Shown: piece by piece, positions 1 to 64,000 of the stretch
Position numbering within the stretch: the first letter of the stretch is position 1
Layout of the letters: each line of letters starts with the position of its first letter
Source: Sphagnum compactum
Lineage: Eukaryota
Reading direction: 5' to 3'
Assembly: GCA_965153455.1 (NCBI GenBank)
Contig: OZ234493.1
Span: forward strand, 12,204,213-12,268,212
DNA: 64,000 nucleotides
Notes under the pieces: generated by a model
Databases searched by the model: none
What the model was told of the DNA's origin: nothing
Seen by the model: the letters and a program-made list of their open reading frames with translations, nothing else
Position numbers and translations under genes: made by a program

Positions 1-1282
1 ATCCCAAGAAAACAACCCACAACAAGATCTCAAGAAAAAACCAACTCGACCGACCCAAATCTCCTAGCAACCACTACTCTTGACACTCTCCCGAGAACCC
101 TAAATCCAGCTCTGACACTCTCCTGAGACATCCAGGCATTCATTCGATAGCTGGGAAAGCAGTGCAAATCACAGGCGCTTCATCAGAAGCTCCTCAGCAC
201 GTGGAGATGGAGCTCAGGGATCCCAATTCCTCAACAAATCCCGTTCTCGACAGAATCTCGCTCCCGACACGGAGAGAGAGTACCAAAGAAAGCTCAGGGC
301 AAGCCGGCCGGGCTTTGTAGCACACTGGTCGATCTAACCCCGGTTAATATCCTAACCGGAAGGGTTTGGTTATGTGAATCCTGGTTAAACTGACCACCCT
401 GGTTAGCGGTCCATGTGAAATATTCCCACCAATTGAAAATGCAGGGCTACCCAAAATGGACCGTTTCACACTTTCCATAAAAATTGGCTCCCTGATGGCT
501 GTCTTCACACTAAGACAACTTTCACACTTCTCACCCGAAATGGACTGTTTCACACTTTCCCTAGAGTTGGCTCCCTGATGACTCTTTTCACACACGCACT
601 CTTGCTCTCGCGCTCTCTCTCTCTCTCTCGCGGTCGATCGCTTCCCTGACGCGCACGCAGACGCTCACACGCGCTCGGAGATTGAGATTTTATTGATTAG
701 TTTTCAGTGATTTGATGCTGCTCCATGATCATTTGGATTGGTCTTTTGGTGGGTTGTGCAAAATGAGCTTTTGTTGTTGTTGTGGTTGTTGCATTTCTTG
801 AGTGGTGTTTTTTGTAGTCGGTGTGGAGGTTTTCTGGGGCTGCTGCTTGCCTCTTTGCTCCCTTGGTTTTGAAAGCTAGATAGATCACTCACAAGATCCA
901 GATCTGGGGTTTTGTTTTGGTTGTGGATTTAGGGTTGACCAGAAGAAGCCATGGATCATAGCAGATCAGTCATGGGTCAATGAGCAGAGAGCAGAGAAGA
1001 ACCACCCACGGGAGCTTGGTTTTGAATCTATAGTTATGGCTGTGACGAAGTGGAGATCGCTGTAATCCCGATGTCATATTGAATTCCCAAGAAAAGCAAC
1101 TGGGAAAAGAGAGGGTGGCTGGTGTGTGGAAGGGGAAGCTTTGGGATGGGAGAGGAGCAAGTAAAGTGGAGAAGAGGAGCAGGAACTTAGAGAGGTTGAG
1201 GAGTGGGGAGAAGAAAGAAGGAAGGTGGGTGGGGGGGTGAGGGAGGGGAATTGGGGTCTGGTGAGGGTAGCCAGGAGCATCT

Positions 1283-3947
1283 ATGTCAGCCGACAACCAG
1301 AAGGGCTTGGCCCTGGCTGTGAGCTCCAGTCTCTTCATCGGTGCCAGTTTCATTATCAAGAAGAAAGGCCTCAAGCGCGCAGGTGCTACAGGCGTTAGGG
1401 CAGGTATGAATTCCTCTGTTAGTGTCAGTTAATCTTCCTTCTTCCTTTGGGTACCCAAGCTGAGATGAACAAATTAGGGTCTGAGCTGGGATGAGAAGAT
1501 TAGGGTTGAGGAAAAGGCAGTAGGACACATACACACACATATGCGTGCACACACACACACACACACATACACAAAAGATCGTGGTGTGTTTTATGGAGAT
1601 TTGGAGGTTTTTAGGGTTTGAATACAGAAAGGATGGAATGGCAGTGCTTTGTGGAATGAGAAAGGTTGGGGACATTGATCAGAGGTGGTGGGGCTGATGA
1701 TGATGATGATGATGGGAGATGGGGCTATCAGGAGTTGGTGGATATTCATACCTTTACGAACCACTATGGTGGGCAGGCATGATCACCAGTAAGCTTCTTC
1801 TCGTACTGTGGATGTATGTGATCAATTTTGTGAGGTGGAATTCTTTTTTGTTGGTTTTTTGTGCAATCTGTATTTTGGGTGGGGTGGTGCTGATGATGGG
1901 GGGAATTTGGGATGGGCAGTGCTTGTAGGCGAGGTGGCCAACTTTACTGCTTATGCATTTGCTCCTGCTGTTCTGGTTACACCTCTTGGTGCATTGAGCA
2001 TCATTGTGAGGTATGTAGGAATTTTCAGATCTGCCCATGAGTGTGTACTATCTTCTGTTGTACCTGGCTTGGGTTCATGAAGAGAGAGAGAGAGAGAGAG
2101 AGAGATTTTTAACTGGGGGCATATGTGTGGGGTGGAGTGCAAAATGCAGTGCAGCATTGGCACATGTTGTTCTCAAGGAGCGGTTGCATACACTAGGTAT
2201 TGTAGGCTGTGTGCTCTGCATCGTCGGTTCAACCACCATTGTGCTTCATGCACCAAAAGAGCAAACCATTGACTCTGTAGAAAAAGTTTGGGGTCTTGCC
2301 ACTGAACCTGGTGTGTGGTCCCCCCCCCCCCAAACCCCCCCTTTCTCTTTAAGTAGAGGCTGTTTGTTATACAGAGTACTATGGGATGCAAGCTACAGAG
2401 CATGCACAGATGTATGGTTGCATGTATTTGAGGCCTTGGAGGAACTTGCCAGATACATGTGCAATCCATCATTTGATGTTTGACCCAAGGTAGGTTTTTG
2501 ATGGAACAGTGGGTGTTGGTTTTGTGGGGTTTTGGAACAGCCTTTTTGTTATACACAACTGCAGTAGTTGCAGTGGTGTTACTTCTCATTTTCTATTACG
2601 TGCCACAGTGTGGCCATACACATGTGCTGGTCTACATTGCCATCTGCTCCCTCATGGGCTCTCTATCGGTACCTATTCTTTTTGTCCCAATGATCACCCC
2701 CTTAAGATTGCCCACAGTAATTTTCTTCCGTGGTGGCAATTCTCATTACTTTGTATGCCACTGCTTCCTCCTTCCTTCTCATCATTGAGATCTACCTCCT
2801 TGCTTTCTGCAACCTTTTCACTCCTGCTCACCAACTGTTACAGGGCAACTGATTGTGGTGTGATATGATATGCCAAGGTGATGAGCGTTAAAGCACTGGG
2901 GATTGCACTGAAGCTCACTTTCCAGGGGCAGAATCAATTGATTTACCCACAGACATCGGTGTTTGCTATGGTTGTCGTCACCTGTGTTTTAACACAGATG
3001 AACTATTTAAACAAGGTATCTCTCCCATCTTTTCTGTGCTTTTTTTGTACAGCCCCTGAGACATATTAAAAGGGTTTGTTCAGTACAATCTCATGGTGCC
3101 TCTGCAAATAGTGCAGCAATTCCAAGTCTTCACAGCATTGCTAGGTTTTTTACCCATAGTCAATCTGCCTCTTCTTCTTTTTTGTCTCATTGCATTGGAA
3201 TGTTTTGAGCAAGTATGTTTCTTCAAAAGCTTGCAGTTGCAAATTGGGGCTTGTGCTTGATGTAGGCTCTGGACACATTCAATACAGCAGTGGTTTCACC
3301 CATCTATTATGTGATGTTTACATCACTTACAATTCTTGCCAGTGCCATTATGTTCAAGGTTTGGAACAGTGCGACCATCACAGTTGCTTTCAGTCTTGAT
3401 GGGTACCATTTCAAAATTCTGAAAATCAAATTTTTACTTTCACTATTGTTTTTTTTTAAAATTAAGTAGAGCACAATTGCAATCTCTTGTATGTTCAATG
3501 CAGGACTGGGACCAGCAGAGTGCAGCAGAAATAATAACAGAGCTCTGTGGATTTGTTACCATTTTATCCGGCACATTTTTGCTCCATGCAACAAAGGACA
3601 TGGGTGACTCCTCATCAAACATGGGTTCGCTCTATTCACCTTTTACACCCAACTTTCGTGCTGTTTCTTGGATTTTCAGGACTCTACAATAGTCCATTGC
3701 AATTGCAGTCTCTTTTGTATCTGTATGGAAGAACAGTTACTGAATGAAGTCTGCTAGATCTCGTGACTATCTTGTGCATTCCTGATGAAGTGAATCTGTT
3801 TGAATTCATGTAGGCATATATGGTGGTCTACCGATTACAACCATGTCCCATCGCTTATCGATGGCGGGGCATGTCAAGCGGCCAGAGGACACAATGGAGA
3901 ATGAAGAAATTCCTCTTCGGCGAACAGACTCCATTCGAACACCATGA
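1283..3947 (+). CDS. NIPA: NIPA-family magnesium transporter, 9 exons: 1283-1403, 1732-1788, 1920-2010, 2150-2310, 2541-2668, 2878-3015, 3266-3358, 3504-3624, 3814-3947
   Basis: GT-AG splicing gives a continuous [110 protein letters not shown]. These are the characteristic plant NIPA (Mg_trans_NIPA) motifs. An in-frame TAG lies just upstream at 1268-1270. Confidence 0.96.
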
Positions 3948-5010
3948 CGTTTTCTCTATGTTCCTCTTTGCTTTGCAGGAATTGATAGTAGAGAGACACA
4001 GAGACACACACAGAGACTCCCAATTCTTCTTTCTGAGTTGGCTGTGATGAGCAATTTGTAGTGCCAGGGAGGAGGACAACGACAACAACAAATTGCAAAA
4101 TGCATCCAGAGTAAAATATCATTCTCTACTGAGCTTCTCATCAACGATCCAAAAAAGAATTCAGGAAGTGTAGAGATATTCTTTGCAATGGGCTTTGCCT
4201 GTTGTGATAGTTGTAATTACATGTTTGCCATCGAATAACAGTTTTGAAACCATCACTGTGGTGTTAGTACATTGCTGTCAATCTGGGACTTCCACCTGAC
4301 CCCCCCTGCAGTTATCATGTTTGTTACATTTGCATTATCCTAATTATTTGCCCACCTGTTGTGACTTACAGTAACATATTTTCTGCGCAACTGACACAAA
4401 CCATATCAGCTCATCATGTACACTGTATTTTCTTCCCATGTGTAGAAACAATTTCTCTGACTAGAACGGTTAGAAGATATTATATGGTCCTAAAGCAGAT
4501 GGTCAGATGATGAGTCTAAAACTCTTGAAAAGAGTTTTGTGGGCAAACAGGCAATAGTGCACCATTTACTTCTATGGGTTCATGCCATATATGAGCTTCT
4601 AGTGCTTCCTTCACCCTTGTATCTAAAGCTCTCAAAAATAGTCTGTGAGCAAACATGCAACGTTTTTAGTGCGCTGTTTAGTGCTATGGGTTTGCCATAT
4701 TAGCTTCTGGTGGTTGGTTTCCTTCCTTCACCTTTGTGGCTTGCATATTCAGTCGCTTCATTGCCATCATCAACCTTGAGGTGGCATTTGTTTGAAAACA
4801 GTGAGCCAGTCTTGGCGATCCTGGCTTGGCAGACTGAATGATGTTGCAAAAGGGCTTGATGGGTGGCTTCAACTTTGATATGAGTGTCGTTTTTTGGCTT
4901 CTTGAAGTCCAGCTTTGCATGTCATGGCCTGTAGCAAGACAATGGTTACAGGGCGCATCTCCCAAACTCTTTACCATTACAATTTCAATTGGCTTTCCTA
5001 GGGTTAGATA

Positions 5011-5294
5011 CAGGGTTTGTTTGTTTTTTTTTTTTTTTCCTTTTTTTGTTTTTTGGGTAAAAAAAAAAGGCCCTTGTGACAGGTATGAAGGCATTTATTT
5101 TATGGAAATAAATAAATAAAATGGCACATTGTCACCACATTATGAAGAATTTGTTTTTTTGAATTCGCCATATTTAGACAGTGGGTTCTAGCATGTCACC
5201 AACATATAGCACCATTCCTAAACTTGTCTACTTTCCTCTCTGACCTGTAGCCAAATTTGGCTAAATCCTCTTTTGGATGATCGCCAACCCACTG
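5011..5294. mobile_element. Non-autonomous hAT-type MITE
   Basis: Termini CAGGGTTTG... / ...CCAACCCACTG. Flanked by a degenerate 8-bp direct repeat GTTAGATA (5003-5010) / GTTAGTTT (5295-5302), the TSD length typical of hAT. Confidence 0.6.
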
Positions 5295-5311
5295 GTTAGT
5301 TTGGGTCACTG

Positions 5312-5332
5312 AACCCTAAACCCTAACCCTAA
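5312..5332 (+). promoter_or_regulatory. Triple telo-box/telomere-like repeat upstream of the DHH gene
   Basis: AACCCTAAACCCTAACCCTAA about 120 bp upstream of the ATG at 5454. Confidence 0.6.
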
Positions 5333-5453
5333 TCCCCTCCGTCGTTTCCTAGAGAGAGAGAGAGAGACTGACACTCGTTTCCTTCGCGAATTTTCGAGCT
5401 CCCGAATGGCGTAAGTGTGTGTGTGTGTGTGTGTTATGTTGTGGAATCCGAAA

Positions 5454-8303
5454 ATGGAAGGTCTTGTGCGAGAAACTGGGGACAAAAGAGCGGAGGAGGA
5501 TAGGAAGTTTTCAGCTGTGGTATTGTACCACTATCCGTGTCCAGATGGTGCTTTTGCAGCATTGGCAGCACATCTTTATCACTCCGCACTCCGATGTTCT
5601 CCCCCACTATTTCTTCCCAATACTGTCTATAGTCCCTTAAGGTAATGATGTAATCCTAGGATTTTTGTCCCTCATTTTCTTTTTTGTGTTTGTGGAATTC
5701 ATCGCTCCTTTTTGTTTCATGCAAATATTAGTCGCTCGTTTGATTTGTTATCTAATTTTTCCTCATTTTTTCTGTATGAAAAATGTCCCTCATTTTGTTG
5801 CATAAAATCGTCCCCTCTTTTGCTTTATGTAATTTGTCCTTCATTTTGTTTCTATCTGTTTCTTGGCTGGGAGCTTGCAGTTTTGGTATTAGGATTAGGG
5901 TTTAATAGGGCATTTTTGCTTTGTTTTTCACCTTAGCTTTTACATGAATCATGTTTGTTTCTAATGCTTGTATATTGCTGCGAATTTTTTGTCTGTTGAG
6001 TATTCTTCCTTATTAGTGTATAGAGCTGTTGAAAAGTCTGGTGGATTGGAAGTGTCGGTTTTCTGCATTTTCTGAATCTGTTCCTTTTTGACAGGGTTGA
6101 AGAACTGGTGACAGAAGGTGTTGATGTCTTTTATCTTTTGGATTTTGTTGGTCCTAAGGATTTTGCAGTTAAGCTTTCCCACAAGGCAAGATGGTATGTA
6201 TTTCTTTTTCTTGTTTTGAGTCCCTCCTGCTGGTATTTTGTGAACTTGTAGTTGGCACAAGAGAAACCCTAAACCATATATCATCATGGACCAATATCAG
6301 ACTAAGCCCAAGCAAGCTTCACTAGGAGGGAAAATTAGGGTTTAGACTTGCATTAGGTAATGAATAACGTGTCTCAACAAATTCAGGAGAATCTTCTGGT
6401 AATCTAAAGTCAATCAAAATGTCTTGGATCTAGAGTAATGATTAAGGCTGGGACTTGCATTCTGTGCGGCATTTTTAGGTTTTGTGTACTATATGGGTTT
6501 GGTTTTCAGAGTGTCACAGTACACTTTCCACAGTGTCTCTTATTATAGCCATTTCCTGTGGGCGCCCATCACCTTTTTTGTTTCAGAGGATACCATGAAC
6601 TCACATTGACATACATTAGACTAGCAGGAGCAGTTTATCTTTTGGCAGCACAAATATACCCTGGGAGGAAGCCATTATAACTGAAGGTTGAGAAGCAGCA
6701 TCAGCTGACCTTTTGGCAGTCAATGGGATGTCTGTGATACAGGGTTGTAGTTTTGGACCATCACAAAACTGCCCTTGAGATGCTTCCAGATGGAGGAGAC
6801 TGTCCACCGAATCTTGAAATTGTTCTGGATATGAAGAGATCTGGAGCAACTATAGCTTATGATTATTTTACTGAGAAGCTCCAAGAAGCCACCAATGACG
6901 CTGCAAGTGTAAATGAACAAGCAGAGGCTGTGCAGGGCCGCCAAAGCCTATTCAAAGTTGGTGGACACAAAGCAAAAGGCCTTGTAACAGATCAGAAGGA
7001 CATTGAGAGAGTGGAAACACTTTTTAGGTACATTGAGGATGCAGATTTATGGCATTGGGCTCTTCCAGATAGCAAAGCATTTAGCAGTGGCCTAATAGAC
7101 ACTCACATCGAATTCAGCACTGCAGTGAACCCATCAGTCTTCAATGAGGTGCCTAAAACTAGCCAATTAGGGTAGATGAAATATATGGCATTTCCACACA
7201 TAAGTATACTGTTTTTTATGAGTCAGGTAGTTACCTTTTTAGTCTATTGAATTCTTGTTATCCTACTAATGAGCTTTAATTGTCAATCTTGCAGCTCACC
7301 ACCCCACCCTCAATCTTCCTCTTAAAATGTCTGAAATTGACATGAACATGCATAAGTTGGATTCTTTTATTGATCATGCAGCTTTTGGCTTTGGATCCTG
7401 CTGCGGTGATAGAAATTGGAAGAAGCAGCCTATCAAAACAGCAAACACTAATAGATCAGGCACTTCAATCATCATTTCAAGTACAGCTTGGGCAAGGAAA
7501 ATTTGGGCAGTGTTTGGTAAGTGTTCACCTCTGCAAGTTTATTCACTAGTGCTCTCTTAGTGTTGCCTAATAACTATGTATACCTTCATCTAGAATGTTA
7601 GTGCTTACAACTTCAAAACTTACTGTCACATTTTTAGACACTGGCATTAATATGCTTTGGAAAACCATTTTGTATGGCCTATGGACCTGAGAATAGTGAT
7701 GACCAGCACACCTTGACTCTTTCAGCCAAGATTTCTAATCATTTTTTGCTGGGGACATGTTGAAACATGGATTTAAGGGAGTATTAGCAGATACAACAAT
7801 TGAGCTCAGGAGTGAGCTTGGCAACCAACTAGCAGCAAAGAGCCTTTCAGTAGGCTTAAGGTGAGTATAGATACCTTGAGGAAATTGCTCTTGCAATGGT
7901 CCAGTTTATGGTACATGACCTAGCGAGAACATGGGTAGTGCCAAATAGCAGATTAGGGCATTCATTGTTCTTGGTGCAGGCCAATAGGAGCAGTAGTGTA
8001 TGTGGAACCAGCTTTGAATGATGCAAGCCAATATAAGATCAGCTTGCGCAGCATTGGTCCTGAAGATGATACTACACAAATATCCAAGGTTGGACATCTT
8101 GATGTCTTTTCCCATCTTCATGTTCCCATCACTTGTAAGGTCTCTTCTTTTTGTTTATGATATTTTTCTGAGTTTATTGGTTGGGTGTCGTTTCTTTGTT
8201 CTTATGTCCTTTGATTTGGGTCCAGGCATATGGAGGTGGAGGCCATTGCAATGCAAGCTCATTCTTAATAAGCAAGAAGGAGTTTGAACAATGGAGGACT
8301 TGA
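5454..8303 (+). CDS. DHH/DHHA1-family phosphoesterase (uncharacterised plant family), 7 exons: 5454-5641, 6095-6193, 6743-7148, 7382-7516, 7778-7860, 7980-8088, 8226-8303; alternative in-frame ATG at 5436
   Basis: The spliced ORF carries the DHH superfamily motifs in order: VVLYHYPCPDGAFAAL, FYLLDF, VVVLDHHKTA, YIEDADLW, ISLRS, YGGGGHCNASSF. All junctions are GT-AG with consistent phase. Confidence 0.92.
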
Positions 8304-9636
8304 ACTCTAGCAGAGCCCCAGTATGGATGGAACTAGAAGAGACATGAGGGTTATTCAGTACTGTGATGAACTTATCAACGATATTTGCTTGTTGGTGACG
8401 ATTTATTATCTTGTAGAGAAAGATCTTTTGAATACCCATGATATGAAACAGAGGTCAAGAGTGGAACTGACAGGACCATTACCAAATTCAGCTGGCATGC
8501 CCTTTGAATTTTATCTTTCTGTAGCAACACTGCAGGTCCAAATTTTCCATCATCAGGACAATATGTACTGACAAATTAATGGTTAAAGTTAGATATCTGA
8601 TCAGAGACTGGTGATGAGGCCTTACATATCTTGATGCAACAGCAATTTGGGCTAGTTTTTGTAACTCTTGGCATCAAAGGTATTTGCTTTTGGTTTTTTT
8701 ATTAATGGTTTCCCCCCATTATGAAACTTTTTTTCATCCAAAACTTGCATTCCAAGATCTTTGGTTCACATCCCAGTAGTCAGGACTTGAAAATATGATT
8801 GCAAGTTAATCCTTGGCCACATTTCATAAGTCCCAAAAATGGTGTCAATCCATTAGACCACATATGACACCTAGAAGAGATATGTGAAGGAATTATGTCT
8901 ACTATTCACTGGGATGAACTTCAATCATGAAGATCATAATCCATGAACCAACAGTCATTTTTGTACTTCAAGAAGCAAGCATGAATCTTTTGTCATTGTA
9001 ATTTATAACATTGACCGAGACCTCAAGTATTATTTTGCAAGATCAAGGTCTAAATCAACATCATCTTACAACAATTGGAATAAATGTGCTATTTACTTCA
9101 AAGACTGGATTTCATTAACATTTGCACTTATCCAAAATTTCTGTGGGCTTGCATTAGTGTGGTAGTAGCATTGGGAACGTTTCAAATTATCAGGCAGTGT
9201 GATAAGACTCATTGGATGCAGAAGATTCATCAGTTTTTGAAAGGGAGTAAGCTTCTGTGATATTCATTGTTTGTTTAGGGTTTCTTTACACCTGAAAGTT
9301 GATAGTCTACATGGGTTTTGAATTGCATTCATTGTCATGTTACCTTCTTGAAATTATGTCAATTAGTCTCTGCAATTGGTTAGAGTTTGAATTCTTCAAT
9401 CTCTGTAATTGAAGTGTGCTCATTGTTTGTTTGACAGAGCTAGAGAGGAAGGAAGGGAGAGAGCTTTGAGAGTTTTAGGGTTGGTTGTTGCTAGGTTTGT
9501 CCTTGCAATTTTCTCAAGAGGGTTTTGCCATGTTTTGCTTGAGGAAGGTTCATGATGTGAAAAAATTGTTGGTGTGTGGAATTGTTCAAGAAATATTCCA
9601 TATCCGATGGCAAACATGGGTTACATATTACTTATG

Positions 9637-9951
9637 TGGCCATTTGTGCATTCCAGCGCTTTCTTGCTTGTTCCAATTATAGTAAAGAAGGCTGTTTTAA
9701 TGATAAGATCAAAATGGTTGGACATCATAATGTCAATAAGTCTTTCAGTATAGTAGTAGCAGCTCCTCACGTTGATGAGGGATGAAAAACAGAAGATTCA
9801 ACCATCAATGGAGAAAGCCCCGTGAGCTGCTACTACTATACTGAAAGATTTATTGACATTATCATGTCCAACCATTTTGATCTTATCGTTAAAACAGCCT
9901 TCTTTACTCTATCGAAACAAGCAAGAAAGCGCTGGAATGCACAAATGACCA
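9637..9951. ncRNA. Long inverted repeat (~130-bp stem, ~49-nt loop); candidate hairpin RNA / MIRNA precursor
   Basis: Arm 9637-9771 is the near-perfect reverse complement of arm 9821-9951, with a few mismatches and small bulges. The hairpin is seen directly; its expression is inferred. Confidence 0.55.
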
Positions 9952-12139
9952 TTCAGCAATGGAGTTCTAAAGCTTCCCTCGTTGTTCATGTTTCTTATGT
10001 TATGGACACCATTTCAAGTTCAATATTCAGATTAACATTTGGTGGCGACTGCAAAAGGTATTACCTTAGTTGTGTAGGAGCTGGCTTGGAGGATGTAGAA
10101 TGATCTCACAGAATCAACATCACATGGGAATCCATGTAACAATTTCCATAGTCGTCAAGGTTGTCGGGTTGATGCTATGCAAAAAAATGACCTCCTCAAA
10201 ATTCTTATGTCCAACCCAAATGTGAAAACTATAAATTTGTAAAAATTGTAACTGGATTATACTTTGTATATACAAATTTGACATGAAAAAGTTGATTATG
10301 TTGTGTAAATAAATACATATGTGCAATTTTTTAAATTCAAAAAATTATGCTGTAATTTTTGAATGATTTGTAATCGGATTTTATGATTGCGATTATGATA
10401 ATAAAAAATTTGTTTCTATATTTTGAATAAATGTGGATCATGATAAGATAATATAGTAAATAGGTGTAACAATGTGATTGGCAATTGCATAAAACAAATA
10501 TTCCAAAGGTATTCTAAAGCTAATTAGAGAATTTAAAAGACTACAAGTAAAATGAATTCTTTCTTTTGATAGGTAAACTTCTTTTTTTTTGTTTTAAGGT
10601 TTTCTAGAATTAACTATGGATATATAGGAAAGAAATATATTTGTATTAACAACAACTTTGTTCATGATTGTTATTTCAATGTAGAGATTGAGTATTTAAA
10701 CATTTTGATCAAAATTTGGATTGGGTCTATACATGTATTAATTAACTGATGCTACTACAAATTTCAAGGTGCAAAACAAATATTTGAACATCATATAGAA
10801 CTTGTTGGAAAATCCAAAGGTCGTGGGAAACATAAAAACATTGTACTTTTATTATTTTTTGTTGAAAATTTACATATATGTGTATGACATAAGAAACAAG
10901 AGAAATGAGGTAGAAGTTTTAACTAGATTGTAGGAAATGTGCAATAAAATCTATGACGTAATGAACATATTAAAACATATTTATTTTAGGAGAGTAGTTT
11001 TTTGTTGTGCTTTTTAGGATTGGAGAATCCTTTTTCCTTTGTTCATTTTTATGATGGATCATGTTTTTTTCCCTCTTATAAAAAATGAAAGATTTGAAAA
11101 TGAAACTTCTAAACCCTTTATTTTTGAAATTACAAAGCATTTATTATTATTATTATTTTAAGTAAAAACTTTGTGAAATTTTTTTAAGGGTTTTCAAATA
11201 ATTTTAATGAAATAAAAGTGTGTAAATAATCTTCTTCTTTTTTAAATGCGGTTTAAACAAAAAGTTTATGATCAAGTTTGATTGTGACAAATGGAATGTT
11301 GTCAACCTTATATTGTATTTGGAATGCTTTAAATGAATCATATGATAAGTAGATTGATTATTTTACAAATATGTTTCGAAATATGAAGTGTTGTGGAATA
11401 TGTGAAAAAGTTAAGTTGAACCATCAACATAAACATTTTAGAAAGATGAACAATGTATATAGTAAACCAAAATGATTTTGAATGTGGGTGCATTCGTATG
11501 GCATTACTAATTGTTTATTATCTAGTCATACAGCTAATACAAGAAATGTATTTTTGTTTGAAATGCTATGTTAAACATCAAGTTCCAACGCATGCTAAAA
11601 AAAAGAAAAACCAATCACATGTTTATATGTGTGCAATTCTATTAAAACATTCATTTTGCATCCAATTATTGTCCTTTGTAAACATTGGGTTGCATATACA
11701 AAATTGAAATTGGGGTTTTAGCATAGGTTACATTATGAATACTAATTTATTGAATAGTCATTTTTTAAGTTGGAATATATTCTAGACAACCAAATATCTA
11801 GAAAAAATCTTTCAAAAAATATTCAACCTATTTTATTTACAAAATATGGAATATATCAACAATATAAAACTCTTTTTGAAAAATCAACTAATAATGAAAG
11901 CATGCATATTTTGTCTTCAAATGCTGTAAATGACTCAACAAGCACAACATTTCTAATGATGGTTTTGAAACTATGCATGTTACTAAAAAAAATACAAAAT
12001 TTATCACTTTTATTTGTTATGTGTACTAATTCACAACTTCCTAGATATAATGGAAATTTTAGAATAAGATCACAGTACAATAATACATTTCATGAACAAC
12101 TTATAATTCAATATAATGGATTACAAAATATTGTTGCAA

Positions 12140-13250
12140 ACAAAACTTGATAACTCAATTTTTTTCCATTTTTTCACATGGACATGGTGCTTATGATGAT
12201 AAATATCAATACATGAATATTTAAAATTTTGCATGAGTTTATTATTTTCATTTTTTACAATATATAAACCATATTTATTAATTCAATTGATTGAATAAAA
12301 ATCTTATACTTGTTTAGAAAATAACATTAAAAACGCAAAACAAAAAAATTCAAACATGATTAATGTACAAATTTTTCAACATGTACTAAAATAAAAACTT
12401 TTGTCATCAATTCAAGGTTCTCCTAAGTAGTTTAAATCACAATTACCAAAATTTATTAACTATGGTAAAGGAATCTAGCATGCTTCATATTTTTTAAACT
12501 TTGACTATAGATGAAACGACATCATCAAGGTGGAATGAATTTAACGACATGGAAAACATTGTAAAAAAAATACATTTTATCATGGAAAGATTGTCTTGTG
12601 GAAATGTGCAACATTGTTTCATTTTTGTCTTGATATGTTTATGCATTTAGAGATATATTAAATGATAATGATATTTTGGGTAAAGTAAAAGAATATGTTA
12701 TTTGTTATGAATTGCAACATCGTGGATTTGTTCATGCTCGTATCATATTATGGATTCATGAAATGATTTGCAAAGAATAACAAATGAAATAGTAGTTGTT
12801 ATTCTTATTGTGTATAATGAGAAAATTCCAAATTTTATTCCTCTAAGTTTACAACTTAATTTTTTCAAATTGGTGTTACAAAAAAAAATTCATGAATATT
12901 AAAATCAATGTATTCAAAAAGGTTGAAATGGAATTGTAGGTTTAGGTTTCCATATCTTCCACATTATATTGAATCTAATTTTTTCTAAATAAAAAATAGA
13001 TGGGAATATTATAGACCACAATATGAAGATCAAAATGTTGTATCATATCATAGGACATTATTATTATTGTGAGGTGTTCATTTTAACATTTTATATATCA
13101 CATGTTCTTATTGATCATTTTTTTTTAAAAAAATGTGCCATGAAATATGAACGACATGGAATATTAAATTAAAATACAAATGATGTAGAACAATTAGGTT
13201 TACAAAATGCATCAAAAATTACAACTACAATTAATCTTTATTTCAATATC
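12140..13250 (+). mobile_element. Degenerate Helitron Rep (HUH endonuclease) remnant; AT-rich Helitron-like sequence probably extends back to ~10200
   Basis: Frameshifted translation shows the Helitron motifs in order: FP..F.HGHG (~12160), QGSPK..LLTMVK...FxTLT (~12410-12510), DILGKVKEYVICYELQHRGFVHARIILWIH (12670-12760; EFQxRGxxHxH motif), CRFRFP (~12935) and YYRP..DQNVVSYH..LLL.GVHFN (~13005-13090). Confidence 0.85.
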
Positions 13251-14564
13251 TAGTGAATTATGTTGTTGGCGTAATGATTTTTTCCTAGTGGTTATAATGC
13301 ATGTGTATGCATGTTCATGTTTTATTAAACTTTTATTTTTTATTTGTATTGATATGTTTGACCTTTTTATACAAGTAGTGTTAAACATGGTAATGATGTC
13401 TACGATATGTTTCCTTTCATTCATGTTATACATTTTAAATACAAAACATATTTCCATTCTTGCCTTTTGCATTGATGTTTGCTCCTTTGTTAATAATCTC
13501 TTGGGCAATATCAACAAATCCACATAATGCCTAATTAGACAACACATGTCAATCAAAGAATTATTATTGATATGATACAAATTTTAACATGAAATAAATC
13601 CCTTTTTCTTTGCACACAAATTGATCCTTCATAAAGCATCTTTCCCCAATGGGATCCAATTAATCTAATTTTTTTATAAAAAATCCAATAATGAATGTCT
13701 TTTGTGTATTTTTGTCAATGAAAAAATGATATATTGCACATGGAGTGGTCCTAAAAGAAATAACCAATTTGGTTTGAACTATCCATTAGGAATGAATGTC
13801 TTTTGTGTTCAAGGCATAAAGAGCATAAGTAAGTTTTTTTTGGTTTTTTTTTTATAAAAATTAATACAATGATAAATTTTTCCACAAATATTATTTTCTT
13901 TTATTAACAAAGTAGTTGAATAGGTGTTTTCTAATCTATAATCATTGCAATTAGACACCCAATTGATAATTCTTACAAACTTAGATAATGACTTTGACAA
14001 AGGTAGGAAACATGTACCCAAAAACAACATTTTAGTTATAAGCTTACGCAAGTTAGTGTTTCAAACAATTATGATTATGAAAATAAAATTTGTATCATTT
14101 TCATGCATATTTACTTTGGGTGCAGTCATATTGACATGTACCAAAAGTAGTTGTAACCACTACTTAATTTTTTGAATTTTGGATTGTAAGTAATAATAAT
14201 AATAAATAGAATTTTTTTTGTAAAATGTATTGGGAATACATTATGTACATGTCATAAAATTTTGGAATCAATATAATGAATGAAAAATATATATAAGGAC
14301 TTTTAACTTTTGGAAACCACCGCTTAAAGACTACATAAAAGCAACTTAAAACAGTTTTGACACTAAACGCACAATTTGAAAATATTTTTTAATGACATAT
14401 TTTTTGATATTTTTAAATATAAACCTTAACATAATAGTATTAAGAAAAATTTAAAGATTTTTTTGAAAGACATATTAAAAAGATTCCAAGAAGATTTTAA
14501 GAATAAAGCAATGGTCTAAGGGGGCACATGCAGCTCCTAATAGAGTGGTTGGACCCCTTTGGTT

Positions 14565-14900
14565 TTTGACCATTCTATTGTTGAAGCACACAATGAATGT
14601 TTTTTAAAGGATGTTCATGATAGACATTCAATGGTGTCCTATTATCCAATGGAGCCAAAATGTTTCAAAGAGATTGAATGTGTATTTCATCTTGGACCTA
14701 CAATTATACAATTTGATGATTCCTAGCAACAATGATTATGAAAATCAAAATTTCATCTTCATATATATTTATCTTGAATTGTTGACCATTTTATCATTGA
14801 AACATGTAGTGAATGTTTCTGAAGGGATGTTCGTGATGGACATTTATTGGTTCTTTATTATCTAATATACCCAAAACATTTCAAAGATCTTGAACATACA
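14565..14900 (+). repeat. Two diverged ~215-bp-spaced direct repeats in TE-derived DNA
   Basis: TTGACCATT..TTGAA..GAATGTTT..GGATGTTC.TGAT.GACATT..TATTATC.AAT..CCAAAA..TTTCAAAGA.. occurs at ~14567 and ~14782. Confidence 0.65.
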
Positions 14901-16149
14901 TACTTCACCACGCACCTAATTGAATGTTGATTTAACATACAAATCACAATGCTTTAAATATTAGTGTGTTTCAAATATATAATTATTCATAGAAAACAAA
15001 ACATACATACAAATTTATGAAATTTTAGTGTCTTTTTCCTTGATGACAACACTGAACATAAATATGATTATGTATAGGAACATGGATTTTTATATTTTAT
15101 TGATTTGAATGGAATTAGATTGAATATTAAAATATTCCACATCAAAAATTTAAAATATCATGAATTTGAATGAAGCAATTATGACAAAAATATTTTCAAA
15201 ATTAAAAAATATTCCACCAATGGGTAAAATAACCAAAATTACAATGTTCAACAAACATTTATTTAAACCCTTGAACATGATTAAACTCCACTTCCCAACC
15301 CTTTTATTGTAACTTTCTAATCAATCAATAAATATTATTTGAATTTAACATGCCCAACAAATATCTATACACAAGGCTTAAGCTTTCAAGGTTTGAATGT
15401 ATGACCAATTAAGGAATCAAATTCAAGTTGCTTAACAAAATAAAAACAAATTTCAACCAATGACATAAAAACAACATAAATCAATTGTTTGATAAACAAA
15501 CTCAAACCATGAATATGATTGAATTCTGATTCATAATCATCTTCTTGCAACTTTGTGATCTATTAATCGTTAAACTTAATGTATACCCAAAAGGGTGAAA
15601 GCGTATTAAAGCGGATCAAAATCAGCAAATCAAAGCCCCTTTTGAAAGTCCATTTTTGGTGTATTCGAAATTGGCTTAAAATTGACCATGTAACTTCATT
15701 CCAAAATTTCAAAATTTTCTAATTTTTTTGGGGGCACCATGTTAAAAACCATTTTAAAAGTATTCCTTTAAACAAAATCAAGAAAATCAACATTTTTTAT
15801 GCCTTTATGGACTTTGCGAAATATTTCAAAGGCTACATATTTGATGTTATGGAACACAAAAGTTAAAACAATGTTTCATTCACTAAATGAACCTTTAATG
15901 TCCTAAACTTCAAATATTTTATATCCCAAAGTTTCACATACATTGCATAAACACATTTTGAAATAAAAGTCCATGTCCAAGATTTTATAGTTTGTGACAC
16001 TACTTCACCAAGATTATAAAATCCATTACTAATTGAACATTCATGATTTTGATATCTTTTTTTCAATGTTTATATAGTTCATGTGTTAGCTTCACATAAG
16101 TGAGTCCATTTTTGTTATATTCAACAAGAATTTAAAATTGTATGCAAAA

Positions 16150-17820
16150 ACATTTCTCAAATCCAAGAAAAAATTGTCACTATGACTTCCATAATGGTCC
16201 ATTGTAGTATGCAACCACCCGAAACTTGGGCTTTGCATTGCTCCACACAATTGGTGACAATGAATTTGTGTGCATTTGTGTTTTCACCATTCGTCACATA
16301 CACTTTGGCCAACTGTCCCACATGGGTTACAACATTATTGTCATCATAAAACTTTGGTAACGATATACATAATGCATTTCCCACTAGACTACTATTATTG
16401 TTGGAGGTACATGTATTACAAATGTTGTGAATTGGGGAAATAATTTTGTTTGTTGCATAACAATTGTTGACCTTGTTGATTAAAATGGTCGTTGTTCAAC
16501 TATTTCAAATAATGGATTCCTCAATGTATTAATTGGATCTGGTTTTGTATTTCTGCCATTGTTTGGGAATGGTTAGATTGTTTACTTTAGTACCAAAAAC
16601 GTTTGCTTGTAGATAATTGGTTGGGGTGAGAAACCCATGGATTGAATGCAAAGATTGTTTTCCTATTTTGGTAGGTTTCCCCTCAGGTACAGTGGTTTCC
16701 AACCAGGATTACACAAGAAGAAAACCTTTCCTTCATGATGTTGACATTTTAACCTTGTATTGTTCATTGTTTTAATTTCTTTTGAACCATTTGGACGGTA
16801 TTCACCTCCTTCAACTTTTATTCTCCCTGATTGAGCATAGACATTGCTCACCATTGTTCATGCCAACTTTAATAAACAATATTGTAATAATTCACTGTTA
16901 ATTTTGATTTTGCCATATCTTGCTCATAATAAGTGAAGAAATTAAAGTACATAACTACATATTCTACCCCATCTATAGTCATTTTTAGACGACTTACACC
17001 TTATTTCTTAAGCTGATATATCCCATAGAAATCTTTAAATCCACAAGGGAAAACAATTATTAGAATGTTCAATAGACAAAATCCCAGACCAACCTCATAC
17101 ACCTCTATAATTGTTTCTTCAATCATTTATAATAATATTAGTGGTGATTGTTTCTCATTAGTTAACAATTTTTCATATTAATACATTTCATTTCCACAAC
17201 TATATGTTACAAATTTTTCTATCCATCTACATTGTATATATAACAAATCGAGAGGTATCCACCACTTAATTAATGCATTAATATTCGGCTTTAAATGTTC
17301 CTTTTCATCTCTCATGTTTACAATATGATTAATTATGGCTATTATTTTCACTATAGTTAAGACAAGTACACAAAGTATCACCGGAAGCCATTTTCTATAC
17401 TGAGTAATTGTGTGATATCAATATATAAAATATAATTTTGTAATGACCTCAAAATTGTTTTCCCATGTAATTTTTGTAAGATCATTTTTTGAACACCTAT
17501 AGTCAATAATTTAAACCTATCAACAAGTTCATTCTAATTTCGCTTTTGTGTACATGCTCTTGGTGTAAACAAATATGCCTAAAATGTTCACCCATAAGTA
17601 CAGTGATCCCTGAGCAATTGATTCTCATCCTCCATAAGCAATGTATTTTTTTCCCAAGGAACAAAATTGTATCCCCGTAATATATTTCCATTCCATTAAT
17701 TTCTCTACAAACATAGTACCCTTTCAAATAAAGTTTTCTTGCATGCAGTTGTTTGACCTCAAAAAATAACTCAGGAAAATCTTGAACATAATTAGCACCT
17801 TTTAATGACATGCCACTCAA
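16150..17820 (-). mobile_element. Highly decayed retrotransposon gag-like remnant
   Basis: The fragment LPKFYDDNNVVTHVGQLAKVYVTNGENT resembles the Px F.G..DP..H gag N-terminal motif. The region has many stops and is AT-rich. Confidence 0.4.
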
Positions 17821-18213
17821 TGTTCTACTAGAGCTTTTTGTACATCTAACTACCTAAGTACCCATAGGTAATTTGATTTACACTTTCCCATCCTAGGTTA
17901 TGCAATCATGTAATCATATAATGTTCTAAACAACTAACAACCCAATCATAGATGTAGTCATGGATTGGGGTTTATTATTATTATGTGAATATGAATTTAT
18001 TCACTATCATTATATTAGTTAAATTTTGCAAATATTAAAAAATTTGAAGGAAAAAAAATTTGTTTGGTACACATGTTTGCATCATGCATTATACATTACA
18101 CCATATATATAGATATTTAGTAAAACATTGCATTATCTATCATTTTGAAGTTTAATTTATTTAGTTTTATGAAAAAAATCAAAGTAAGATCAAATCTTAT
18201 ATATAAATTCACT

Positions 18214-18660
18214 TAGTCTTCCCGTCCGTGACGTGACGTTCTGGTGCAGAACGCTACCCCATTCCAAGTTTCAGGTCTATCTGTCTTTCTGTCTGTCTGT
18301 CCAGGTGCCATTTAAAACTGACTGCGGCTTTTCCTTTTGGTACATTTCCAGGTGCCAATTAAAACTGACTGCGGCTTATCCTTTTGGTAAATTTCCCAGG
18401 TCCCAATTAAAACTGACTACGGCTCAACCTTTTGGTAAATTTCCAGGTCCCAAACTGCGGCTTTTCCTGTAGAGTCATTATTAGGTAGAGGGAAAGATAG
18501 GGGTACCCGGGGTGACTAACTAACCACGTGTCGGGATCCGAAACGTCGACTGACATCTTAATCGACGGATTACTACTACACAACGGACTCCAAAATCCAG
18601 GTGCCAAAAGTGCTGTGTGACCGACCTTCCCTCCCTCTCCGGAACGCTTTGGGAATTAAC
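18214..18660. repeat. GC-rich interspersed element with an internal 47-48-bp tandem repeat (3.5 copies, 18301-18467)
   Basis: The unit CCAGGT(G/C)CCAATTAAAACTGACTGCGGCTT.TCCTTTTGGTAAATTT starts at 18301, 18348, 18396 and 18443 (partial). There is a sharp GC/CpG boundary against the AT-rich left flank. Confidence 0.7.
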
Positions 18661-19231
18661 TTGGTCTGTCTGTGCCTGTGCATTATGCACAGGGTTACCA
18701 CTAGTGAAAATAGAATCATTACTTTTAACTGTGAGATTCTTGAATTGACATTAAATAACCTTCAATTAATCCAGAGCTTTTTTCCCTAGTCATGGGGTTA
18801 TAATACTTTGCCAAGTGTGCACACATGTAGTCCAGATACCATCAGGTGTGAATAGTCTGAAGCGACTCACATCCTTTCAACAACCAAGACAGCTCTTTCT
18901 TCGACTATCTTTTCTCTTTTATTTGCACCCACCATCAACTTTCTTTCTCACCCTTCTTCCATTTTGGACTTCTTGGGCTATTAGTCTTCTTCATTCCTCT
19001 TGCTGGGCATACATGTTGGGAATCAGCAGCATGGTTTTGTGACTAGTAAAACTCTTTGGTGATGATGTTGCATCTCCCATCCAAGCTAGATCTTCCAGGA
19101 TTAGGGGAGTGGAGTTGGTGGAGCTTTGTGGTAGTGGTGGGGAACTAGCTACCTAGCTACCTACCTGCAAAATTTGAATTCCCTCATCAGGGGTTTGGCT
19201 TGGCTTGGCTTGGCTTGGGTTGCTTGCAACC

Positions 19232-19657
19232 ATGACTATGAAGAGGCATAGTGTGTTTTTTGGAAGACCTTACAAGGATGTGACAATGACTTCAAGGAAA
19301 AACTCTCGGCATTTTGGAAGGCAGTTTCAGGATTGCCGTGTGCTGCAAGTGGAGCCTGCACCAGAGCCTGTAGGCTTGAACCGAAACCGGATTTCTTACA
19401 TGTACCCCAGACCAGCTGGGAACCAAGACATGAAGGTTTGGCGCCACCCAGACTTCCTTCTCAAGCCATTCGAGCATCCCCAAGTGCCAGCTATTAATGC
19501 CTACTTCACCCATTTGTGTTATGATGAAGAGCACATCAGAATTTGTACACAAGCCACAATTGAAGGTGACAAGCAACCAGACCCATTCAGAGGGAAAAAG
19601 CCTCCTCTTCCATCCTTGCCCAGAAGGCAGACAACTCAGATGGGCATGAATCTATAG
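19232..19657 (+). CDS. Hypothetical single-exon orphan ORF (~141 aa from first ATG)
   Basis: Stop-free ORF of 426 nt in a GC-richer island with protein-like composition (MTMKRHSVFFGRPYKD..KVWRHPDFLLKPFEHP..PDPFRGKKPPLPSLPRR). No family recognised. Confidence 0.35.
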   Translation: MTMKRHSVFFGRPYKDVTMTSRKNSRHFGRQFQDCRVLQVEPAPEPVGLNRNRISYMYPRPAGNQDMKVWRHPDFLLKPFEHPQVPAINAYFTHLCYDEEHIRICTQATIEGDKQPDPFRGKKPPLPSLPRRQTTQMGMNL

Positions 19658-20039
19658 TCATGCATTCATTGCCATGTCCAAGCAGTGACAAGCACTTGGC
19701 CTTACAATTATGCTCATCATCCTGGCTTCAATATCAACACTCTTGAACACTGCAAAAGTGAACCTCTGTGAAAGTTGTGCATTTTTTCCTTCAATTGATG
19801 AGCAAAGATTCTGGGTGTGGTGTTATTCCACATTGCAGCATTTCTTCATTTTCCACTGCAAGAAATGCTGATGATGCTGCTAAATTTTGATGATGCAAGA
19901 AATGGGTCATTCAGCTTTTGCCCTATTCTTTCATCAACACATGTGGCAAAAGAAACCAATATCATCAGGACAAAAGGTGAACAAATCCTTCTTCTTGAGG
20001 CAAGAGTTCATCTCATCTATACTTGAATCAGTGTTCATC

Positions 20040-20830
20040 AATATTCTGCCACAACAACACTCCACCCTAAAGCAATTTCCATTTCTTGCTATAATTTCTC
20101 AGCCAACGGATCTCTGAAATGAACTTGGGTTCCTGTGTGACACTCATCAGAGCATATGCCAAAGTTCCTCGAAGACATAAAGTGGTATCTCTGGAACGGT
20201 ACTCATGAAACTGTAAGCAATTGCCAGCTTTTCAATGTGGTAGCAGACAGTCCATTCCTTTTGATGTTTTTCCAAATCATGCATACAAAAGCAAGTGTCT
20301 GGCACATATCCTGCCTCCATCTGCCCACTCCAATTGTCAAGCTCAGCATATATCCCTTCTGCCTGCAACTGGGTCCTCCTATTGAATCTGCCACAAAGCA
20401 TGCATCAACGCTTCCATCTCTATCCAGCACTGACCCTGCTCCTTTAGGATTACATTTTCATTCCATTATTTTCCTCACCTCCACTGTTATACTGTTGTTC
20501 CACGTGAGCTGCGGCACAGACATGTGAAAGCAGCACATTCACTGCAACATTCTTTGGTTGCAAGCCAGTCAGCTAGAGCACATTCTCTCAGTGTCACATT
20601 CAAAGTAAAGTCTATGAATTCCACAAGCACCAACCCAGGCTGCCAAAATTGAGGGGTCTTGCTTCATAGGGCATTTTCTTGATGCATTCTTTTGCTTCAC
20701 ATGTATGATCAGCACATCAAGAAAGTCTCAGCTTGCAGCCATAGTGTGCACTTAGGTGTCATGCCAAAGTTCTTGATACATGGCCAGAAGCAGTTCGCCT
20801 TCATGGACAAAGATCAACCACCTTGTCCTC
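20040..20830 (-). pseudogene. Decayed PLS-class PPR protein C-terminus (E/E+/DYW deaminase domain)
   Basis: Translates as IYAEL..QMEAGYVPDTCFCMHDLE..KE..CYHIEKLAIAYSFMSTVPEIPL, a degenerate YVPDT..HSEKLAIA DYW motif. Frameshifted remnants of CxDCH..KFIS..EIIAR follow. E-motif traces upstream (CIKKMP..GAC.IH..VLLSH..EVRK.M..CWIE). Multiple frameshifts and stops. Confidence 0.85.
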
Positions 20831-21442
20831 ACTCCAACATGGTCTATGTACCTTTCTTCACTTGCTTGGAAATCTGTATAAATCACACTTTCCTTGTAGC
20901 AAACTTATGTAGTCGGAAGAGAACCACCAGGAACGAATTCCAGGTTTTTCTTCTGATCTACTTGGTCATATCTTAGAACCCCGCTTCATATTAGATTCTT
21001 AAGTTCAGAATAGGTCTGAAAGATACTTCAGGAATGGAGACTCTGGAGACCATTCTCACATGGTCTACAAATGGGGGCATCAAATCAGATTTGCTTCAGT
21101 TGCTGACAACTAGTTCATGTTAGCATACTATATTAGGACAAAATCTAATGTAACAAAAACACAGGAAAGTGCTAATGTTCAATGCTATTGCAGAAAAGCC
21201 CACTTGTGATGAAAGCACGCCACAAATAATTTGTGATCAGACTCATTTGAAATTATGCCTGTACAGATCCCAAAACCTCTGAACCTTAGGCTCCAACCTT
21301 TAGTTGTCATCCACTGAGAGAGCAAAAATAGTTGAATGCAGGGACAAATTTTTTTCTCAAGAGCGTGTAAATAACTGCACTGATTTCCAACAAATGTCAC
21401 CCTGAGAAACACAGAGCCTCTCTGCGAAAGCTCTAAAGAACC

Positions 21443-21990
21443 TTAGCGGTATCGCTTCAAAGAAAGTGAGTTGTTTCGTTTCCAGGTAGCACGCACTGAA
21501 GGCCGAGCCTTGGTGTACAAATGGCCCTTGCCACACAAACCATGATGTTTCTTTCCAGCTGATGGCAATCCTCGGAGCTCCCAATGCTTGTGCACTGGTT
21601 TGACAATCCAGTTTATACAAGGATCTTTTACGAATCACAGAGTGTGCTGTGTCAATCAGAATCACCTCAAAGTACTTGTATGTTGAATCCTACAAACATC
21701 CAATAGAGACCACTATGGCAATGAGAGTTCACAATAACTGCAGATTCACTTACAAAAAGCAGATGCTGCTAATGCCACCTTCTATGTAGGGTTTAATGCT
21801 ACTTACTTGAGCACAAATTACTCAAGAGTATAAAGGACTTGAAAAAGAAAACAAGACAAGAATAACAAAACATCTACCTTCAGGAATGGAACCTGCTTTA
21901 CCACTGCCAACCAGACAGCAACAAATCCACTTCATCAACCATTGGGCAATACCTGGTTAATCCAATAACAATTAAGAACTTTCAAGTGTC
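21443..21990 (-). pseudogene. RPL15: 5'-truncated, intron-retaining 60S ribosomal protein L15 (eL15) pseudogene (exon pieces ~21953-21990 and 21443-21689)
   Basis: LKVLNCYWINQ|DSTYKYFEVILID..IR(+1 frameshift at ~21627-21630)[54 protein letters not shown]. The GT-AG intron at 21690-21952 is retained. Confidence 0.92.
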
Positions 21991-22019
21991 TACGCACATG
22001 ATCGGTACTTCTTACAAAA

Positions 22020-22950
22020 GTGAGATGCACTTGGCAACATAGGCTTGAACTCAATTCAAAAGTGCACTGCAGTATTGTGCATTTTAACTTACGGAATCAC
22101 ACCTGATGATGCAATTGACGTGTATTACTAAATGGGAGAAAGTATGACAATGGAGGTAATGAAACATTTTGTGAAGGCTATCAAGGAAATTGTCGAAACC
22201 AAGTATTTGAAATAACCTACATAAGATGATATTGAAAGACAACTCAAAATCAATGAAGTTCAAGGGTTCCCATGTATGTTTGCAAGTTTGGATTGTATGC
22301 ACTATCAATGGAAAAATTCCTCGGTTGCTTGGCAAGGGCAATTTCAAGATAAAGATGGCAATAGGTCAATCATTCTTGAAGCTGTTGCAGACCGGTCACT
22401 CTAGATTTGACATTTTTTTTCAGTTTTCCTCATAGTAACAATGATATTAACATGCTAGATAGGTCACCACTTATCACTAATTTGTTTCAAGGGCCCACCC
22501 AAGACATGGATTTTGTTGTCAATGGCAATAGATATCCCAAGTACTACCTATTTGCCCTCGATGGAACATGTTTGATCAAATAATTCATGAACCACAAGGA
22601 GAGAAAAGGAAACAATTTTCTAAAATGCAAAAAGGAACCATAAAAGATGTGGTGCATTGTTTGGGGTGCTTCAAGTGCATTTTATATTCATTCATAATCC
22701 AAGTAGACAATGGGACATGGTCACAATCAAGAGCATTCTCATAGGGTGTGTGATTTAATCATAGAAGATGAATCCAATTGCAACTTAGAGCGTTTATTTC
22801 ATATTGGAATCAATGTTTTACATTTGAAACAAGGGTTGTGTTTTGAAGACTACTACCAAAGAACCACCCAAATTGAAAATGTGGTGACTCATTACAATTT
22901 CAAAAATGACCTTGTGGAACATATGTGGGTTCGAAAGGGCAACAATGCAA
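22020..22950 (+). mobile_element. PIF/Harbinger (Pong-like) DDE transposase remnant
   Basis: KCTAVLCILTYG..MGES..GFPCMFASLDCMHYQWKN..VAWQGQF..SIILEAVAD.SL*I*HFF..NNDINMLDRSPL matches the Harbinger GFPGMxGSxDCMHW and IILEAVA motifs. Several in-frame stops. Confidence 0.9.
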
Positions 22951-22959
22951 ATATTCTAA

Positions 22960-23608
22960 ACCTATTTATATAGCTTAAGCCTATCTACTTTTCAACCGAC
23001 TTACATACCTAAGTAAACCTAGCTACCTAGTAGGGTTTAATAATTACCTATCTACCTAGGCACCATATGTCAACATCTTATTAACCTTAAATTGGATGAC
23101 TTAAATTTTATTAATTAATATATATATATATTTTAAATGTGGGCTTTAATTACCACGTGTCACCATATAATTGGTGTTTAAAAATGAACTCGTGTCAAAT
23201 GGTCAATGAATGTTCCATGGTGTGCCACATGTCATCATTTAAGTGGCATAAACTCTAATGATTGAATTAATCAAATGAATTTTTAATTAAAAATACACAA
23301 TAATAATTTTTAAAAATGACATGTGTCCAAATGCAAGTTGTTCAATTTTTTAAATGTGTCATACTTTGATTAGTTACACTGTAGTTGCAAAGAGAGTTGC
23401 ACATAAGGTGCAACTACATTTGGATTGATATGTATGGATGAACATGTATATTAACACCATATATACATGTTGCATACATAGTGTTGCATGCAACTAAATG
23501 TCATATGTAACTTGTTTTATGTAACTACTCGAATTTGTAGTTACATGTGTCACATGTAACTGAATTTTAGTTGTAAACGATAGTTACAAAACCCAAAAAA
23601 TTTAGTAG
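22960..23608 (-). mobile_element. Truncated terminal fragment of CACTA family B (inverted copy of ~39790-40435)
   Basis: Its reverse complement aligns with the left ~650 bp of the element at 39790. It ends ...AAAACCCAAAAAATTTAGTAG, a clipped CACTACTA terminus. Confidence 0.8.
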
Positions 23609-25541
23609 GCCTCCAAGTGAGTGGGGACCAGTTGATACGGATAGTGAAATTGGTCCACTAATATCTAATGAAATACAAATTTATTAAGCCATTTCAGTTG
23701 CTAGTTAATTAACTAGGCAACATGGAAATCAACTAAATTTAAATTATTTAATATTATTGATGATTTCATGATTTTCAGTTTATGAATTATTGACACGTGT
23801 CATTACATAAGCTAAGTTAAAAACCTAGCCTAAGTATATAGGCCATGTGACCAACCTAAATAAGCATTTACTTTTTAGGAATTACATAGGAAAATATTCG
23901 GTCAACTTACCACTATTGGCCACAAACACACCATTTGCGGGGTTTGATTATTTGACCTCTAGGATGGAAGCAAACACCCTTACCATCAAGCTACCACACT
24001 TGTTGTGATAATGTGTTACATTGCATTCTATTTATCAAATATTTCATTTTAAACATTACAAAAACATAAACTTTGAAAATTCATATCTTATTGAGATTTT
24101 GTCCAAATGAAATGATTGAAATTTAATCTTTTTTTTCAATAATGTACATAATTACATTTATTTCTTTTTAAAAGTTTAAAATCATTTGAACAAATGTTTT
24201 TTGAATATCATTATTCAATAACATTTTAATGACCATTCTTTTGAAAAAGAAAATGTTTAATAAATGGATAAATTTTTTCCTAATATAATAATATTACCTA
24301 GGTTATGCTACTTTAAGCTATTTTAGGGTTACTTTTCATTATTCTAAGTTATTTCACCCTACGTTATTTATGGCTATTTTTAGTTATTTCACCTTAGGTT
24401 ACTTTCGGTTATTCTAAATTACTTTTAGTTTTTTTATGTTATTTTTGAGTATTTTAGGCTATTTCACCTTAGGCTATTTTTTACTATTATAATTTTTTTT
24501 GCTATTATATGTTTTTTGGGCTATTGTATAATATTTCATTTTAGGTTATTTGCGACTATTATAAATTATTTTTGGTTATTCCAAGTTCTTTCATTTTAAG
24601 CTATTTTCAACTATGTGAGGTTATTATTGATTATTTTTTGCTATTGAAGGTTATTTCACCTTATGTTATTATTGGTTATTCTAGGTTATATTAACATAAG
24701 TTATTTATGGTTATTCTATTGGTGGCTATTGGTAGCTATTCTAGTGGTGGCAATTAATGCCTATTTTATTAATGGTTATTGGTAACTATTTTATTGTGGC
24801 TATTAATGTTTATTTTATTAATGCTATTAATGGAATTATTTATTAATGATTATTGGTGGTTATTTTAAGTTAAATTATCATAAGCTATTGGTGGCTATTT
24901 TTTGTTATTTAAAACTATATTATGACTATTGGTGGTTATATTATCATAGGCTACTGGTAGTTATTTTATTGTAGGTTATTCTAAATTATTTTTCATAGGT
25001 TATTGTTAGTTATTTTATCTTAGGTCATTATATTATATTTTAGATTATTTTAAGTTGTTATACTAAGATAAAATAACATAAAGTATAATGATCTTGAATA
25101 ACCTAAAATATAGCCTAAGGTTAGTTGATTAGTTTAATTTAAAATAACTTAAAAATAAAAAACCTATAATAAACTAGGTGAGATACCTTAAAGTAAAATA
25201 ACTTATAATACTTTAGGGTATAATAATTTATAATAACCTATAATAATTTATAATAACTTAGGGTATAAATTAAAATAACTTAAAATAACTTAAAATAATG
25301 TAGGGTATATCATAAAATAACATAGGGTATTTAAAACAACAATATAAATAAACATATTTACCAGAGTAAATTATAGTAATGAATTATGTTAACTAATAGT
25401 GAAACATGATGTTTACATAGTGATATTATAGTGAAATAACTTTAACTGGGGTGAAATCATTAAAATGCAGTGAACTTATTTCACTTTTAAAGCCCCATAA
25501 TGATTTAGGTTAGTGAACTACGCCCCACTTTTGTAATATTG
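23609..25541 (+). mobile_element. Non-autonomous CACTA family A, copy 1 (5'-truncated, short internal repeat)
   Basis: Collinear with 26390-31356. Its right end CGCCCCACTTTTGTAATATTG is a decayed version of CACCCCACCTTTGTAGTAGTG. Confidence 0.8.
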
Positions 25542-26301
25542 TATGCGATGAAAAATCCCCCATTTGGTGTAGAAAATTCAAATTCAAATAATTTCAAGAT
25601 TTTATCACATTAGATTATATAACAATCACATACATGAGTCCATTTTCATCAAATTTAATAACAATTTAATGTAGGACACTCTCTAATCCATAAAGGTGTT
25701 TAAAAAAATGGACTTGTGACACCAAAAATGATCTAATTTAGCTTGCTAATACCTTTTTGTCTAGGTTTATGTTTTTTTAATTTGTTGAATTTTTTCCACC
25801 ATTGATTTTTTCAACTGCTTTTCTTTTTCTTAATTAGTAGCACTCTTTACTTTCCTTGGTTCTTTATCCTTGAACACTTATTCTTTAGTTACTTTACTTT
25901 TTGTGATAACATTAACATCCACTACATTCACATCTGCAGTGATTATTCGTGTCTTAGCAATAGGTTGAACCTCTATTACTACCATAGATTTCCCATAAAA
26001 CATCTTTTGCATCTCAACAAACTTTGGACAATCTGTTAATTATGTCCATTCAAACCACAGATGTGGCATGCATATGAAAATGTCTTATGTGGTTTCTGAT
26101 TTGGTTGTGTTGCTTCTATGGTTGCCACCATGGTCTGTTATTTTTTCTTTTTGCATGTCCCACATTGTGATTTGCCATCCCGTTTATGCAATGTTTATCA
26201 ATCTTCCTTGTATTTTTATGTGTTTTCATTAGTGTTGCCTGTTTGGTAGTCTGTGGTACTGAAAGTGCACTCCTTGCTTCTGCAGTAGTCTTGTCTTCTT
26301 C

Positions 26302-29300
26302 GACTACAAAATGTGTCGTAATTCACTTTGGGTTTCATTAAACTTTGAGTGAATTTGGACATTTTTACCTGGTGAAATTATTTAACCCCCTAGTGAGTAG
26401 GGACTAGTAGCTATGGACAATGAATTGTTTCATTAGTACCTAGTGAAACAGCGTTACTCTTAAGTGAAATACAAATTTACCAAGCCATTCACTTATTAGT
26501 TAATTAACTAACCAGCACGGAAATCAATTAAAATTTAATTATTTAATATATAATATTATTGATAATTTCATGATTTTTAGCTTATGATTTATTGACACGT
26601 GTCACTACCTAAGTTAGGTTAAAAACCTAACCTATGTAGGTAGACCATGTAATTAACCTAGGCACCTATTCTAAGAATTAAATAGTAGAATATTCTGTGA
26701 ACATACCATTGTTGACCACACAACACCATTCATGAAGTTTGATCCCTTAACCTTTGGATTGGAAGCAAGCACTTTCACCATCATGCCACCCCACTTGTTG
26801 TGATAATATGATACATTACATTCTATTTGTCAAATACTTCATTTTAAACATTACAAAAACATAAACTTTGAAAATTCATATCTTATTGAGATTTTGTTCA
26901 AATGAAATGATTCAAGTTTTTTTTTTTTTTAATTCAATAATGTACATAATCACATTTATTTCCTTTTGAAAGTTTAAAATCATTTGAACAAAAAAAAGTT
27001 GAATATCAATATTCAATAACATTTCAATCACCATTCTTTTGAAAAAAAATAATTTAATAAATGGATAAGATTTTTGTTAATATAATAATATTACCTATGC
27101 TAAGTTACTTTTAATTATTTTATGACTATTTTTCATTAATTTAAATTATTTCACCCTACATTATTTATGGTTATTTATGGCTATTTTCAATTACTTTTGG
27201 TTATTTTTTGCTATTTCAACCTAAGCTACTTTGGTTATTCTAAATGGTTTTTGGCTATTCTAGCTTATTTCACCTTAGGCTACTTTCGGCTATTGTAATT
27301 TTTTTGGGCTATTCTATGTTATTTTTTGCTATTATGAATTATTTCAATTTAGGCCATTTATAACTATTATAAGATGTTTTTGGCTATTCTAAATTATTTC
27401 ATTTTAAGCTATTTTCGACTATGTGAGGCTATTATTGGTAACATTTGGCTATTGAAGGTTATTTCACCTTATGTTATTATTGGCAATTCTAGGTTATTAT
27501 TAGCTATTTCACCTTAAGTTACTTTTATCTATTATAAATTATTTCACCTTAGATTTTTTTGGCCATTTTAAGTAATTTTAGTATATGGCTATTGGTTGTT
27601 CTTTTATCGGGGCTATTGGTGGTTATTAATGGTTATTTTATTGGTGGCTATTAATGCCCATTAATGGTTATTCTATTAATGGTTATTGGTGGCCTATTCT
27701 AGTAATGGCCATTAGTAATTATGTATTAGTGGTTATTGATGGCTATTGGTGGTTATTTTATTGATGGTTATTGGTGGTTATTTTATTGTTGGCTAATCTA
27801 TTAATGGCTATTGATGGTTATTTTATTGATGGTTATTGGTGGTTATTTTATTGTTGGCTAATCTATTAATGGCTATTGATGGTTATTTTATTGATGGTTA
27901 TTGGTGGTTATTTTATTGTTGGCTAATCTATTAATGGCTATTGATGGTTATTTTATTGATGGTTATTGGTGGTTATTTTATTGCTGGCTAATCTATTAAT
28001 GGCTATTGATGGTTATTTTATTGATGGTCATTGGTGGTTATTTTATTGCTGGCTAATCTATTAATGACTATTGATGGTTATTTTATTGATGGTTATTGGT
28101 GGTTATTTTATTGCTGGCTAATCTATTAATGACTATTGGTGGTTATTTTATTGATGGTTATTCATGGTTATTATATTGGTGGCTAATCTATTAATGGCTA
28201 TTGGTGGTTATTTTATTGATGGTTATTGATGGTTATTATATTGGTGGCTAATCTATTAATGGCTATTGGTGGTTATTTTATTGATGGTTATTCATGGTTA
28301 TTATATTGGTGGCTAATCTATTAATGGCTATTGGTGGTTATTTTATTGATGGTTATTCATGGTTATTATATTGGTGGTTAATCTATTAATGGCTATTGGT
28401 GGTTATTTTATTGATGATTATTGGTGGTTATTCTATTAATGGTTATTGATGGTTATTTTATTAATGATTTGGTGGCTATTCTATTAATGGCTATTGGTGG
28501 CTATTTTATTGATGGTTATTGGTGGTTATTCTATTAATGGTTATTGATGGTTATTTTATTAATGATTTGGTGACTATTCTATTAATGGCTATTGGTGGCT
28601 ATTTTATTGATGGTTATTGGTGGTTATTCTATTAATGGTTATTGATGGTTATTTTATTAATGATTTGGTGGCTATTCTATTAATGGCTATTGGTGACTAT
28701 TATATTAATGGCTATTGGTGGCTATTCTATTAATGACTATTGGTGGCTATTCTATGAATGACTATTGGTGGCTATTTTATCAATGGCTATTAGTGGCTAT
28801 TCTATTAATGACTATTGGTGGCTATTCTATCAATGACTATTAGTGGTTATTTTATTAATGACTATTAGTGGTTATTCTATTAATGGTTATTGGTGGTTAT
28901 TTTATTAATGGTTATTGGTGGTTATTTTATTAATGGTTATTGGTGGTTATTTTATTAATGATTTGGTGGCTATTCTATTAATGGCTATTGGTGACTATTA
29001 TATTAATGGCTATTAGTGGCTATTCTATTAATGACTATTGGTGGCTATTCTATGAATGACTATTGGTGGTTATTTTATCAATGGCTATTAGTGGCTATTC
29101 TATTAATGACTATTGGTGGCTATTCTATCAATGACTATTAGTGGTTATTTTATTAATGACTATTAGTGGCTATTCTATTAATGGTTATTGGTGGTTATTT
29201 TATTAATGGTTTGGTGGCTATTCTATTAATGGTTATTGGTGGTTATTTTATTAATGGCTATTGGTGGCTATTTTATTAGTAGCTATTGGTGGCTATTTTA

Positions 29301-31356
29301 TTAATGGCTATTGGTGGCTATTTTATTAATGGCTATTAATAGTTATTCTATTCATGGCTATTGGTGGCTATTCTATTAATGGTTATTTTATTAGTGGATA
29401 TTGTGCTTATTAATGGTTATTATATTAATGGCTATTAGTGGCTATTCTATTAATGGTTATTGGTGATTATTTTATTAATGGTTTGGTGGCTATTCTATTA
29501 ATGGTTATTGGTGATTATTTTATTAATGGTTTGGTGGCTATTCTATTAATGGTTATTGGTGATTATTTTATTAATAGCTATTGGTGGCTATTTTATTAAT
29601 GGCTATTAGTGGCTATTATATTTATGGTTATTGGTGGCATTCTATTAATGGCTATTTTTTTGGTGGATATTGGTGCTTATTAATGGTTATTATATTAGTG
29701 GCTTTTAGTGGCTATTATATTAGTGGGAATTAATGGTTATTATATTAGTGGCTATTAGTGGCTATTATATTAGTGGGAATTAGTGGTTATTATATCAGTG
29801 ATTATTAGTGGTTATTCTATTAATGGTTATTGGTGGTTATTCTATTAATGGTTATTAGTAGTTATTCTATTAGTGGCTATTGAGTGTTATTTTATTATGG
29901 CTATTGGTGGCTATTCTATTAATGGCTATTAGTAGTTATTTTATTGGTGGTTATTGGTTGTTATTATATTTTATTAATGGCTATTGGTTGTTATTATATT
30001 CTATTAATGGTTATTGGTTGTTAATATACTAATGGCTATTGGTGGCTATTCTATTAATGATTATTGATGGTTATTCTTTTAATGGTTATTGATGGATATT
30101 CTATTGGTGGATATGGTGCTTATTAATGGCTATTATATTAGTGGTTATTGGTGGCTATTGGTGGCTATTCTATTGGTGGATATTGGTGCTTATTAATGGC
30201 CATTATATTAGTGGCTATTGGTGGCTATTCTATTGGTTAATATTAGTGGTTATCAATTATTATTATATTAATGGTTATTAATGGGTATTATATTAATGGC
30301 TATTGCTGGATATTTTGTTAGTGGATGTTGGTGGTTATTAATGGTTATTATGTTAATGGCTATTGGTGAATATTCTATTAGTGGATATTGGTGTTTATTA
30401 ATGGCTATTATATTAGTGGCTATTGGTGAATATTCTATTGGTGGATATTGGTGGTTGTTAATGGCTATTGGTGGATATTTTAGTGGTGGATATTGGTGGC
30501 TATTTTATTAATGGCTATTGGTGGTTATTCCATTGTATGCCATTGGTGGTTATTTTATTGGTGGCTATTGATGGCTATTAGTGGCTATTTTATTCATGGT
30601 TATTAGTGGTTATTGTATTATAAGTTATTGTCGGTTTATGTTATATTACGACTATTGGTGATTATTGTATGATAAATTATTGTTGGATATTCTATGTTAT
30701 AATATCATAGGCTCTTGGTAGTTATTATATATTGTAGGATATTTAAAATTATTTTTTATAGGTTATTATTTTCTGTTGTAAGTTATTTTACCTTGAATCA
30801 TTATATTTTATTTTAGATTATTTTAAGTTATTATACTTAGGATGAAATAATTTATAATAACATAAAGTAGAATGACCTTGAATAACTTAAAATATAACTT
30901 GAAATAACATATATTAATTTTAAATAAAATAACCTAAGGTATAGCCTAAAGTTAGTTGAATAATTTAATTTAGAATAACTTAAAACTTATAATAAACTAG
31001 TTAAGGTACCTTAAAGTAAACTAACGTATAATAGTTTAAGATACAATAATTTATAATAGCTTATAATAACATATGATATAAGTTAGAGTAACTAAAATAA
31101 CTTAAAATAATATAGGATATATCATAAAGTAACATATAAAAAATATTTAAAAAAACATAGAAATGAACCTATTTACTACATTAAATTATAATAGTGAATT
31201 ATGTTAACTAGTAATGAAACATGATGTTTACATAGTGATATTATAGTGAAATAACTTTCACTAGGGTGTAATTAGTAAAATGCAATGAAGTTATTTCACT
31301 TTTAAGGTAGCATAATGATTTAGGCTAATAAATTACACCCCACCTTTGTAGTAGTG
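26302..31356 (+). mobile_element. Non-autonomous CACTA (En/Spm) family A, copy 2, ~5.05 kb with 3-bp TSD TTC
   Basis: The right end ...TTTGTAGTAGTG is CACTACTACAAA on the minus strand. The left end GACTACAAAA is CACTA with one substitution. TTC occurs at 26299-26301 and 31357-31359, and removing the element restores the gag reading M-L-C-E-E-D-K. Confidence 0.85.
27590..30620 (+). repeat. ~3-kb tandem satellite of ~25-bp units (GGYTATTGGTGGYTATTYTATTAAT) with higher-order repeats
   Basis: Ten copies of a 65-bp unit (27741-28390), three copies of a 98-bp unit (28391-28684), and a duplicated block starting at 28685 and again at 28983. Confidence 0.97.
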
Positions 31357-34300
31357 TTCACACAACATTGTTGCCTATTTATGTTGTTGTAGTGTTCATT
31401 GTTTCATCTTTATAATCGCAATTGTGAAGTATGATTACAAACCCATTCTAAACACAGTAATTAGAAAATTATTTGTGGTTAGGACTTGTAAACCATGAAC
31501 CAACTTCTGAATATGTTCATAATAAACCTCCACCCTCTCAGTCTCCTCATGCTTCATATTCTTCAACTCCATGTATATTTGCTCGTCATTTGAATTTTTC
31601 GATGACGTTTGCAAAATGCTTGTGTAAGTTTCGAAAAAATACAGTCATGGAATTCTGACATGTAATTGTGACATTAATCTAATGTTGCATCTTTTAGTGT
31701 ATAACTAAATGCATTGATGATATATTCTTTAAAAGTTTATGTATTTACTTTTACTGCAGAATTAAACATTTTGACATGAGCATCTGGATCGACATCTTTT
31801 TTGAAATTAGGATACTTAAAAACTACCTTGTTTGGCATAACTTAATGGCCATCTTTGTGATTAAAAATTGGTGCAATTATAGGATATGGTTTTCGATATC
31901 CTCCTAGTGGGTTTGCTACATTTGCACTTCTGTACCCTCCAACAACCATTAAGTTCATCGGTGGTTGATTTGTAATCCTATTCACATGAGTAGTCATTAT
32001 CAAATTAGTAAACACCATATGAGGTGTACCAACAACTCTAGTAGTTGTTGTTGGTAATGCCGAACTCCCATTCAATTTCCTTATTGCCAAGACTCCACCT
32101 GATCCACTACCCAATTTTGTTGCAGATCCAATTAATATTCCCCTTCTGACAACATCCATGGTGGGCACAACAACCGTTTCGACTCATGTGGTTGTTATAC
32201 TCGCATCAAGTGATTGAGTAACTATACTCCAACAGGTTGTCTCCAGGTTTCAACAACTATTGCTTCTAACATGATTGGTGAAGTTGTGTTGACTTGAGGG
32301 CGACAATGTTCCATTATGTGGTTACCCATTAGTATCCTCTGTGGTGCAAAATGTGGGTGTGAATACACCTTTGGTTTTTTGCTCTTAGTACAAATAGATG
32401 GACAAATCTGTCAACAATGTGGTCCCAATTAGCTTCCCAACTCCATGCCTCTCAATTTGTTCTGAACTACAGGAATTCTTGGTTCATGTTCTTGTGGTTG
32501 ATCCATTAATTTTCTTGCCACATTTTGTAACTACACATGTTTAACGATACCTATTTTGATTTGAAAATTCACAAAAGGACAATCCATGATTGCATGTCCT
32601 TCATAGAATGCTGCCAATGTCAATATTTTAATGTTCTTAAAGCTCTTAGCACCACCAACAATCATTTTAGGTTCATAAACAATAAATTCCCACAACTAAA
32701 AACCTTTAACACCAACATCTCTATGGCCAACTATGGTAACCTTCATTGTTGTTATGGGGGAAGACGATGCCTTTGTTGAATGCATTCTAGAACTAGCAAT
32801 GAAGGGAACCAAAGCTTGAAACCTACTAAAAGACATTTTATATTGTAGTACAATCCAAAAAGGTTTGGAGCAAAGTACTTCAAATAATTAAAATCATGCA
32901 CATGATCCTAAAGAAGGGGTTTCAGTAATAAAAAGGTAAGTGCATATGGCTCTAGTGATGGCAAAACATTTAAAAAGGTCTGCAAATGTTTTGAAAGGCC
33001 TTCTTCACTCTGGTGAAAAGTCCACAATATTTGTTTAATCAAACACTTTGAAAAACTAATTTTGATATATCTCCGAGATCTTAGCTTTGCAAAATGAGTG
33101 ATTTGCAACGATTTGTCATGGCAATTCTTTCTTGTCAATGTATTATATAAAAAGAAAAAAATTGCATAAAAAGAAGGTTGTAGCAATTCAAGTGGTTCAT
33201 CCATATACTTAACTGAATCTTGACCACTTAAAGACAACCAAAATAAGAAGAAACATTCACATGACCAATGAATGCAAGATTTTAGAAAGTGGTGTTCTTA
33301 TTTGCTTGACAACAATTAAATTCTTCAACATGTGTCAATGCAAGGCCCAATCCAATCTACTCAAATAGGGATAACCTGAGCGTTTTAGAAAAGTGTTTCA
33401 AACACCTTTTTCCATTGGCAACATCATCAAAAGAATTTTTTTTTGATAAGGTTTCTAGATTTTTTTGACACATTCTTGAAATGTTAAAAAAAAACATCTA
33501 TTTACCATCTACCAATGCCCTTGTTACAATGGAGGAATGTGCTTATGGAAAAGAAAAAATCCACCTCCCCCTTTTTCTAAGTCTTCTTGTAAAAACACTT
33601 AGAGATGCTTCTTTCCAACGTCAGCTCTATGCTTTGACCACAATGTTTTTACAATTGGAACATGCTTTTCACTTGGTAGATGCTATTGCTTCTTATTCCC
33701 AAAAATGGCATTAAAATTATTGTCACCGCACTATTGTTGTTGTTGATATTTCTGAGGTGAGTTGCAAGCATGAGGAAGAGACCTATGTTGAAGTGGTAAT
33801 TGGGTTGATGTATTATTGGGTCCCTTTCACTAGCACTAAATTATGCACCTTGGTCAAGATATTGCACCAACTAAAATTTGAACCATTTAAGTGATCATTT
33901 GCCATCAATCTTAAAATGAATTGCCTAGTGCAATCTTTTTGTTTTTTTGTGTTAAACATTCATGAGGATGATAGGTGGTAAGTGGCATATGCCTCGTACA
34001 CTAAGCTGGGAATTTTTTACTATTGATGGGGTGTTTTTATTGTGCCATGAGAATTAACATGCACTACTCATTAGATGCGCATGCAACATGGCTTTGTTAT
34101 CGCTTGCTTTTGATGTGCCAAAGAGAAAAAGAAAAGAAAGCATTGCCAAGGATCATTGCTGCCAAACCAACAAAACAAGAAAAAAAACTTGAAGAAGAAT
34201 CGGTCAAAGAGAAGTATCTGAAGATGAAGAAACAACTTTTGCAATGGAATACAAAACAATGGGAGAAGCTAGAGGAGAGCAAAAACTTACTTAGTATCCA

Positions 34301-35306
34301 CTCAAATTGATCATGGACAACCTCAAATCCTTGAAAGCTTAAGTCCTTGTCTCCTCCTCCTCCTCCACAATGCAGGGAAATCGAATATGTAACAACCAAA
34401 AACATTTTGGAAAGAAAAAATCAAACAATTTGTCTTTTCATATGTAATCTAATCAAAGATGTGTCTTTTCGAATCTTAAAAAATCAGGGCACACAAATAT
34501 ACATGGCTTGAAGCCATAGACTATAGATAAATCCAGAGAATATTACTAGGGATTGGTAAACAATTTGTCTTTCATTAGAGAATTGGCCCTTGGTGCTCAA
34601 TTTTGCCAAACAAGTGATCACTACACGAGCCAATAGAGGGTGAGGCTCGCAAAATTGGTGAGGTTGCCTAGTGACTACTTGCTTGGTAGAATTGGCCATG
34701 AGGGGCCCATTCCTTGCTGTAAATAACATCAGAACCAATTCTTTGGTGTTACAAGTTGAAGGAACTCCTTAAACATGGGTGTTCCCTCCACAGGCCAATT
34801 CAACCTGAAGAATCCCATCATAGGGATGGCCTAACTTGTTGGCATGAAAAGATTGGTCACTTAAGAGCATCTCCAGTGAGGCTTGCTATATGTTCCACTG
34901 ATGCCATATCCATGAATCTGTGGATTTCTCATCTTCAATTCAGCCCCAAGAGTCATTATGCTGCTGCTATCAAAGCTCAAGCCCCCGGTATAATCCTCCT
35001 TCACACTCAAACTGTGCATTCTGGCATGTCTGCTGAATCATTCATATATACACTATCAATGGCAAACAAGTCCTCTTCTCAACCCTAATTAGTCAGACCC
35101 ACAACAAGCAGACAAAGGAAGGGAATTTTTTGTTGCAAATGAAGAGGCACAACTTATGAGATTGTTTCTTCATTGGGTCTCCATGGTGATAGCATAATCC
35201 TCACCTACCTTCGAGATGTGGGGTGAATATGAGCCTAACACCTAAGGAAAGGTATCCAATTTTATGAAAGGCAAAGATATTCCATTAGGAGGCCATGTCT
35301 CAAACA

Positions 35307-35493
35307 CATGAGGTAAACTTTGTGGTTTCATCCATTACAATGTAAAATACATGGTGTTCAGTGTGGCACATTAAACTTAAATTAATGTAGTGTAACATAT
35401 GCCATGAATTAATGTCAAACTGTTATATGCACCACAATAAACACCACATATATTTTACATTGCAACGGATGAAACCACAAAGTTCACCTCATG
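35307..35493. mobile_element. Small foldback element/MITE (~187 bp) with ~60-bp terminal inverted repeats
   Basis: CATGAGGTAAACTTTGTGGTTTCATCCATTACAATGTAAAATA.. is mirrored by ..TATTTTACATTGCAACGGATGAAACCACAAAGTTCACCTCATG. Confidence 0.8.
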
Positions 35494-35843
35494 CATGTCA
35501 TGAACCATCATCACCTATGAATGTAGGAAAACCATAGTCTGTTGTAGTGGCAATTTGAAGGCACCAATACTGCACACATGAAAGTTAAGTTTTTAAACTC
35601 CAACATGACTATACCTTATTTCAATGCAAGTACTCTAATCACATTGCAGAACATTTCCAAATTTCAGTATTCACCAATAAGGGATACAAAAAATACAAAA
35701 TTGTTGTCAAGCGACAATAGTTAGGCTGCAATTTTCTTGAAATGTGTCTAACTAGATGGATTCATAAATTTGTCAAATTTCAGTGTGGCAAGATGCATCA
35801 TTTGACTGTTTTGCAAGGAGCAGAAAGACAAGAACTGAGACCA

Positions 35844-38287
35844 TTATGTAGAAGCCTCTGCTTTGGAGGCAACTGAAGCATGAGATGCTCGCTTCTTGGC
35901 CAAACTCTCACTGCGGTGCTCACGTTGCTCCTTGAGACGCAATGCCAACAGTCTTTGGTACTCTGCTGCTTCATTCTTGGACTTGACAATCCTCTTCTTC
36001 TTGAGAGCAATTCTGCGACGTTTTCTCTGCAGGGTGACAGGTGTCACAAGTCGCTGAATCTTAGGTGCCTTGCTTCTCTTCTTTCCTGCCATTATGAAAA
36101 ATCAGAATATATCTGTGTAAGATATACTTCCACAAAAGACAGGTTGGCAGACATGGGACCTCCACAGCTGCTTATAGACAAAACAGGCATCAGCCTACTT
36201 GAAGCTATTAATAGAAGTAAACCCTTTGAACTAGCTGATAAAACTTGGTCCAAAAGATGGACCCATCACAATGGTCCCCTATCAGACAAACAAATGACAG
36301 AGAAGAGCACCCAGACCTCAAGAAATAGTACATTTCTCACCTGTTGAGGAGACAAATGTGCGGCGATATGTGTTGACATATTTCCTGACATCATCTTCTT
36401 TGGTAAGATTGAAGAGCTTGCGGATCTTAGTGGCCCTTTTTGGTCCCCTCATCCTGGGCTTCTCAGTGTCAGTCAGTCCAGGCAGATGGTTGTCCCCTGG
36501 TGTTCATCAAGCCATTGCTCCAGATTAGAACTTTTCCCAGCAATCACCATTTCAAACCTGGCCAGGACTTTGAATGATGGCCTTCCCAAATCTTATCCAG
36601 GAAAAATAAGGAAGAAAACTTCGACCAGCAGTAGTGAAAGGTTACCAAAACTAAGCTGCAAGAAAGCTCCAGTACACCCTAAGATCCACTCAATTTTTAA
36701 TAACCTACTTGATGGAGGGGCAAAGCCAAAAAACAATGACACAAACATGACAAAAGATAGGAAACTAGGGATTCTACTGTTGGTGTGGCAGAAGACAGAG
36801 CCATGGAACAAACCTTGCTTCACAATGACAAGATTAAGAACAGAGAGATCAGGGCTGACAATGCAGCCTCTCACAGACTTGCGGCGACGCTCTCCATTGC
36901 GCCTCCCATAACCCCGGAAGCAAGAGGTGCCTGAAAACCTCCTTGTTGTTACTCTTTACAATTTGTAGGGTCTTACAATCTCACAAAGAACACCTTTATT
37001 TGCCACATTGCACCTGCTGCAAATAGCATCAAAACATCTCAACTGGAAAACTGCACAATGAACCTCGGTGCATCAAGATCCGAACTCGGCCCTGAGTGAG
37101 AACTCCCTGCTTCATGGGGAATCCCTGCTTGTCACAGCCTCCCATGATCTTGAACACATATCCCTTGAATTCCTGCAAAGACATTTCAGATAATGATCAT
37201 CAATGATCTCCACAACTATTAGGGGAGGGATCTTTAGTGCACAAGATCTTTGAAGCTTGAACAATTGAAAGAACTGCAGAGAAAAAAATTCCTACTTGAC
37301 CGAAGTGAACATCAAGAAAAAAGTGGTCACTGCAAACCAAACTAGGGCTTTGGTTCATAGGACTTACATCTCCAAGGCTATCACCACTGACCTCCTGGGC
37401 TAGTCGCTTGTCAAAGAACCCACGTCTGCAGCACAAAAAACAAGAACACCTCAACCATTGAGCCTCTGTAAAAGCTACAGCCTCTTCCTGCAGGTCACAG
37501 CTTCCACTGGTAGCCAAGATATGTCCAATGAACTGAGATAAGCAGATGTAAGAATATCATTCACTTACAGTTTCTGGTCATCATCACTTTCAACCTTCTT
37601 CTGGCACCCTGTAGTAGGGTTGGCAATGTTGAGCTGCAAGACAAAAGCAACCAAAAATCTCAGCTGTGGAATTATAACCAATCATTCCTGCAGGAATGAC
37701 TTTTGGTCTCTGCAAGAAAGGTTTGCTTGTACTGAGTTCGATCCCTTTCAATCCTTGGCAAGAGTTTGCAGTGTCCTTCGATGCACCAGACGCTTCCCTT
37801 GATAGCGGACTACTAGGGTTTTCTGTACAGTTCGTGCAATGGACTTAGGGTTGAAGGTTCATGAACCACAACTGCACAATGGAAGTCTTCTAAAGATTCC
37901 AAGGGCAAGAAAAGCATAACAGCATCTCCTTCTTCTTACATACCCCAAAAGCGACAGCATTACCTTCTATGCAAACCCTAGTTTCCTCCGAAGGTATGCC
38001 ATATACCAAGAAGAAAAAGCGGAACTTGTCCATTATCCACAAAAGCGTGTCTGAGAAACGACAAACGCCGATTCCAAGTTGCTCGAAGTAGTCCCATCTT
38101 CTCGGGCTGGGAGGAGGAAACATGTCTATAACGGTAACGAGCTAAACCCCCGAAAATCTAACCCTTCGTTCCACAGAAGAATGCAGAAAAGAAAAGAGAA
38201 ATAAATACTTTCAGAAAATCCGAATCTACTGAGAAAACACGGTGAGAGCAGCGGCAACGGGATGATGAGAGGATATATCACCTTCAT
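35844..38287 (-). CDS. RPS6: 40S ribosomal protein S6 (eS6), 7 exons: 38282-38287, 37569-37633, 37368-37425, 37064-37172, 36814-36930, 36341-36496, 35844-36085
   Basis: Spliced [131 protein letters not shown]. It has the 2-codon first exon typical of RPS6. Confidence 0.98.
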
Positions 38288-38475
38288 GGTGACTGTTGGA
38301 GCGATCCACGTGCACAACCACAAGTCAAGAGAAGCGCGATGGCGGACGCGAGCTCGCGTCGCGTGCGTTGAGAAAGAGAATTCCGTTGCTGCATAGCCGC
38401 TGCCGTTTGTTCGGGCTTCTGGCTCCGTATCCACCGTCCACTCTCTCCATCTAATGGATGCTATCGTCCAGAGGA

Positions 38476-38484
38476 TTAGGGTTT
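38476..38484 (-). promoter_or_regulatory. Telo-box (AAACCCTAA) upstream of RPS6
   Basis: TTAGGGTTT on the + strand about 190 bp upstream of the RPS6 ATG. Telo-boxes are established in plant ribosomal-protein promoters. Confidence 0.7.
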
Positions 38485-39789
38485 GACGCCGAACCGGTTT
38501 TATTTTGGAGTGCAAAAGTTGACGATGGAAAGTGGCATCTCGATTATCACGTCAACAACGCCATTTAAGGACGTCATTCAGATGACGGTTTATCTGGTCA
38601 TCCCTTTGTATACTTGAGGTGCTGTGTCCAACTTTCAGCACTAAGAAAGTCTACAAATGCATCTCCATATGATCTCCCTTTAGACGCATTGATATGATTA
38701 GCCCTTACCCCAACAACATCAACTTGCTAAAATGACCCATTCATGTCATTGTTCTCATTGTTGTCTAGAAGTGCATTCTCAAGCACCTACAACACATTTG
38801 TAACATTTCCCGTACATTTGTGATCATGCTTGTTTTGCATAGCCACCATTATTATACTACCACCACCACCACATTCATCTTTTGTAGTTGTTGCTTGCAC
38901 ATACATCTTTTTTTTTTAAGATGATGATCCTTGCAACATCAATGCAAGCATAGGGTTCATCACTTGTTACATATCACATGAGCTTGTTTACCACTTGTAA
39001 AATGAACATGTTCCATGAACCATATACATATTACATGAACATGTTCATCACTTGTAAGATGGCCAAAAAAAAAGATGATGATGATCCTTGCATCAATAGA
39101 TAATAATGAAGATGAACACAAAACTAGCAAGTTGATTTGACATCAACACAAAAAGTAAGCGCAAGATGATGAAGATGACAAGTGCCAACATTTGAGAAAA
39201 GAAATTACAAAACAACACAAGGATCCTTGTGTCAATAAAGAATAAGGAAAAAAAATGCAAAACCAGCAAGTAGATCTAACATCAACACACAAACAAGTAC
39301 AAAATGATGAAAATGATGAGTGCAAACATCTAAGAAAAGAAACCAAAAGACAACATGATGATCCTTGGAGATGGAACATGAAAAACATTCAACAAAGTAA
39401 ATGAGATTGACAAAAATTATGAACGTTCATTAGAGATAATGCAAGTTAACCTATTTGAAAGCAAAACAAAAAGCAATTGAAGCAGAATCGTGAAAGTTCC
39501 ACAATCCAAAAGATACCTAAAGGAAACGATTAGAGCAAAAAAAAAACCTATAATTATTGTTTTAATTTGGAAAAAAATCACAACATTTTTTTACATAGGA
39601 AAAAGGTTTTAATTTAGACCTTTCCAACTTCAAACAAGAGCTTCAATTTTCAAAGGTCTATAATTTTTAAAAATAAAATCTTATTTCAAAAGAAGGGAGG
39701 AAAAATCATTGGTCCAAAATCAAAGGTTTCAGCCAAAAAGGCCTAAGGCAACAAAAGCATCATCTAACAATCCCAACCTTGGGCCTTCG

Positions 39790-42240
39790 CACTACTAGAA
39801 ATTTTGGGTTTTGCAATTGTCATTTGCAACTAAAATTCAATCCATGCGACACATGCAACTGCAAATTTGTGTAGTTGCCTCAGACAAGTTGCACATGACA
39901 TTCAATTGCATGTGACACTACGTATGCAACATGTATATATGTTGTTAATATACATGCTCATCCATACATACTAATCCAAGTGTAATTGCACCTTATATGC
40001 AACTCTCCTTACAACTACAATGTAGCTAATAAAAATATGACATGTGTTTAAAAATTGAACAACTAGCTTATGGACATGTGTCATTATTTAATTATTTTTG
40101 TATTTTTAAAATTAAAAATTCATTGGATTAATCTCAATCATTAAAGTTTCTACCACTAATATGATGACACGTGGCACACCATGGAACCTTCATTGACCAT
40201 TTGACACGTGTCATTTTTAAACACCAATTATATGATGACATGTGACAATTAAGGCCCATCTATTTTTAATTTAAAAATATTAATTAATGAAATTTAAGTC
40301 GTCAAATTCATGGTTAATAAGATGTTCACAGGTGTTACCTAGGTAGGTAAGTACTTATTAAACCTTATAAGGTAAGTAGGTTTATTTAAGTATGTAAGTA
40401 GGTTGAACACACCTAAGTTTAAGCTATATAGGTAAAATTAAAATAATCCGATTTTATTTTTAAGATTAACCATTTCATAAAGGTCAAGTTTTATTTATTT
40501 ACTCATCCCCAATGGCACTTGGTGTTTTGTTATTTCAAAGATATTACTTCTACTTATATACTGAATTAAATAGAATTGGAAGCCAAAAGATATGGGATAA
40601 AAAATTTCATTGCAAACTTCATGAACCAACTCAGTTGCACATTATATGCAACTAATGTATTAGAGTATAACAGCCAGGGATGGTTTTGTTGCTTCTGGTG
40701 TCCAAACAAAACTTGAAGCCCTCCTTTTGGCGCATCTAACCCACTAAGAATCATCGAAAACAGATTAGAAATGAGAAAGTTATGGCCCTCCAAAGTAAAA
40801 GGGGTAAAAAACTTAGAAAAAAACCATTGAACACTATAAGGCCAATTTTTAAACACCCATAAAGTTCCTTTTATGTTTTTTTTTGCTATTAAACTTCCAT
40901 CATGATTTGTAGAACTTCAGATGGCGCTCCTATAGCATTCTAAATCATTTAAAATGAATAAGAAATAAGAAAGTTATGAAGTTTGAAAATAGGAGCGGTC
41001 CAAAAAAATAAAATAAAATTGTTTTGTAACTTGGAAATTTATTTTTCTTCTTGTTAATTTCTCATTACTCCTTTTCTTTTGCACTTCAAAGATGATTGTA
41101 GAATATTTTTAATAATTATGATTACTTAATGAAAATATGGTTTTAACATTATTATATAGTTTAAACTAGTAATTAGTTTAAGATGTTTGTGTACTTGTAG
41201 GTTAATTCGTGTAGCCTATTTACATTAATATTTAAACATAAATAATAAAATTTAAATATATAATACCTATTGATATTATATATATATTGATTATCATTAT
41301 AATCATAATAACATTTAATTGATAATTATGAATATTCATTATAAATTTAATATTATCATATTAATTGATATTGAATAATGTTTTTGTTTAATCAAATTTA
41401 CATTTTCTGAAAAAGATTCCAAATAAAATAAAATAAAAAAGTTTTACTTACCAAAACAAATATTTAAATATATTTGACAAATAAAATTTAAAAACTTACA
41501 ATATATATTTAAACCATGGTTTAGTTTAGCTTAATTTAATTTAATATAATTTAGTTTAACCATAATTAATTTAGCCATAATTGGTTTGGTTTAACTGAAT
41601 TTAGCCATATTTATTTTAGCCATAATTAATATAGTTTAATTTATTTTAACCATAAATAATTTATCCTAACTTAATTTAACCATAATTAGTTTAGTTTAAT
41701 AAATTTAGCCATGGTTAGTTTTAACTTAATTTAATTTAGCCATAAATATTTTAGCCAAATAAATTTAGCCATAAATATTTTAGCCAAATAAATTTAGCCA
41801 TGGTTAATTTTAACCATAATTATTTTAGCCTAACTTAGTTTAATTATGGTTAATTTAGCCTAATTTAATTTAGCCATGGTTAGTTTAACTTTTTAGTTTA
41901 TTTAACCTAAGTTAGTTTAGCCATGGTTATTTTAGCTTAGCTTAGCTTAACCTAAGTTCACATGGGGTTAACCTTAATATTAGAGGCACATGATATTATC
42001 ATACATAGCCTATGTAGATATATTAAATATAATAATTTAAGTACGTATAAGTTTAGGCCATCATTTTTATGACACGTGTCCATGTTATACACATTTAGTT
42101 GCACACACAATCATATGGCTAAAAATTTATACAAATACCAAATTTACAGTTGCAAACATGACCAAGATAATTGCAAACGATAACCAGTTGCATGCTAGTT
42201 GCATAGTGATTGGTTGCAAATGACAGGATTTTTAGTAGTG
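39790..42240 (+). mobile_element. Non-autonomous CACTA family B, full length (~2.45 kb)
   Basis: Terminal inverted repeats CACTACTAGAAA... / ...TTTTTAGTAGTG. The flanks TCG (39787-39789) and TTG (42241-42243) read as a 3-bp TSD with one CpG-type transition. Subterminal GCAACT/AGTTGC repeats. Confidence 0.85.
41515..41960 (+). repeat. Internal degenerate tandem array of 5-mer modules (TTAGC/CATAA/TTAAT/TTAGT) in CACTA family B
   Basis: TTTAGCCATAA / TTTAACCATAA units recur with ~20-bp spacing. Confidence 0.8.
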
Positions 42241-42429
42241 TTGAGTTATGCACATGTTACAATGTTTTTTTGCTAAATTACAATTTCATTATGTTGAGTT
42301 GTTGGTCCGCTTTGTAAATCATGAGGTGTTAATTCCACTTTTGGACTTCAGCAATTTGGAAATGACAAGTTTGTATAACATCACAAAATGAAACCAAAAC
42401 CAAAACACTATGAAAAAATGGGGTGATTT

Positions 42430-44530
42430 CTAATTAGCCTTGCAACTAGGTTTTTTAGTTGCAATGACCATTTGTAACTCATTGCAACTCAACGTATTTT
42501 TACATGTGTGAATGCTATCCAATAAGTTGCATGAATTGTAACTAATGTAATGCACCATATGTGCAATTCTAATGTAACTACAATGGAACGTCATGTTAAC
42601 GTTACTTTTCATCAATTTGTCAAAATCTAATATGTGACACTCTAGGAATTTTTGAGTGGAAATTAATATTATTTTGAAATATTGATTTCCACCATCCATT
42701 ATGATTTTTCATTTTATATGGTTTTAGATTGGGACATGTGGCGAAGTTAAAAAGTGTCACATGGCATATTAATTGAAAATTGAAAAATAAAAATAAAAAT
42801 ATATTTAAATAACTAAGTAGGTTGACACATAAACATGGTAGGTAGGTTGATAGGTCCTATCTACTTACCTAAGTAGGTAAATAAAATTAGGTAGGTAGGA
42901 CATACCTACTTACCTATTTAGGTAAGCAAGTAGGTAGGAAAATAGAAAGGTAGGTGAATTATAGAGTAGCCATGTAGATTATTTCTAAAAAAATTATGTT
43001 TTATTTTTAAAGTTAAGTTTTTTTGAATTCATCACACATTGGCACATGTATTTTAATGTGAGCACACAAGAAAGGACACCTTGTTTATATAGTTTGTGGA
43101 ATGGGATTCAAAGATTAAACATATGGATTTAATCTTTTAGTTGCACATTATTTGCAACTAACAAAAACATTTCCTACATTCTTTGTGTTTGTTTGAATTT
43201 TGTAAATGATACATCTAAATAAGTGAATATATAATAATTATACTTATGAATAATCAATTATTTGAAACATTTTTTGAATTAACTTTTTGAACTAATAAGT
43301 TTAATTCAAATAATTTGTTAGTTAACTATCAGATAATTAATGATATGAATTCACATAAAATTTAAATAATTGATCATTTAGATTCCCAAAATTAATTATT
43401 TGGATTATATTATAGTTAATTATTTGAATTAATTATTTAAGTTAGTTATTTGAATTGCTAATTATATTTAGATAATTAACTATTTGAATTTAGAAACTAA
43501 CATACTATTTGAATCAATTACTTTAATTCATCTAATTTTTTAGTTAAATATTTCAAATAATAATATTTGATTTTAGATAATCTATCATCAAATAATTAAT
43601 TATTTGAGTTTCAATTTTTGATCAATTATCTAAATTGACTAACAAATTAGTTATTTTAAGTAGATTGATTAATTCAAATGAATAGTTAATTATTTAGTAT
43701 AATTAGTTAATTAATTTATTTAATTAAAATATTAGTTATTATTTAATAAATAATGAATTTAAACATGAATTTGGGTAGAAGAAATAATTATCAAATAATT
43801 AATTATGTGAATTTTGAAATTGATAAATGATTATTTCAATTAAATATTTTTATTAAACATTTAATTTTAGAAATTAACTAGTCTTTTGATTATTTGTAAA
43901 ATAATTATTTGATTCAATTAACAACTTAGTTTTGAATTAAATTGATTAATTCATATTAAATATTAACTAATATTAAATAGTTGATAAGTTGTTGGAAAAA
44001 TTTATAAAATATTTAAATATGAATTTATAAAATTATTAACTTATTAATAGTTGAACAACAATCACAAAATAACGGAATAAATAATACGTATATAATGGCA
44101 ATTACATAATGGCAACATAGTGGCACAACTAAATGTATCAATGGGAATCCAAATTGATAATTAGTTACAAATGTCGTAATTAATGGGCAATGAAAAATGA
44201 GTATATATGGCAAGATTGTATGTGTTGACAACTATACATTAGTCACAACGTAATTGTTAATTGGGTGCTACATTTACATTACTTGTAATGTGTTTGCCAC
44301 ACACAACTAAAGTACAAGTTGTCAAAAAGTCAAACATGGTTGACTGTGTCTATATGTACGATGTGTACATTACACCATATAGGTGTTCCATTTGAAACTA
44401 AGTAGCAACTATTGTACAATTCCCTAATTTTCAAATGTGACATTTCATTTATTAATTGCATATATATCCATGCTCTAGTTGTAGTGTAGTTGTATATTAA
44501 TTATTTTGAAGCTCTAGTTGTAAGGCAGTG
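42430..44530. mobile_element. Decayed CACTA-like non-autonomous element with an AT-rich internal AATTATTTGA-type repeat
   Basis: Shares GCAACT/GTTGCA subterminal motifs and the ACATGTGGC/AGTAGGTAGG blocks of family B. Termini are not cleanly identifiable. Confidence 0.5.
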
Positions 44531-47395
44531 TGGTTTTAGTAGACAAAATTTCTCATAGTGAAAGTAAACAAAATTCAAAATCATTGTGTGAAATCAAGGT
44601 AAAGAAGCCTTGCCAATTTAATTAAAAACATCCATAAATACTAGTTATATTAGTAAAAGCCAAATGTGATGAACGTCTAATTTGCAAGTTTGAACAAAGC
44701 CAATGTAAAAGACAATTTAAAATTATGCTCATCAAGTGGAAGAAAATATTTGAAGCAATCATGAAAGATGGAATGCCCATGGAATGGTCCCATATGCAAG
44801 GACAAATGGAACATTATATTTGGCAATTTGAAATGTATCCATGATAATATGAAGAGCACATGGCACAATTGAATTTACTGGGAAATATCACTTTAATGCA
44901 CAATTGAACTCAACTTCCCATTATGATTTAATCACAAAATTCATGATATGGTTGGTGCTTTCATTGGACATTGAGTTTTTTTTGCACTTGAGCATTTGTG
45001 TGACCTCATGGATGATGGGGACATTGTGCATGTTTCAAACACCAATTGTGAAAATATTACAAATATTGATTCTTTTTAACAAACTACACACAATTTGAAC
45101 TCTCATCATTAGTGAAATCCAAAGTCATTTTTATTGTTAGACATTAATGGTTCATAAAATTTGCAAGGTGATTGGGAGCTATTGCATATTTTCCTTCCAA
45201 CAATGTTTTAAGTTCCCATGGGATGGATTGTATCCACTATTGAAAATGTCATTAAATTATTCATGCTAAGGTGCATTTATTCCCCTTCAGCAAAGTCCAC
45301 CGCCTATTAGTTGATTGAATCTTGTAACACCTATCATAATTTATCCACTACCTACGATTTTTATGATTCACTCGTCACTTATTGGACATGTTGATTTGCC
45401 GCTTACAAATGCACCCCTTCACATGGAAGCCTTCCACCTTCAAACTCATTAACAAAAAACTTTCAATGAAATAACATGGGTGTCAATTACAGAAAATTTT
45501 CAACAATGCATATAAAGATGGTTGATGCCATAGAAAGGGGAATCAAGTTCCTCGTAAAGTCCATTGACTTATGAATCCATATGACCATTATGAAAATCAA
45601 AGAACAACAAAACCAATGCAGTTGGATTATTTTAAAATGGGAGACCAACAAATTCAAGTAACACATTCAAAATGATTTCATGTTCAATGAAATTATTGGT
45701 TTGACTAAAGTTACATGGTTGGAAAAAAGACAAGACAAAAATAAACATGTTGAAAATAAGTTGAGGCAAGGGAGACACACAAATATTCCTTGTGAGAAAG
45801 AAAGGTGTGGGAATGTAAGAGAAAATTTCCAAGATTCCCAAATGCTTTCCCACTTTTAAGAATTTGGAATCCTAATTTGTCTTGCTATTTTGGAATGAGG
45901 TTTAAAGGGTCAAACCTTATCCAAATTGACCTTATTTCAGACCATTGGAAGCATTTTGAAAACTAAACATGTAAAATGTGGTCACATTTACATTTGGATA
46001 TTTGAAACATAAGTTAAATGAACAATTGGATGGTTAGGAATCAAAATAATAACTCAACTTTTGACCATTGAAATGTTTAATAAAAGGATCAAATCATTTT
46101 TGATTGAGGAGTGTGATATGATGTTGAAAATCTCTTTTCAAAGCTATAATTTTTATTGTGAAAGCTTTTAAATTAGAATCCATATGAAGGAGTTATGAAC
46201 CAACAAATTAACAATATTCATAACTTGGCAATTTGGGAATATCAAGAATGTGATTTAATCCCACTAGCATTTATAAAGTATATTATAACAAGAAAAGTGT
46301 TGATTCGTTCCAAGTTTGGGGCATGGTGAATTACATGAATGTGTGTTTTTCATAATTCAACTTGTGTATCAATTTGGTTCCAATTTGCAACAACCATTTT
46401 TTTTCTTGATTTGTAAGAGATTGATTTCACTTTGAATTCATTTAAAAAAAGTTCATCTTAGTCCTATCCCAAAACTCCCAAGTCCTATTTCTTTGTGGGA
46501 TCTAGGGAACAAGTCCTAAATTTGCATTCCATTGTGAAATTGGGAATTGATAATGTTCTTTACCTTTGACATCATTTGAGAAACCAAAGGATGTCTCAAT
46601 AACAACCTAGGCACAAGAACAACATACAATGAAATGCATGTTTTTAACAACACATTATGAAACATGTAACATCATCAATTTCATATTCTTGCAATGACAT
46701 TTATAATGTTTATGTAGTTTCACAATTGAAATTAATTTAAAAAAAACATGAGTCAATATTATTGTATAATAAAACACATGACAAATACATATTGAGATTT
46801 TGAATAATTCCAATAACGTAGGAACCTCTTTATATGGGGTTCTTTGTAAAAAGTTTCGTATGTCACTTTTACATGACCATTCTGGTTGTATGGTCATCCC
46901 TAGACCATTCCAAAAACAATTCAAAACTAACTACCTCATTTTCAAGCTTAATTATATCATAATTACTTCTTTTATAACTACCTCCTTTTCCTATTAACTT
47001 TCATAATAACTATCTCCCACCTCTCTTAATAATTACCTCCATTGTATAACTATCTCATTTTTTCCTGCGCACCAACATGGATATATAAAAACAAATTAAC
47101 ACGTGTCTTTTCATGTCCATGAAATGTATATTAATTTAAATTAAATTAAACATTGACATAAATATATGAAAACATAAGAAAAATTAAAATAATTCATCAT
47201 CACTAGCAGAATCTCAGTCTATTCCGGAGCGGGCTACTGATTTTGAAGAAGGCTGCTGATTCCGGACAGAATCAGAAGACTGCTGATTCTGTCGTGGAAA
47301 CACACTCATGACACCCTCGCGCTCATAATGCCCCGTCGCAAGCTTCGCACGCTCATCGCTTAGGGTTTCGGTTTTTACGTGTCTCTCTCGCGCGC

Positions 47396-47400
<5 letters not shown>

Positions 47401-47434
<34 letters not shown>
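47401..47434 (+). repeat. (CT)n microsatellite near the likely TSS of the ZFC3H1-like gene
   Basis: About 17 CT units. Similar SSRs occur at 613-629 (CT), 1548-1566 (CA), 1696-1713 (GAT), 2081-2105 (GA) and 5415-5433 (GT). Confidence 0.9.
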
Positions 47435-47438
<4 letters not shown>

Positions 47439-47615
47439 TTTTGATCCATATTTTCGTAGCGATTTCACAGTTTCTCATCGGAAATTTTGAGTTGCAGCGC
47501 GCGTTTTTGTGGTGATACGGTGGGCAACGTGGGAGAAACACGGTGAGGCATTTTTCGAGCACGGAATTGCGGGCAGAGTAGGGGGGGGGGTGGGGGTGGG
47601 GGTGGGGGGGATGAT

Positions 47616-50600
47616 ATGGGAAACGAGCGGCAGATAGAGATGCTGAGGGCGAAGGTGGTGGCATCCATGCCACTGCGGAAGTCGCAACAGTCGAAAAATT
47701 CCGTGGCAGTGGAGGAGAGGGAGGAGGGTGAGCTTTCGGCGGAGGACGAGGAGTCCTTGGTGCCTGCAATGGTCTCGTCTTCACCCCCACCTCTCCTCCG
47801 TTATTTTTTTTTGTTTCCCCCCGTTTCTTTTACCCCCTCCATCTATTCCAATACTGCCGAAGTCCCGATCAGTTTTCTTTTCTTCGTCTATATATTTTTT
47901 CCACTGGAGGCCTGAGTCTTCTCAAATTTGTAGTCTATGTGTAATTCGTTGTTGCCTATCATATGAGGGATTTTGAAACCTAGTTGTGAATTTCTTGTGG
48001 ACTAGATTGTTAGGGATCGGACTATGCATCTGTGCTGCCTGTCATCATCGCTCTTTTCGTGTGCTGAATCTACTCTGATGGTGCTGAGTTGATTAGGGCA
48101 TATTCGTGGGCGTCGAGTATTGTGGTGGGAACTCACTGTACTAGCTAGGAATGGTCTTAGTGGGCATCGTGGTTGAAGCTTGGGACTCGGCAGACATTGT
48201 AAGTGTTTGTAAGAAGATGGTCTTGTGTGGATGTAATCCGAAAACCCTAATTCTGACTCTTGACTGCAGCAGAGTTTGCTTGTGGGATGTGTATTGTTAT
48301 CAGCTATTTGTTGATGTCTGCAACCTTCAAGCAGTTCGAGAGATTTTGTTCTCTGTGGGAGTGACTTCAGCTCCTTTACACTCTTGAGGAGAGAAGATAG
48401 GAAGTAGATGGTGGTGTATGTCAAGTTATGTAACATAATCTGTTTTGTCTTCTGTTCAGAAAAAGTGTCAGTGCTGTTGCATCCCTAAGCCTGATTTACA
48501 CTTTTTTGAGCCTTTGCTTTCTTATCTCCATGAATGTTTGACAGAAGTTTTACATGTCTTTCTGTGGTTTTCACATTTGTCATTTGTGCTTATGTGCAAT
48601 TTAATTTGCAATGGTGAGTCTGCTGGGGAGAAGAGACTGTTCTGAAAATATTATCCACAACATGAAGGTGGTTGCTGGTAGTGCTTCTGATGCATTCGAC
48701 TCTTGGTGGTGGCAATTAGGGCACACGTGCAGCACCATCTCAAAACAGGATGCCAAAGCTTGAAACACGCACTCAAAGCTCTATTGAGGAGAAGCCTGTA
48801 TTTCCCACAAGTTTCAAGGCGCAAGCTGCACAACCAACAACACAAGTATCAATTGTAAACAAGTCACAGCTGCTCAATATGTTTAGTGCTCCTGCTCCCC
48901 CTTTGGCCTCTCTCCAGGGACCCATGCCAGGTATGTTGAGTTGGTTCTGAATCTGCTATGGTGATCCTCTGTGCACCTCATTTGTTCTTGTATTGCTGAA
49001 GCCAACAAGATTCTGTGTATGGATTGTTGTGCACTTGCGTGCTATAGGTCTGAAGTGGAGAGCTTGCTGCTTTTCTGTGCAGTGAGATATCCAGAGTCAG
49101 CAACAGTTTCCAAGTCACAATCTCAGGTAAGGCAAATCTGTTGGTCACCTTTCTATAAATAATTATTTTCCTGAGACAGGTCAAAGGTTTTTATGATCTT
49201 AGCAAAAGTGGCTATCCACATATCAGCTGACAAGCAGTTGCTGAATGTCAATTCTGAGGCTGTCATTGCTAAGATCTTTGTGGAATGCAACTGTGCAGTT
49301 TTTCCCCACAGACATAGGTTTAGCAAGGCATCAAGGGACACCTATGCAAATTGATGCCAATTCTTTTGGAGGCCAGATGAATTCATCCATGAACAAGCTA
49401 CGTGAAGTTGCACCAGCTGCATCAACGCAACCTGTTATGCCTAGTTTTGGCCATCCTATCACACATGGTATAAAGAGAGGCAGAAGCAGAGAAGCCATAA
49501 CAGCCCCTTTCACGCATAGCAAGGTTGCTCCCCCTGTTGCACCCCGAGTAGGTGCTATTGCCATGTCCTCAGGTACATTTATGTCTCTGCAACTTGTTTG
49601 CATTCTTTTGGTGAACTTGGACAGATACATGTCTGGTCTGGTATGAAGCAATAATTGTGTGGTGACCATGGATGACTTACAGTGTGTGTTTTAAATGGAA
49701 TGTGAGCACTATGAACTTGATGATCCATGCATTAGGTTTTCTCAAAAGGTCATGTTCTTAAAGTTCTCTGTGTTGCCTTAGCCTTCTCGTGCTCCTTGTT
49801 TGGTTTTTTTCGGTTTGGGCTTTGTTATGTTCCTCTTTCTTCTTGGTTTCTCTGGCTATCTCCTTCTCTTTTATGGTTGTCAAGCTAGCAGCATGATGGC
49901 AGAGTCTTACTGTTACCACTGGTCTTGTGATAGAAACTTGGTACATTGATTAATTTGACATTGACTTCCACCCACTGCTGGGAGTTGATGAAGTCTGTTG
50001 GGAGTTTCATGATAGCTGGTCACTACCATACATGTCTCTGTTCAAGGTCATTGAATGTACATGTGGCTATTGCTGTTGTTTGGACCATGCCTCATTTTCC
50101 CCTGTATTTTTTGGGTTTATACTTTCTTTTTCTTTTTCTTTCATTCTTGTCAGCTAATATCTTGTTGCTTTTGAAATCTTAATAACTTATTATCAAGTCA
50201 TTTCTGAATTCCATTCAGGTTGATGTAAATTGTGACTATGGAGAAGATCTCTTATGAAGATATATGTGTATATGCCAGTGTTCATGGAAGAGCAATCTTG
50301 AGGTCTGAAGTCTGAACTTGACTCTGGTTTATGTAGGCCTTCATTCACCACAGCCTGCATCTGCACCTGTGAGTGGGGTGCACAGCGAAGTTGAGGCTTT
50401 TCTTGCCAGTTTGCACCTTCCTGTAGTACATACATCTTCCACCCCATTTAGTGAAGAGAATTTTGTAATAAAATTTGACAGTGACAGCGATAGTGAAGGG
50501 GAGCAGCAGCTGATTAGATCCAACCAGGGTCAATTTACCAGTGCTACCAGTGGACAGCAAAGCACAAGTCTCTCAAGCCAGAGTCCTGCAGACATGAGAT

Positions 50601-53600
50601 CTGAAATTTATCGAATGAAGAAGCAGATAGCTCTTATGGAGCGAAGCAAGGCTAAAACCAACAGCAATAGCAATCTGACCTCTCAGTCTGTTACTCTATC
50701 CAAGAATATTGGCCCTCGCACTGGCACAGTGAATCTGGAGAATCTGCGCCAGCAAATAGCTGCCAAGGAGAATGAGTTGCTTGAGCGTCGCCAACGCCTG
50801 GCTGTCACATCACCTATGGAAAAGCCTCACTTACCAGTTGGAAAGGTTCTGGAACAACGAAATTCAGGTGCTACCAGAGTAGGAGATGGACAAACAAGAT
50901 TAGGTAGTGCTGTCCAGTTGACTCTTGTGGAACAGGCCGTTCAAAACACTGGTGCAGAAGAAGGCAAGCTGGTACCCTGTGGTCCCAGAGCAAGTGTTTC
51001 TGGGTCTGCAATACTCTCTGATGCACGAGGTGTTGAGGGTGATGTCAGGTTGATGTTCCAGAAGTCTGGGGCAGCTCAGACCCTGAAGAGGGCAGCTTCA
51101 GAGGTTTGTCTCTCTGGGGAACTGCACAAGCTTCGTAAAGTGGAGTTGCCATCAGTGAGCCAGCCACAGCACTTACAGAGTTCTACTGCAAAACAAGGTA
51201 AAGGCACACTTGGTGTAGAATCTATTTCATCTACTCAGGCAGATGGGCATGCAATCTTCAAGACCAAGCTTGAAGTTGGACATTTTCCAGTTCACACCCA
51301 TACATCAACCCCAGTAACGAAGAAATCTCAGACACTGTCCACGAGGACAAATCTATCAAATCCATCTGGAGAATCTGCTAGTGTGCCAGCTGAAGACATG
51401 ACATTCCTAGTAGGTTCTCAGGGATCACAAGATACAAGCATAGTCATAAGCTCTACAGGCCAGGCTGTGCGGGCTTCTGTAGAGCAAGGCCCCATAACAG
51501 CGTTTGTTGTCAGTTGCCCAGATTCTGGTTTGAGTAGCAAGGATGGAGTTCTACCAAAGGATGCCCAAGGTGGGGGCTTGAGTCCTTCTGGGCCACAGGT
51601 TTTTGTGGATACCATTCCTGGGGAATCACCAGTGCCACAAGAATGTGGAAATGAACATGCCTTAGGTTTAGAAGCTGAAATTCCATCTTCAACTTCTCAG
51701 CAAATAAATGTGTTTGAACCAGATGCCCCACCACAGGCCACTTTCTCTTCAGTTGGCACCATGATTGAGCTTTCTACTGCAAGTTCTGCTGCAACTCCCA
51801 TTCATGTGGCAGAATCCACTCCAAGCCGTTCTATTCCAAGCACTGTGATGTTGAGCACACCAACTTCCTCCTTGCCAGCAGCAAGGGAGGAAATAAGAAG
51901 GGTTGTACCTAGTTTCACTATCAAGAGTCCAATCTATTCACCTATTACTACAGCAACTGGTTATGATGCAGCAATTCCTTCATTACACCTGCCAGGGTAT
52001 GCTCTGTGGCCACCTTTGCATCAACTTCAGGCTGCAACAAATCAACTAGAGCCATCAGGTATCCATGGTCCCATTTGGAGTATAGATTCTGCAAGAGAGG
52101 GGGGGATGCAGTTGTTACAGCGGCTGCAAGAGGATGAAGATGCTGTGGATAAAGCACTTGAAGAAGCACAGGTGCGCAGACGAAAATGTGAAGTGAGTGA
52201 GCGAGAGGCACGGCGTCTTTACCAGGATGCAAAGACTGCACTTGCCTCAGCTAATGCACTTTGTGATGCACTTCTGCATCAGCGCAAGCTGCTCTCTGCC
52301 CAGCTTCATGCTGCAGAACTTCGAATGCTACAGCTGCCTCCCTTTACAGTGCCCACTGACAGGCAACTAACTTCTGATCATCATGCACAGCTCACTGAAC
52401 TGCCTCTAGAATTTTCCTCAGCTGCATGGACAAATCAACAACAGTCACCATCCAGAGTGCATGTTAAGGGCAATCTGAGGCAGGGAACATGTGTGGAGCA
52501 GGAGGGCCAAGCAATTACCAATTCTCCTCCTGAGGATTGCCAAAGTATGGGGTCAGAGATGACTATGCCTGCTGCTGTTCTCAAGGAAAGCCCCATTTCA
52601 AAGCGTTCTTCAGACAATAGTTCTGGAGGGCATCTGTTGGGACTTCAGATGGTTGCTCCCACTGTTGGAAACCAGGAGGTCCATAGCAATCTGCACCTGT
52701 ACCCAGCACAGAATGTTGCACAGGACAGGCTTAATGTGCAATCTCATGAAATACCTGATCTAAGTCTTGACCATTGGAGGGTCTCAACAGTGGTCAATAA
52801 GAGTGATGGTGTTTCTCCTGTACATACAGTAGTGAAGGATAGTAAGGTTGTCAAGGTCAGGATGCCTGCTGCTGCAGCAGATTTGGAGGGGTTGTGTGAG
52901 GATTCTGGAACAAATGGTTCGGAATGTCAGCGTAGCAGTGAAGAGAAGAATCTCCAGCATCTCACTCAAAATGGTGTGGGTGTTAGCGCACCTATTGAAA
53001 ACTTGCCTGGTGATAGGAGTCAGAAGCCTGTTACACAGTTAGGGGACACAGAGAAAAAAGATTCAGATGAGATCAACACTCCCCCTAACGAACAGGTGCA
53101 ATCAGCAGACAGAGAGCAACCATTGGCAGGTTGGGGTATGGACAAGGATGTTCCTGGGTGTGTGGTTGTGCAGGGTGCAGGAAAAGAGCATCCTATGAGT
53201 GAGGATAAGTTGGGCACATCAGAGACTGCACACATAAGTTTGAAGGAAGAGGATGAGGAAAGGTGTCATGATGACAGACTGCACCCATGTGCTACCAAGA
53301 TTACAATCACACCACTGCAGAATGACATAATCAGTCTGGCCCCAGATAGTCAGTTTGGCAATTCAGATGGTCCTGGTTTTGAAACGAAGGTGAAGCATGG
53401 AATTGCAGAAATTCCTGAAGGGGATGAAGGTTTGGCCTCTTCATTGAGGTTCACTACAGTTTGCCTCAGTGATGGAGGCCAGACAGATGGACAACCTAAA
53501 GGTGAGGTTCACCTTCCATTAGAACATCTAGGAATTGTGTTAGTTGGGCACAACACTGATCATAGTGAACAAAGTATGGTTGTGACAGGGGTTGCTTCTG

Positions 53601-56600
53601 GTGGTGACTGCACTACTTATGTTGAGGATGGACATGCAAACGAGAAAGGTATGTGCTTAAGTGTGCTTCTGCATCTTGGCCAATGAACTTGAGATGGCTA
53701 TTCTCCTTGTTGAACTCATGTTTAATCTACTGTTGGTAATTGCAGCACAAGAACTCCCTGTTCCTCTCATACTCAAGGATACAGCCATGATTGCAACAAA
53801 GGACAGTCAAAGTGACAGTGAAGAGGACGGCCATGATGATGATATTTCAAATGAAGCTATCCCAATTTTGCTGAAGTGCAAACCTGAGATTACTGGCTTA
53901 AGAGCTTTAGCAGACAATGATGCAAATAATGGTCTCCTTTCAGAGCAAGAGGTTCATGTGCAAGGAGAGTCTTTGGTGGATTCCACAAACACAGGTCTTT
54001 TGAAGTCCTCAGATTCCCTGACATGTGCAACTAAGGATGCCACTGTGCAACAACTAGAATATGAACTGGCACCTGGCAGCCTCAAAGCTTTCCAATTCCA
54101 GACTGACAAGGAGAAGATGGATTTGTTGAGCCAAAAGGTTGCTCATAGTCAAAAGGAAGCACAAGGATTTGGAAGAGAGCAACAATCTGGAGGAGATGAG
54201 CATTTGCAGGTTCAGAAAGGATCAATAATAGAGCCTGCTAATGAAATCAGAGCCTTGTCACCATGTCAGACCAACTGTTTGGTTGCTGGCAGAGAGCCTA
54301 GTATTGAGGGAATGGAAGTTTCAACAAATGAGCAGCTCCCAAGCTCTGTGCTGTATGGAATGTCTTGCTTCTGTCTCGAAAAGCCATCTGAAGAATCTTT
54401 AGAAGTGGTGGAAACCAGCCTGACCACTTCTATGTCATTAAGAAAGTATGAGAGTCCGCTTAGAATGTTCCGATCTTACAGGTTAAACTCTCAATTTGGA
54501 TCAGCATGGCACTTCAAGGTAGAGTCTAAAACATGGAGCCATGACATTGACATATGGAAACTGCTGTGTAAATTTGAACACCGTGGCAAGTGTAACAATG
54601 ATGCATGCCTGGGGCAGCATGTGGCAGATTACACACTAGACCACACTGGCCTTCTGTCTCAGTTGCAGAAATATGTCAACCCTGAGAAACAGCTGGGAGA
54701 TGATGGTATGTCTCCAAGAGCAATTGAGGCAGCAATTGCTGCAATTGTTGATGAAGCTCAGACCTCGGCCAACTTGACTCAGAACAAGGTTGCAAGTGGG
54801 AAGTTGTTTCTGGAGGATAAGTTGCAATGGAATAAGGAATTATCAGTGCCCATATACCAGATTGGTCAATATGTTGTGTTGCCAGATCAAACAAATCTCT
54901 GTAGCAGAGTGAGGTGTCTCCTGGGGTTCCAATCAAAAGTTGTTTCCTTCTCTTCCTCTTTACTGTCACCAGCTCTTTGCAGGTTGTTACCTCCAGATGT
55001 CCCTTGCTTGCTTGCTGCAGCAGTAGAGAATAGCAGTATCACCTCTCCAGCAGAGGAGAGCAGTTGGCGTTACATAGAAGATGCTGGTGATTCACAAGAG
55101 GTTGCTGAGGTATGTGCACTAAATGGTTTTCATATTTCTTATGCTTTGTATCCCCCTACATATGCAAAATCCAGGGCAACAAAGATGCCATGTTTGCAGG
55201 TTTAACTCCTGGATGGCTCTGGAATTTTTGTGACTTGATGGCAGGAGCATGTTTTGAAGCATCCTGGGGACATTGAAGCGTGGTTGGAGCTTGCACTGAC
55301 AATTATTGACTATGACCTCACTTGTCAGGACGTTGATGCACAAAAAGAAGTGAGTTCAGAGGATGCAAGGCAATGGAGTTGTTTAAAGTTGTGGGGTGCA
55401 TGATCACAATTGTGGAATATTGGCTTGGGCATGGTCACTTGTAGAAGAAGGGAGTAATGTGGGTTGGTGGGAGGGTGGGGAGAACAGGCTCTTTATATTC
55501 TTTCACGAGCATTAGAAGCCAATCCTAGTGTTGTCGTGCTGTGGGTGGTGTACGTCGGCTTATTCTACAACAGAGAAAGCAGCATTGGCATCGATGATAT
55601 GTTTCATCATGCGGTAGTTGTCTCATGCTGTAGTCAAGGATAACATGTTGAAGATATCTGTCTTTTGCAGTGCATTTACACCTAGGGCTATTTTGTCTTT
55701 TGACACTTCTCCATTGTCCCTTTCATTCACTTGTGCTGAGTTTACTAGTTTAGTATGTAGATGGAGATCAGATTGTGTGTGGATGTAGAAGACTTTTTTC
55801 ACAATGTACTGGATTACTTTGCTACTGTTGTATAGTAATTGCAGACTGTTGCTAGAAAGGAGAAGTTTGATTGTGGATTGTTAGTGTAGGGTGACTTCAC
55901 AAAAGAGATGTCATTTCCTCTGCTGGTGTGCAGGTGGGTTTCAATCCAGCCTCTTATGAACTTTGGCTGTTACTAATCAATAGTAGGCTGAAGCTTGGAG
56001 ATTGCCTGGATGCGTATAAGCTGGCATTGCAAGGTCTGTGCTCTGTGGAGGAGGAGGATCGAGAGGAGCAGAGTGCTTGCATACTGGACTTGACCCTACA
56101 GATGCTCAACTGCATGTGCATTGCATCACAAACACTTCTGCTGAATGGTTGGGTGGATGAACTTGTTAACCATGAAGGTAGTAATAGGAGACTACTTGCA
56201 TTTCTCATTCCAAATGACTCCTGTATCCTGTGGGTTGGGTGTGCCTATGCTGTGGCATTTGGTGAGCTGCCACGTGAGTTTGTGCAACGGTTTGGATGCA
56301 ATCAAGAGTTGCCATTTGATTTGAATTGGGATAGACGCTCAGAGGTTCAGCATGGTACTGGTGGTCCTGCCATCAAATTGCTGCACGCAGGCATGAACTG
56401 TCTGGTAGGAGTAGCAGAGCAGCGAAGCCAACATGCCTTGGCAGTGAATTATGTGCAGTGCCTGTCTTTGTACCGTGGGCTCAATCAAGCTCTGAAGATG
56501 GCACACCAGCTGTGGGAAAGGCACCCTGGCTGCTTGGAATTGGTTCTGCTTGTGGCACGTCTGGAGGGGAACAAAGATGGGGTAGCTATGTTTGAACAAG

Positions 56601-57604
56601 CTGTACGCTGTTGGCCCCAACCACGGGTTGGCCTGCAGCGGCTGTGGAATCAGTATGCATTGCATGTCCTGCAATGGGAAGGCAAGAGTTCAGCCCTGCA
56701 TGTACTGTACAGGTGTACTAGAGCAAGTGCACTTGATAGCTCTGCACTCAGGGAGCTGAGGGAAGACAGCAAGGTTAGGGACTCTTTAGAATCCATCGCA
56801 GAGAATGATAGTAGTGATGGCAATTTTGGTTCAATAGGTGAGGATGCTGTGTTTGCATGGCTAAATTTGGCTCTTTTTGAGGTTCTTAGTGGGGAGAGGG
56901 GACATGCACAAGCTGCTGTGGAGAGAAGCCTGAAGGCTGCGGTCAGTAGGGAAGATGTAAGGCACTGCTGGAGAGAGATGGCTGCTTTGACCCTTCTTAG
57001 TGATGTTGGTGATCTGACGCAACCAAGTCATGTCCTTGACCTTTTAGACAGATGCTGCATGGAGACTTCTATGCACTGGAAGTTAACACCTCTCTCTAGC
57101 CGATTGTCAAAAAATATCTCAAAGCGTCGCCTCCGCTCCTTTATTGATTTTCTCCTAGGTCCCTCACCTGTAGACTACTCAGTTGTAAACAGTTTTGTCC
57201 AACAATATATGGCAAAGGGACTAAAGTTAGGAATGCATACCAGTAGACTAGTTGAGGGAGTACTTGCTGTGATGCCTGGCAATGTGGAGGTAGTGTTGCC
57301 TTTATGTAGGCTGCTGCTTGGACACAACCTGTCTAATACACAGGAATTTGCTGCTGCGGTGTGGACAATCTCAATTGTCTTGAGCACCTTGTTACAAGCT
57401 TGCCCACAAGCCCCTGAACAAGACTGGGTGGAGGTTGGCAAGTTATTAGCCCATCTTGGGGACAAAAGTTCGCTTCAAGAGTTCTATCAACATGCTCTTG
57501 TTGTGTATCCATTCTCAGCTGTCCTCAGGCACAGCCTGTTGGAGGTGCAACAGTCACAAGAAGCCAGGTCTGGTGCTGGTGAGGAGGCATTGCTGCAAGG
57601 TTGA
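47616..57604 (+). CDS. ZFC3H1/Red1-like zinc-finger C3H1 and HAT/TPR-repeat protein (probable nuclear exosome adaptor). Exons approx. 47616-47771 (or -47759), 48720-48930, [49083-49126], 49299/49312-49572, 50337-53648, 53746-55109, 55245-55349, 55488-55613, 55934-57604
   Basis: N-terminal EREEGELS, then FVIKFDSDSDSE and a coiled coil DKALEEAQVRRRKCEVSEREAR. YESPLRMFRSYR is followed by a zf-C3H1 LCKFEHRGKCNNDACLGQH. The C-terminus has HAT-like helices (ALYILSRALEANPSVVVLWVVY; SYELWLLLINSR). This architecture matches the ZFC3H1/Red1 family. The 5' exon boundaries are less certain. Confidence 0.85.
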
Positions 57605-59735
57605 ACAACAATCTGTTGAAAGACCTGCTTGTATTTTAATTACTGGACAACTGGACCTCCTTCTCTGTTGTTGACCTATGATTGATACATACAGCAGCCC
57701 AAGGGGAGGATCATGGAGTAGTGAACAAACATTTTGGAGCAAGGAGCATGAATGCAAGTCTCAAGATCTGCATTCAACCTGTCCTCAACAATTCTATTGG
57801 GAGTGACTTGGTGTCTGTATGGCAACTTTCCAGTGCTGCATCTGTTCATATTGTGTGTTCTGTATTATTTTTCCATGTGCACAGAGCCTGGATGTGTTCT
57901 AATTGTTGTGATTTTGCTAATGGGTGCTGCTGGTTCAGTTGGATCCATGTATAATTTGTTGGAGGTCTGTCAGGCTTGCCACTAAAGTGATGAAGGATTG
58001 TTGTGGTGAATGTTGTGTATATTCAGATTTCCACTACGAGGATCAAGTACACAGTTCAGGTGGGCTGTGTAGTATGCCTTCGAGATTCACTAGGACTGTT
58101 AAATGTGTTGTCTTTTCCAATGTCACTTCTCTGTGAGGTGGGTTCTGCAATGAGGTGTTCATATTTGTGAGTTATTGTTTTGTGCAGGTGAGTTTTGAGG
58201 GAGCTTTGAGTTTCCCATAATTGCCTTCTCAAGCAGTTGGTGCTATCAACCCCCTCTGTGTTGCATTGACCTAAGTATCCTTTTAGCTGCTAGCTTTTGT
58301 ATTTTGTGAAGGAACTTGTTGGTTGAGCCATGTGCATTGTCACTTGGTTCTGTGGTGACATGATGTAGGTTTTATCCAATCCTGTTTCAATGTTTTGTTT
58401 GTGAGCACCTCTTGAAACATGCTTGTCTGTACTCCCCCAAGCTGTGACTTGGCAGTACCTAGCAGGTATGGGGCGACCTATGAGAGGCATTTGGATTAGT
58501 CTAAGATGGCACACAAAGGTTGAAGAAGGGTGAAAGGGGAAAAAATGCAGGCGATAACACTACATTACACAGTGGGCTTTTTTGACCTCCTGTGCTGTGT
58601 GTTGTCTGGCCCTTTCTTCTCTGTTTCAAACAAATGGGTGGTGGTGTCTGTCTTGCCCCCTGGGTGGTGGTTGTTGCTGCATATGGCTACCCTGCATTTT
58701 GTTATAGTCAGGTGAGCAAGTGTTATTGCATGATGTTCAGATGCCCAAGACCCATCACGGAAAGAAGAAGATTCAAGCAGTGTTGAGCAGTAGTTACAAG
58801 CAAAGTCCAGATGTCTAGGTTTTGTCTGATTATGGCCTGATTTTGTTACAGGAACAACCCCCCTGAACATATAACTCCTCTTGAAGCCAATGCTCTTATC
58901 TGCGGGCACAAGGGGAAGAATGAGGAAAATGGGTGGGCCTGGTATGCATTTGCAGAGTTTGTTCAGAACTGATGCACACAAAGTGTATCTAACCAAAACA
59001 GTTCTACTATGGACTGTCTACCAGTGCCAGTGTGGTTTCTCTCCATTATTATTATCCTCTCCTCTGTATCAAGAATTCGGTTGTAGTAAAGCTATTCTTT
59101 TTGCACAAAATCATTCTTGTGGGTGCTTCTTGATGAGTACAACTTCCCTTTGCTGCTGGATTGTCTACCAAGTTGATCAACAATGAATGAAACAGGATCC
59201 TCTGTGGTAGTTAGTAGCTTCATTGTTGCTGAGATTTGGATTTTGAACGATGTAGTTTTGACCCCTTGCTCACTTTGCACACCAAGTTGCAGGGATGAGT
59301 AACTAACCTGTGAGAATTTTGTGTGTTGAAATGAGTGCAGCTTTTACCTAAGGGAGGGAAATTGTTTTACTCACAACTCAGGATCTGTCTTCTTCTGGAC
59401 TGGAAATTGTCTAATTGAACTAAAAAGCTCTAGAATGCAGATGGGTTAGTGGACTGTTTCAAGAATAAGAGAAAAGATAACACCACTGATAAGCATATAA
59501 GCACGCCTGCAAGCATAGTCTGTGCTGTTGGCCCAAGTGTGAACTGGGTACCCAACTGATTGACTTGTTGCAACTCTACTCACTGAGAGCTTTCCTATTG
59601 CACCAAGAGCACACCACAAGAGGTGCCATGGTTTGAGAGATTTCACTGCAACAAACAGCCAAATCTTCCTTCATAGATAGTAGTTACCCCAAGTACTAAC
59701 ATCTGCAATATTGCCACATTATGAGATGTACTAAC

Positions 59736-62200
59736 CAGTGTTGGGCGGGTATCATAATTTTATGATACCCGTCAGGTCTGGTTTTCACAAAGTATGATGA
59801 CTGCCGGATACAATTCTCCCCCCCCAAAATTTTCTTAAATTTTTACGTCAGGTAAGGGTATCAACATTTTTAAAAAAGTAAACCGATTTTCGTAATGCCA
59901 ATTCTCAGAAATTTGAAAACAGCCAGTTCTCCTTTGTCGACTCTCACAAACCAGGTATTTTTTTTTTTAAATTAGAAATTAATTTTTAAAATTTAAATTA
60001 AGATTAAATAATTATTGATTTGATTTCTTTTTACAATGAAAACATTATAAGCAATGCTAGAAAAAAAATTCTACAAATAATCATCAATTTATTTATTGAA
60101 CTTTTACACTTCAACAACTTCATCCCTTTCAAATTCCCCCTTCAAACTCTTCAAACTCCTTTTCTGAGTTTATCCATTTCAAGGAATTTTAATAAATTAA
60201 ATGGAGATTTACATCCTATTCTAAGATCATTAGGCCAATTTTTGTTGACAAAAATCAACTTCTCTAAATTTTTTATTTGTAAACAACATCTCCTAAGGTT
60301 AGTAAGAATTCCAGCCAAATAAAAGAACATTTCTATTTCTATTTGGGATTTAACAATCCCCAAAATCCGTCGAGCTAAAAATCTAATTGTAGGAAACATT
60401 GCTTCATGTTTCTGCCACCATTGAAGAGGACATTTGATGTCCTTAACATCTAATTGATACCTCTTGACTAATTCTTTTGCTAGTTCACTTGTGCTTATAG
60501 TCTATTCAAATATATCCAAACTGCAAGCCTGATTAAAAATATTCCAATTAGCAGAATTCCTCTCTGATCTCATCAAAGGATGCAAATGTTCATGACATTT
60601 GACCAACATAGGATATAAGGATTCCCTATCATATTCTTCAACAAGAACAACACCTTATTCCTTTCCAACAAATGCGGATACTATATGAAGGCTCTTATAC
60701 CTAGGGTCTAGCATAAAAAAAATCATATTATGGGCTTTTCTCTTATCAGAAACCTTTAAGAATGAGAGGAAAGAATCCAACACATTGATTACCTCCCTTT
60801 TAATGTTAGAATCTAGCAAAGATAATTCATCACTAACAACTGAATTATCATCCATTAAGCTTTCAAATGAAGGTACAACTTGATTTTCTTCCTTAAATTT
60901 CAAACTCATGGAAATGGTAGAATGTAAAGCATCACTAAGAAGCCAATGTCCAGGTGACTGATTAAAAACATGGGAAGAAACAACTGGGGAAAGGCAATCA
61001 ACAATAATTTGAGAAATTTGCCATGTTAGAGTTCAAGGCACTCAACTAGTGACTCACATAGCAGTCTATTTGATGTAATAGAGCACAATGGCATATCGAA
61101 ATTGTAAAGCCTCTTGAAACATAATGATTTTATTAACAAACTTGCAAAAAATAATAATAATTTGATTAATTATCCTATCAAAACCACAAAGACTCTAAAA
61201 AGTTGAAATAATAAAAAGTTCGAAAGAACTACCTTGTTTTGACTCGAGTGTTTAATTTTTTGGGTCGAATTCCAGTTTCAAAACAAGCCTTATTTCCATT
61301 CATGTCTGCCGTTCCCAAACTTCTTAGGCCAAGTGATGCATTTCTACAAATCTACTTGGGTAGACTTGATAAAAACATATTTTAGATTTTTGCAGACTTT
61401 TTCCTCTACAGTGCCATAATGACATGCTTTTGAAAACACATGTCCAAAATAAGTACCCTGAAAGCTTTCTTCTAACCCAAAAGATTCACAATTTACAACA
61501 AACTTCAATGCACCAGTTATTGCATTGAAATTAGATTTTTCATCTTTGATATAAATAATAATTTTTTTCCTTAAACCACATTTGTCCAACAATTCTATCA
61601 AACTTTTGGCCAAGGCTTGCCCTATTGTTTTTATTGCTTCAAATAAGCCAATAATCACATGTTTGGTTGCCAATCACTACTTTAAAAATTAATCACTAAA
61701 CAAATGCATCACAAGCTCCTTTAAACATCCAAAGATCAAAACTAGTTGTTGCAGAATGACATTCTGCCAAGGCAGGAACAACATATAATTGATTTGTCTT
61801 CTTCACTAACCCTAGCAATATGTCTTGTGAAACTAATTTCTGGAAGAGAAGTTTAATTTTGGACAAAGATGGAAAATCAAACGTTTGAGCCACATATTGG
61901 ATAAGTAAATTGTTCTTGATAATTAACTAACCAAGGTCCTCTAAAAATTCTCTTATGTGACACATCTTTTTTTTAAAGGTATTTTTGACATAATAGAATT
62001 TAAAGATTGACCCTCTAGATGGATTTGTTATTTTCTTTGAAGGTTGTATTTCTTTAGTACTTTTCAGTAGACTATTCATTTTTTCTTCAAACATTTGCGC
62101 AATAAAGAATGATCTACATCCACATGTTTTTAAAAGAAGTTATTCCATTGGTTTTGTAATAAAAAAATCAATTCTTTCCTTGCTTGAGTTCTTGGATTTA
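59736..62200 (-). mobile_element. hAT transposon remnant (transposase with C-terminal dimerisation domain)
   Basis: FPTIRFLARRILGI..SQIE.E.FF.LAG..TNLRRC.L...NLEKLIFV (hAT dimerisation), FMLDPRYK, IIGLFEA..TIGQALA..KDE.SN and TTSFDLWM. A putative terminus CAGTGTTGGGCGGG lies at 59736. Many frameshifts. Confidence 0.85.
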
Positions 62201-63169
62201 TTCCAATTATTGGATTTTAATAATAGAGTATGCAACACATTATTTGTGTGTTTACCAAATCAACTTCTACATTGTCATTTACACAATAAAAACTCCAACA
62301 TAAAAAAGTTCTACCATGTGGTTTCCATATTTTCCTTTGAGCATGTAATATTTCAAGTTCCCCTTCATTATTTTTCACTACCATTTTCTAGATTCCTACT
62401 TGTTTCTATTTGGACACTTAGATTTTCCTCAAACCCATCTTCCAAAACTACATCATTCACACATATTTCAATTGTTTCATTGTTCCCATTTATCATATTT
62501 TCATTTGCAAAAGATTGTTCCATTGGCAGTTTTCACAAGACTATGTCCAAAGATAATGTAGAAAACAACTATTCTTCAACAGACTATGCAAAAATTATAA
62601 TCAAAATTATAATCAAAAGAAAGAAAAGAAAGAAAGTAAAAAAAAAAAAAACATTTACAAGAAAATGGGTTTAAAGGTTTAGAAAAGACATTTACGAAGA
62701 ATGGGGTTTAAGGTTTAGAAAAATTATCAGAAAATCAATCATTTTTCTCTTTCATCTCATCATGGAAAAATTCATCATGGATAGATATAAGGGTTTTAGA
62801 TTTAAATCAAAGGTTCGAATTTTAATCTTGCACACAAACAAACAAAACAACATATTAAAACTCACAAACTACACTAAAACAAAATGTATTCAACCCAAAA
62901 AAAATGACAAACAAAAACAGAACAAACAAACAAAATACAAAGTAAAGAAAAAAAACTCAAGACATCTAGGGAAAAAACAACCTATGTTGTTGGATGAAGC
63001 TTCTTGTTGTTGCTCAGAGCTCCTCCACCTACATAAGAGAATGGGGAGGGAGTACCAATTGATAAGCTGAAGCAGCAAGGCATGACAACGAATAGCAAAA
63101 CAATGAAACAACAATGGGGGGCGAGGGGCATTAGGCATCTAAAAATGGTGAGTAGTAAGGCACGATGAA

Positions 63170-63380
63170 TAGCAAGGCCTAACAACTAGCAAGGCAAAGT
63201 AGCAAGGCGTGATGCTAGGGCAACAAGGCGTGAATAGTCGGGCACGACAATGAAATCAACAAGGCACAAACAACAAGGCAACGAAAGCAACTAGGCAATG
63301 AAAGTAGCAAGGTGCAAGTAACAAAGCAACAAGGCATAAAAGCAAGAACAACAAGGCATAATAACAAGAGCAACAAGACA
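63170..63380 (+). repeat. Degenerate short tandem repeat (GCAA(C)AAGGC-like)
   Basis: Recurring AGCAAGGC/CAACAAGGC units. Confidence 0.55.
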
Positions 63381-64000
63381 GTGGCCTTTCGAATATGGTG
63401 TATGAGCTTTTATGAGATTATTTTGTCCTAGATGATTTTGCATCTGGATTGGGTGGTGCTATAGGTGGATGTTTGTAATGCCTTCAATTCAATGTCATGT
63501 CAGCCATTTTTCAGGAGTTATGATCTTCACTTGGTTCTTTGGATCAAATTTTTCCATTTGTTTGACAATTCTATTCATACCCATTTCCATTGTATTTTTC
63601 TCAAGTTTTTTGACATGGGGATTTCATAATCATTTCATTGCAATTAGGTACATGATAGGGCGACCCATTGGGAGTTTGCTCAAGCCCACTTTCGCATTTT
63701 TTGCCCTACAACAGTGGCCCATTGTATTTGTGTTTTCCATTCGTTGGTGGATGATACACATATAATATGTCTTACATCAAATGTGGTTCTTGTTTTTTTA
63801 TGATTATAACATGAGTTTTCAGCATGAGGGTTTCAACAAAGTGTGTAATTTGGTCTCCACAGGGGTTGGACCACTTTATATCACTTATTTTTAACTTTTT
63901 TATTCTTGACTCGGGCTTTTGTATTTTGGGCACACCAATGGGATTTAGATCATTCGTTGAATTGTTTGTGGTTGAGGCTCTTTATAGTGTTTCCATTTCC

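Follow-up and report, generated by a model that had tools for sequence, protein, structure and literature searches.

A long hairpin in Sphagnum compactum probably formed by inversion of one copy of an older tandem duplication

How does a long and nearly perfect hairpin come to lie downstream of a plant gene, and does it serve as a source of small RNAs? The question is raised by positions 9637-9951 of a stretch of 64,000 nucleotides of the Sphagnum compactum genome (contig OZ234493.1), referred to here as the window. The original prediction, made from the letters of the window, described this hairpin as a candidate long hairpin RNA, young MIRNA or siRNA-generating locus. Our analysis favors a different reading, to which we assign a probability of about 0.72: a lineage-specific inverted repeat that arose in two steps and is most likely a silent, unselected scar of an inversion.

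The near-perfect long hairpin is real. Local alignment of 9637-9765 with 9951-9824 gave 129 columns, of which seven are mismatched, with a single 1-nt bulge near 9677, and the stem continues to 9771/9821 over a 3-nt bulge, which bears out the roughly seven mismatches and the two bulges that had been described. Five of the seven mismatches form G:U pairs, two on the + strand and three on the - strand, the same counts as before; those at 9680/9909 and 9726/9863 are unpaired on either strand. Folding, which had been proposed as a check, gave a strongly stable structure for 9620-9970 on both strands, with a minimum free energy of -217.3 kcal/mol on the + strand (z -24.98) and -221.5 kcal/mol on the - strand (z -28.95), and in neither case was any of 100 shuffled sequences as good. 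The folding potential that plant MIRNA rules look for in a stem-loop is present on both strands (z about -25 and -29). The TTGATG (9772-9777) and CATCAA (9803-9808) noted in the loop are both there, although a 6-bp match of this kind is no more than chance gives.

A 22-nt pattern common to both arms retrieved five loci from public metagenome contigs (L011-L015). All five are orthologous and syntenic with the window, the upstream gene included, with about 95% identity over that gene, 92-94% downstream, and collinearity on both sides. Two types can be distinguished among them, L011/L014 and L012/L013/L015, and L015 differs from L012 by 1.1%. At each of the five loci the sequences that form the arms occur as direct tandem copies, each about 141 bp long and repeated at a period of 151-152 (141-bp direct repeats with a period of 151 in L012), and window 9637-9809 matches all five in reverse orientation (95.4-97.1%) between collinear flanks. 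The L012 stretch corresponding to the hairpin does not fold into one (z +1.68, with 93 of 100 shuffles as good). The origin by inverted duplication that had been proposed is thus contradicted, as the arms are direct tandem copies at five of five orthologous loci and an inversion of 173 bp came later. The elements of the locus, read against these relatives, are as follows.

9635 to 9637, no strand: left breakpoint, where the window lacks 600 bp of the L012 type (L012, L013, L015) or 216 bp of the L011 type (L011, L014) and has one extra base at 9636.
9637 to 9809, - strand: inverted segment of 173 bp, made up of tandem copy 1 and 44 bp of its upstream flank, reversed relative to the relatives.
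9637 to 9765, - strand: arm 1, the reverse complement of tandem copy 1, with the copy-1 alleles at 9640 and 9740 as in all five loci.
9766 to 9809, - strand: 5' part of the loop, the inverted upstream flank of copy 1, identical at 44 of 44 positions to L012 3809-3766 and to L015, reversed.
9806 to 9813, + strand: orphan 3' end of copy 1 (CAATGGAG), outside the inversion and a direct repeat with 9957-9964 in the junction alignment.
9806 to 9809: 4-nt microhomology at the right breakpoint, within the orphan 8-mer.
9814 to 9823, + strand: spacer between the old tandem copies, in a stretch collinear with the relatives from 9806 onward.
9824 to 9951, + strand: arm 2, tandem copy 2, which has kept its original orientation; the old repeat unit as a whole reaches 9964.

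A query of 605 bp covering the lost segment had no candidate in the own genome and is also absent from the window. Its 58-aa frame gave two weak matches (E 0.033 and 0.39) without DNA similarity and was rejected as a lead. L011 lacks about 380 nt inside the same segment.

Sequencing runs were examined as well, three from relatives (X1, X2 and X7) and one from the same species (X9); X3-X6 (word share 0.04) and X8 (0.23, from the sample of X7) were left out. The tandem junction, which in window coordinates joins 9637 to 9806 on opposite strands, was seen in two of the three relative runs (X1 and X7), and loose contig ends in X7 correspond to both ends of the missing segment. In X2, one contig links the upstream flank, a single copy and the 3' flank; this contig may represent a collapsed tandem or a single-copy allele.

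The direction of change can be read from three features. Arm 1 matches copy 1 and arm 2 matches copy 2 at 9640/9948 and 9740/9849 in all five loci. The old repeat unit extends 13 bp beyond the arm, and the final 8 of these bases are retained at 9806-9813, identical to 9957-9964; in the alignment, only a tandem ancestor explains this orphan 8-mer. Over 3036 columns, the distances are 3.23% between the window and L012, 3.92% between the window and L011, and 3.82% between L011 and L012. Since the window is nearer to L012 than either is to L011, the tandem state would stand on both sides of the root under a clock, a rooting by distance with a small margin (0.6 points) and no true outgroup. From the copy-1 and copy-2 alleles in the arms, the orphan 8-mer and the nested distances, we strongly infer that the hairpin is the derived state, nested among its relatives.

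The opposite order, in which the hairpin is older and the relatives gained the tandem through inversion and insertion, draws on the fact that the root was placed by distances and not by a rooted outgroup. It would require that 216-600 bp of sequence not found in the own genome had been inserted, and that this had happened in lineages on either side of the clock root. Furthermore, it leaves the orphan 8-mer unexplained, and the direct repeat of the relatives extends 13 bp beyond the end of the arm. We consider an older hairpin highly improbable.

The 8-nt direct repeat formed by 9806-9813 and 9957-9964, which the first reading of the letters had overlooked, also bears on the possibility of a foldback MITE or other transposon remnant. 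The repeat lies around 9814-9956, and 8 nt is the size of target duplication made by hAT elements. However, it brackets one arm rather than the hairpin and marks where the old tandem unit ended; it is left over from the tandem arrangement and is not a target site duplication. In agreement with what had been reported, the junctions of the hairpin carry no duplicated target. When the own genome (702 contigs, 382 Mb) was searched with the DNA queries 9630-9960, 9820-10220 and 8700-9640, a check that had been proposed for the arms, the locus itself was the one candidate for each. In contrast, a dispersed control repeat from elsewhere in the window returned 164 candidates, and 39 of the 40 that were scored were other copies at 86-91% identity, so that sensitivity is demonstrated to about 86% identity and copies below about 85% could escape. 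At the identity level of the control, the hairpin is single-copy in both DNA and protein searches, and the many dispersed copies expected of a MITE were not seen. Additionally, the relatives have no inverted termini here; they carry both arms in tandem together with extra DNA, and no empty site. Compared with foldback MITEs and MITE-derived MIRNAs (PMC9641971, PMC10004981), the locus is similar in being a short self-complementary element near a gene, but differs in being single-copy, in having no target site duplication around the hairpin and in having relatives that lack inverted termini. A transposon origin is exceedingly improbable, and the description of a lineage-specific hairpin that is not a MITE holds, given its single copy in the own genome and the absence of the stem at five of five orthologous loci.

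The original prediction had recognized no conserved miRNA in the stem. Consistent with this, no Rfam 15 family reached its gathering score in the window, and the best of seven sub-threshold matches was MIR837 with 40.3 bits against a required 117. MIR396 was considered for the outer stem (9649-9672 and 9916-9939), which is similar over about 16 nt, and was rejected at 26.5 against 80 bits. The miR396-like sequence is found in both tandem copies of the relatives, where it has no star strand, and the resemblance is probably due to chance.

Taken together, the comparisons suggest two steps. In the first, a non-coding stretch of about 141 bp, 1.3 kb downstream of the gene, was duplicated in direct tandem before the split from the relatives, and the copies drifted about 5% apart; the five loci show that this duplication predates the split. 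In the second, one event in the lineage of the window would have replaced the interval from 9636 to just past copy 1 by its own last 173 bp in reverse-complemented form, with 216-600 bp lost on the left, 5 bp lost on the right and rejoining at a 4-nt microhomology. Alignment across both breakpoints shows such a rearrangement, combining inversion and deletion. Because copy 1 had a direct twin alongside, its inversion would have formed a 129-bp imperfect stem at once.

With regard to mechanism, the right breakpoint has the microhomology at 9806-9809 and the loss of 5 bp, and the left breakpoint has either one extra base or a 2-nt microhomology with a 2-nt slip. In L012 coordinates, the switch points fall in the order 1-3-2-4 (point 1 at 3165, point 3 at 3766, point 2 at 3937 and point 4 at 3943). 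The geometry is that of a '1-3-2-4' inter-strand template switch, and break repair by end joining fits equally, since the right junction has 4 nt of microhomology and the left one 0-2 nt. In the relatives, the end of copy 1 (L012 3925-3945) holds a perfect 14-bp palindrome that contains the inversion breakpoint, and this palindrome could have favored either the switch or the break.

In the portion of Loytynoja and Goldman 2017 (PMC5453318) consulted, type '1-3-2-4' of the four-point model only inverts a fragment, 'creates no repeat' and accounts for 45% of 794 human-chimp events. The event proposed here is similar in that copying would leave at 9635, take a downstream fragment backwards and return just past it. 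It differs in that a pre-existing direct twin turns a plain inversion into a 129-bp stem, and in that the 173-bp fragment and the loss of 216-600 bp are larger than the short clusters treated in that portion. Similarly, the excerpted text of PMC10710096 traces the stem of hsa-mir-4713, an annotated miRNA gene, to a single copying event of 28 bases. Both cases would have a single replication-type event creating the hairpin of a lineage; here, in contrast, the arms are older paralogs, the stem was imperfect from birth and the locus is known from DNA only. Our literature search, which placed most subscription papers outside its scope, found no paper on a hairpin born when one of two tandem copies is inverted. 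How novel the route is may depend in part on Fig. S1 of PMC5453318 and on the PMC10710096 data sets. The route is simple geometry and hence hardly a new kind of event.

It is important to consider that the inversion could have been made in assembly, with the species really in the tandem state. The inverted junctions occur in no read or contig of the four runs, the inverted state being known from the assembly alone, and the tandem form is seen in all five loci as well as in the contigs from X1 and X7. On the other hand, the inversion is a clean 173 bp coupled to the loss of a segment unmatched in the own genome, and its 4-nt microhomology is like that of a repair or replication event. Furthermore, the same-species run had zero depth here and is hence uninformative on the junctions, and the set of metagenome loci may exclude records of the own genome. 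An assembly artefact is therefore very unlikely.

Under the two-step origin, the mismatches of the stem take on a different meaning. The tandem copies of the relatives differ at 8/124 (L011), 7/129 (L012) and 6/129 (L015) sites, and the arms of the window at 7/128. Since the copies in the relatives are already diverged to about the same degree, the mismatches do not date the hairpin. At least two of the seven mismatches and the 3-nt bulge are inherited from the tandem state, and the mismatch at 9726 probably is too, since the X7 and X2 contigs show a single difference (9770) over that part. The base at 9915 occurs in relatives as well. Four changes in the window are absent from the five loci, those at 9888, 9909 and 9913 and the additional nucleotide at 9677. 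All of them disrupt or weaken pairing, and no compensating change accompanies any of them.

The arms differ from the orthologous copies at 11/256 (L011), 10/256 (L012) and 11/256 (L015) sites, and the flanks differ from their orthologs at 42/1158, 44/1140 and 46/1170 sites, respectively, which amounts to 3.9-4.3% for the arms versus 3.6-3.9% for the flanks. Arm 1 alone is lower (2-5/128) and arm 2 higher (6-9/128). Comparison with L011, L012 and L015 revealed no extra conservation of the arms and no compensatory change. Pair-breaking changes appear to accrue at about the neutral rate and give no sign of selection; such a sign could not, however, be expected of a very young hairpin.

A classic young MIRNA, derived from inverted duplication of its target gene, would account for the stem length and near-perfect pairing, both of which suit proto-MIR loci. 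However, the duplication was direct, not inverted, and neither DNA nor two reading frames led to a parent: three DNA and two protein queries against the own genome gave self matches only, at a sensitivity of about 86% identity, below which a distant parent is possible. The 105-codon frame over arm 2 was rejected as a sign of coding origin on the basis of 0-1 silent versus 11-14 replacement differences; a true exon examined for comparison had 6-7 silent versus 5-7 replacement differences. The 105-aa product had no Pfam family at E<=1, no Atlas match and a low recognition value, and its matches in the own genome were the two arms only. Frame +1, which has the most silent differences, is stop-rich and returned only itself from the own genome. 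Viral Pfam families appeared at E 0.045 and 0.059, failed the cut-offs and were treated as chance. One outer-stem 24-mer, searched with up to 3 mismatches, had one off-locus match, with 3 mismatches and similarity that ends by 28 nt; this match is at chance level (0.16 expected). Descent from a target gene by inverted duplication is scarcely credible.

Whether the stem is transcribed was assessed with reference to two features upstream of it.

5454 to 8303, + strand: upstream protein-coding gene, multi-exon and expressed, with exon limits set partly by eye.
9430 to 9560, no strand: GA-rich stretch, with a poly(A) depth of 0 in X9 and one 159-nt contig of depth 4 in the RNA library of a relative.

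Searches with three exon pieces of the upstream gene found no convincing Pfam or NCBIfam family; the motifs of the gene at 5454-8303 resemble those of a DHH-type phosphoesterase, which it may encode. Run X9 carries the same species label and is poly(A)-selected and stranded; about 12% of its data were read, and 105 of the 109 reads placed were at least 99% alike to the window. A GT..AG intron joint of the upstream gene (8086-8224) is spanned in 25 reads, and the final exons and the 3' UTR of this + strand gene have a depth of 22-33 (about 25-fold). The poly(A) mRNA fades at about 8700-8810, which is 830-930 bp before the hairpin. Depth is 0.06 at 8708-8808 and then 0 from 8809 to 10900, GA-rich stretch and hairpin included, and none of the 109 reads lies beyond about 8810 in the portion of X9 that was read. 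The GA-rich stretch is present as described and contains one TTAGGG, but its likeness to a Pol II 5' region finds no support in the same-species poly(A) depth of 0. In the RNA libraries of the relatives (X1 and X2), contigs of depth 2-4 occur between 8709 and 9978 and none at 10021-10900, and X1 has a depth of about 60 on the upstream gene versus 2-4 past it. These low-depth contigs may reflect weak read-through; they are strandless, possibly DNA, and come from runs picked for containing 9300-10300 and from organisms apparently without the hairpin.

The same two-step origin could also have given rise to a nascent locus of the hairpin-RNA or proto-MIR kind that has no parent gene, in which read-through or a weak promoter of its own transcribes the stem and dicing yields 21-24-nt RNAs. 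If transcribed, a stem of 129 bp whose z is about -25 to -29 would be a good substrate for a Dicer-like enzyme; it lies less than 1 kb past an expressed 3' end, and low-depth contigs cover the region in the RNA libraries of relatives. Poly(A) libraries can miss hairpin RNA that is rapidly diced or not polyadenylated. Against a transcribed locus stand the same-species poly(A) reads, none of which passes about 8810, the arms that show neither extra conservation nor compensatory change, and the chance-level off-locus match of the one 24-mer tested. We regard a transcribed and diced stem as unlikely. The expressed small-RNA locus of the original prediction is so far unsupported, with 0/109 poly(A) reads past about 8810, no conservation, and no parent or convincing target; lack of transcript coverage, which had been named as evidence against it, was found for poly(A) RNA only.

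In the excerpts of PMC2582634, the inverted-duplication model starts with a founder target gene's perfect inverted duplication, and IR loci of Arabidopsis are processed by several DCLs. The hairpin shares with plant proto-MIR and IR loci a long, near-perfect and lineage-specific fold-back potential, but lacks two features that define this model, as its duplication was direct rather than inverted and no founder gene was found; the evidence for it is genomic DNA. By analogy, it could work like a proto-MIR or IR locus if transcribed. Plant MIRNA criteria include rules on duplex overhang and excision precision. In the consulted part of PMC7111516, the distinction between MIRNA and nearMIRNA rests on a sequenced miRNA together with the complementary strand of its duplex, of 20-24 nt. 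MIRNA membership cannot be claimed for the hairpin. We found no small-RNA survey of Sphagnum by title in the literature search.

We conclude that the hairpin is probably without function. Double-stranded RNA would come from the stem only if read-through or another promoter crosses it, and the hairpin is most likely at most raw material for a hairpin RNA. It is a rather doubtful proposition that a hairpin-RNA gene has been caught at birth here, with a tandem duplication and one microinversion followed by low read-through from the upstream gene and dicing. Were it true, the close relatives would hold the exact 'before' state, the arm mismatches would not date the hairpin, and a proto-MIR would need neither a parent gene nor a transposon.

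On the preferred reading, the locus reflects a local rearrangement of an ordinary sort whose traces are unusually clear. The locus holds a practical lesson for hairpin hunting, namely that a long, single-copy, G:U-rich stem can arise in one step from an older tandem duplicate. Mismatches and bulges in the stem are then uninformative on the age of the hairpin or on selection for pairing. Should small RNAs turn up, this species would offer, together with its tandem-state relatives, a natural before-and-after pair for the origin of a small-RNA locus.

The region around the hairpin turns over through local duplications and deletions. L012, L013 and L015 have a tandem duplicate of their own, of about 102 nt (L012 5136-5358; window 10996-12226), and near that position they lack about 1.1 kb that the window carries. 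Elsewhere in the window, a second, smaller hairpin at 35307-35493 has 47-bp arms that are 91% complementary around a 93-nt loop. Another gene, at about 1800-2800, is membrane-transporter-like by eye. The stretch 24300-31400 holds AT-rich tandem arrays, whose periods are 10, 25 and 65 nt, with strong G and T skew at 27.6-30.8 kb; direct duplications of about 2.8 kb and 5.8 kb overlap them, and a 15-nt tandem array lies at 41500-41950. The stretches 22991-23556 and 39792-40407 are copies in opposite orientation, about 81-86% alike and 16 kb apart. Since a 211-bp part of this pair proved to be a member of a dispersed family (164 candidates in the own genome), the two copies may be separate insertions rather than the ends of one element.
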